Shown: positions 1 through 64,000 of the stretch, piece by piece
Layout: each line of letters starts with the position of its first letter
Position numbering within the stretch: position 1 is the first letter of the stretch
Assembly (NCBI RefSeq): GCF_036321535.1
Contig: NC_087449.1
Location: 38,874,001 to 38,938,000, forward strand
Direction: 5' to 3'
Source of the DNA: Camelus dromedarius
Taxonomy: Eukaryota
Length of the DNA stretch: 64,000 nt
Program-made: the position numbers and the translations under genes
The notes under the pieces: model-generated
Seen by the model: only the letters and a program-made list of their open reading frames with translations
What the model was told of the DNA's origin: nothing
The model's database searches: none

Positions 1-490
1 AACTCAGTATTTGCTGATGATGTGGTTCCCTATATAAAAAAGCCAAGAGAATCAACGCCAATATATAAATAAACTAAAAAAGAGTTCTGCAAGATTGCTC
101 CAAATGAAATCAATATGCAAATTAGTATTCCTCGCTACCAATAATAACCAACTAGTAAACATAATAGCAAAAGTAAGATATAATAACAACAAAACTATAG
201 AGTACTTAGAAACCAACCTAAAAAAGTGACCTTTATAGAGGAAAAAAAATTAAATTCTCTAAGGACTTAAAGAGATCGAGCAAATGGAATAAAATACATA
301 TTGATGGATAGTAACATGGTAAAGATTTTATTTCTCTCTAAATATTTCCAACAATTGAATGCAATTTCCGTCCAAATTCCAGCAGAATCTTTTAAGGAAC
401 TTCATAAAGTTATTTTAATATTTACATGGAGAAATAAGATCCATGAATATCTGTGTAAATAGGAGAAAAAAGATTAAGAAAGCCACATTA
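1..490 (+). mobile_element. Old L1 ORF2 (reverse transcriptase) fragment
   Basis: tttgctgatgat (FADD RT motif) at 10-21, followed by decayed A-rich L1 ORF2-like sequence. Confidence 0.7.
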
Positions 491-676
491 ATTAAAACAG
501 GGTGACACTGGACAGGAAGATTCAACTTCAGGATAATGATTCCTTCTGGGGCCCGGGAGGCAGTTTCGAGAGGAGTGCTCAGGGAATAATGCTAAGAGAA
601 CAAGTCAAGTTCTGTTTCTTAATTGGATTTGGGATATTTAGCTATTTTTTTAAAAAATTACATTCCATATACTCTT

Positions 677-810
677 AAAAAAATTTTTGGGGGGGGGTGG
701 GGAGGTAATTAGGTTTATTTATTTATTTATTTAAATGAAAATACTCGGGATTGAACCCAGGACCTCATGCATGCTAAGTATGCACTCTACCACTGAGCCA
801 TACCCTCCCC
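677..810 (-). mobile_element. Camelid tRNA-derived SINE (Vic-1-like)
   Basis: A/B-box tRNA-like head on the minus strand; 12-bp TSD ccatatactctt at 665-676 and 811-822. Confidence 0.9.
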
Positions 811-1709
811 CCATATACTCTTTTATGTATGAAATACATAAATTTTAAAATAAAGAAATAAAAAGGTTTTTAAGACATGGCACTTTAACTCCAGGAAAAG
901 AAAAGTTTTACATGGTAGGAAAGGTAATCATAGAACTCTACTTGGCTTGGCTCAAACAATATTGAAATACAATGACTTAGGGAAGAGAGGGTGTGAGGGA
1001 GAAAACATCCTCATCTGTCATGATGAGAAGCTTGAAAAACCCCAAATAGAGTTGCTTATGCTAAGCCCCACTTCACAGAGCGGAGGCTTAACTAGTTTCA
1101 GCTCTCCCAGAAATGGAATCTTAAATCAGCCAGCCAATCAGGAATCGCCTGATCAGTGCTGGTTAGGTAATCTGTCTGATTTTACCTTAAGTCTCTGAGT
1201 GTTAAAACACATCTTCTGGGCTGAATAATTATCATTCTAAGTACATGATCAGTCAAAACAAGGTAAGAATTTTCAACCCAAAAAGTAAAAATTTATTGGA
1301 AATGCATCTCCTAATGAGATGGACGCATTTTTATTTTTCAATTGGTTTACATAGAGTGAAACAGTTTGTTGCCAATTCTATTCCTATTTTTGTTTCTACA
1401 AATGAAAGAGCTGAGAAAGCTTAAAATAAATAAATAGATGGGAATTGGAGAGAGTTTTGCTTTTTTGGTTTTTCTGTTTTTGTTTTTGTTTTATGCCTCT
1501 TTGTTGGATGTCCCAGATGGTTTTTACATCCCTGGCACTGTGGTACGCTCAAATGATGGACTATTGTGCAGAAAATAAAATGGATGAACTAAAACTAGAT
1601 TTACAGATACGAACACAAATTAATCTTGGAAATGTAATTTTGAATAAAAAAGGAATTACAGATGGATGGATAAGGTATGATATTTATATACATTTTAAAA
1701 ACACATGAC

Positions 1710-1865
1710 CGAGGGGAAGAGAGTATAGCTCAGTGGTAGAACACGTGCTTAGCATGCACAGGGTCCTGGGTTCAATCCTCAGTACCTCCATTAAAAAAAA
1801 AATAGATAAGTAAACCTAATTATACCCCCTCCCCAGCAAAAAAAAAAAAAAAAAAGACAAAACCA
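1710..1865 (+). mobile_element. Camelid tRNA-derived SINE (Vic-1-like)
   Basis: tatagctcagtggtaga...gggttcaatcc head, A-rich tail, near-perfect TSD aaaaacacat(g/t)ac. Confidence 0.9.
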
Positions 1866-4315
1866 AAAAACACATTACTGATAACTGTCGGTGATTGGAG
1901 GACATACCAACTTCAGAATAGTGGGTATCACTGGACAGAGTGGGAGCAAATGGGACTGGGGGGACAAATGCTGGCTACAACTTTATATATAAGGCTTTTA
2001 TTTTTGTTTTGTTTTTAACAAATGAACAACCATATTTTTATTTATTTACTTTTTAATAAGTTTAAATCCTTGAGGGGTACAGCACCACACAGAATCTAAG
2101 TCCAATGGCCTTAGCAGGAAGGCTGCTTCTGAATTTGGCGGGAACCATGCCACTCTTTCCGTGGGCACGAATTACCTTTCCCCAGATTACTCTCCTCTTG
2201 TTTGGTTTACCACCAGAAGTCACTGTGGTGTTCTTTGCTTTGTTTGCATAAACACATCTCTTGTCTGGGTAGAATTCAGTTTCATCACAAGTATAAATAC
2301 CTCCGGTATTCAGAAGAGCTTTGTGCTTCCTCTGATTCCAGATACATTTACTATTTTAAAGTCCTATTCCCAGCAGGCCTCCATAGGCTCCAAAATGGAA
2401 GAAAGGGAGCTGTAGAAGGTTTTGCTTACTTTTTGAGCTTAACTAAAGCACATCTCAAGAAATGTTCATATCTATTAAGTCTGAGTATCAGATGTGTTTT
2501 TGTCCTCTAGACTTTTCTGTGGAGTTAGAAATAGTTCATGATGAACTTTGAAAATAATAAGGAATGGGAAGTGAGGAAGTAGAGATAAGGAGAAAACTAA
2601 GAATTCTTTTACTATAGGAGTTGTTTCACTTCATAAAAAATATATCCTGAAGTCTCTGTTGTTTGAATCAATTTCAAGGTTTGAGAAGCCTTGTTTATAC
2701 AATTACAAAAGTCATTTTGAAAAGTTTAGTATGAAAATTAATTCCAAATTGTACCGGTTGGCCCACAAACCTAGAGGTGACGCTCAGTGGAAACTAATTG
2801 TTTAGAACAAAAGTTTCATTTGTTCCCTTGCGGTTGTAGGAAAGTTTGTTTTTAATAAGGAGATCTCTGTGAGAATATTTTTCCTGAAACAAAAATACGA
2901 AGTGAAGTTTTTTCTTTGTTGTGGTTGATCACCATATTCCATAAGGAGCCCGCGGCTGCAGGGTGGTGTAGGTCTAGAGAGTTCTTCCCCTGTCTCCCCT
3001 CCCTTTCCTTCCTCCCACTCTCTCCCTTTCTTTTTCACTTGGGAGACAATGGAGGCTACTTGGTCTGCAGGGATGAAGGGGCACTGAGCGGCACCCGGGC
3101 AGTGGAGGGATGGCCTTTGATGGGAGGAGGGCAGAGGAAGGGGCAGATGCTAGGGGGCTGTGAGGTTGGGAGGTGGGAAGATAAGGAAATGGCTTCTGCT
3201 TTCTCAGCGAAATCTATTGTGACGTTATCTGCTGAGAGTGAGAGTTGGGGAGGAGTGGGATGGTTTCGGTGAGAGAAGAAGGTACAAAGTGGGTGCCCCC
3301 AGAGTGGGCAGCAGAGCCCGCAAGAGCCGATCAAGTGATAGCGGGGCCTTAGTCATAAGGTTTGGTCAGATGTCTGTTTTTTCCAGCAGTTCAGCTGCTA
3401 CAGGGCAGATGCTGAAAAGGGAGAGGAAGATGGAGGGCAAGAGAGAAACTGCCGAGGAGTGACAGAGTAGAGGATAGGTTGCCCCACAGTCCTCACTGTG
3501 GGGGAGTTACTACCGCACCATCTCCCGCGTCTTTCTCCCACCATCACGGAGTCGGAGCCCGGGTCCTTCCTTTTACCTAACTGGACCCCCATCCTCCTCC
3601 CCTCCCACTCCCCAGCCCCCTTCATCTGTACTTTAATTCCTCTCTCCTGGATACCTGTATGGTCGCTCTCTCCACCTGTAATGGCTTCTACCAGTGGTGT
3701 TTAAGCATGTTTGACACTCTCCTAATTTTAACTCTCCTAATTTTAACAAAGGGGGCAGAGGGAGGCTGCGTTTACTCCCACAGCCCTTCCAGCTACAATG
3801 TCTCCTTATTTGGCTTTTTCAGGACCAAACGTCTGGAAATAGTTGCCTGCAGTCTTTACCTCCCACCTCCCTCCCAGTTCCCTGCAATTGGGCTTCCATC
3901 ACCCCCTACTCGTTGGAAATGGCTCAGGCCGAGGTCACCAGCAACTGCCCTGTTGTTGAATCCAATGGACTTTGCAGTTCCCACCTCACTTGATCACTCA
4001 TTTGACAGAACTGACTGCTCCCTTCTGGAAACTTCTTTTCTGCCCTTGATATCTGTGCTGTCCACACTGCTGTCTGACCTTCCTAATTTCACTGCTCCTT
4101 CTGCCGTGCCCCTCCCTAAGGCCACTGTTCTCTAGGGACCTATCCTAGATGTCTTTTCTCTCCTCACTGTGTGCTCTTTCTTCTTGGCAAGCCAGGGCAT
4201 CTCTTGCTCCAGGCCACCATTTATTTCTCTCTGGCTTTGCTGCTCAGAGTCCTAAATCATCTCCCAAACTTCCTGTTGGGCATACAGTCTCCATACTTTA
4301 GCAAGAATGGCTGTC

Positions 4316-4690
4316 CAGTGGCTTTCAGCTTAGTGCGCATAAGAATCACCCGGAGGCTCATTAAAACTAAACTCAGACACCTGGGTCCTACTGGGAGTTT
4401 CTGAATGGAGCCTAATTATTTGCATTTCTAAGCAGTACATGGGTAGATTAGGTGTGTTTTCTAGGGTACCATAACAAAGTACCACAAATGGGGTGACGTA
4501 AGTTTATTGCCTCACAGCTCTGGAGGCCTCATTTTAACTAATTACATCTGCAATGACTTTATTTCCAAATGAAGTCTCATTCTAAGGTATTGGGGAGGAG
4601 TTAGCACTTCAGCATATGATTTTGGAGGAGAAGGGGACACCATTCAACTCATAATACCAATAACAGCACGTAATGCTAATGTTGCTTCAA
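4316..4690. mobile_element. MER5-like hAT element interrupted by an internally deleted MLT1 LTR (about 4450-4645)
   Basis: cagtgg...agaatcacccggag (MER5-like); ataacaaagtaccacaa...ctcacagctctggagg (MLT1-like). Confidence 0.55.
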
Positions 4691-5124
4691 AACACTAATC
4701 TGATCATATTATTCTCCTTTAAAGATTTTCAGTGGCCCCGCATTGCTCTCAAGGTAAATCTAAGGTCTTAGTTTGGCCCTGAAGACCCATCAAAATCTGG
4801 TCACTACTACTTAGCCACTTGCCCTTTCACCACTCAGACTGACACTGTTCCTCTCTGCCTGGAACACCGTCATCACCCTTCTTCTATGAATCCTTTAATG
4901 CTCTGCCTACATGTCACTGAACATTCGGATCAGTGCTCAACACACATACCTGTCTCCTAGGGCCTAGCACAGGGTTTGACACAGTGTTCAATATATTTTG
5001 TTGAATGAGTGTACGAAGACAAGTATGTTCAAGCCTTTTTAAAAAAAATTCAATTTACAATTTTTAGTTCAAGAGAAATTTTAATTTGGAATCCCAATTA
5101 TAAAATAAAATCATATGAAACATA

Positions 5125-5275
5125 AGCAGCAAGGTTATACTGTATAGCACAATGGGAATTACAGTCATTATCTTGTAATAACCTATACGGAGTATAATCT
5201 GCAAAAATACTGAATCACTCTGCCATACACCTGAAATTAACATAATATTGTAAATAAAATATATTACATAAAACA
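5125..5275 (+). mobile_element. L1 3' end fragment (artiodactyl type)
   Basis: aaggttatactgtatagcaca...tacacctgaaattaacataatattgtaaat motif. Confidence 0.75.
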
Positions 5276-5418
5276 AAATCACACTTTCTAGTTGGCCTGC
5301 TGTCTATATTCCTGCCAGTCTGGCTTTTGCTCCGTCCCCTGGTGGTGGCTCTAGGCTTAGCAGGAAAACTAAGGAACCTTTTAAGGTATTTCCGAAACCG
5401 GAGGTGGAGGACGCCTTT

Positions 5419-5443
5419 ATTTACATACCCACAAGGCATTGCA
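5419..5443 (+). promoter_or_regulatory. U5 distal sequence element: octamer plus SPH (ZNF143/Staf) site
   Basis: ATTTACAT (one mismatch to ATTTGCAT) at 5419-5426, about -220, directly followed by TACCCACAAGGCATTGCA, a close match to the ZNF143 motif. Confidence 0.75.
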
Positions 5444-5577
5444 CACAGGATTGTTCTTACTTTAAAACAGCTAGATTCTTCTTTTTATTTTGACTCCCCC
5501 CCCCCCCCGATAATGAGAATATTTTCAGAGAATTGTCAGCAATAAAGGCAGAACTCACTAGCTCTTTGGGATAAATA

Positions 5578-5596
5578 GTTACCATTGCTGTTCTAG
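5578..5596 (+). promoter_or_regulatory. U5 proximal sequence element (PSE)
   Basis: GTTACCATTGCT at about -60 from the U5 start; partial match to the snRNA PSE consensus at the expected distance. Confidence 0.55.
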
Positions 5597-5638
5597 GAGT
5601 GACAGTTATCCGAGAACTATGTGAGCCATTAGGGTAGC

Positions 5639-5755
5639 ATACTCTGGTTTCTCTTCAGATCGTATAAATCTTTCGCCTTTTACTAAAGATTTCCGTGGAG
5701 AGGAACAATTCTGAGTTTTTGCCCAATTTTTTGAGGCCTTGCTTTTAGCAAGGCT
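5639..5755 (+). ncRNA. RNU5: U5 spliceosomal snRNA gene, intact
   Basis: ATACTCTGGTTTCTCTTCAGATCG start, invariant loop 1 GCCTTTTAC, Sm site AATTTTTTG (5725-5733), perfect 3' stem GCCTTGCT/AGCAAGGC; no poly(A) or TSD; position downstream of ARMH1 matches the human RNU5D locus as recalled. Confidence 0.97.
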
Positions 5756-5764
5756 ACTAAAGAT

Positions 5765-5780
5765 GTTAAAAAAATAGATT
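5765..5780 (+). terminator. snRNA 3' box
   Basis: GTTAAAAAAATAGA about 9 nt after the U5 3' end, resembling GTTTN(1-4)AANARNAGA. Confidence 0.65.
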
Positions 5781-6844
5781 AAATACTACACTGGGTTCAT
5801 GTTATCTTGTTTAGACTATCTGCAGGAGGCTTTTTGACTCCGGGTTGTTTTGACAGAATATGCCACTAGACTTACCAACTTATTGTTTTGTTATTTTTTT
5901 CTCTTATTTTTGTCATTGTGTAGTTTGTGCTGGTTTATTCTTTTGTGTGTTATCTAAAGTGAGTTAAGAGATCTTTAGAGTGAGCTTGGGTGTCCTTTTT
6001 GTTCTGTTTTCAGAAGTTTAAGTAAGTGTGTGAGATACTTGCATTTGGAGGGTTACACTGGGTGGCACAGTGGAGGAAGGATGGACCTGCACTCCCCTCA
6101 AGGAGATAGGAGCCAGTTCAGGGAAGGGCGCCATTGGCCTCTTACTCTCAGGAACCAAGCCGTTATTAGGAATTCAAGTACATTCACAGAGGAGGTGGAT
6201 ACACTTTGTCCCCAGGGCTTCGATTTTATGCTCACACGTTGGGGGCCACCAAGCATAAAATCCTGAACTGCCTCCTGTGCTTGGCAACAACAGATGTTTG
6301 CTACCTGTGGACTATCCCGTTAACCTGTTTTTGTTTTTAGGTCTTGAATTAAACTTTTAAAGTTCAGACTTGGGCATATATATCTGTTCACAGACATTTT
6401 TCAAGGCAGTACCTGAGCAGTTCAGGAAAGGCCCATCTCTCTGGGGCTCTGGTTCTCCATGCACTCGGGTAACTTGGCTTTTTAAAAAAACTTTTAAAAA
6501 TCGAAGTATAGTTGGCTGCTTTTTGTATCACACATTTATATACATATTTTCTTTATGAGGTAATTTAGCCTGAAAACTAGAACTGTTAAAAATAGGTTGT
6601 ATCTGTGATTTCCAATTTTTATGTTATATTAAGACAGCAACCAATTGTTATAAATTTGAACTTTAAAAATAAACTTATACTACATAACAATCAAGAGCAG
6701 TATGCAAACCTTAACTGGATACTAATCAAAACCCAAAAACATACCAAAAAAAGGAAGACAGGAAGAAAACAGAAGGTATGTTTTTGATACCTTTGTGGAA
6801 TTTTTAATATGTATTCTCTTTGAGATATCATTGAATTAATAATT

Positions 6845-7302
6845 GTATTTTATTTCTGCTGTAACAAATTACTACCCATTTAGTGACTTGAAACAACATA
6901 GATTTATTCTTCTCACAGTTCTGGAGGTCAGAAGTCTAAAATCAAGGCTGCATTCTTTCTAAAGGCTTCAGGGTGGGGGAATCTGTTTCCTTGCCTTTTT
7001 CAGCTTCCAAAAAGACGACTTTATTCCTTGGCTCATGAGCCCTTGCCTGCATCACTCCAACCCTCTTGCTTCTGTCTTGTCATCTCGTTATCTCCTGTTG
7101 CTAACTCTGGATCCTCCTATCTCCCTCTTATAAGGACCCTTGTGATTACCTCGGGCCCACCTAGATAATCCAGGAGAATCTCCCCATCCCAAGATCGTTA
7201 ACCACACCTGCAAAATCCCTTTTACCTTGTGAGGTAACATATATATTGGTTCCTGGGATTAGGATGTGGACATATTTGGAGGCCAATTACTCAGACTACC
7301 AC
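6845..7302 (-). mobile_element. MLT1D-like ERVL-MaLR solo LTR
   Basis: Reverse complement begins tgtggtagtctgagtaattggcctccaaatatgtccacatcctaatccc, as in the recalled MLT1D consensus. Confidence 0.75.
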
Positions 7303-7959
7303 AATCATGATATCATAAATATGTGTGAGAATGTCCTTATTTTTAGTAAAAAGATAATATGAAGTATTTAGAAGTGAAATGTCATGATATCTGAAACTTT
7401 CAAATAGCTCAGTAAACAGCAAATGTGTCAAAGGGTATAGGTATATAGATATTCATTGTATTATTTCAACTCTTCTGTAGCTTTGAACTTTTGAAAATAA
7501 AAAGTTGGAGGAAAATAAATATATGTTAAATTCTATGTAATGTGTATTTGTTTTAGATATTTGTATTATACTTAAGATTTCATTTTAAAAGCTCCACTGT
7601 TGTTAAACTTTGATCATCTTAGATCAGTGGTTTCCAGATTTTTGGATTTTTCAATTAAATTTTCCAAAAAATTTCTAAGGTACTGTTTTTTAAAAAATTG
7701 TAATTCTACAAAAAGAGAAGCCATTTCAAGACTAAAAACAGTAAGAATTACTTGACACCAAAGGACAGGACACTTATTTAGAATAGGAAATCCATTTAGT
7801 TTTATGGAAAACATGCCAATATTTTGTTAACTTTTCTCTCCTCCCTCTGCCACACTAGAGGAAAGCTGAGGCTTAAAATCCCAGTTTGGGCTGCCTTTGA
7901 CCATCAGTATCAGGGCTGGTGATGCCCTCTTGTGGCAGTCTGGAGAATTACTGCCATCT

Positions 7960-8860
7960 GACTTCTTTTTTTCCCACTTGAAGGGACAATTCCCTCACAA
8001 TAATTCATTCATTCCTGTGTGCCAGACCTTGTGTTTGGGCTATATCAGTAATGAACACAAATATCCCTCCCCAGAGCTTACATTCTTGTGGAGAAACAGA
8101 CAATAAATAAATAACACATAAATAAGTGCTATGGAAAAAACAGCAGTGTGGGGGGACTGTGTGTGTGTGTGGGGGGGGGTGTCAGAGTACAGGAAATAGT
8201 AGTGTGGGTTGTGACTTAAAAAAGAGTAACCCTTATTGAAAGGTGACTTTTGTGTGAAGCGCTGAAAGGAGGTGAGGGGGTTAGCCATGCAGATATCTGG
8301 GCTGAGAGCTTCTAGGAACACAACCTCTCTCACTGTTCAGCAAAAGGTCTGTTCAAAAGCCCTAAAGCAAGAGCTTGTTTGTCAGTTTCAAGAAACACAC
8401 AGCCAATGTGTCTGGAGCCCAGTGAAGGATAGACAGAGAAGTAGGAGAGCATTCTGAAGTCATGGGAGACTAGATCACCTAGGGCCCTGGGGGCTGTAAT
8501 AGTAAGAGCTTGAGCTTTACTCTCAGTGAAATGGAGAACCCTGCAAGGTTCTGAGCAGAGTGACAGAATCTGAAGTTTACAAGAACCATTCTGGCTGCTG
8601 TAGTGAAAGCAGAAAGCAGAGTCACCTAGAGGAGAGATGATGCTGGTTCAGATGAGAGTATTAGCAAAGGAGGAAGTGAGATATGGTTGGATTCCGGATA
8701 TATTTGGAAGGTAGACTCAACAGACAGAATGGATCCAGATGTTAAAGAGAGACATCAAGGAGAACTCCACTATTTTATTCTGAGTGGTAGGAAGGATGAG
8801 TTGTAATCAGTTGAGTTGGGGATGATGGCACGGGACCCTCAGTTCAGTTTTGGACACAGA
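7960..8860 (+). mobile_element. L2 LINE fragments
   Basis: attcattcattc...gtgccagac and gagttcagttttggaca-like L2 3' motifs; contains a (TG)n/G run at about 8157-8180. Confidence 0.55.
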
Positions 8861-9301
8861 TGAAATAAAAATCCATATTCTAAGGCAAGTCAAGGAAAAT
8901 GTGAACATAAAAAATTTCCTCTGCCCTTTGACCTCCTCTCTCCCCTCTCCTGTGCACTGTGTATCTGCATTATGCGTCATCCAAACTTCCCCATAGGCAA
9001 ATTCCTGCTCAACCTTGAAGAGCAGTATTCTTCTAGCATTAGCAAGATTAACTCTTTAGGAGATAACCTTCCTTCTTAATCTTGTAAGTGGCCACGACTA
9101 GTAACTGCTTTGTACCTGTAGATATGGATTGTGTGAATGTCACTGTGTATGTCATTTAATGTACAGCCTCCGTCTCAAAAACTTATATAACTTTGCTCTG
9201 ACTACTTTCTGAAAGGCTGTTCCTAGGTTATAATCCTCAATTTGGCTCGAATAAAATCTTCCATTTCTTTCTTAGACTGACTAATTTATTCATCGGCAAC
9301 A
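8861..9301 (+). mobile_element. ERV1-like solo LTR
   Basis: TG...CA termini, TATA-like ttatataa at 9183, AATAAA at 9250, about 440 bp, inserted in L2; TSD not resolved. Confidence 0.6.
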
Positions 9302-9747
9302 CAATAAAGTAAAAATGTTTAGTCGGAAATAGAAATGTGGGAGTCATTGCAGATCCGTGGTACTTAAGGCTCTGAGACAGGATGAGATCACTAGGGTGTA
9401 AAGGTAGAGAGGAGGCTCAAGGTCAGAGTCCTTCCTCTTTCCAACTTTAAAAAAGCTGGGTTGAAGAGGAGGAATCAGGAAAAAGGAGTGAGAGGAAGCA
9501 ACCAAGAAGTCGGAGAAAAAACAGGCAGGTTCCATGTCCTGGAGGGGAGAGGGCAGGAGCCAGCAGGGAGCTGAGGTGAGACCCTCTCCTCAGGCTACGC
9601 TCTTGAATCCTCCAGGATGTTGGTGGCCCTTCCCTTCAGATCAGCTTTTTCCCTTGGTGAGCAGAGGCCCCCCCAGCGCATCATCATAGGTCTCATTCCA
9701 TCTTCCTCTGACCTCCACACATAGACACCAGATAGACAGTAAGACTG

Positions 9748-9753
9748 TTTATT
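9748..9753 (-). terminator. ARMH1: ARMH1 polyadenylation signal
   Basis: AATAAA on the minus strand about 165 nt after the stop codon. Confidence 0.7.
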
Positions 9754-9918
9754 GAACCCTTCACAGTCAGCTCTCCCTCTTCCCCACTGGCCTGGGGAAC
9801 CCCTAGCCTCCCACCAAGGGCCAAGAAGAGTCGCGCTGAGCTTGGCCCCAGGCTCCTTCCTTCTGCCAGACTCCCCTGCCACACAGCCTTGGCTTCCCGG
9901 CTTGCCTCAGAGGCTCTG

Positions 9919-10267
<349 letters not shown>

Positions 10268-10412
10268 TCAGCCTGACTGGAAGGGCAGGAAAGACGCCAG
10301 GTGGAGAGGCCCCAGTCTGGGTAGTTTTTTGCCGGTGGCCGCCAGGGGGGGGGGGGGATACCAGGGGCGAGGCGGGGCGCAGGGGCACCGTTCTATCCCG
10401 GCCCGCAGCTCA

Positions 10413-11225
<813 letters not shown>

Positions 11226-11393
11226 TTAGCACCTCTTACTGTGCCAGGCGTGAGGGGAGCTGGGCTGGTGGCTCCTCAGCCCTGCTCTCCTGGAGCTTGT
11301 GGTTAAACGGGAGGGCCATAACTATTACTTCCTAGTTAGGGACCCATTTGTATTTTTACACACAAGAAACCTCTTTGAAAAAATCAAACATTT

Positions 11394-11508
11394 AGCTCTA
11401 CATAAGGCCTCAAAAAAATTCACTACCAATTTTCAAGTGTTTCTTCTCCATGGAAACTTTTGCTAAAATATAAAAGATTTCAACAAATTGGATAGAAACT
11501 CAGATGTG
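11394..11508 (-). pseudogene. Degenerate U5 copy (inverted duplicate in the left arm)
   Basis: Exact reverse complement of the 12036-12150 copy. Confidence 0.75.
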
Positions 11509-11562
11509 CAGTCCTTCTGTGCCCATCTTCCCAGATACTAGTGGATCTCCCAACACTTGCAA

Positions 11563-11715
11563 TTCAGTGTAGCAAACAGTGTGTTCAGAACAACATTTAC
11601 CCCGGTGTAAAGAGAAAGGAACCACAGAGAGGCAGAGCTAGAAGGGGGCAGGATCAGATGGTAAGGAGATGGTACACCGGGATAAATGTTGTTCTAAACA
11701 CACTGCTACACTGAA
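11563..11715. repeat. Inner hairpin / MITE-like inverted repeat
   Basis: ttcagtgtagc(aaac)agtgtgttcagaacaacatttaccccggtgta (11563-11609) pairs with 11673-11715, with 2 mismatches and a 4-nt bulge. Confidence 0.85.
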
Positions 11716-11807
11716 GGCAGAACTTAGAAACCAGTTGTTCCCCAGCTGGAGAGTCAAGGCCTCCCATCTACACTCACTCCGAGGGAAGATGTTTCCCTGA
11801 CTAGATC

Positions 11808-11829
11808 ATCTGCATACCAGAATGCAAAG
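11808..11829 (+). promoter_or_regulatory. Decayed octamer + SPH (DSE) remnant of the second U5 copy
   Basis: ATCTGCAT-ACCAGAATGCA parallels ATTTACAT-ACCCACAAGGCA of the intact gene, at about -228. Confidence 0.5.
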
Positions 11830-12035
11830 TAGATTACATTAGAAATATTAACAGTATTACCTGTTCGAACAACGAAAATGAACCTTTTATTTTCATGTCA
11901 GGTGATTTTCCCCAGTAAGAACATGTTTAGGGGTATTTCTCTATAATGGAAGGAAAGTTTTTGTCGGTAGTTACAAAGGCATTGCAAGTGTTGGGAGATC
12001 CACCAGTATCTGGGAAGATGGGCACAGAAGGACTG

Positions 12036-12150
12036 CACATCTGAGTTTCTATCCAATTTGTTGAAATCTTTTATATTTTAGCAAAAGTTTCCATGGAGAA
12101 GAAACACTTGAAAATTGGTAGTGAATTTTTTTGAGGCCTTATGTAGAGCT
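12036..12150 (+). pseudogene. Degenerate full-length U5 gene copy
   Basis: ctgagtttct...aaatctttt...tttta...aaagtttccatggagaagaa...AATTTTTTTGAGGCCTT is collinear with U5; Sm site kept, loop 1 mutated. Confidence 0.75.
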
Positions 12151-12278
12151 AAATGTTTGATTTTTTCAAAGAGGTTTCTTGTGTGTAAAAATACAAATGG
12201 GTCCCTAACTAGGAAGTAATAGTTATGGCCAACTTATATTTTTTTGAAAGGGTTCTTGTTAAGTGTAATGTAAGCTAT

Positions 12279-12314
<36 letters not shown>

Positions 12315-12772
12315 GTGTTTCTTATCAAATTGGGGAAGTTCAGTTGGTCATTTTTCCTCCTACCCTGCCCCGGGTACTTTACCACCGCAAAGCTAGGAAA
12401 GCCTGCATGGCACATTGGTCCATCCTCTAGGTCTCCCAGAGTTGGATGACACCTTAAGAGAGGTTGTTTTGGATCTGCTCCCAGTCAGAGGCGTGGCTGG
12501 GGACAGGATACTGGGGCAGCTAACCTTTTTACTGATGCACTAAGCGAAGTCTCGAAGGCTCGAAGGCTCGTGGGCATCCCTGCAGGGCGCTGCACTCAAC
12601 ACTTCACTTCAGTTTAAAACTGCATGTTTCCCTGTTTCCTGGGGTAAATGTACATTCTTCCAAAAATCCCTTTCACAGATTTTCTGGCAGAGGGGCCGTA
12701 GCACAGGAATAGACAGCAGCAGCCTTGGACAGTTGCAGTCAGTTAAGGAAAGAGTGGCAAACATAGCCAAGT

Positions 12773-12841
12773 GTACTCTGGTTTCTCTTCAGATCACACG
12801 TCTTTTGCCTTTTACATTTCATGGAGAGGAATATGTGTGAG
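12773..12841 (+). pseudogene. 3'-truncated U5 copy
   Basis: gtactctggtttctcttcagatc and loop 1 GCCTTTTAC (12807-12815) intact; small deletions break the flanking stem; no Sm site; L1-like sequence follows. Confidence 0.85.
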
Positions 12842-13130
12842 GTTACCTTATTTCTCATCTAAAAGGGAAAGTTTCCAGTGTTTCATCTATTAGATATGGC
12901 GTTTGCTATAGTTTTTTTTATAGCTAGCTCTTATCAGATTGAGATTCAATTTTTCAAACTTTTTCCTATTAAGATAATATATGTGCATTCCTAGATGGCA
13001 CATTTTTCTTTTTATATACTGGTAGATTCAGTTTGCTAATATTTAGTGTAGAATTTTTGCATCTATGTTCATGAATAAGATTGGTTTCTCGTTGGCATGC
13101 TGTCACTGATATTAAGATTACACTAACCTT

Positions 13131-13825
13131 CCTCCTACGCTGCTGGTGGGAATGCAGTTTGGTGCAGCCACTGTGGAAAACAGTATGGAGATTCCTCAAA
13201 AGACTAGGAACAGACTTACCATATGACCCAGCAATCCTGCTCCTGGGCATATATCCAGAAGGAACCCTACTTCAAAANNNNNNNNNNNNNNNNNNNNNNN
13301 NNNNNNNNNNNNNNNNNNNNNNNNNNNNNNNNNNNNNNNNNNNNNNNNNNNNNNNNNNNNNNNNNNNNNNNNNNNNNNNNNNNNNNNNNNNNNNNNNNNN
13401 NNNNNNNNNNNNNNNNNNNNNNNNNNNNNNNNCACTTGCAGCAACATGGATGTTCCTGGAGACTGTCATTCTAAGTGAAGTAAGCCAGAAAGAGAAAGAA
13501 AAATACCATATGAGATCACTTATATGTCAAATCTAAAAAAAAAAAAAAATACAAAACAGAAACAGACTCATAGACATAGAATACAAACTTGTGGTTGCCA
13601 AAGGGGTGCGTGTGGGAAGGGATTTCAAAATGTAGAACAGATAAACAAGATTATACTGTATAGCACAGAGAAATATATACAAGATCTTGTGGTAGCTCAC
13701 AGCGAAAAAAAATGTGACAATGAATATATATATGTTCATGTATAACTGAAAAATTGTGCTCTACACTGGAATTTGACACAACATTGTAAAATGACTATTA
13801 CCCAATAAAAAAAATGTTAAAAAAA
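13131..13825 (+). mobile_element. Young 5'-truncated L1 (ORF2 C-terminus plus 3'UTR)
   Basis: Perfect 17-bp TSD aagattacactaacctt (13114-13130 and 13826-13842); [19 protein letters not shown]1 ORF2 peptide; A tail. Confidence 0.92.
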
Positions 13826-14014
13826 AAGATTACACTAACCTTAGAAAATACATTGGGGTGTGTACTCTCTTCTCCTAATCTCTGAGAGAGCTTGTGTAAG
13901 ACTAGAATTTTTTCTTGAATGTTTGATAGACTTCTCTGAAGCTTCTGATCTTATGGGAAAAATTATTGATTCATTCTGTTTAATGCTTAGAGGACTATTT
14001 TAGTTTTCTATTTC

Positions 14015-14057
14015 TTTTTTTTTTTTTTTAGTTTTTTTTTAGGTTTTTTTTTTTTTT
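14015..14057 (-). mobile_element. Orphan poly(A) insertion with TSD
   Basis: Interrupted T run flanked by a 14-bp direct repeat tagttttctatttc (14001-14014 and 14058-14071). Confidence 0.7.
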
Positions 14058-14249
14058 TAGTTTTCTATTTCTTGAGTCTATTTTGGTAAATTATATTTTC
14101 TAGCAGTTTTCATCTAAACTTTCAAACATACTGAAAAAACTTTCATTATATCATTTAAAAAATCATTTTAATGAATTAGCATCTATAATGTCTCCTTTTA
14201 TATTCTTCATATTGATTATATGGCTTTTTTTGTTTTTGTATCAGTTCTG

Positions 14250-14520
14250 TTTGCATCCAAATCCCATGAGAGTAACACAGATGGATACCTGTTTATGCAG
14301 TGGATTGCATTATGAAGAGGAACCCTGATTTCAGAGAACCTGAATGTTACATAGTAGTCAGTAAGCATGCCTGCCCTTTGCTGTAAAGGGGAAAATGACC
14401 TTTATTTTCTGAAGCTGTTTGCTAAAAACATCCTTGAAAAGATAGTCTGAAACAAAAAGCAGTTAGTATTTCATTTACAAGACAGGCAGAAATGTGAGCG
14501 ACCTATAGAGAACTGTGTCT
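14250..14520. mobile_element. MER21/MER77-like ERV LTR fragment
   Basis: gctgtttgcta...aacatccttgaaaagatagtc motif, recalled from this LTR group. Confidence 0.4.
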
Positions 14521-17500
14521 TAGGATTATCTTTCTTTTGTTAGAGGTAATCCTTTAGCAGACATTCTTGCTTTGTTCTTAAATTTAGGGAGAAAGCATTC
14601 ATTCAGTCTTGCTATAATATTGTTAATTGTATAATATTGTTCATAATATTATATAATAGTGTTAATATATAATGTTAGCTGTAGACTTGTGTGTGTGTGT
14701 GGATGCTTTTTATCAGGCTGGGGAGGTTCTTCTCTAGACCTATTTTTCTGGGAATTTGTAATCATGAGCAGGTGTTGAATTTTGACACAGGAATTTTCTG
14801 CACTGATTGATATAATAATGTGATTTTTCTTCTTTAGCCTGTTAATTTGGTGGATTAAATTGAGTGATTTTTGGAAATTGATCCAGCCTTGCATTCCTGG
14901 AATGAGCCTACTTGGTCTCAGCCTGTTCTTCCCAATCACAGAATCAGAGTCACTCTCCCAGGAGAAAGATCCTGGTGCTACCCCTTCTGGTGCTTGGCAC
15001 TTTGGGGACAGGCCTCCTGGGGGAGTCCCTTTCCTCTGTGGACCAGTCTGATTCAGAAACAATTGGCTAGTGCTTCTGGGCCACTGCTTCTCATTCATCC
15101 ACATCTTCCCAGGTAGCCCTTGCAATCCCAGCTACCCACCCCAACCTCTGACTGCTCAGGTATGGTTCTAATTTGGAATCACAGAGCCAGCAACATTCTG
15201 GAGGGAAAGGGACCAGCACACTGAGTCTCCCTGGCTTCCCCCAAACACTCCCACCTGGACAAAAATGCAGCCTGGGGTGTCTCTGGCACTTGGCAGCCAT
15301 AGCCTGGTACCTGCAACCTCCAAGTCTTTCTTACTTGTTCTCTTATTGTTTGGTTGTGAAACCTTTTCTTCCTTTTTCTTGAATTAGTGCCGCTTGATTT
15401 TGGGGTCTGAGTGATTGGCTCCTCCTCATATCTGACTATAGGGGCCCGGTCAGCTGCCGCACAGCTCTCAGTAGTAGCTGGGCTCTTCCCAGGCACAAGC
15501 TGGCAGCACCTTAGTGCCAGGATGCCCTGGGGAAAATGCCTGCAGCAGAAAGTGAGTTGGTGAACATTCAGAGTAAAAATGAATGGATGCAGATATTTTA
15601 ATGAAATTTCCCTGACCACCAATGGCATTCTCTGCCCACATGGGACCAAGTGCTCCAGGAGACAAATATCTGGTTCTGCCTGTTCACACTGTCCTAAATA
15701 CTTGAGCCTTCGTTGATTATTTGCCTGCTCCTTGATTATGTATGGGGGTCCTTGGGAAAATGAAAATTTACTCACAGAGTCACTTTTGATCAAGTTTTAA
15801 AATTCACAGCTGTCACTGTTTACACCCAAAGCAGAAGTGCTAGTCCCTGCCCAAATGTCTCCACAGGAACCACAGCCAGCGTCAGCTCTCTGCCCTGCCC
15901 TAGTTACTCAGTGAGTGGACTCATTCAGAAAGCGAAGGAGACTGCCACCTTTGGCAGCTTTGCCCGAAGCCTGTGATGCTGACAACCCGCAACTGTCCTA
16001 AATGGAAGCAGTCACTGATTTATTTATTGATTGATTCATTCGTAAACAACATACTTAGTGAGCATCTTCTCTGTGCCAGATCCCTGTGCTAGGGCTATGA
16101 GGAAGACGAAGATACAATCCCTGCCCCTTCAGGATGACAGTGTCTAATGGGGAGTACCAGTAAACAAAGTGGCATGTATGAAGTAGTGTTGAAAGAACCA
16201 CAGGAACTTGAAGGAAGCCAGGCTGGGGTGAGGGCAAGTTGAGGGGGTGGGGGTGGCGAATCAGGAGAAGGCTTCCTTGGAGACGGTGGCACGTGAACTG
16301 GCAAAGCCATGGGGAGACGAGAGGGACTGGAATGAAGAATGTGGCGAGTGCCATGTTGAATAGTGTGTGCCCCATTGTGGCCAGGCAAGCAGGGAGTCGG
16401 CTGGGACGCAGGGTGGTGGGTCATGGAGTGAGAGCTAAGCCTGTGGAGGTGGGCCAGCCGCAGCTTCTGGCTTCTACCCTTCTGCTAACTACCCTACAGA
16501 GCAGATGTTTTCTCATCTTTCTTTTCAGAGAAAATGAAGGCTCAGAAAGGTTGACTAGCTTGCCCAAGGTCAAACAGCTAAGTAGAGGAATAACTCTGTT
16601 GGATTCCAAAACTCATATTCTTCACCACTAAAATGAGCTCTACTGCCTCCAGTCTTGGGGAGGACTAGGAGACAGACTGTGTGGGCATCGTGCTGGAGAG
16701 ATGGAGGTGGGTGTCGAGGTGAGAAATACAAAGATCCGAATTATAGTGGTGGAGACAGAATGGAGTGGTGGGGACAGATCTGAGTAATGTTAAGGAGGCA
16801 GGGTTGACTGGTCTTGTTAGAAGTTGGCTGAAGGTGGGAAGCAGGAAGCAGTGATGATTACCTACATGTCTATCCTGGGTGATTAGCTGCTTTTTGCTGA
16901 GATTGGGACCTCGGAGAATGAAAGGCTTGGAGCAGGAATATCAGGAGCCTAATTCTGAACATGTCCAGTTACATCCAAAGGGAGATGTTTAGAAGGCAAA
17001 TGGATGTCAGGGTCAGGCTTTCAGGCTCAGGAGAGAGGTCTGAGCTGCAGCGCAGTCACTCAGCCACTCTGCCCTTCATCCACAAAATGGGAATAATAAC
17101 GGTGCCCACTGAATCAGCTGATTGTGAGGATTAAATTAGTAAAGAGCTAGAGCAGTACTTTGCATACAGTCCATACTCTATAAAGGTGGGCATTTGTTGT
17201 TTCTAGCATCATAGGTGGTAATTAAAACCCTGGGAGTGGATGAGGGACTCGTGGAGGACTAGGAATGAACAAAGCGCTGAGGAGTAGTTTCCAGAGAGAG
17301 AGGGGAGGAAGCCAGGAGAGAATGTGGGGTCTGGGAAGGACAGGACCAGAGTATTCAGGGAGGAGGGTGTGATCAGGTGGGTTTGCAGGTGAGAGTTCAT
17401 GCCCAGTGAGGCTGAGAAGCAGCTTGGCGCCCGTTCATTGGACAAATATCCATTGGGTACTTGTAAGGCTGCAGTGCTGGTGCCGACTGAGACAGCAGTA

Positions 17501-18403
17501 AACAAAACAGATGCCAGGAGCGGGCCGCTGACCCGCAATGGAAACTGCAGTGCAAGGGGAAAGAGTCCTCCCATCTGAAGAGGAACCAGGGAGCCCAGAG
17601 CCTGTCAGCACAGGGAGAAAGCTCCATGATCACATGTCTAATAATGAAGAAACCCAGCATGAAGACTGCCCAGGGAATTGCAGAGAATAGGAGACGGAGC
17701 AGTAGCAGCTGGCTTAGTATTCAGACATGCCTCAGAAATGGTGCTGCACCTGGGAACTGTGGTTTTGTCATGCAACCATTTCCAGGACGCTCAGCACTCA
17801 CCAGGTTTGTTTTACAATTCTCTGCTCCTAGAGCCTGGGAAAACCAGTGTCCCTGTTCTTTCTGTTCACATCCAGACAAGACTGTCACCTGCTGGCCACA
17901 GATGATAAGTGTGCCTCAGTGCCGTCCATACACACAGTTTTGCTTGCTTTTCTAGAGTTGGAGTATGAGTAACTTGGGCAAATCACATGTGGTGAGGAAA
18001 AGACCAGTCAGGCATCTTCCTGACCAACTACATTCTGTCTCTGATTCCTGTACATTCCGTCACCTCTTTTTACCAAATCCTATTCAAAGCCCAATGTTGA
18101 AACGTTACAAATATATTTTATTTTAAAAAGCCAGGCAACAAAGCAGTTAATGTTATGTGCTATGGTGGTAGAAGTGTTGCTGAATCAGTGATTACTAGGG
18201 TGTGTCTTCCTCTGGTATCTGCTCTTCTGGGCCAGTCTCACCAAGTCCAATTAGCCTGTGTGCCAGCGCTTGAAAGTGTTCCTGTCACCAGAGTTAGAAC
18301 ACCTCTGCACCAGGTGCAAGGGTGGGGGGTGGGGGGACAGTATCAGGCCCCGGGCAGACACAGGTGTTTAGGGCCAGGCAAATGAGACAATTAGAAACAA
18401 GTT

Positions 18404-18503
18404 GCTCCTGGCCGCTCTCCCTTCTGAGGCAGACCACATTCTGTCTGTGGAATGTGTATCTCTCTAAATAAACTTGCTTTCACTTAAAAAAAAAAAAAAA
18501 AAA
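18404..18503 (+). mobile_element. Retroposed polyadenylated LTR-like 3' fragment
   Basis: 82-nt ERV1-LTR-like R sequence with AATAAA (18467-18472), A run, 11-bp TSD agaaacaagtt (18393-18403 and 18504-18514). Confidence 0.75.
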
Positions 18504-18534
18504 AGAAACAAGTTTTTCCCAAGGACTTTGTATT

Positions 18535-18682
18535 AAAAAATGTTTTTAATTGTTTGCTTGCTTTGGGTGGAGGTAATTAGGTTTATTTATTTATTTACTT
18601 TTAATGGAGGTGCTGGGGATTGAACCCAGGATCTTGGTGCCTGCTAAGCACACACTCTACCACTGAACTATACCCTCCCTCC
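18535..18682 (-). mobile_element. Camelid tRNA-derived SINE (Vic-1-like)
   Basis: SINE head on the minus strand; TSD aggactt(t/g)gtatt. Confidence 0.9.
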
Positions 18683-18819
18683 AGGACTTGGTATTTATAA
18701 AAAAAATAAAACTCTGGATGACTGTATAATAAAGCTTATAAATGCTAAATAGAGTGTTGTGGTTGAAGGGCTCATATAATTTTGGGGAAATGTATCTTTT
18801 AAAAATATTCAGTAAATTT

Positions 18820-18974
18820 CTTCTTTTTTTTCAGCCTCTGTAGAGACTGTCAAAAATTGCCAATGCCGACTATATTAGAAGTCATCATGGTGGGGTGTTA
18901 GGAAAAATTTTCAATTAGCAATAATGGCACTCGGATAAACCTCATTGGCTATGATACTGCCACTGTGCAAAGCT
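18820..18974 (-). pseudogene. U4 snRNA processed pseudogene, full length plus A tail
   Basis: Minus strand reads AGCTTTGCACAGTGGCAGTATCATAGCCAATGAGGTTTATCCGAG...AATTTTTGACAGTCTCT; CpG decay; 19-bp TSD aaaaatattcagtaaattt (18801-18819 and 18977-18995). Confidence 0.95.
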
Positions 18975-19749
18975 AAAAAAATATTCAGTAAATTTTTATG
19001 TGAGACTATCCTTTGGTGTCTGAGCCTTGCGACTGTTGTGCAGTGAAGTTACCCAGGACCTCTGCCTCTTCCACAGGAGGGACAGCTGAGACCACTCCTC
19101 ATGGCAGCGCAGAGGAGGAAAGCAAAGGCACAAGGTTCTAGGGGGAAAAGCTGTAGGTTTAAAAATGAGATATTGTAGTATTTGCTTGACTCTGTGAAGG
19201 GCATGAAGCTGAGAAAACATAATTTTTAAAAATATATTTTATTGTATTAATAATGATGTTGTATAACTTCAGGTTTTGACTGCTGCACAAAACTGGTAAA
19301 AACTAAGAGAGTCTTGTTCTCGGAACACTGGAGAGACAGGATAGTGTGGTAGTGAGGAGATGGGAGCAGCAGTCAGAATGCTTGGGTGTGATCCATAACT
19401 TTCCCACTTAGCATCTTTGAGACTTTGGACAGGTTATTTAATTGCTCCATGCCTTAGTTTCCTCATCTGTAAACTGGGGATGATAATAGTACGTACTTCT
19501 CAAAATTGTTCTGAGAGTCCCAGGAGATGATGAATAGCTGAGAATAGTGCCTGGCAAATAGTCAGCATCAGTCACTGGTAGTGGTTACTAGTTATTATTA
19601 CTAGTATTATTGGTGCTGGAACAAAGCTCTAGGACGGCACGGACTTAGTTTCATTTGTCACTATATACTCAGTGCCCAGCCCCGTGCCTGCTTCTGTCGA
19701 ATAAGTAAATGAATAAGTTAAAAACTAAATAATTTAAAAGTAAACCAAC

Positions 19750-20700
19750 AAAGACCATTATCAAAAAAGGGAAAAGAAAACAACAGAATGGGAGAAACCA
19801 TTCCAGTATCCAAAATATATAAAGAACTCTTTACAGTTCAACAGCAAAAAGACAAACAACTCAATTTTTAAAATGGGCATGAGACTTGAACAGATATTTC
19901 TCCAAGAAGGAAACATAAATGGCCAACAAGCACATGAGAAGATGTTCAACATCTTTAGTCATTTGGGAAATGTAAATCAAACCCGCAATGAGGTACCATC
20001 ACTCCATACCAACTAGGATGGCTATAAATATATGAAAAAAGGATGATAACAAGTATGGGCAAGGAATGTGGACAGACTGGAACCCTCATACATTTCCAGT
20101 GGGAATGTAAAATGGTTCAGCTGCTGTGGAAACAGTTTGACAGTTCCTCAAAAGGTTAAACAGAATTACCATATGACTTGGCAATTCCATCCCAAAGAGT
20201 GAAAACAGGCACTCAAACAAATACATGGACATGTATGTTCATAGCAGCACTATTCACAATAGGCAAAAGAGGGAAACAGCCCAAATGTCCACCAGCAGAC
20301 GAGTGGAGAGACAAATTGTGATATATGCATACAATGGAATATTATTCACCCACAAAAAGAATGAAGTACTGATACACGCTACACATAGATGAACCTCAAA
20401 AACAGACTAAGCAAAAGAAGCCAGATACAAAAGGTCACATACTGTATGACTCCATTTATCTGAAGTATCTAGAATAGGTGAATCCAGAGAGACAAGATTG
20501 GTGGTTTCTAGGGGCGGAGGGGAGGGGACGGTGAGCAAATGTTTAATGGTACAGAGTATCCTCTGGGGGTAGCAAAAATGTTTTAGAGCTACACAGAGGT
20601 GGTGGTTACACATCACTGTGAATGTATACTAAATGCCACTGAATTGTTTATTTTAAAATGGTTAATTTTATGTTATATGACTCCTCACCTCAATTGAAAA
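19750..20700 (+). mobile_element. Old L1MB/MC-type 3' end
   Basis: aaaatgggcatgagacttgaacagatatt...tacaatggaatattattc...gtggtggttacaca L1 3' motifs. Confidence 0.8.
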
Positions 20701-20730
20701 ATGCTTTTGTGAAGAAAAAAGAAGAAAACC

Positions 20731-21037
20731 AATCTAAAAAAAAAAAAAACCATAAATACAAACAGAAACAGACTCATAGACATAGAATACAAACTTGTGG
20801 TTGCCAGCAGGGGAGGGGGTGGGAAGGGAAAGACTGGGATTTCAAAATGTAGAACAGATAAACAAGATTGCACTGTGTAGCACAGGGAAATATATACAGG
20901 ATCTTGTGGTGGCTCACAGTGAAAGAGAATGTGACAATGAATATATGTATGCTCATGTATAACTGAAAAATTGTGCTCTACACTGGAATTTGACACAACA
21001 TTGTAAAATGACTATAACTCAATAAAAAATGATTAAA
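20731..21037 (+). mobile_element. Young camelid L1 3'UTR fragment
   Basis: Near-identical to 13520-13825; flanked by aaaaaagaag(a/t)aaac. Confidence 0.85.
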
Positions 21038-21557
21038 AAAAAAGAAGTAAACTGAATCTGTGATCAATTTCTAAATAAATCATATTTCTTAATAGTAGGA
21101 ATCTACATAACTTCACAGATCTAAGAGCCTCAGGAGAATTAACAATGATGTTCGTGCCCACTGCGAGTCTCTCCAGGTCCCTGGGGGACAGGGGAAAAGA
21201 CGTCACACATTCAAAGACTTGTCAGTGTGTGTACTGTTTGGTCACTTAGGGCCACTGCTTCCCTGCACTAACATTTCTAGTGGATTCCATCACATGAATG
21301 AATGCAGTTTGCTCAGCCATTAATCCTGCTGTGGTGCTTCATGCCTGATAAGCCACACTTCCAACTTCACTATAGGAAACACGATCATTTCATGAGCAAG
21401 TCAAGTTAATCATAGGTTCTAGGTCCATTAGAAAAAAAATTATTCTCCAAATGACCATTTTTCCAAATTCACATTTTCATTTTACCATAAAATTATTTTG
21501 TATAGGTATTTGTTAAATTTGTTAAATTTGTTAAATTTTCTGCAATGTTTATTGGAT

Positions 21558-22112
21558 GGTACAGGGGTTTTAAAATATGTCCACAAAGTTTTTAGGAGGT
21601 TTCCTTTCGAGAGGTGGAGCCCAATTCTCTCCTCCCCTTGAATGTGGGCTCAGTGACCAGCCTCTAAAGAACACAGTGAAACAGAAGTGACAAGTGCAAC
21701 TTCTGGGATTAGATTATAAAAGATATTGAGCTCCCTTTGCTCGCTCTTGGATCACTCACCCTGGGAGAAGCCCACGGCCATGTTGTGAGGACACTCAAGC
21801 AGCCCTGCAGAGAGGTCCACGTGGGAAGAACTGAGGCTTCCTGTCAATACTCAGCATTAACTTGCCAGGCGGGTGAATGAGCTGCCCTGGAAGTGGGTCC
21901 TCCAGGCCCGGCCATGCCTTCAGATGCCCGCAGCCCCACCTGACCACTTGACTGCAACCTCATGACACAAATGGGTGGCCCTGAGCCAGAAGCACTCTGT
22001 CAAGCTGCTCCCAGAGTCCTGACCCACAAAAACTGGGGGAGATAATAAATGTTTATTTTTTTTTATCCACTAGGTTTTAGGGTAATTTGTTATAAGCAAC
22101 AGGTAATGAATA
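21558..22112 (+). mobile_element. MLT1 (E/F-like) solo LTR
   Basis: gagaggtggagcc...cttgaatgtgggc...gagataataaatgttt...gtaatttgttata motifs. Confidence 0.65.
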
Positions 22113-24332
22113 TAGATGAACTGATTTAACTGCTTTTGTAGATTTCTGCAAAGTTTGAATATAATGGCTTTCATTTTTGTCTTCATAGCATTTTAAGGAA
22201 TCTTCATTTGTCTCTGCCCAAGCTGTCTGTAGCTGCCGGGGTGGGAATGGGAGCAAGGAGGGGGTCCTGGTCCTGCGTGGCCTAGACCGCCTACCCATCA
22301 TTGGGAAGAGGGGATGGGGAGGGGGTGGGGCAGAGAAAGGGAGGGTAAGGGCCAGAAAAGGGGGCCAACGAAGGGCAGAAAGTGGGTACTGAGGGGCAGA
22401 GAGAGGCTGATATCCCTGAGGATGCTGAAGTTGTAGCTTCTCCCAGCTCTCCTAGGCCCTACCAATACAACCAAGAGGAACTGCATACACTTTAGAAATT
22501 TTTAAAGGAAACATTTTCAGTAAATTGGTAATTTGGCGAATTGGGCACTCAGCAAATTGGTCATTTAGCCACTTGATTTTTGGCAAGCATACATTTGGCA
22601 AATTAATTTACAATGATTAGCCTGCTTCTAATTGTCATACATAGTAATTTTTATGTTCCTAAGGTAGTAATTTGTAACAGATACTAACATATTTACACAC
22701 ACACACACACACATATTTCAAATTCCCATCAGAACTAATTTCTCCTTTCAAAAAACTTTGTGACTTTGACATTTCTTTCCTCCGGGGAGGGAGAGCAGTA
22801 AGTGAATACTTCTGTGGCTTTAGACTGCTTGTCATGATTAAGTCCCTGCCCACCACTAATTCCTGGAACAGCAGTCCTCCCTGGGAGGAAACTGCCGTTT
22901 TTCACTTCACAGCAATTATAAATGGAGATAAATTCCAGGCAGGATCACTTTGGAGAAGTCCTCCTTTACTTTTAATTTTGACTCTTTTAGGTTAAATGGG
23001 ATCATCATTAAAAGAAATTCTGAAATCTTAATTCTATGAAAAAAAAAACACACACACAACAAAACCCTCAGAAATTTGCAGACGTAGGCCTCAAAACCCT
23101 TTCTGCCGCAGTGGGGACTAGAAAGTCATTACTTGGCCATGGTTTCCTCTTCCACTCTTTTTTAAGAAGCTGGAAGGGCAGGGCGTTCCCCACGACCTTT
23201 GACGTGGGGCTCCCTGACCCACCCCTCTTCCAGGGCCACCTGCATGGGTGTGCAGGAGATGTCATGTTAGGAAACCCAGCTCTGGCAGGCAAACATATTT
23301 CAGGGAACTGCATGAAAACATTGAGACAGGGGAGAAAAAGGAAGAAAGAGAAGCTTATCTTACCTAGACAGACACAGAGCCACTGCTGCACACACGCCCC
23401 AGCTCCCACACGTCCCACTGTAGTGGGTTTAAAACTTGGCCACAAAATTACTTGACCCTCCCCACCATCGAGATGCAGGGTCTACGTGCTTCCCTGGAAT
23501 CTGGGCAGGAAGTGATGCTGTAACTTCTGAGGGTAGATCAAAAAAGGTCCTGCAGCTTTGGTCTGGAATGTCTTGGGAGTTCGCTCTCAGCTGCCCGGTT
23601 TCAGAATCTGGCCATGGAGCTGAGAGAAGCCTAAGTGACAGGGAGAGGGCACAGGTGGGTGCTGCAGCTCACAGTCCCAGCTCTGAGTCCCACCTTCAAG
23701 ATCCAGATGATTCCAGCTGCCTTGTGCTGCTCAAGGCAGGCGCCTGGGTGGGGCGTTTACCCCGATGCAAAATTTAATGGAGGGGCCAAGAAATTCAGTA
23801 ATTGAGATGGATACATTTTAATGCAATTTAAAAACTGAATGCAAAAAATATTCATGAAGAACAACCTATCAAAATGCTAGATACAAACAGGATCAGTCAG
23901 AGTGCCACGTGGAGCCACACTGGAGCCTGAGACAAAAGGAAAAGTCAGTAAGAGTGATCCTCACTAGCCTCCCTCTGCTCCCGCTGTGGCCCCTGCTGTC
24001 TTCCAGGGGAGGCCCCAGGCATCTTGGAGCAGAGATAATCCATCTTTGCTGTGTCCTATTCAAATTCCTGACCGACATACTATGTGAGTAAAGCAGTGGC
24101 AGTTTTATGAGTTTTGATTCGGGTGGTTTGTTATAAGCAATAGGTAACCAGAACGCCCACCCTCTGCTCTAGAGGCTTTACCATCTCCTACTTTGCTTCT
24201 CTTTTCCCTCCTCCTCTGAACCCTCTGCCTTAGCCCTAAGAACACTCAGGAAATAAAGAGTCATTTAAGACACACAGCCTCCACTTGGCCATCTGGGCTG
24301 AAAAACTAGGTTTGTAGGGATTTTTTTTAGAT

Positions 24333-24401
24333 TTTTTTTTTTAATGGAAGTACTGGGGGTTGAACCCAAGACCTCACACAAGCTATAACACCCCCACCCC
24401 C
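24333..24401 (-). mobile_element. Internally deleted Vic-1-like SINE
   Basis: taatggaagtactgggggttgaacccaagacctc followed directly by the head end. Confidence 0.65.
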
Positions 24402-26479
24402 GTAAAACATGATATTTTAAATTTTATTCCCAATATGATCACTGCCAGTACAAATTAGGGTACACACAATTCAGCCATCCCAATTTATTCATTCAACAAA
24501 TATTTAAGAGCCTCCTTTTGCCAGTGCTCTTTAGGCATTAGGGATACAATGGCGAACAAAGAAGATGACTCTCCAGGAGAGCTGACTTTCTAACAGAGGA
24601 CAGACAATAAACAAATAAATAAGGTAATTTCCGAAGGAGGTAAGTGTCATGATGTGATGTGATGGCGGGAGACCTGGGAGGGTGGTGGGAGGGACAGGGA
24701 AGCTTTATAGAGAGCGGTTGGAAGGCCTCTCTCAGAGGTGATGTCTGAGCTGACACTTGAAATTTGAGAAGTTGACCATCAACCCGAGGTCTGGGGGAAG
24801 CACCTTCTAGAAGCAGGCCATAGCAGGTGTTTAGATTTCAGTCTAGGTGCACTGGGAAGCTAAGGAGTGACGTCTAGTTTATATTTCAAAAATGATCATT
24901 CTGGCTGCCATGGGAGAGTGGATTACAGGGACCCAGAGTGAAAGTGGAAAGATAAATTAGGAGACAGGACAGGAGGGTGGATTAGTTTAGGGTGGTCACA
25001 GCGAGGGTAGAGCCTAGAGGACTTGATAAGGATGGGATGGGGTGGGAGGTGAGAGAAAGCAGGTCGTCTGGTATCAGTCCTACGCTTCTTACTTGAGCAA
25101 TTGAGTTGGCAGTGGTACCTTTTACTGAAAATAGGAGAAAGAACATGTTTCGGAAGGAAAATCAAATAGTCTTTTTTCGGCTAGAAATTTCAGATGCCTA
25201 TTAGACATTTATGGAGATATCAAGACTAGAGAAACAGACTTGGCAGCTGAATCTGTGACACACATGTGGAATGGGAAGCAATGGGGCTAGACGAAATCAC
25301 CCAGGGAGAAGGTGATAAAGAGATGGGACGTAGGCTGACTCCACAGTGTGGTAGAGAAATAAGAGAAACCAGTAAAGGAGGCATGGCAACACCAGCTGGT
25401 AGGAGGAACACCAGAAGCGATGTCACAGAAGCCAAGAGAAGAGAGCGAGTTGCTTTTTGACCAACTGGGTTAAGAGCAGCTGAGAGATCACGTAGGGAGA
25501 AAGTGGGAAAATGAGGTGCTGGAGGGGAACTTGGGGTCAAAGAGGGGTGTGCATCCCTAAACACTGTAAGTTAATTTTACGTTTTTTGAGGGGGACAGTC
25601 TTTTAAATCTATTTTAATCCATACATGACCAAAGAGGGGCTCTTTTTGAAGCTGTGAGATATGGAGCATATTTGCATGTCAGTGGAGATGAATCACCAGA
25701 TAAGGAGAGAGCGGGAGGTCTGCGGGAGCGAACTTCAGAGGATAAGCAGAAGTAGAGGAGGTGGTTGTGCCAGGAGCAGGAACACTGCGCTGTAATGGGA
25801 AAGAGGGCAGAGGACGTGGGTGACGTCGGGCAGCGTGGGATTTGGAGGTAGGAAGTTCTCCACAAAAAAGGAGGCGGGGTCGTCTCTTGGCTCCTCCAAC
25901 CACGGGCCCCACTGCAAGGGGAAGGGTCGCCAGGGCTGCCGAGCCTCTCCGCCGCCTATTTTCCCCAGACTCTCCCTGAGGGTTGCACTTTCCCTGCATC
26001 CTTCTCAGGGGAAGGACATCAGCCCATCCCCACCAGCACCACCACCACACACATGCAGCCTGAGGGGTAGAGGGCACAGCCTCCGTACCTTCCTTCTCCC
26101 AAACCATTCCTTTTTCTCCTCAAACGCAAACACAAACAAAACTCCAGGACTTAGGCATAGTACTTGGCACACCATAGCTGTTCAATCAATATTTGTTTTT
26201 AAAAAAACAAACCAACTCCGCCCATAGAGTTAGTCCCTTCCGTTACATCACCCGCTGCCCCTGAATGTTGCCATCGTCCTGGGGGCTGGGGGGCTTCACT
26301 TTGTACTTAAAATTTGGTGTCCTCAAACTCAGAGAAATTCATCTCTAATTTTCTCCGGTTACCCCCATTAGGACATCTAAGAGCTGTGAGACCTTCCCTC
26401 CCCCGCCTTTGGAGCAGATTCAGTGGAAACTGAGCCCCGTATTCCCGCCCTTCCCTTTCACTCCACCGATCGTGTGAAA

Positions 26480-26498
26480 TAGTCCCCCCTAGTGGACG
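26480..26498 (-). promoter_or_regulatory. Candidate CTCF site
   Basis: Minus strand reads CGTCCACTAGGGGGACTA, matching the CCACYAGGGGG core. Confidence 0.45.
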
Positions 26499-29020
26499 AT
26501 CGCTGCATATGCATGCTCTATATTCCCAGTCACACGGAGACTATTTTGAAGCGCCTGGTAAAAACGAATTTCTTTCATTCAACAGACATTTCCTGAACAC
26601 CTGTTATGAATCTGGCATATCTGAAATGACTTTAAGGTGCACAGTTTCACGGTTATCACACCAGAGACATTAAACCAAAAAGGAAGAGACAAAGCTTCAT
26701 GATCCTGCCGCCTCTGCCAGTGCTGGTTGTTATGTAAAACGCAGAGGGGATTGGACCCGATGTGGGAGGACGCTGAGCCCGTTCAACTCTGGAAGGGTTC
26801 ATCAGCAAAACTGAGGCTGAGGCATTTTTTCATAAATCTCTTCAACAACCTTCTACTGAGCACTGCCCTTTATATGCCACGCCCTGAACTGCAAAAAGAT
26901 GAATCAGACCCAGTTGCTGCCCTGGAGCTGCTCAGAGGGAAAGGCATTTAGGCAAGTGGTCACTAATACAGCATGTATGTGCGGTCCTCACTCCTTCCAT
27001 CCCTCCCTCCCTCACTCAACAAACACGTACCGGGGACCTAACCCATGCTGGGCACTGTGCTGGGGACACAAGTTACAAAACTATGAGAGCTGCACCCTAA
27101 CTGTGCACAGTCTGCATGCAGGCAGGTTACTACGCTGGAGATGACGGCTCCAGTGGAAGGAGCTACTGGAGGGGAGGAGGGCACAGGAGGAGGTACCAAG
27201 GGAAGGAGGCTGGTATTTGGGCAAGGGTTGAAGTCAGGTCGGGGAAGGACTTAGAGAAGAAATGCTGACGCTGAGATGTGATGATGAGGAGGAATGCTCA
27301 CTTTGTCACGTGGAGGTGGGGCGAGGGGAGGGAGGTCTCGGCACCATCCAATCCAGTCTCCTCTGGGTTGTTTGTTTAAGTCTCTGACATGATTCCACCA
27401 CCAGGTCACCCCCTACTCCAATGCCAGTAACAACTCGGCAGCTAGGCCTGACCTTGACTTAGGTGCCTCCAACACTCCATCCCCTCACAGGCAACTCCTC
27501 CCCAGCTAGGAGGCATTATTCCCACTGGAAATCAATTCCAACAACTTCTCAACATGGCCGGCCACGTACCCCCTGCAGGGGTCAAACAAATACAAAGTTG
27601 ACAAGAAAGATAAGGAAAGATAAGGCTGGCTTTCAATTTCAACACTGCCTTCAAAAAAACAATCTAGACCGGGAGTGAGCCTCCAGGCCCTTGGTGATCT
27701 TCCTCAGAATCTCGCTTGTGTACCTTAACCCTGTACCTGCCTCCTCCTTTGGCCTCTCCCAGGATTCCTGGACCTGGAGCTCAGCCTGGCATCCGGGACA
27801 CAGGAGTCACCATATCCAGTGACACCCAGACCCATCTTGTTTGCTGGGCCTCTCTGCTCTGGCCTCCTCGGTGGGCCTGTGCACCCTGCCATGTGCCATC
27901 TCACTCTCCACACCCAGGGGGTTCCTAGTCCCGTCTCTTTTCTCTCTTTCTGGGGCCTCTCTATCCAGCTGGATCAGCACATTCCATTCTGTTGTCTGAA
28001 CAACCCTAAGGGCCTCCCAGCTGGCCTCCAGCCTCAAGCCTCCCTGTGGCTCTGGCCCGCCCAGCACACTAGTCCCCGGGTAGTCTTCCAGAGGCGGGGC
28101 TTTCCTTTTTCCATTCGCCTGTTCCTGGGTCACTTTCCAATGGCCCCACGCTGCCTACTGGAAGGAGTGCCCACCACTCCATCTGGCGTTCAGGGTGCTC
28201 TGCCATCTGGTCCTAGCCTACCTTTCTAGGTCTTCCTGGATGGAGACCTCTACCAGACCTCCACCAAATGATCTCGCTGTGATTCTCCAGACACATCTTG
28301 TACTTCCCTATGTCTGGGCCTTCATTTACACCATCCCCCTCTCCAGAATGCCTTCCTCCACTTTCTACCTTCCCAAGTCCTTCCCATTCTCAGCTCAAAC
28401 ACCACCTCCTCAGCGAACCCTTCCTTGATCTCTCCTGTTGCAAACAGGTTCTCCCATCTCTGAATCACCGCAGGAGCAGGGAAGGATGTAACATCCTGGA
28501 AGCGCCCGCCACGTGCTGCATGTTAAAAGCACAGGCTCTGGAGTCAGATGGCTCTGGTTTGAGTCTAGTTAGCTGTGTAACCATGGGAAGCACACTTAAT
28601 CTGCTGGTGCTTCAATGCTGTAGCCTGAAAAACACAAAAATGCTGATCCCCAGCATTCATTCATTTGAACATTTGAATAGCTAATATGTGCCAGAATCTG
28701 TACTCCTGTGGTTTTTTTTGAAATTAAATGGAACAATGCATGGAAAGTGGCTGGCACATAGGTGTACTTGTAAATGAAAACTGATTCATGCTGCCATTGT
28801 CCAATCTAGTTTCTAAGAAGAACAGCCCTCAGGGTGATTTCTGTCTGGAGGGAAAGCACCACATAGGACTGACAACCAGAGCCAGCTCTGGACCCAGGCA
28901 GACTCTAACAACTGTGAGAGCACCATGTGGCTGATTCCAAGCACAGAACATGACTGTCATTTTCTGAACAACTTGCCCATCAATACTGAGCCAACACCTT
29001 CCATCTGCCGAGGCTATCTA

Positions 29021-29251
<231 letters not shown>

Positions 29252-30130
29252 TTACTCTTTCGATCTAGTTCACCTAGGACAAGTGAAAAGCTGAATGGGG
29301 AGAGGGAGGGCAGTGGTGAGTCCCTGAGCCTTGGCCCCCAAACCCAGAGGTAAATTTCTTCTGGAGAGGAGGGGTGGAGGGGCAGGGGCAGCCAGGAACC
29401 AGACTGAGGATCTGCTGAGGTTGCCACTGAACCCTCTGGCTCAGGAAGCGCTCAGTCAAGGCCAGGCGGCCACTGCTAGAGGTGGGTACAACAGGTTGGT
29501 TATCTTGGCTGGGGGTTGGGCGGGCACAGGCTGTGGAGAGTGAAACTCATCCAAGAGCCTGAATCTTCTCTCCCACAGGACCTCACCCAATCAGGCAAAG
29601 CCCCCCGTCTGCATCTTCTGCCTCCACCCGAGCACTGGCTCCTGTCCTTCAGCATTCGACGTCCTCACGCTCACCCAGGTTGAACACAGCTGTCCTTCAA
29701 TTTCGTCTTCTCTGGCTACTGCTCTTCCCCCTTTACACCTAAGCCTCCCGGGGGAAGTCCTGTCTTCATCCTCTGTGCATCCTTGGATGGTCTGCCATAG
29801 GACAGTCCCCTAATTCACCAAAACTTTTCCCACTGGGCCCAGCTTTCTGTTCTATCCATCCTCAATCTCTCTGCTGTATTTGACCCAGCTGATCATGTCC
29901 TCCGTGCTGAAACTCTTTTCCCTTCATTTTCATGGTCCTGTTCTTTCCTGTTCCTGTCCTTTTCTGGCTTTCATTATTCATTTTCAAAGAGGCAGAACGG
30001 TGGAATATGGAAAGAGTAAGGACTCTGGACTTAGAGTTGGAGTTCAGTGTACCTAGTAAATATCTTATGCTTGGTGTGTGGCCTTGAATAAGTCACCAGA
30101 CACCTTCCTAAGGCTCAGTTCCATCATCTT

Positions 30131-30271
30131 CATTTATTTTTATTTTTATTATTTTTTGGGGGGGGGAGGTAATTAGGGGTTTTTAATTTATTTTTTAATG
30201 GAGGTACTGGGGATTGAACCCAGGACCTTGTGCGTGCTAAGCATGTGCTGTACCACTGAGCTATTCCCTCC
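30131..30271 (-). mobile_element. Camelid tRNA-derived SINE inserted in a MIR
   Basis: TSD ccatcat(c/g)tt; MIR motifs on both flanks. Confidence 0.9.
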
Positions 30272-31575
30272 CCATCATGTTTAAAATGGGTTGATAATAC
30301 CTGCCTCCACCAGCCATTGTGAAGACTAAGAGAGATAGTGTAAGCACGCCCCCAGCACAGTGCCTGGCAAGTAGGAGGCACTTAATAAGTGGAAACTGGA
30401 AATAATGATGATAATCAGATCTGCTTTGCTGCCCTTCTTTCTCAGCTCACCTCTTAGATACTGGCAGTGTTCTTCTTAACTTCCTTGGTACATTCTACCT
30501 GGGTGATCTTATTTACTCTCACTGTTTAGGATATCACTTCTCTGCTCATGAAATCCAAACTGCCATTTTCACCTGGGGTCTCTCTCTGGAGCCTCAGACT
30601 TACTGTCTACTGTCCAGTGGGCATCTCTTCAAAGGGTCCTGAGCAGTGATTCCTCAATGAGGCTAGGAATCAGAACTGCCTGGGAAGCTTAACGGCCACT
30701 TGAAGGCAGTCAGATTCTATAGAAGCGAGAGTTCGGGATTCAGCATTTTTTGCACAAGTGATCCGTCTCCATATTCTGCAACCAGCTTGGCCTGTTCCTC
30801 TGATGGGCACTCGGGAGCCACTGAGACCCAGGTGTACTGGGTCAAAACCTAACTCCTCCCAAGTCAGATCATTGCTCCTGCTCTCTCACGTGGCACACAA
30901 CTCACCCCGCTGCCTGAGTCCAAAGCTGGGTGTCTTCTTGACTCCTTTTCTTTTACTGCCCCAAGTCCCATGCACTCTGCCTCCGAAATGTCTGTCACCT
31001 GGTCACCTCGATTCCCACTGTTCAGGCTGTATCATCTCTTTGATCTTTTAATTGTTTTTTATTGTCCCTGAGCTGTTTTGAGAGCTTTTGATGGTTCATC
31101 TCAAAACCACTCTTGGAGCCTCTATTCCCTCCTGACTAGGCATAGTGTCTTCGTGTGGTCACCATGCCTTGAAGCTGACTTTGCTGCATTCTAGGGCTCC
31201 GAGAGGAAGGCAGAAGCCAGTGAGAGAAACAGAGCTTTCCCAAGCACTTGAGATCTGGCTTCTTCACTTTACATGCTGTCCACAGATGCCCCATGATTCT
31301 TTCCCTATCAAATTGACTCCTTTCATCTTTCCTACAGTCCTTTCATCATCCTTGTTGCTTGTCTCAACCACTTTTAAGTCTGCCAGCATCTTTCTGATCC
31401 TTAAGTAAACAGGACAAATCACTCTGCTGGGAGATGTGAACTCTGCCCTGCCTTGGCCTTCTGGAAGTTAACGCTGATTGAACAGCAGACGTGCAGTGGG
31501 AGCTAAGCCCTGTTTCTCATGCCTGCGTGCAGTGTGACTGTGGAAGGTAGTTGTCAGGTTACTGCTCTGGGATCA

Positions 31576-31860
<285 letters not shown>

Positions 31861-32770
31861 TCAAGGTTACGTAATATGAGGTAATAGGATTAAGATGTAT
31901 TGAACCAAGCCCATTCAAAGCAAAAGCGAGGCTTTGGTCTCATGCGGTCTTTTCCACCTCGTGGCTATGTGGCCGGAGGATTTTGTTTCAACATAGGCAT
32001 GTCAGTTTGTCAAAATCTCTTTTAAGATTTAAAGTGGCTCTGCCAAATGCACAAATAAAACATGCATTTAAAAAAATTGAAGAGTAGTTGATTTACAATA
32101 TTCTGTTAGTTTTAGGTGTACAGCAAAGTGATTCAGTTAGACATATGTGTTTTTTCAGATTCTTTTCAGTGAACATGCATTTTTGATTGCTGTATGATAA
32201 TACATGGATAGTGCTCAGCACTAAATATTTTGATAAATACTACCTCCTTTAGTCCTGGAAACTACACTGAGAGGGAGGTGTTAGTCCCATTTTATGGATA
32301 AATACACTGAGGCTCAGAGAGGCCAAGGGGGAGACAGATAGGAGAACCATGATGAAAAAGCAGTGAGGGAGGGGCTTCAAAGAGGATGTGTGGGGGATGG
32401 CATCTCCTGTACATGCCTCCATCGGAGCCCTTGATAGGACATACTGAAATTACTGGATTATTTACTTTTCTCACCACACTGTAAGCTCTTTGGGGACAAG
32501 GATTGTATTTTATTCATCTTTGTATTCCCAGGACCGTAGCGTACACCTACACCACATAGTCAATGATTTTACTTCAATTTCAGTTCTAGAGTTATTCACC
32601 AACGGCTCAATAAATGTTTCTTGAATGGATGCACGAAAGAGGATATATTTAAAATGAAGAGGTATTTCCAAAACCACCATGGAAAGATTTGAGCAAATGA
32701 TGAATCAGGAAAATCATAAATCTGGGTCTGCTGGTGGTGAGACAGACAGGAGCTAATTAAGCCCACTCTA

Positions 32771-33103
<333 letters not shown>

Positions 33104-33293
33104 TCAAGTTCCTTGGCACTAACCTTTCTAAGGGATCTCAAGGATCTTTCTTCATATATTTCTCCTATCCCGGTAATGTTCACGGGTAATGTGACATGGT
33201 AGTTTGGAAATTCTTCCCCCCAGCAGGAAATGCAAAAGTTGAATACAATGGACATTTCTTGTGCTTGGCTTTCTAGCATCTGTATCTCTTCTT

Positions 33294-34174
33294 TTTTAAA
33301 TTTATTTTTATTTTTTATTAACTTCACTTATGTATTTATTTTACAGTATCATTTTTAAAATTGAAGTATAGTTGAAGTACAATATTATATGTCACAGGTA
33401 TACAATATAGTGATTCACAATTTTTAAAGGTTATATTCCATTTATTGTTATTATAAAATATGGGCTGTATTCCCCATGTTGTACAGCACATCCTTGTAGC
33501 TTATTTTATACCTGATAGTTTGCACCTCTTAATCCTCCACCTCCATTTTGCCCCTCCCCATTCCCTCACCCCACTGATAATCACTAATTCCTTCTCCACA
33601 TCTGTGAGTCTCTTTTCTGTTATATTCACTAGTTTCTTTTTTTTTTTTTAGATTCCACATGTAAGTGGTATCTTAGTGTTTGTCTTTCTCTACCTGACTT
33701 ACTTCACTTAGCATCATGCCCTCCAAGTCCATCCATGCTGTAACTAACACAACATTTTAAATCAACCATACTTCAATTAAAGAGCAAGCAAACAACCAAA
33801 CAACCCATTTAAAATATGGGCAGAAGAACTGAACAGATATTTTTCCAAAAGAGGAAATGCACATGGCCAACAGGCATATGAAGAGCTGTGCAACATCACC
33901 AATATCAGGGAAATGCAAATCAAAATCACAATGAGACACCATCTCACATTTGTCAGAATGGCCATCATCAAAAAGAACACAAATAACAAATGTTGGCAAG
34001 GGTGTGGAGAAAAGGGAATCTCTGCACACTGTCGATGGGTATGTTAATTGGTGCAGCCACCATGGAAGACAATATGGAGGTTTCTTAAAAATCTCCAAAC
34101 ATAACCACTATATGGCTCAGCAATTCCACTCCTGGGCATACACCCCAGAAAAACAAAAACATTAATTCAAAAAG
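33294..34174 (-). mobile_element. 5'-inverted (twin-primed) L1 insertion
   Basis: Antisense L1 3' end (to about 33740) joined to a sense ORF2 segment (about 33785-34174); TSD tgtat(c/t)tcttctt at 33281-33293 and 34175-34187. Confidence 0.75.
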
Positions 34175-34214
34175 TGTATTTCTTCTTCTTAAAAGAGCAC
34201 CTTAACTGTCCCTT

Positions 34215-34675
34215 GGGGATTCACCCCTCCACCACTCACGAGCCATGTGGTTTTGGTAGGGTGAGCAGAGGACAGAGTGTGTCATCCTTCCGAATGCAGT
34301 AGTTGGTGTGGGGCCAGGCATGTGACCTAAGTTGGTCCAATGAAGCTCAAAATCCAGGACTTTCTTGGGAACCCTGGGAAAGACGTGCTCCCTTTTTGGT
34401 TTGACTGAGCTAGAAAGACGCATGTCTGGGGCTTCTGAGGACCACAGCACACGGAGGCCTACAAGTACAGGGGAGAGCAGAGCTGAGAAATGGAGAAAAA
34501 GAGGGAGACACCAAGGACTGATGACATTTTTTGAGCCCCTGGATCTAGTCAGGCCTGTAATGTGGATTTCCACCTTCAGGGCATTTCAGTTAAGTAGGCT
34601 AATAATTTCCACTTTTCACTTGTTCAGTATGAGTTGGTTTTCTGTAATTCATAACCAAGAGGCTGCTAACAATGT
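34215..34675. mobile_element. ERVL-type LTR (LTR16/LTR33/MLT1K-like)
   Basis: gcatgtgacctaagttggtccaatg and ggttttctgtaattcataaccaag motifs. Confidence 0.45.
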
Positions 34676-34871
34676 GTCAATGGAGAACATGGTATGGAGG
34701 AGAAACTAGACCAGGACTACAGCTGCCACTACCTCTGGGTCCATCCTGAGGGCTACTAGGTACCCACTGACAACTAGAAGTCAAAAAAAGACCCATGTGG
34801 TATGAATGCCAAGAACACCATGAGCCCAGTGGAAAACCGAGATCCCAGAACCTCTCTAGAACAGAACTCAC

Positions 34872-34940
34872 CTGCTGACGGCTGATAAAAAGACGCCAAT
34901 GGACCTTAGCAGCTTATCTAAACACGAGCCAGTCATATAG
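34872..34940 (-). CDS. ARMH1: ARMH1 coding exon 2 (YMTGSCLDKLLRSIGVFLSAVS)
   Basis: 69 nt, cag/gtgagt boundaries; absent from the ORF track; matches human [22 protein letters not shown] as recalled. Confidence 0.92.
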
Positions 34941-37390
34941 CTGAACAACAAGTTAAAGAGTGAATTTCAGGGTGGTTTTCCATCCTGTGTCTGATCCCTC
35001 ATACCACTTACGGCCCAGGATGACCAACTGCATGTCCTTTATCTGAGAGGGGCCACTAGATTGAAGGGGAAGGGACAACACACACACGGGGTTGGGGGGT
35101 GGGTGGGAGGTGCTGGGAGGCATGTCATGGTTTCCTAGGAAGCTCTTCTGGGGTAGTTCAGCCACTGACTCCAACAAGCTCTCTAGAGAGTAAGAGGCTC
35201 GATGAATAAAAGGTGCACGAAGGAAGCTAGGGGTCAGTTTTCCAAGCCTCTCTATGCCATGACCATTGCCCTTGGGTCTCAGCACAGTTCATTATTTTCT
35301 GCCTCACTCTTGGAATTCTCTAAAAACAATCAGCTTCATCATTAATTCTCAATTTTGTCTTGCTCAAAGCTTTATACTGGAGGTCACTATCTTTATGAAG
35401 AATCGTGTGTCTTCCTCATAAGAACAGGGGATGGTGGAAAAATTAAACCCTGATTTAAAACAACCTCAGTATTTAGTGTTATTTATTTTTTTTTAATGTG
35501 AGCTTTTGCAAAAAGCTTCATTGTAATAAAGCACCCAGAGCACGCANNNNNNNNNNNNNNNNNNNNNNNNNNNNNNNNNNNNNNNNNNNNNNNNNNNNNN
35601 NNNNNNNNNNNNNNNNNNNNNNNNNNNNNNNNNNNNNNNNNNNNNNNNNNNNNNNNNNNNNNNNNNNNNNNNNNNNNNNNNNNNNNNNNNNNNNNNNNNN
35701 NNNNNNNNNNAATGTAATGGGTTGGAGGTAATGGTGCTTTGTTGAGGGGGAGGGTGCATGAGNNNNNNNNNNNNNNNNNNNNNNNNNNNNNNNNNNNNNN
35801 NNNNNNNNNNNNNNNNNNNNNNNNNNNNNNNNNNNNNNNNNNNNNNNNNNNNNNNNNNNNNNNNNNNNNNNNNNNNNNNNNNNNNNNNNNNNNNAGAGCC
35901 GGGGCCAGGCCATCAGCCTACCACTCTGCTCCCCCCAAACCCCAGCTCCCTTCCTGCCTCAGTGCCTCCTCAGTGCCTTTTCTTCAGTTACTGGTGAGGC
36001 TGACCCACTTTTGTTACCTTCTTTTTCCTCTGTCCCAGGCTAGCCTTTTTTTCATAGCCACTCACGATATATATTTCTAGTCTATTGTTTCCAGCAGTTA
36101 GTTCCAGAAGTTTGCCACAACATCAGAGTAGCCAAAAATACCAAGCATTTACTGTGTGCCAGGCACTGCGCTGACTGCTTTGCTTGCTTTGTCTCATTTA
36201 ATCCTCACTGCACCCCGCAGTGGGTGCTGTTAGTATTTCCGCTTACTTCATAAGGAAATAATCTCAGACAGTTTTATTAATGGCCTGTTCAAGGTCCCCA
36301 CGTAAAGTGATAGTACTTGGGTTTGAACCTAGGCAGCCTAACTCAGCGTCCAAGTTCTTACAGGCAGGCCTTCCTGCCTACAGACAAGCAGAGGGAGTGG
36401 GCCACTGATGCAGATGGTCTCCTTATATGGGGTAGGAGGTGGGACTGCGCCAGGGAGACACCGAAGTAGAGTGGATGGCGTTTGGGCTTTGGGCCAGACC
36501 CCCGTTTCATTTCCTATCTCTGCACCTACTAGTAAACTCAGCCTTTTCAAGGCTCATCTTTCTCATCTATAAAATGGGACGATACCAAACGCCTGTTAGG
36601 TTTGGTGTTAGGCTCAAATGAGATATTTGTATAGTACATAGAGTTCAGTGCCTAGAGCATAAAAAGATGCGATATATGGTAACTGATAATTTTTTCACTA
36701 TAATATATAAATCCTTAGGTTTACTGATCCATTCTGGAAGTTCAAGTTTAAAAAAGGAGTTTGAAGCTAATGTGGGATTAGGTTTGGCAATTTTACCAAA
36801 CATAATGATGCTATACTGGTTTCCCTTCAAAATCCACCGTAACTGGAGGGCTGGGGAGGAGATGTGGGGCTCCCTGATTCAAAGTGCTCTGTCTCTTCAG
36901 CCAGTCTGTTTTCTCTGTTGTATGACAAGGTCACAAAAGGTTAGGGAGTTATGAATAATTTCAGGGTGAGAGACTGCCTATACCACTGTATATTAAAAGC
37001 ATGGTTCAAAGCATGGTTCATTCAGTGAGCATTGACTGAGTGTCCACTAAGCGCTGGGCCCTCTGATTGGCACTCAGGACATGGGGAAGAACAGACAATG
37101 GCTCGGTTAACAAGTGCAGTGACTGAGTCATAAGAGAAGAGGGCTGAATAAGAACTCTTGGGAACACTAACGTTTAAGGGGTGGGTGCAACAGTGTCAGA
37201 GGAACAGCCATGGGAGAAGGAAGGGGAGAGGAGAGCTTTAGAAGGGGCTGTGGTCAAGCACGGCCGGGGCTGGGGTGAGGTGAGTGACTCACTTGCTTCC
37301 CAGTATTTAAGGGGGCACCAAAAAACTCAGTAACTAAATAATATTTCCTGCACTAATAAAAAAGAAAAATTAATATAAAAGTCCATGATG

Positions 37391-37527
37391 GGGGGAGGGT
37401 ATAGCTCAGTGGTAGAGTGCCTGCTTAGCATGTACAAGGTCCTGGGTTCGATCCCCAGTATATCTGGTTACATAAATAAATAAATAAATTTACTGTACCC
37501 CCAAAAAACCCCCAAACCAACAAACAA
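37391..37527 (+). mobile_element. Camelid tRNA-derived SINE (Vic-1-like)
   Basis: gggggagggtatagctcagtggtagag head; TSD aaaa(g/a)tcc(a/g)tgatg. Confidence 0.9.
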
Positions 37528-37714
37528 AAAAATCCGTGATGAATAAAATACCAAAGCTTTAAACAAAGGCAGGATCTGACCCTGCATGTGTATGACCCTA
37601 CCTCACTCACATCACCCTGTGGTTGATTGGAAACTTTTGTCAAGTTAATGACAACCTAGGTGGTGTCAGTAAGTGTCATGAGTTGTGGGGACAAGGCCAG
37701 ATTATAGGCGCTGA

Positions 37715-37890
37715 TGTTTTTCAAAGTATCACCTGTGGACCACCAGCATCAGAGTCACCCGGATTCTTGTGAAGAGTACAGACAAGGGACCCACCTTTAA
37801 TTTACTAAAGCAAAACCCTGGGGGTGAGGTGGGGAAGTAGACTGCTTATCTGCATTTTAAAACTCTTTTTTTGCACAGTTAATGTCTGAG
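37715..37890. mobile_element. MER5-like hAT fragment
   Basis: ggaccaccagcatcagagtcacccgg...atctgcattttaa motifs. Confidence 0.55.
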
Positions 37891-39599
37891 AATGTTGGGG
37901 TTAACCTAGAGATTTATTCAGTGGATTCCCTTTGGTCTGTGTTCTAGGCCTGAGTCTGATTAATAGTTTTATCAATGATTAATCATAAGAAAAAAAGAGC
38001 TGTGTTTACTTAAGCGTTTAGGTCTACCAGCTGCAGACTCTCTGCTTCATTCATTCCTTTGTTCAACAAACATGTACTGAGCACCCAGTATGTGCCAGGC
38101 ATTGTGCCAGGTGTTAGAAATACAGAGATGGGCAGAACAGATGTAATTCCTGTCCTCACAGAGCTTACAATCAGTGGGGGAAGAGAGAGATTAAGCAGGT
38201 AATAACAATAAAATGTTACAACTATTCAGATAGAGGAAGTGCTATGAGTTCTTTAACAGGCAGCCTGGGGCTCAGAGAAAGGCTTCCTGAGGAAGTGATG
38301 CTTGAATTGAGTCCTGAATAATGGAGTTTGACTTAGTCAAATAAAGAGGTTTCAGGAAGGGGAGAGGGTTTAGGCAGAGAAAAATAGTTAATAAAAGGGT
38401 CTGAGATGACTCCATAGAGTGCTATGGGCTTATGGAACAGGAATATCTTCAAATCCACCCACAACTCAAACTAGTATCTTGATGGTCACCAAATCTGTCT
38501 TCAGCTCCAGTCTGCCCCCGGGGGCTCAGGTGCCTTAAATAAGACATGTCCCCAATCAAACTCGTCTACCCCCAAATTTGCTCCTTTTCTTGTACTCTTT
38601 TCCCACTTAACAACACCCCATTTGCCTAGTTTCCCAAGCCAGAAACGTGAGAGAACTTCTGTGGGCGACAAGTGGAGGTGGTAGTTGGGTTAACAGGCAT
38701 GGAACTCAGATTCCAGAGAGAAATGTGGGCAGGAGTACACATTTGAGAGTCCTTATGTGGGAGTGGTGTGGACATACTGACAATGGTTAGATCACTTGGA
38801 GAATGTGAGAGCGAGCAGAGAAGAGGGCTGTGGCTAGAGTCCCAAGAAACACTAACATCTAAGGGATGACGGAAGAACAGCAGGATGGACAGAAAGAAAG
38901 GAGAAAACCAAGAGAACTGGTATCACAGAAACCAAGAGAAGAGTGTGTGTGTGTTTGGTCTATGGTCTTCTTTTTCTTTCCTTTCTTTTTCTTTTGTTGA
39001 GGTATAATTACCAAATAACATTATACAGTTTCAGGGAAGATTGTTTCGAGAAGTGAGAATTGATTGGTTGACACATGCCACTGAGAGGTCATGTATAAGG
39101 ACTGAGGATGTGGTCACTGGGTTTCACAATTAGAAAATCATTGGTAACCTTGGTGAGACCTGCATCAGTGGTGCAGAAGGGAAAGAAGTCAGAGTGCAGT
39201 GGGTGGAGGAGAAGGGGAGGCGGGGAGGTGGAGACAGGGAAGGTCAACAGCCTTTGCAACAAGCTTCAATGTGAAGGGCAGGAGCAAGGTGGGATACAGG
39301 TTCCAGACAAGGATTTAATCAAAAGTTTTAAGGTAGAAGAGATTTGAGCATACATAAATACTGATTAAAAAAACTGGCAATGAGGCAAAAGTGAAGACCA
39401 TAGGAGAGAATGAACAAAGTCCTTAGGGAGCTGGGAAAGGATTCAAGTGCAGTGCAGATACAGGATCAGTCTATCTGGAATACCTACTTTAATTCTGATG
39501 GGGGCAAAGGAAGTTAGGAGTGAGAATGAAGATACATTTACAGGTGGGGAAGACAGGAAGTTGAGGGAGTTCTTGACTTCAGGGATGATATTTCAATCA

Positions 39600-39923
<324 letters not shown>

Positions 39924-41802
39924 TCAGTCCTGAAGTTGGGTACAGAGGAGGGAAAACAGACAGGTTACCAAAGCATTCAGAAGCATGTAACACGTGTACT
40001 CACTCTATGGGTTTTGTTTTGCCAGCAATCATCTGGAGGCAGGGTGAGCCTCCGTCACCCATGTGGATGTAGTGACGTTCAGAATACTCCTTTTGGACTG
40101 GTCACCTGCTACTCGAACAGGGAAGATCTAGCTATGTTGTTATGGAATTAAGAATATCCATGCTTAGGAGCTAAATTTTTAGCCCTTTGGCTTCTCTGCT
40201 GGTGCCGGCAACTAAAAGGACTACAGGCTCCATCTGAAATGATGATGCTGGCTAAAAACCTGGGCCTGTCTCACCCCTCACCTCACAGCATCAGAGATCA
40301 GGTCTTTAGAGACCCAGCCCCCACTCAGGCCAATCAGCCAAGGTAAAATGGTCCAGTAGTCTTGTACCTTGGACTTTTGGACTAACTCTCTTAAAAACAC
40401 CTTAAAAAAAAAAGTTAGTGGGAAGAAAAAGTTCTCATTCCATAGTTGGATTAATGGGCTGTGGTTTGTAGGAGTCTGTGTCCTTGGGAGAGTGTTTTCA
40501 GTGGGGGAGGGAAGGTTTAAAANNNNNNNNNNNNNNNNNNNNNNNNNNNNNNNNNNNNNNNNNNNNNNNNNNNNNNNNNNNNNNNNNNNNNNNNNNNNNN
40601 NNNNNNNNNNNNNNNNNNNNNNNNNNNNNNNNNNNNNNNNNNNNNNNNNNNNNNNNNNNNNNNNNNNNNNNNNNNNNNNNNNNNNNNNNNNNNNNNNNNN
40701 NNNNNNNNNNNNNNNNNNNNNNNNNNNNNNNNNNNNNNNNNNNNNNNNNNNNNNNNNNNNNNNNNNNNNNNNNNNNNNNNNNNNNNNNNNNNNNNNNNNN
40801 NNNNNNNNNNNNNNNNNNNNNNNNNNNNNNNNNNNNNNNNNNNNNNNNNNNNNNNNNNNNNNNNNNNNNNNNNNNNNNNNNNNNNNNNNNNNNNNNNNNN
40901 NNNNNNNNNNNNNNNNNTTTTATTAGTAAGCAATAATCTGAGGTATGCTAAGACAGACATACATACACACCAACCTCCTCTGCTCCCACAGGACACTGGG
41001 TGTGTGCTCCCAGGAAGGGCGGCCATGCAGCCTCAGGGATGGAGACAACCACGAAACCCTGTCAGCCTTAACAGCCAGGTGAATAACTGTGGATCAACCT
41101 GAACACAAAAACGACCCCACCCCCTCAAGGGGTCAGGCATCAATCACTGACATTACAGCCCTCAGTCCAAGAATAACTTACAGAGGCCATGGCCTTTAAC
41201 AGCCAAACTGGTCTCAAGAAAATGGGGATGAGTGGCTGTTCTAGACCCCAGAAGGAGGGGCTGAGACACCACCATGAGCAGGAAAGCACCCTGTGCCCGT
41301 CCCCTGCAGTGGATGGACCCTTTCTAGGATCAAAACTCAAAGTGCCGTCAGAAAGGCGCCCAGTGATTCTGGATTACCAAGGGTGGGAAACTCCATATTA
41401 CAGCCCCTCGAGGTTTCTTTGGATCTCAGTCTTTCCCTATCAGCTTCTTTTCGTTTAAACCAGGAAAAGAAAATTGACAAATGGCAGCCTTAACGGTCAT
41501 AGTGACACAGCCATAAATCAGTGCTGGGCAAGGTGCTGGGGGGAGATGTGGAGGGGTCCACGGCATGGCCCGGCTTGGAGGAGCTCTGGTTCGCCCCGTG
41601 GAGTGGAAGAACATGGGGTTTACAGGCCGACTGGGCTCAAGGCCCAGCTGCCCACTTACTATCCAGTAAAAGTGAAAAAGTAATAGTACCTGCCTTCCCC
41701 TTTGCCACCCTCCAGTCTTAGTCCAGAGGTAACCACTTTCAACTCTTTTGACTTTTTGTCTGGTGTTACCTCTATATGTCCAAATAATGAGTTTATACTA
41801 CA

Positions 41803-42180
41803 TGCTATGGACTAAATCCAACAAATTCATGTGCAGAAGCACTAATCCCCAGTGCCTTAGAATGCGACTCTGGAGATAGGGTCTTTAAAGAGGTAACTGA
41901 GTTAAAATGAAGTCATCAGGGTGGGCCCCCATCCAATATAACCAGTATCTTTATCAGTGGAGATCAGGACATGGACACATACAGAGGGAGGCTCTGTGAG
42001 ACACCAGAAGGCGGCCATCTGCAAGCCAAGGAGGGGGGCCTCAGAAGAAACCAACCCCGAGACATCTTGACCTTGGACACCTTGGTCAGAGGCCTGCAGA
42101 ACTGTGAGATAATAAATTTCTGTTGTTTAAGCCACCTGGTCTGTGGCCCTTTGTCATGGTAGCCTGAGCAGACTAGTACA
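41803..42180 (+). mobile_element. MLT1A/B-like solo LTR
   Basis: tgctatggactaaat...ggccatctgcaagccaagg...aactgtgagataataaatttctgttgtttaagccacc. Confidence 0.8.
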
Positions 42181-45100
42181 TTACTATTACTCAACTGATC
42201 AGTTTTAGGCAATATTTATTCCTAATTCTGAGGAATCAGCCCTCTTGCCCCTTTCTAACCCCCATTTTCTCTCCTCGTTCTCACAGTATGGTTTTCCACA
42301 ATTTATGGTTAAATCAATAGTTGGTTGCTTACATTATTGACCAAGTGAATAAACACTGTTCACTCAAGCTGTAAACTACTATTACATTTTCCTTCTCTTA
42401 CAAGTTGGTTTTACCTGGAGTTCATAATTGTTTCTTTTTCCAATTGTTTAATTTTCTAAGTACTAGAGCTCTTTTCTTCCAAATATTCCAAATACATAGC
42501 AACAATTTTCCCAAAGTTTCAGCCCCTAACTGCTCAGGGCCATCTTCTCCCTGGAGACCTCTGTCCACAGACCTCTGTCTTTCTGCTGCAGGTCAGACTG
42601 GCTGCTTGCTATGCCTGGTGCACAAATGTTGTCCTGAGGTTTCCTTTGGCCAGTCTTCTAAGTCCATCGCCCTATTTCCTGGATCCACCTCATTTTCCTC
42701 TGTTTACTGACTCGTTTTGTTGAAGCACATTCTCCAGCAGCTTTCTAAGAAGTGAAAAAACATGTTTTTTTTCCTGTGTTTCTGAAAGTCTGCAAGTATT
42801 TTGACCTCATGTTAGATTGGCTGGGTGTATAAGTCCAGGTGAGAAATAAGCTTCCCTCAGCTGAGCCTCCCCAGGGTGGCTGTTGAGAAGTCCCAAGTCA
42901 TTCTGATTCCTGGGCCTTTGTCTGTGGCTGGTTTTTTCACTCTTGAGGCTTTAAAACCTTTTCTGAAATTGTATGACGGTATGCCTTGGGGCAGGTCCTT
43001 TTCAGTGATTATACTGTGCCTTTGGTGGGCTCTTTTAATCAGATGCTGTGTCCTTCAGTTTTTGGAAATTTCTTTATCAGGCTAGACTTTTCATTGAGGA
43101 ACTGATAAACGACAGTCAGTGGAGGTTTTAAAATTTTCCCACTTGGGGTTCTCAGGGCCTCTGGAGATGAGTCTTCCACCCTCGCAGGGAGGGTGAGAGG
43201 GTGGGGGTGCTCAATGCCTGGCTGCTGGCCTCTGGGGGTGGGGTGGGGAGGAGCGGGGGCTGCCACATGCAATGTGTATAGATCTTCCCTCCATCCTACA
43301 GTTTTCCTTCCTGTATCTCTTCCCTGCCCTTCAAACCCTGCCTGAGGTCCCAGAGTATGGAGGCCTCCAGCGTTCCTCCTGATGCAGTAAGAGAGTTTAG
43401 AGTAGTTGTTTGGCTTTTGAGAGCAGAGCTCTGGGATGGAGTGGGGGATGGAGGTGGGGAGGGGCAGGGAGTGATCGGCAGACAGACTCAACCAATCCGC
43501 CACGTCTAGCCCTATACCTCATTCCTGACCTTCTGGGGTAACTTGTGCTTCCAAGGCATCAAGCCTCTTGGAGGTCAGATTTGGTGAACCTACTTGCTTC
43601 TTGTTGGTAATCGACCCTGATTGGCACTTGGTTAGTAATTTCTTAGGATGTTTCAAGCCAGGTGACACTCCCCTACCTGCCTTCTACCTTCCAAATGCTG
43701 GTTGACTTTCATCTGCTGTTGCCTCCTTCTCTGAGCTTTTGTGACTTGATATCTTTTCTATCAAATACATTTCTTCAGTGTTAAGCCAGTGAGGTTCTGA
43801 GAGGTAAGGGGGAAATAAACTGGGGCAGTCATGTTTAATCAAGAGACTCTAGCCACTTATTTTTTTTTTTAATCTCAACTTCTCTTCAAAATAAGATTTG
43901 ATGATGGTTGGACAAAAACAAAAACCAAACAACCAATGAGTATAATTTTAAAAAGAATTTAAAGAGGAGAACAGTGGGAAAAGGGGGGAAATGTGCCAAT
44001 TTCAAGAGTTAACATTACACCTGCAGGCTTTATGACTCCCAAATCCATATTTTCAGCCTGGGCCTCCCTCCAGGCTGAGAATATGACTAAGTGACTACAG
44101 ACATCTTCCTGGGTATGTTTCACACACTCTTCTAATCAGTAAGTCCTGCAGTGAACTCATCAGGCCCTCACACCTGCTCCTTTCCCTGTGCTGGTCCTAT
44201 TTCAGTGACTGTTCCCACCCTCCTAGTCACTCAAGGGCTAGCTTCGATGTATTCCTCTCCCTTGCCCTCCTTACTGAACTGTTGCTGGGTTCTGCCAATT
44301 ACACCACCTCAATCTCCCTCAGCTCAGTCTATCTTCACCTCCACTGCTATGATTTCAGTTTCCCCCTCAACCCTCACATGGGTCACTGCAACTGCCTGCT
44401 AACTGATCTTCTGGTTTATCCCATCCTAATCTACACAGTGATGTGAGATCCTTTTTTTTGAATCATTAAAATAAAACGTGCTTTATTTTTAAATTTTTTA
44501 AGCAATTTGTAAAGGTTACACCCCATTTACAGTTATTACAAAATATTGGCTATACTTCTCGTGTAGTGATGTGAGATTATTTTAAAAATGCAAATCAGGC
44601 AGATTTCCCTGCTTAAAACTCTTCAGTTGTTTCCCATTACCCACAAGATAAAGTTTCAAACATCTCAAGCCAAACAGCTTCCATCTAAATTTTGCCAAAA
44701 CTGAAATCTGACTGTCCCTCTCATCCGCACAGCCTTGCCATGCCACTGCCTCCAGTGGGAATTAATAAGAAGCTGCCAGCTTCCCCTCAATTCACAAAAC
44801 ATTCTCTAAAGTCCTCATACCTTCTCACTGTTTCTCGATCACTTCTTTTCCTCTGAGGTCCTCCTGTCCTTTCCCCTCTCCCAAGTCCTGGTGCTGATTT
44901 ACTGGCCACTCCCTCCTGTACCTAAGTCTTCCTGTTTACTTACCAGCTGCTAGGCAGTTTCAACAACACATTCCATCTTCGTCATTTGGCCAGTATCGTC
45001 CTGGCACATAATGGGTATCCAACAAGTGTTGTTTAAACTGACGTCCAACACACTGTGCTCATAATGAGCTCTTTAATTTCCTTAACTCCACACAGTAATT

Positions 45101-45340
45101 AAACAGATGTCCTGGGGGCCACTCCTAGCCAAGCACTGGAACTGGAATTGGTTAATGTAACAAATATGTTCTTTGCCCTCCAGGTGCTTACAGACTGGTG
45201 GGACCTAAAGGCAACCAGGTGATTTTAATGAAAAGTGAAAAGGATCTATTGGGGCTCACAGGAGAGGCACAAAATCTAGACTCCAGGGACCTCCAACCAA
45301 CCTAGCATTCACACTCATGATCCACACTAAACTTTGTAGT

Positions 45341-45378
45341 GCTTCCGTAGTGTAGTGGTCAGCATGTTCGCCTTACAC
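45341..45378 (+). pseudogene. Tailless retrocopy of the 5' half of tRNA-Val
   Basis: gcttccgtagtgtagtggtcagcatgttcgccttacac matches tRNA-Val nt 1-38; 15-bp TSD cacactaaactttgt (45323-45337 and 45376-45390). Confidence 0.85.
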
Positions 45379-46281
45379 ACTAAACTTTGTGAATAGCTTG
45401 TGAAGTCTACAGTTCCAAGCTCCTTACCCTCCCTCTACTCTCAGGAGATCTACTTTTGGGCTTAACAAAAAAGTTAAAGGCCAGTGGAAAGAACGTCCTC
45501 ACCGTCTCTTCATTCCGCCCGTGTTACATGTATCCATGCCCATTGTTCTCTTCTCCTCCTTTACCCCTTTACCAGAGTTACACATCCACCCGTCCCCAAC
45601 CATGAGTGCCTCTTCCCTTGGATCCTCAACATATTTCTTTAATTAGGCATTTCTTTCTTAACTTACTTAATTCTTGCCTATCCTAAAGCAAAAATGAGCA
45701 AAAATGAAAACAAAAGCCACTGACTTCAACCTCCTGTCCCCCTCCAGCCACCTCTCTGGTTTTCTCACTTCACGGCAAAGCTTCTTAAAAACAGTCTACA
45801 CGCCCTTCTCTGTTCCTCCACTGACAGTTCACTCCTCAACCCGCTGCAATTCCGCTTCTCTGTCACCCCCACCCCCTCACTTGCACACTTTAGCCATGTG
45901 TCTGATAACCTCCTAATTGCCCAATTCAGTGAGGACATCTTAGTCCTTTGCTCACTTATCCTGTTGCTGCAACAACATCACTGACCATCCCACCGGCTCA
46001 ACAGGCTTTCTTTCCTGATGCCTCTCCACCCTGACATCTTCTCTTGGACAGCCTGAATCCCTGGCTGCCGCCCCAACTTTAAGTCTCCAGCATCTGTCAC
46101 ACTGTATGTAAATCCTCAGAAAACGGTCTCGGATAAGACTAGGAGCACCCCTGCCCCCGCTCCCCCTACAAACCTCACCATCAGCAATTCCATTCAACGT
46201 GAAATTCAACAAATAGTGAGACAAGTGTGTCCCATCCTTGTGCTGGGCCTCTAGGGATAACTGTGAAACAGACACAGTTCC

Positions 46282-46397
46282 CAAGGGGAAGGGTATAGCT
46301 CAGTGGTAGAGTGCATGCTTAGCATGCCTGCGGTCCTGGATTCAATCTGCAGTACCGCCATTAAAATAAATAAACCTAATTACCTCACCTCCAAAAG
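46282..46397 (+). mobile_element. Camelid tRNA-derived SINE (Vic-1-like)
   Basis: SINE head and tail; TSD acagttcc. Confidence 0.88.
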
Positions 46398-49344
46398 ACA
46401 GTTCCTGCCCTCAAGGGGTATGCAGTTTGGGGGTGGCACAGAGCCTTGTAAATAAGGAATTTTTTTTTAAGTCTAATGGTGTGGTAAGTGCTAGGATGGG
46501 GCAAGCACGGGATACTCTGGAAATGTGAGCAAGCGACACCCAACCCAGCCTTAGTTGAAGTGGTGGCTGTTACGGAAGATTTCTGGAGGAGATGCCATCC
46601 CGGCTGAAAGGCATCTGCAGCTAGCCAGGTGGAGAGGTGAGGAGGCTGTATTCCAGGTAGAGGGAATAAAATATGCAGAGACTCAGAGTGTGAGAGTGTA
46701 AGGTATATTTAAAGAATTGCCAAGTGGAAGGCAGTGCAGTGTAGTGGTTAGACACACAGACACTGGAGTTGGAGGTGTTTATCCCTCCCAGCTGTGTGAC
46801 ATTATGCAAATTATTTAATCTCTCCAGGTTTCCGTTCTCTTACCTGAGAGGAGGTGATAGTAATACCTCACAAGGGTCAACAAACTATACAGAAAATCCT
46901 CAATAAAGCTTAGGTCTTATTTTCATGGCTGAGATTGTTCAGAATGGCTAGAGCAGAGTATGCAGCTGGAAGGGGCAGGAGATGAGGCTGGGGAAAAGGG
47001 TAGAGGCCAGAGAACACGGGGCCTTGATGCTCTGCGGCAGGGTCTGCACTCTACCTTGAGGGCAACTCAAGGGTATTGGGGGCTTTTAAGTCAAGAGTGA
47101 CAAGGAAAGAGTTTGTTCTAGAAATATCATCTTGACTGCAGTGCAGAAGGGTGATCAGAAGGGGGCAAGAATGGAGGTGGGACACCAGTTAGGAAGCTGT
47201 TCCCATAATCTTGGCAAAAGATGCTGATGCCACTAGGGCTGGAGAGAAGTAGAAATGCCTCATAGGGAGAAGCAACAGGACCTGGTGACTGTCTAGTTGT
47301 GGAGGATGGAAGGGCGCCCAGTCAAGGAGGATGCCCAGATAACCTCGCTTCCTACTTCACAGAGAAAACAGGCCCATCGGGCGCTAGTCTCTTCTTTCCC
47401 TACCATTCTTAACCTCCCCACATCAGCACTTCCTCCCTCTCCACCTCCAAATTTCTCCCTCTGCCCTACAGGATAAAGTCTGAACTCAGTGGAGCATACA
47501 AGGTCCTTCAAAACTTGGCCCCAGCCTCACCTTATCTGCAGTCACTTCCACATTACAACAGACCTCGACTTCTCAACTCCCCAGACCCTTCCAGGGCCCT
47601 CCTGTATCTCAACCCTGCTCTGCCATCAGGAATGGCCAGCCCCCTTTTTGCCCTTTGTTAATTCCCCAGGACAACTAGGAGTTCTTGGTTCTATGGTCCC
47701 ATCCATGCCACCTCTTCCCCTGCTGTGCTGTAAAACGCCACCACCCCTCCCACTAGAGTGTGAGTTCCTCCCCGGCAGGGGTTGGTCTTCCCTATCTCAG
47801 TGTCCCTAGGGCCTGGCATAATGCCTGGCACAAAATAGATGTTTAATAAATGCTCACTGGGTGAATGAGTGAAGAAAACAGCCAGTGCCTGTTTCGATGG
47901 TTATATCTGAATGTCCATGATATGTAGGTCCATAAAACTACCAACTTCCCAAAGCTGCCACGTGCGGAGTGGCAGAATCTCCATCCAAGAAGGCCAGTGC
48001 AAAGTCTATGAGGCATTTTACAGCTGTGCCAGGAAATAGCAATGTCAGCGGCGGTGTCATCTTTGGACACTAAGGACAGGGATTCAGCGCCATGAACGGT
48101 CAGTTACATTGTAATTGGAGTGAACTGTTCCTCTGCAAACCATAATGTGCTTTAGCTGCAGCCAAATGGCATTCAAGGAGGGGAGGAAATTTTTTGAAAT
48201 GTCAAAGAAATTATTTCCAATTTGGTGCTCACAACCAGAGACTCTAATGATCAGTAGAAATGAGAAGCAAACAAATTAGCACTAATGGAAAATGGCTTTT
48301 GGAAAAGGGGATTTAATTTATAGTCAACTGATCGTGGCTTGCAGCATGCAGTAAAAGTCAGTTTCACCAGCTTGATCATAAGAAGCCGAGCACACCCGGA
48401 ATGCCAGAGAAAAATATACATATGCCATCATGCTTATTGGAATCTTTCTGTAAGTGGCAGCCAATTAAAATTGTCATTACTTTACCTTGGAGAGAAAATG
48501 GTCTGAAAAAATCAAAGCACATGAAATTAAATTCCAGATTAGGAATCCCAGTCCAAATTGGTTTGTTTGTGGCCTTCTAACCTTGGCAAGGTCTTCTGCA
48601 AGGATGACAAACCTACTTTGTCTCCAGCCCAGAGTGGACCCTTTGTTTTTAATTTCCTCTCCATCTTCAGAGGTGATTAATAAATCTGGACTCATCCACA
48701 AATCACTTCTATAGCAGCCAAATGGTTCTTCTTCATGCCGGGAAATGAAAATAACAAAAATCTCAAAAAACCCCAGCTCTTGTACTGAGCCAAAGGTCCT
48801 TAGCAATGAGGAGCAAGCGAGAAGAGGTATTAAAAATGAAAAGGTCACTAGGTCTTGTTTCTAAATAAAATTTCTCAGAGGGCTTTTTTTCTCCCTATAT
48901 TCAGACATGTTTCTAAAAGCAAGAAGCCTCCAGGGTATGGGCTGCCTGCTGGCTCACCGGGCCTACTGTCCCCACATGGCCTCGGAGACAACAAGGCAGT
49001 CACTGTCTCCTGTTCCTGCTGGTTCCACCTGCAGAATGGGACTGACGTCTTCTCCCAACCTTACTCCTCACTTTCAGCTCCTCAGTCAGAGACAGAGGGA
49101 GATGGGGAGGCAGAGGGGGAGAAGAGAGAGGCCGAGAGAGAAACACTCTCCTTCCAAACTTCAGGCCCAGCCAAAGAGGGCAACCTGGCCATTACTTCCA
49201 TCTCAGGGCCATATGCACTACAATTTGTCACAGTTCTCATAGATGTCCTTTCTGCTCCCCACTCATACCTTCCTTTTTAAAAAATTTTTTTGCTTTAAGT
49301 CACCCTGGAAATAGAGACCTCCAGGGCACAACAGCTCATCATTG

Positions 49345-49510
49345 TGGGTTTTTTTTTTTAGTTGATTTACAATGCTCTGTTAGTTTCTGGTGTACAGCAT
49401 AGTGATTTGGTTAAATATATATATATATTCTTTATCATTATAGGTTATTACAAGATATTGAATACAGCTCCCTGTGCTAAACAGTAGGCCCTTATTATTT
49501 ATCTATTTTA
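49345..49510 (-). mobile_element. L1 3' end fragment (artiodactyl type)
   Basis: T run followed by agttgatttacaatg...ggtgtacagcatagtgat...aagatattgaata. Confidence 0.75.
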
Positions 49511-51172
49511 TCATATCCTCCTCACAGACCTCTCCTACCACCCATCAGTTCCCCACAGACTCCATCTGCCACCATCTTTTCCTCACATACTCTCTCCATA
49601 TACCATTGCTCCCCACCTCCTTCCCGCAGAACCCACTGCCTTCACCACCTCCCCAGACTGAACCTCATTCTCTACCCACAGACCCCCTTTTCCTCTCCCT
49701 AGACTCACTTCTGCCCCCAGCTCCACTCCACAGGCCTGCCCTCACACTCTCCCCGCAAAATGTAACTCTCTAAGTCAACCCTCATCTCTACCCACGTTCT
49801 CCTCACTGCTTCACTGCTCTGTGCCTCATCTTCCTTGACCTGATTTCCTGCCCTTCCTTCCCAGTTTTCTTACTCTGCCCTGGAAAACCTTTGTTCCTGA
49901 TCATCAAAGTCTCATCTCCACACCTGGTCTGCCCACCTCCAGCCTGCCCCAAAGGCTGGCTATACCTCAGGGCACCACTTCTGTATAGCCAGCCCCGCTG
50001 GAGGTGGCTTGTACTCGTAAACCGCAGGGATCTCAGGGTTGGGAGAGAGGCTAGTGTCTCCTCACCAAAGCCCAACCAGTCCCTTATTCCACTTCCTCCT
50101 TGTAAAAACCCTTGATACTTTAGGGTCATGCCATTCAGCTAAATTGACTTTTGCCCCTCCTCCTGCTGTCACCTACAGACTCCAGAACAACCTGCTTCAT
50201 TCATCAAGGACCTGGGTATCTAGGTCACAAACATCCTCTTTCCCTTTTCCCTCCTCAAGTCCTGCCCTCGGCTGGGGGGATTTCAACGGCCAGGTCAACA
50301 TCTTGGCTGTCTTCTGTACTTCACTTTGGCCACCCACTCCTGTGGCCACACCCTGGGCCTTGTCATCAGCTAGAACTACTTAAACTTCATTACTCCACTT
50401 TCTGATCATAACTCTCTCATTCAACTACTTCCAAGACATGGGTTCTCAGACTTCACTGGGACCCCTGGTCCATGACACTTTTACCCTCTCCTACGCAGTT
50501 TAGGGTTGAAGGTCCATCATCTCAACCACTCTTTTGCCAGGATCCTCAACTTCCTTGTCCTTTGTCCTTCCATTTCATCCACCTGATAAAATTCAAACCT
50601 AGATCAATTCAATCCACATCTCTGCACCATTCAGATGGCTGAATATGGGGGGAAAAGACACAGCACACAACCATGCACACCGCTGCTACTACAAACTGAT
50701 GGTCACCATCCACAACAGGTCTCATAACTGCCCAGAAATGCTACTCAGTCATCTTCCTCCCATTCTCCATTGCAGCTACTTCATCCCTCCTCTGCTTGTC
50801 TCAAACCTTGCACACCATCTCCAATCTCTCTCTCACTGGCTGATGTCATGTCCCTATTTCAAAGAAAAAATAGAAACTACCAAACAAGAATTCTCTCGAC
50901 TTCCTGCCACCGAATCTACTAATGTACTAACCTCACATGCTTCTTTTTTGTCACAGTGCAAATGTCCCTCTAAGTGAATTTTTCCACCAATGTGTTGGAT
51001 CCCCTACTTTATTCTTTTCCTGGGGGCTCCACTCTGTTATCTCCTTCTCCCTATAGTAGTATATTTTCCCTCTTTGCTGGATTCATGCCAACAGCCTTTC
51101 TCCCATCTGAATAAAAACCTCTGTCTCCTTCTAGCTATTGCTTTCCCTTATTTTTCTCCTAAAGAGCCAAAC

Positions 51173-51295
51173 TTTTTTTTTTCGGGGGGGGGAAGTAATT
51201 AGATTTATTTATTTCTTTGGTGGCTGTACTGGGGATTGAACCCAGGACCTCACGCATGCTAGGCATGCACTCTACCACTGAGCTATACCTTCCCC
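51173..51295 (-). mobile_element. Camelid tRNA-derived SINE (Vic-1-like)
   Basis: ggggattgaacccaggacctc...ctctaccactgagctatacc. Confidence 0.88.
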
Positions 51296-52899
51296 TACCC
51301 CACACTCCTTAAACGTATAGTCTTCTCTTCTTCACCTTCCCACCCACTTCTCAACTCACTGTAATTTGACCTCTGTTTCCACCACTCCACTGAAACTGCC
51401 TTTGCAAAGGTCATCAACCACTTCCTTGTTTCTAAAGCCAGTGGATTTTTTCAGACCTTATTTTATTAGTCATCAGCCTTCAACACTTTCCCCCCTTGGT
51501 TTGTGGAAAACCACGTTCTACTACTGATTATTTAACCATTCTAGACCCTTCATCTCAATCACTTTTGCAGATTCATCCTCCTTTGCCAGAACCTCAAACT
51601 TAGGTGCTCCCCAGGCTCTGTCCTAGGCCTTCTTTTCTTCGTATTCTACATGGACTCTCTGGGAAAACTGGACAAATCAATCCACTAGTGTGGCTGCCAT
51701 CTGTAAGGCACTACAGACTACACATTTTAATTTCCAGTTTAGACTTACCTAGCAAACTCCAGTCAGGCATATTTAACTGCCTCCTTGAAACCTCCACTTA
51801 GATGATGTCCCGCTGGCACCTCAAACTCTCCATGCCCAGAGCTGACCCTCTACTAAAAACTCTCCTGTTTGCCCAAGCCAGGAATTTGGAAGTCATTCTT
51901 CATTTCTCCTACTTGCCCCATATCCAACCAGTCACCAAGTCCAGTTCTTTTAAACTCGTGTCTAAGGAATCCATCCTCTCCTCTTCATTCCTGTTACATC
52001 TCCATGCTTCAGGCCTCCATAATTCTTCCTCATTACTGAAACAACTTCCTAACTGGTCTCCCTTCTCCCAATCCCCAATCCATTCTCTTCACTAATCTTT
52101 CGAAAACACAAATCTGCTTGTTACTCCTTTGCTTAAAGCCCTGCCAATGACTCCATATTGTCCTCAGGATTAGGACTAAGCTCTTGCACTCATTGGTGTA
52201 AAATGCACTGGAAAATTTTTCCATCAGTAAGGTCTACCCATAAGATCAGAGCTGACCTAGACATCAAAGACCCTCCAGGATCTGGGTCTATCTATTCTTC
52301 CAAGGTTGCTCTCCCATTAGTCTCTCCTCTGGCCAGAAGATGCTCCTAATTTCTGGCACTAACCCTTTACTTCCCCTCTCTGAGCCCTGCAAAGACCCAT
52401 GTCACTACAAGTCTTTCAAAGCCCAGCACAAGAGCCATCGCACTGCCATAAATGTCCCTTCTGATTCTGAGCTCCTAAAATCCTTAGGGCCTGCTCTTCT
52501 GTAGTATTTATCCCTTGCATAGAATTAGAGTTGGTTCATGCATGGTTCCCCTCCCTCTCGTTTTAAGACTTACGGAAGTCAGAGTCAAAAACTTAATCCT
52601 CACTAGAGTCCACCTACATAACAGGTGCTCAGTAAATATACGTTAAATGCGTGGATAAACACCTAACCCCTTTATGTCCTGCGCGAACAGGGCATTCTCT
52701 AAAGTTTCCCCCATAAAACAACACCTCCTCTGCCTCCCACCCATCCCACCAGCCAGAATATGCCTCAACCCACTGGGCGGAGGATGGGCCGGCAAGCACC
52801 CCCTTGGCCGTTTTGTACGGATTTTCTACCTCCAGCCTTCGGAGCTGCGGTTGGTAGAGGATGGTAGAGGTAGCTAGACGATGTAAATCAAAGAGCATT

Positions 52900-53600
52900 G
52901 CTGTCCACTAGGTAGGATAAGACGCCTTTGGGAAGGGCGACCCTCCTCATCCCGAGAATACAACGCTCGCAGACCCTCTTATCTACACAGGAAGGTGGGG
53001 ACTCTTCTTGACCGGCGTCTCGGCTGGCCAATAACTGACCCAGATCAAACAAGTTCTCCAATGGCTGAGGGCCAGGGATAGAGCGGGGCGGGGCATGCTT
53101 GCTACGGCCGAGCTAGTGGGGTGCGCCGAGAGGCTCGGAGAGAGACTCGGTGGTTGCTAGGGCGGGCGGTCACGGAGTGCGGCTCCCGGATTGGGCAGCG
53201 TCGAGGGAGGTGGGTGGTGATTGGGCGGTGCCCAGGAGTCGCTCGGGCGAGGAGCGGGCGCGCGAGCGGGAGTTCCTGCAGGAGGCCCGGGCAGATGGCA
53301 GGCGCCTTCACCATGGCCTCGGCCCAGCTGGACTACACTATCGAGATCCCGGATCAGTCCTGCCGGAGCCAGGGTATGGAGCAAGGGTTGGGTCCAGTCG
53401 TGGGTAGGTGACCTAACGAGTCTGGGTCGCAAGCGCAGCTGTGGCCCCGCCCCTCTCGCGGCCCCGCCCTCTCGCGGCCCCCTTATAGGGTCCCGCAGAT
53501 CCTGGACTTGGTCGGGCCCGGAGAGGCCCGCCCCCGGTAAGCCCCGCCCCCAGAGCGCTCTCCCGGTTCGAGCCCCCCCCCCGCGTCTCCCACCCCCAAC
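52900..53600. promoter_or_regulatory. CpG-island bidirectional promoter (TMEM53 plus strand, ARMH1 minus strand)
   Basis: High CpG density; CCAAT/ATTGG boxes near 53028, 53058, 53180 and 53220; GC boxes; head-to-head gene arrangement. Confidence 0.8.
53313..53373 (+). CDS. TMEM53: TMEM53 coding exon 1 (MASAQLDYTIEIPDQSCRSQ), nuclear envelope transmembrane protein 53
   Basis: Kozak accATGg; peptide matches human MASAELDYTIEIPDQPCWSQ as recalled; 61 nt then a gtatgg donor. Confidence 0.93.
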
Positions 53601-56600
53601 CGAGGTTGGGGGCCTTTTTTTCTGTCTCTTTAGCTGGAGTTCTGGAGTCCATCCCCCTGTTTCTCTACTGGTAGCTGAAGGCTGCCGAGGGCAGGGGCCC
53701 TCCTGATTCCTTTGTTTGGGGCCAGGTTTCCCACTGTGCTAGCCTTTCTTCGGTGGTTGTGGTTAGGGGGTCCCACCCACTATTTTCCCTGGGGCCCTTG
53801 CAGAAGCCTGGGACACAGAACCTTCATGCCTCCTCTCCACTCTCCTTGACAGTGGTTAACAGAGCAGTTGCTGCCATGAGATAGAAGTCAGTTCAAATCC
53901 TGACTTCTCTTAGTAGCTGGATGACCTTTGGCAGAGACTTCCAGCTCTGAACTTCTGTTTTCTCATCTGCAAAACTGGGGTACCAATAGTAACCTTCCTC
54001 ACAGAGTTGTTGGTTGCACAGCTGAGATTGTTTGTGTAAAGGATCCAGCCTAGTGCCTGGAAACGAATGAGTTTAGTGATTAGCACTGTTTTCATCCCTG
54101 TAGTCATATCATTAGCAAAAAGGTGTGTGGGAGGCCTGTGTGTGTGCGTGTAGAGCAGGTCTGGATCCTTGGCAGTATAAATAGAATTGGGGGCCCAGGG
54201 GATGGAAAGTTTGGTCCTGATTGGGAGGTATGGTAGAGGAGGAGCCTTGAAGTACACCCTAGCTTGGGCTGCATGTCTTGCCTGCATTACTCCACTTTGC
54301 CTTCACACGTCCAGTCTCACTGCCAGCAGCAGTTCAACCTCTTACATTGCCAGCACAGCAATCTTCCTAATGCAAAGTCTCCTATCACTGTTCTGTGTTA
54401 AACCCTTCAGTGGCTCCTTATTGCCTTCAGGATAAATCAAGTCCAGATTCCTTAGCCTGGCATTCAAAGTTCTTCATAATTTAGCAGCCCCTGCTTACCT
54501 CGTTGATCACTATGTCCTTCCACTGTTCAATTTGAGTTTTATGCTCTGGCAACCCCAGGCTACTTGTGATTCTCCACACATTTCTTGCTTCTCTGCCTTT
54601 GTTCCTGCTGTTTCGTCTTGTCTGGAATGCCCTTTCCCCTCTGCTGCCCCACACTGTCCCCTAGCTTGTCTGGTTCATCATTTAAGGCTTAGCTCAGATG
54701 TTACCTCCTTCAGGAGAGCCTTCCTAGACCCCTCCTGTAGCACCTTGTGTTCCGTGGGTGGGGTCTGGGATGGAAGGGCAATCCCTAGGCTCTCATAGAA
54801 CAGCTGGCTTTAGACCAGCTGTATGTCCCTAGAGCTAGATGTGTTAGTCGAGGACTCTTGGGCTTATAGATGTAGAAATGCTTTTGAAAAGTTTTGGCCT
54901 CAGCGGGAGATGAAGCCAGTTAATATTTTTGCCCTTGGAGAGCCTGCAGCTGCAAATGGCTGGAGCTGCCTTCTGCATGGTGGGAAAGACAAAGTTCTCC
55001 CTCAGCCCAGACGGGCAGCCTAGTGGTGTTGGTTCGCATTTCAGCTCCACCTCCTACTGTTCTGTGACTTTGGCAAGTTATCCAACCTCCCTAAGCCTCA
55101 GATTCCTCCACCACAAAGTAGGAGTAATAAGAGTGCCTCTGCACAGGATTGTGAATGTTAACAAGACAGTGGCTGGATGGGTGTGCCTGGCATGGAACAG
55201 GTGCTCTGTTGGTGTATTTCCACCCCAAGTGGCTCCCCTCCCTGCTTCAGGGTCCTGGAATTGGAAGAAATCTCCGGGTGCCATTCTGTGCTGTATCCTT
55301 CTACTAGCATGAGAGCGTTCTGTTGCTACCAGATCCTTCCTTGACAGGACGCTCCCTCCCAAATACCCTGGCTTGTTGGAGGACACTTGGATTGTTAGAA
55401 AGCATTTCCCTTTCTTGAGCCACAATAGGCCTTCCTGCCATTTCTGCTTTCAGTTCAGCATTTGCTGTGTCCTGGCCACGGACTGGTTGCCTGTGCCTCA
55501 GAAGTGACTCACACACAGGCTCCCTTCAAGGAGCTGTGGTTCTGGGGAGGGCTGAGGGCTTAGAAGCAGGTGGTTTCACAACGATGTGGTAATTGCAGGG
55601 CTAGGGGGTCGTGGGTACAACACAGAACAAGGTAATCCCTCTTTCTCTCTTTTCAAGAGGACAGCTTCATCTCTTCTCCAAGAAAAGTACCTCCAGGGCC
55701 TTCGGCTCCTCCCCGTCTGGTGCAGCTCTCATAACCTCCTCCTTCTGATTGCTCCTCCGCACTGGTTTGTCATGCTTTTCCCTCTCAAAATGCATACCCT
55801 GGAGCTGAACTGGAGGCTGTAGGAACTCCAGAAGGAGGTGACAGCACTGGGATCCCCTGGATCTGTTTGCTTCCTGTCTGTGGAGAGCTCCCCTCTAGGC
55901 TGACATGACCTCACAGAGTGGTGATCTTTGGGGGCCCCAGAGATTGTCTCTCTTTTGCAGTTACTGTTTAATGGTGGAGAAGTGTGTAGGACAGTCACAT
56001 TTGGTTTCTGGAATTGCTTTTCCCCCATATTTGAACATTAAAGCCGCAGATTCCAGCACTCCTGTGCGTTGATAGAGAGGCGAGCAGCTGCTGCTGGCAC
56101 ATGAGTTTGCTGGAAGGCAGCTACAGATCTGGGGTCATTCAGAGCCCAGGATCCTGCTGCTGGGATTCCCACCCTCAAGAATCCATGTTTGCCTGTGCCG
56201 AATGAGGGTCGTCCACCTGGTCCTTTGCTGAAGCCGATGCTTGACCTGGCATTTCCCGCCACCCCACCCACTCTTCTTTGACCAGTGATCCCCTCACCCT
56301 CCTAATACCTGACTCATCTCATTTCCTGGGGGACGCTTCTGTTCTCGGGGCTCCCGCAGCAGGGATCCCTGTCGTGTTGTTTTGAGGGTTTTGCTCACTG
56401 TTGCTGGTGCTTGGCAAGGATGAAGTGCCAAATGAGCTGAAAGGAGTCACTTGGCGGCACAGCACTGTGGGCTGGAGCCGAGCTGCTCTGCCCTCCAGGC
56501 CAGGGCTGTGTCACCCCTCCTGCCAGCCAGAGCAGGGTCAGCCAAGTCCCGCCCCAGGGCCCCTCTGCGGCTCGCTGGCCGGCCAGCAGGCCTTCTTAAA

Positions 56601-58779
56601 GGCACCCTGTTGCTCTCATGTTCAGTAAACATTTTTAGAAATAACTGATTCACAGAAATTAATGGGGCTGGGACAAGGGGCACGTTTTTAGAGTACAAAG
56701 AAAGCCTTCCGGGGGTCACAGAGAAGGGAAGTGATGAGTTTATTGTGAACCCAGGCTTAATTGCCAGTCTGCTCTTCTGCTGAGCACTGACTGGGGTCAA
56801 AGAAATGCAGACATCATCTTAACCCCCAGGAGGTTTTCTGTGGCACTGGGGAAACAGTCTGGAGTGGACCACAGTCTGGACCACCATGGTGGCCCCAGGG
56901 GTCGGCTGGCTTCCTGGAGAAGAGTGACCTGAGCTGGACCTGGAGCTTCTTCGGAGGGCTTACAGGTGCTGGGGAGCAGCAGGAAGTGCAGAAGTAAGGG
57001 GGCTACGAGGACTGAGAGTGGATGGAGGGAGCGGGGCCTTGATCAGAGGCCAGTGTGCTTCCAGGAGCCGGGAGTGAGATAAAACCTCAAGAGCCTTCAC
57101 ACCAGAGAGGCCTCAGAGACCAGATGAAGAGTGACTTTAACTAGACCCTATTCTTGTCTGTGGGGACCCCAGAGGTGCTTTTTTTTAAAAAAAAACAACA
57201 ACAGGAGTTTTGTTTATTTTTTGAATCATGATTTCTTTTTTCTCATGCATTAATAGAGGTTCTTCCTAGATTGTGTGCTTTATAGCAGGTGCTCTGCTGG
57301 GCCCTGGATCTGAGCTCTAGACCTGAAGGGCCCTCTGCAGGCCCCCTTTGTCTGAGGTCTCCGGGGTTTCTGTCGCGCTTACACTGTAGACCATGCCCTG
57401 TTCACACGCCAGGGAGGCCAAAGCGCCTCTCGTGATTTTATTACTACTCACGACCGTCTTGTAAAGTGGGGAGTACTCTTATGAGGAACAGAAGCTCAGG
57501 GAGGTGAAGCATCTGGCTCCAAGTTATCCCAGATTTCAACTTGGTAACCTCACTCTGAAGCTTGTGCAATGCAGATTTCAGGTGCCATTAGGAAGTGCTG
57601 CCCAAATACAGATCCAGTTAAGGACATGCATGAAGAAGGAGGTGTCCATTAAAATATTTCTATAACAGCAAAAGATTGGAAACAGTATCATGTCCAATAC
57701 TGGGAACTTGGTCACCATAAATTATGAAATACTCTATAGCCACTCTGCAGCCACTGCAAAGAATGGTGTAGAAATATACAAACTGACAGGGAGAGATGTT
57801 CACAATATATTGCTAAATGGAATAAAGCAGATTACAAAACAGTCTGATTTCAGTTTTATGAGATATTCATTTTCTATTTTTTCTACAGTGAGCATGTATT
57901 CCTCATGAAGTAATAATAACCTCAATTCATTGAACTCTTTGTGCCAGGGTAACATGCTAGGCCTTCAGTAGTCACTAGCTTATTTAATCATTTGAATTAT
58001 TATCCCCATTTCATAGATAAGGAAATTGGAGCTTAGAGAACTGGTTTAAGGTCTGTTTCATAGTAATTAGTGGCAGAGCCGGAGATTTGAACCCAGATAG
58101 GATTTTATACAGTATGTACTCTTCGATACCATGCTACTTGCCTATGCTGTGATTCCAAAAAGTGAAAAAGAAGGAAAAAAAGTAAATTTCAAATAAAGTT
58201 ATTTGGTTTAAATATAGGAACTGTGAGACTAGAAAGTATTTCTTGGGAGTAGAGGAAAGTGAGGATCCTTTTCTTCTTCGCATTTTGAGAAGAAAACATA
58301 ACGTTCTTTGTATTTTGATTCTGGCTTGCAGATGAAAAGCACATATTGTTCCACAGATCCTTATGCCTTGTCAGCCCTTTCCTTTGTCTTCCCCATATGC
58401 TCCTGGGATATACACAATCTAATTTATGCTTTACTTTTATGACTTGAACTGTTGTATGATAAAGTATATATCTGTAATTCTTGTATTATCGATGTCAGCG
58501 TTGTTTGTTGAGAAAAGTCCAGATGACAGAGAGTCCGTGAGATTAAATTGTTTTATAGGGTACTCAGTAAGTGCTAGGTTTGAAAAGAACTCTTCTGCCT
58601 TGCCGAGGGGCTTCTGGGCATCCATAATCTCTCTGATGTCTCAGCTGCTGTTGACTCTGCTAGACATCTACCTGGCCCCCCGCCTTTTAAAAAAATAACA
58701 TTTTTAACTCTCACCGCAAAAATGTGACACATACGGACTTTAGAAAATGAGTGAAAATACTCATGAAAAAGAAATTGCC

Positions 58780-60120
58780 TCTAATCCCAGAAATAATTGC
58801 TATATTAATATTTGACATATATTTTTCTATGCATAAATATATGTGTATATATGTAGACAGGTGTTCTGTTATATATACTGCTTTGCAGCTCACTTTTTTT
58901 GCTTAATGTGTTTTCAAATTTTATTATTAATTTTCAAAANNNNNNNNNNNNNNNNNNNNNNNNNNNNNNNNNNNNNNNNNNNNNNNNNNNNNNNNNNNNN
59001 NNNNNNNNNNNNNNNNNNNNNNNNNNNNNNNNNNNNNNNNNNNNNNNNNNNNNNNNNNNNNNNNNNNNNNNNNNNNNNNNNNNNNNNNNNNNNNNNNNNN
59101 NNNNNNNNNNNNNNNNNNNNNNNNNNNNNNCCTGGCAGCCACTAATTNNNNNNNNNNNNNNNNNNNNNNNNNNNNNNNNNNNNNNNNNNNNNNNNNNNNN
59201 NNNNNNNNNNNNNNNNNNNNNNNNNNNNNNNNNNNNNNNNNNNNNNNNNNNNNNNNNNNNNNNNNNNNNNNNNNNNNNNNNNNNNNNNNTTCTTTTTTGT
59301 GACCAAATAATGTTCCATTGAATAGATATACCACATTTTATTTGTCCATTTACAGGTGGTAGACATTTGGATTGTTTCAACTTTTTGGCTGTCGTGAATA
59401 ATGCTGCAGTGAACATTCGTGTACCAGTTTTTGTGTGGATATATGTTTTCAGTTCTTTTGGATGTCTACCCANNNNNNNNNNNNNNNNNNNNNNNNNNNN
59501 NNNNNNNNNNNNNNNNNNNNNNNNNNNNNNNNNNNNNNNNNNNNNNNNNNNNNNNNNNNNNNNNNNNNNNNNNNNNNNNNNNNNNNNNNNNNNNNNNNNN
59601 NNNNNNNNNNNNNNNNNNNNNNNNNNNNNNNNNNNNNNNNATAGCCATCTGAGTGGGTATAATGTGCTGTCTCATTGTGGTTTTTTTTNNNNNNNNNNNN
59701 NNNNNNNNNNNNNNNNNNNNNNNNNNNNNNNNNNNNNNNNNNNNNNNNNNNNNNNNNNNNNNNNNNNNNNNNNNNNNNNNNNNNNNNNNNNNNNNNNNNN
59801 NNNNNNNNNNNNNNNNNNNNNNNNNNNNNNNNNNNNNNNATATACCCTGGATACAAACCCCTTATCAGATATGTGATTTGCAAATATTTCCTCCCATTCT
59901 GTGGGTTTCTTCACTTTTTGATGGTCTCCTTTGATGTACAAAAGTTTTCAATTTTAATGAAGTCCCAATTTATCTACTTTTTCTTTTATTCCTTGTACTT
60001 TTGATCATGACTAAGGAAACATTCCCTAATCCTAGGTCACAAAGATTTACTCTTAGGTTTTCTTCTAAGGGTTTTATAATTTTAACTCTTACCTTTATGT
60101 CCATGACCTGCTTCATGTAT
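58780..60120 (-). mobile_element. L1MA/MB-type 3' region, partly N
   Basis: Antisense L1 motifs: atataccacattttatttgtcc, aacccttatcagatat, gcaaatattttctccc. Confidence 0.8.
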
Positions 60121-63100
60121 TACTGAGTATTTCCATATGATAAACATTTTTATTCCATAGAAGTAGAATTACTAAGTCAAAAGTTGCATGTTTTTGAGGC
60201 TTTTGATACATGTACCAAAATTGTTGTGACTCTCTCCTCCTTATCATCTCCCTCCCTGCTCCTACCTGTCTCCCACTGCTCTGGCTCAGGCCTTTGCCCC
60301 TGCTAGCCTTGCATGTTACAGCAGTCTCCGACCTGTTCCTAATGGACCCATTTGGTGTGGTGGGTAAGCGCAGGGGCACGGTGATGGCGGTGCTGTGACG
60401 GCACAGAGGAGGGGCATCTAACCTAGTCTGGTGATTTGGGGTGGGGAGGGCGAGAAGGGGTTGGGAAGGGCATCAGGGAGGACTTCCTGGACGTGGACAG
60501 TGAGCTGACTCAGCAGGTGGAGTGGGCATTAGCAAAGCGTAAACATGGAGCATCAGTGTCCTGGGCTGGGAGTGAGGAGCATGATCAAGGTCCTGGAGGC
60601 GGGGCAGTGTGGCATGGTGGACCAGAGATGGATGCTGGCTCTGCCACTTCCTGGCTAGGTCTTCTTGGGGAAAGGGACTTGCCCTCTCTGTGTTTTTGTT
60701 TTCTCATCTGTAAAATGGAGATAGTAATAGCACCTGACTCCTAGGATGGTTGTGGACAGAGGCAGCATAAGTTGAGGTTCTGGCTGTGGTGCCAGTCCCT
60801 GAGGAGGAGCCGGTGGAAGAGGTCAGTGTTGGATCTGTTGATATACTGAGTTAGCTATGTGTCCAGGTTTGGAGCTGAGCCAGTAGAGATTTGGTTAAGA
60901 CCAGGTGCTTGAGGTTTTTACCCAGGGAGCCAGCTGGGATAGTGGTGATGAGCTGGTCCCTAAGGGTCAGACTACCTGGATCCCAGCTTCACTACTTATT
61001 AGTTCTGTAACCTTGAGCAAATGATTTACTCTCCCTGTGGCTTAGTTTTTATCAGTAAAATGAGAATAGTAACAGTACCTTGTTCATAGGATTGTTGTGA
61101 AGATGAAATGAGTTGATATGTAAAGTGCTTAGAACAGTGCCTGCCACAATGCTCCTTTTGTTGATATTGTTACTGTTTTTCTGGGTGATGGGAAAGAGGG
61201 AGGTAGAAGCCAAAGGAGATGTGGAATTCAGAGAGGTTTGTGATGGTTTAGGACCAAGGTGGGTTTGATTGTCTGCGCAGGGCCATGGTCCACCCCAGAG
61301 TACAAGTGGGAGACTGAGCCAGTGCCCTGGTCTTCAGTGCCCGAGGGGCAGTGGCCAGAGCTGGGAGATGTCAGCAGTGGGAAGGGGAGAGGGTGATGAC
61401 CAGTGGACTGAGCATAAAAGGAGCAGGGGCTTTTTTTTTACAGAGGAGGGAGGAATCATGATCTGGATGTGGCAATAAATAACAATACTTTAGCCATTAC
61501 TTTTATTACTCTGGAGAGGGCAGTGGTATCCATCCTTCACTTTGCAGCCACGTGTTCATTCATTCAGCACATTTCTGCTAGTGCCTGGATGGGCCAGCCA
61601 CAGTGCTGGGCATCAGGGAGGTGGCGATCAATGTGACAAACCCTGTCCTGCCTTCATGGAGCCTGCTGGCTGAGGGAAGACACAGACAGAGCCAGAGGTT
61701 AGACAAATAATTGTGCAATACAGATTGGATCCTGCCACTCCCTGAGTTCCAGAATCTTCATTTGCTCTCCTCTGCTTGGGATAAAATCCTGCCTCCTAGG
61801 CATGGCTTGGAGGCCTTGCAGGATCAGTCCCCAGTCCCACCCTCGGCAGCTCTCCTGCTCACCGCTGCTCCCCCACCCAGGCTTCCAGCCACCCAGGACT
61901 GCTTGCTGTGCCCCAGACCGACTTAATATCTCCATCGCCCCCTGCTCTGCTTATACCTTCTCTCCACCTGGCATGGCTCCTGTTGGTCCTTCATGGCCAG
62001 TGCAGCAAGCATGTCTTCTTTTGGGAGGCCTTTCCTGGTCACCCTCACTCTCTCAGCCCTGTTGCACCTCGGGCTTTTGTGGATTATAGCACTTCATGTC
62101 GAGAATCAGAATGGGCAGCGCAGCTGCAGGGGGAGGAGGTGATGCTGAAGGCTGCGAGTTAGGAGTGGGCATGGGGAGGAGGGCCCTGGGAGATGCTTGT
62201 GGATAGGAGGAGCACGCTGTGGCTCAGAGTGGGGCCGCCTCCAGTGCCTGGCTGGAGTAGGACCAGTTCCCTCCTTTTAGGAACATTACGGGAAGCTTGG
62301 GCTCTGGGAAGAGGCAGGGTGTCCAGGGTGTCTGTATTCTGAATTTCTTCCTGGAGATGCGTATCTGGTGAAGAGTCATTCCTACCTGAGTTGGTGAAGC
62401 CAAGGGCACCAGGAAAACCTGCAGTGGGGCAAAATGGTGTTACAGATCCCAGCCGTAGGGGTGAGGCAGCTCAGAGGCCCAGCAGAAGGGTCTGAACCTT
62501 CCCTGACTGGGAATGCACCCCTGCTGCTGATTGGGGTGGCCTCCAGGGGATGTGACCTCCCTTGGATGCCTTCTCTGGTTCTGAAATAAATCCCCAAACC
62601 CTTTGCTGGTGTCTTGGTTATGGCACGTGGAGGGGAGCACTGTGGGCTGGGGGAGGGGAGCCTATGCTCAGGCAGCCACACAGAGGTAAGGAGCCTCCCT
62701 GGGGCAGAAATCCAGCTGCTGGACCTCAGAGGGTCAAATTAAATCCAAACAGTAGCTGTTGATTACCACCCATGAGGCAGCCAAGGCCCGAACTTCAGGG
62801 GTAGTCACCCCCAGCAAGGTGGGGCCCCAGTGAATCCCAGATAGAACCTCTCCACTAGAAGGGCCAATGCAGGCAAAGTGCTGCCCTGGCCAAGAACAGG
62901 GGCCACCAGGCAAAGAAAGGTGGTGAGAATATTTGGAGTGGCCTGAGTTAGACTGTGGGACTGTCCCCCTCATCAGAGGCTGAGGCCGGCATCAGGGGAG
63001 CCTGGGAGGGCTGGCAGGTGTCAGCAAGGGACCGAGGTGCTGGCAGTTCCTGCTCCAGGCTGAGTAGCAACCCAGCCTGGGATCCCCATGGGTGCGGGCA

Positions 63101-63868
63101 GTTAATCTCCAAAGGCCAGAGTCGCCACTGCTGGAGANNNNNNNNNNNNNNNNNNNNNNNNNNNNNNNNNNNNNNNNNNNNNNNNNNNNNNNNNNNNNNN
63201 NNNNNNNNNNNNNNNNNNNNNNNNNNNNNNNNNNNNNNNNNNNNNNNNNNNNNNNNNNNNNNNNNNNNNNNNNNNNNATAAATCTTGGGGTGGCAGCTGA
63301 GCATAGCCAAGTGGCTTTATCCTTGGAAGGGTACATCCCAGTTCTTTCTGGAGGGCAGATAACTAGCAACAGACGGTCCCTGCACAGAATTCGCCCTCAG
63401 GGGGTGGGTACTCATTTGGCAGGGGAAATGAGAGGAGGTCTAACCAACAAGATTGCAGGGAGGCCTCCTAAAGCAGCCCTGGAAGAGGCAGCTGGCTTGT
63501 GCCCTGGCACGTCACCAAAGGACATGCTTCTAGCTGTGGGCTGGTGGCACAGAAGGTCTCAAGTGGCTTAGTTAGGATGGGGAACGGGGACCAGATTCTC
63601 AGCTCTATACTTCCTGTGTGACTTGAGGCAAATGACTTAACCACTCTGTGCCTTAACCCCTCAATTTCCTCATCTGTAATACTATTCCTGGTAGTGTTGT
63701 TGTGAGGGTTAAACCTCAGTAAATACTAGCTGTTACTATTCTCTGTCTGAATGTGGTGGGTGGTTTATAGGGGCCCTCAGAGTCCGTCTGCTCCACTGTC
63801 CTGCTTACACTGTCCTATCTGTTCCTTCTTTTAAAACCCTCTTCTTCCATCTGCTCATAGAGTTAGAA

Positions 63869-64000
63869 CAGGAGCTGGCAGACGTTTTCTGTAAAGGGCC
63901 ACTATGTGCCTTAGGCTTTGTGAACCATATGGTCCCTGTTGCAGCTACTCAGCTCTGGTGTTTTAGTATGCAAGCAGCTTGACTGTATTCCAATAAAACT
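63869..64000 (+). mobile_element. MER58A-like hAT-Charlie element, cut by the window end
   Basis: caggagctggcagacgttttctgtaaagggcca...ctactcagctctg...ttccaataaaact. Confidence 0.8.

Follow-up and report, generated by a model that had tools for sequence, protein, structure and literature searches.

A 250-bp inverted repeat in an ARMH1 intron shared by camels and alpaca, and its probable origin by template switching on the camelid stem

Results

The ARMH1 intron and its inverted repeat

The window, a stretch of 64,000 nt from Camelus dromedarius, contains coding exons of ARMH1 on the minus strand, and an 18-kb intron of this gene (11145 to 29134) is host to a long inverted repeat whose features are collected in Table 1. 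The coding exon adjacent to the repeat is 100% identical, across its whole length, to the ARMH1 proteins of alpaca and C. ferus. The original prediction had placed the left arm about 170 nt from the acceptor of coding exon 6; the distance is correct, and the exon is the seventh coding block when isoform X1 is mapped by tblastn. Repeat search and pairwise alignment bore out the predicted inverted duplication of about 250 bp with one mismatch, the arms of the dromedary being reverse complements at 249 of 250 positions, with an A at 11540 set against the complement of the C at 12004. BLAST found no copy of either arm other than its partner in the 64-kb window. The arm motif, sought in metagenome contigs as a trace of camelid host DNA, gave no match there, and neither did exact look-ups of short ORFs across the inner junctions.

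Table 1. Coordinates in the window of the inverted repeat, its U5-derived parts and the neighbouring exon
Feature	Position	Strand	Basis or remark
ARMH1 coding exon; acceptor 170 nt from left arm	11019..11144	-	ORF and tblastn mapping
Left arm, derived inverted copy of 11981-12230, camelid-specific	11314..11563	-	Outgroup homology from the exon side ends at 11313
Copied U5-like body in derived arm, without everything upstream of the PSE remnant	11393..11507	-	Rfam 29.3 bits
Spacer between long arms, 417 nt	11564..11980		Aligns to whale, goat and stoat
Second templated insertion, inverted copy of about 11677-11715, left arm of hairpin I2	11564..11605		Repeat search and BLAST; absent in outgroups
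TGTA microhomology, return to ancestral sequence	11606..11609		Homology resumes at TGTAAAGAG; TGTA also ends the inverted copy
Ancestral source of short copy, right arm of I2	11673..11715		Present in stoat at the orthologous place
Octamer-like (DSE-like) motif ATGCAAAG, -215 of U5-like body	11822..11829	+	Motif scan
PSE remnant, TAGTTAC + 5-nt insertion + CATTGC	11968..11985	+	Resembles the conserved ATAGTTACCATTGCTG block of intact U5 genes
Right arm, ancestral segment, template of the duplication	11981..12230	+	Collinear with spacer and right flank in single-copy whale, goat and stoat
Degenerate U5 snRNA body, ancient pseudogene	12037..12151	+	Rfam 29.3 bits; orthologues across Laurasiatheria by nhmmer

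Other small-RNA-like sequences were also seen in the window. A U4 snRNA match lies in the same ARMH1 intron (18835-18974, minus strand, 93.8 bits) and has a counterpart in alpaca (L005, 44080-44219, 101 bits), and no U4 match at the gathering score was found in the goat, whale or stoat loci. Six matches to the tRNA model, at 37-47 bits (736-807, 1719-1790, 18605-18677, 30199-30270, 37397-37466 and 51221-51292), are most likely copies of tRNA-derived SINEs rather than tRNA genes.

U5-derived sequences

Each arm contains a whole but degenerate U5 snRNA body with its Sm site, as had been predicted from the letters. The entire Rfam U5 model (positions 1-117) was aligned in both arms by cmscan, at 29.3 bits (E 0.066) against a gathering score of 40 bits for RF00020, and in these alignments the U-run of the Sm site is intact, while loop I reads UAUAUUUUAGC versus the conserved CGCCUUUUACU. 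An nhmmer profile made from five intact U5 genes recovered both copies (E 8.6e-6), and scored the orthologous U5-like sequences of whale, goat, stoat and alpaca at 17-25 bits. Because the Rfam score is below threshold, the invariant loop I is altered and the sequence is degenerate in every species examined, we classify the U5-like bodies of both arms, on sequence criteria, as a pseudogene and not a variant gene. The degeneracy extends to all of the outgroups, indicating an old pseudogene that is common at least to Artiodactyla and Carnivora.

Remnants of a promoter precede the plus-strand copy. The octamer-like ATGCAAAG at -215 may be compared with ATTTACAT, which the intact U5 gene of the window carries at -220, and the PSE remnant with the ATAGTTACCATTGCTG block found at about -63 to -51 in the five intact U5 genes; the latter match was made by eye, the arm row of the MAFFT alignment being shifted so that the blocks are unpaired there. 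The duplication breakpoint, 11980|11981, falls inside the PSE remnant. Both observations agree with the earlier suggestion that the plus copy keeps DSE- and PSE-like sequence upstream and that the breakpoint cuts through the latter.

Two further U5-derived sequences were observed nearby. An intact U5 snRNA gene at 5639-5755 (plus strand, Rfam 115 bits) has, besides its conserved PSE block, an octamer-like motif at -220 and sits directly past the last ARMH1 coding exon, 6 kb from the repeat; it has orthologues in alpaca, goat and stoat, and in whale as a copy of 73 bits with an altered 5' end. The other is a fragment at 12774-12842 (plus strand, nhmmer 31 bits) comprising the 5' two-thirds of the body, and since orthologues of this fragment were found in alpaca, goat, whale and stoat, the locus is an old cluster of U5 copies. 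Presumably the human RNU5D-1/RNU5F-1 genes also lie near ARMH1, at 1p34.1, an assumption to which we attach no weight as evidence. The block that holds the fragment, 12650-13083, has one orientation in camel and stoat and the opposite one in goat and whale, indicating that a further, separate inversion took place in the lineage of ruminants and whales.

Distribution among camelids

The ARMH1 loci of other assemblies were retrieved through the ARMH1 protein. The window is 100% identical to C. dromedarius GCA_036321535.1 (L006). The original prediction had proposed a search of other camelid assemblies, and the repeat was found in those of alpaca, dromedary and Bactrian camel and also in that of C. 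ferus: the arms match at 250/250 positions in C. ferus (GCA_000311805.2), at 249/250 in C. bactrianus (GCA_048773025.1), its one difference lying at 12216, and at 243/250 in Vicugna pacos (GCA_048564905.1). All four junctions are alike in the four species, and the four-way alignment crosses them with substitutions only; within the arms and spacer, it contains species-specific substitutions. Among Logan contigs from other sequencing runs, two match the window exactly. One of the two stops at 11539, one base ahead of the arm mismatch, which is the de Bruijn branch point expected if both arm variants occur in those reads. Contig L001 ends 24 nt into the arm, off the exact k=31 graph break point, and is given no weight here.

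Because structure and junctions are identical in alpaca and three Camelus species, the repeat must predate the split between Camelini and Lamini, which is placed at 11 My by fossils and at about 25 My by a mitochondrial molecular clock (PMC1939714). These comparisons put the origin of the repeat on the camelid stem, before camels and llamas/alpacas parted, and the same shared junctions overturn the earlier view that the duplication is very recent.

Ancestral state and junctions

Whale (Mesoplodon, L008), goat (L007) and stoat (L009) served as outgroups, and the inverted repeat was not found at the orthologous locus of any of them. Each has a single U5-like sequence, in the plus orientation of the right arm and collinear with the spacer, and it is only the left arm and the 42-nt piece that are missing in outgroups, the right arm and spacer being present. 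From 11606 onward, the spacer aligns as ancestral intron and old U5 promoter region. These alignments support the plus (right) copy as ancestral and the minus (left) copy as derived, which is the polarity originally proposed. They also favour the earlier opinion that the arms are not a transposon, as the right arm and spacer are ancestral; no target-site duplication was found, nor, in the 64-kb window, any other copy of the kind that a DNA transposon or MITE might leave.

Outgroup homology followed from the exon side ends at 11313 and picks up again at 11606, at TGTAAAGAG. Between these two points, the outgroups hold a unique segment of about 720 nt that camelids are without; whale and goat are 80% identical across it, and stoat has it too. 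In the outgroup alignments, reverse-complement copies of nearby ancestral sequence thus stand in place of ancestral DNA, which is the pattern expected of a template switch. The short copy retains an ancestral AAACA that its source lost later in all camelids. A transposon was also considered for the small hairpin I2, and was ruled out by the presence of the right half in stoat as ancestral sequence. Microhomology amounts to 1 nt (T) where the two copied pieces meet, 4 nt (TGTA) where the original sequence resumes and an ambiguous 0-4 nt at the outer, first junction, lengths of 1-4 nt being short enough to occur by chance.

Divergence of the arms

To compare the arms with their surroundings, dromedary-alpaca differences were polarised by the outgroups over 5,096 flanking sites, which assigned 23 changes to the camel lineage and 36 to that of alpaca and left 54 ambiguous; total divergence was 2.2%. 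Over the 500 nt of arms, 6.8 changes would be expected in alpaca and 4.3 in a camel. Alpaca has 7, every one confined to a single arm; dromedary has 1, C. ferus 0 and Bactrian camel 1. In camels, the shortfall is of marginal significance (Poisson 0.013-0.07, binomial 0.03-0.12), and fewer changes have accrued on the camel lineage overall. Sites at which both camel arms had changed together were not seen, with about 2 expected under unbiased conversion.

In every camelid, the two members of the short pair are set apart by a 4-nt deletion and two substitutions, implying that some time went by after the event before the lineages split. Against these 3 differences, the long pair has 0 that camels and alpaca have in common. 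If one event is assumed, with faithful copying and without conversion, such an outcome has a joint probability of at most 8e-4; leaving out the indel raises this bound to 7e-3.

Two side observations concern neighbouring positions. In the alpaca orthologue (L005) of 11677-11680, the source arm of hairpin I2 has the T-to-C state of the copied arm, unlike the camels, a state that arose by parallel change or by conversion over a very short tract. The poly-T tract at 12276-12313, just outside the right arm, varies in length across dromedary, C. ferus, C. bactrianus and alpaca.

Predicted RNA structure

The ARMH1-sense RNA (minus strand) of 11290-12254 is predicted to fold into an uninterrupted 250-bp stem, with a minimum free energy of -589.5 kcal/mol and a z-score of -44.8, and the mismatch of the dromedary arms becomes a G.U pair in this RNA. 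The modelled fold is thus in line with the 250-bp stem that had been anticipated for the ARMH1 transcript. Intronic inverted repeats that form duplexes are expected substrates of ADAR, and A-to-I editing by ADAR would be the likeliest consequence of the predicted duplex; Dicer products or an effect on splicing are possible outcomes of the model.

Discussion

The arrangement of the locus can be explained by a short series of steps. An ancient dead U5 copy, with remnants of its PSE and octamer, would already have occupied the intron before the lineages of camelids, ruminants, whales and carnivores diverged. Later, on the stem lineage of camelids, one complex event may have removed about 720 nt of unique intron between present 11313 and 11606, the gap being filled first by an inverted copy running from 12230 down to 11981 (250 nt) and then by a second one, of about 42 nt, that ran from about 11715 to 11677, after which synthesis would have returned to the original template at the TGTA microhomology. 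The resulting pattern would correspond to a '1-4-3-2' order of the four-point template-switch model (Loytynoja and Goldman; Walker et al. 2021, PMC7954356) with two copied fragments, both taken from the same strand and in the same direction, and the U5-like body would have been a passenger. Serial template switching of this kind could take place during replication or break repair, a stalled fork and break repair being indistinguishable from sequence. We consider it likely that the repeat is a fixed, camelid-wide structural variant produced by a single template-switch event, and that its long arms were afterwards probably homogenised by gene conversion.

The near identity of the long arms bears on the second part of this reading. 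It is probable, judging above all from the contrast with the short pair, that arm-to-arm gene conversion kept the long arms alike, at least up to the divergence of camels and alpaca, and the simplest reading of the short pair is that 42 nt were too short to join in conversion. The short-pair differences could also be copying errors, or the short piece could derive from an earlier, separate event. The latter possibility leads to a history of two separate events without gene conversion, in which a deletion with the 42-nt inverted copy came first and the 250-nt copy was later inserted at the same junction, shortly before camel and alpaca split, its arms having drifted since, slowly in camels. In agreement with such a history, all 7 arm differences of alpaca are single-arm changes on the alpaca lineage, as in a neutral expectation, the camel deficit of arm changes is only marginal and no site is changed on both arms. 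However, it requires that two independent inverted templated insertions abut at one nucleotide, on the same strand and in the same direction, so that one serial event is the more economical explanation, and we regard the two-event history as unlikely.

A different explanation for the arm identity in Camelus is that the hairpin has been kept by selection, with conversion or selection removing arm mutations because the dsRNA is functional, either as a hairpin-RNA source of small RNAs or as an editing- or structure-dependent modulator of the adjacent ARMH1 3' splice site. Consistent with this proposal, C. ferus has arms of 250/250 and the other camels have arms of 249/250, against an expectation of about 4 changes, and the lone dromedary change preserves pairing as G.U in the sense RNA. 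If it were true, a perfect 250-bp hairpin would have stayed intact in Old World camels for more than 10 million years owing to functional intronic dsRNA. However, the alpaca arms decay at the neutral rate, the camel statistics are weak and the arm is a dead pseudogene copied through a mutational accident, making selection a distinctly improbable cause.

Near-perfect palindromes are a known class of artefact, and the original prediction had named misassembly as a real alternative, but a fold-back chimera of a long-read assembly would hardly recur in four assemblies of four species, one of them the 2012 C. ferus assembly made by SOAPdenovo from short reads only (PMC3514880), nor would it account for species-specific substitutions in arms and spacer or for a 417-nt spacer of ancestral sequence, and we treat an artefact as effectively excluded. 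The 249/250 identity and the superficial resemblance of inverted arms to TIRs might suggest that the dromedary lineage acquired the repeat very recently by fold-back duplication, or that the structure is a transposon bounded by long terminal inverted repeats, readings that retain next to no credibility given identical junctions in alpaca, a right arm and spacer that are single-copy ancestral sequence in the outgroups, and a locus with neither a target-site duplication nor a further copy in the window.

A single template-switch event, as preferred here, would make this locus a clean natural example of a large two-fragment template-switch rearrangement, for which the outgroups give a minimum age and allow the ancestral state and each of the three junctions to be recovered. 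The locus indicates that an inverted repeat of 250 bp, perfect and with 417 bp between its arms, can last well over 10 million years in the mammalian germ line. Spacer length is known to matter for the stability of inverted repeats, and the 417-nt spacer probably explains why such a repeat was tolerated and persisted for so long; a spacer of this length would also render cruciform extrusion unlikely. The locus holds two warnings for annotation, namely that near-perfect palindromes are not always assembly artefacts and that near-identical arms are an unreliable clock.

Comparison with known systems

The U5-like bodies recall the variant genes and pseudogenes of vertebrate U5 snRNA, such as the human RNU5A-F family (PMC12165858), in having a U5-derived body, an Sm site and remnants of a PSE and octamer. 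Unlike the variant genes, the camelid body scores below the Rfam threshold, has an altered invariant loop I and is degenerate in every species examined. As an inverted repeat, the locus resembles the hpRNA loci that yield endo-siRNAs in Drosophila and mouse oocytes, which are likewise long inverted duplications of pre-existing sequence that can fold into a hairpin; the camelid repeat differs in that its arm is without a plausible target beyond U5-like sequence and in that it sits in the intron of a host gene. Intronic inverted pairs of Alu or other SINEs edited by ADAR are similar in lying within one intron and in being predicted to form a long intramolecular duplex in pre-mRNA. In contrast to Alu pairs, the camelid arms are not copies of a transposon, and their predicted duplex is perfect over 250 bp, whereas that of Alu pairs is imperfect.

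Sex-chromosome palindromes, in which GC-biased gene conversion from arm to arm maintains identity (PMC3723533, PMC8981503), share with the camelid repeat an arrangement of inverted arms flanking a unique spacer, and an arm identity above 99% across species that are about 2% diverged in the flanks. Their arms measure kilobases to megabases, whereas those of the camelid repeat are 250 bp long, autosomal, intronic and gene-free; conversion is only suggested in camelids, and the alpaca arms have diverged.

Further parallels are template-switch mutations and complex rearrangements of the FoSTeS/MMBIR type, in which, as here, ancestral DNA is lost and its place is taken by copies of sequence from close by, in reverse complement and in 1-4-3-2 order, and a new perfect inverted repeat is produced; the 1-4 nt shared at the camelid switch points may be the microhomology of such events. 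Compared with the short-range cases described in PMC7954356, the camelid event is far larger, having copied 250 + 42 nt for a loss of about 720 nt, and it is further distinguished by having two copied fragments and by being fixed in a whole mammalian family.
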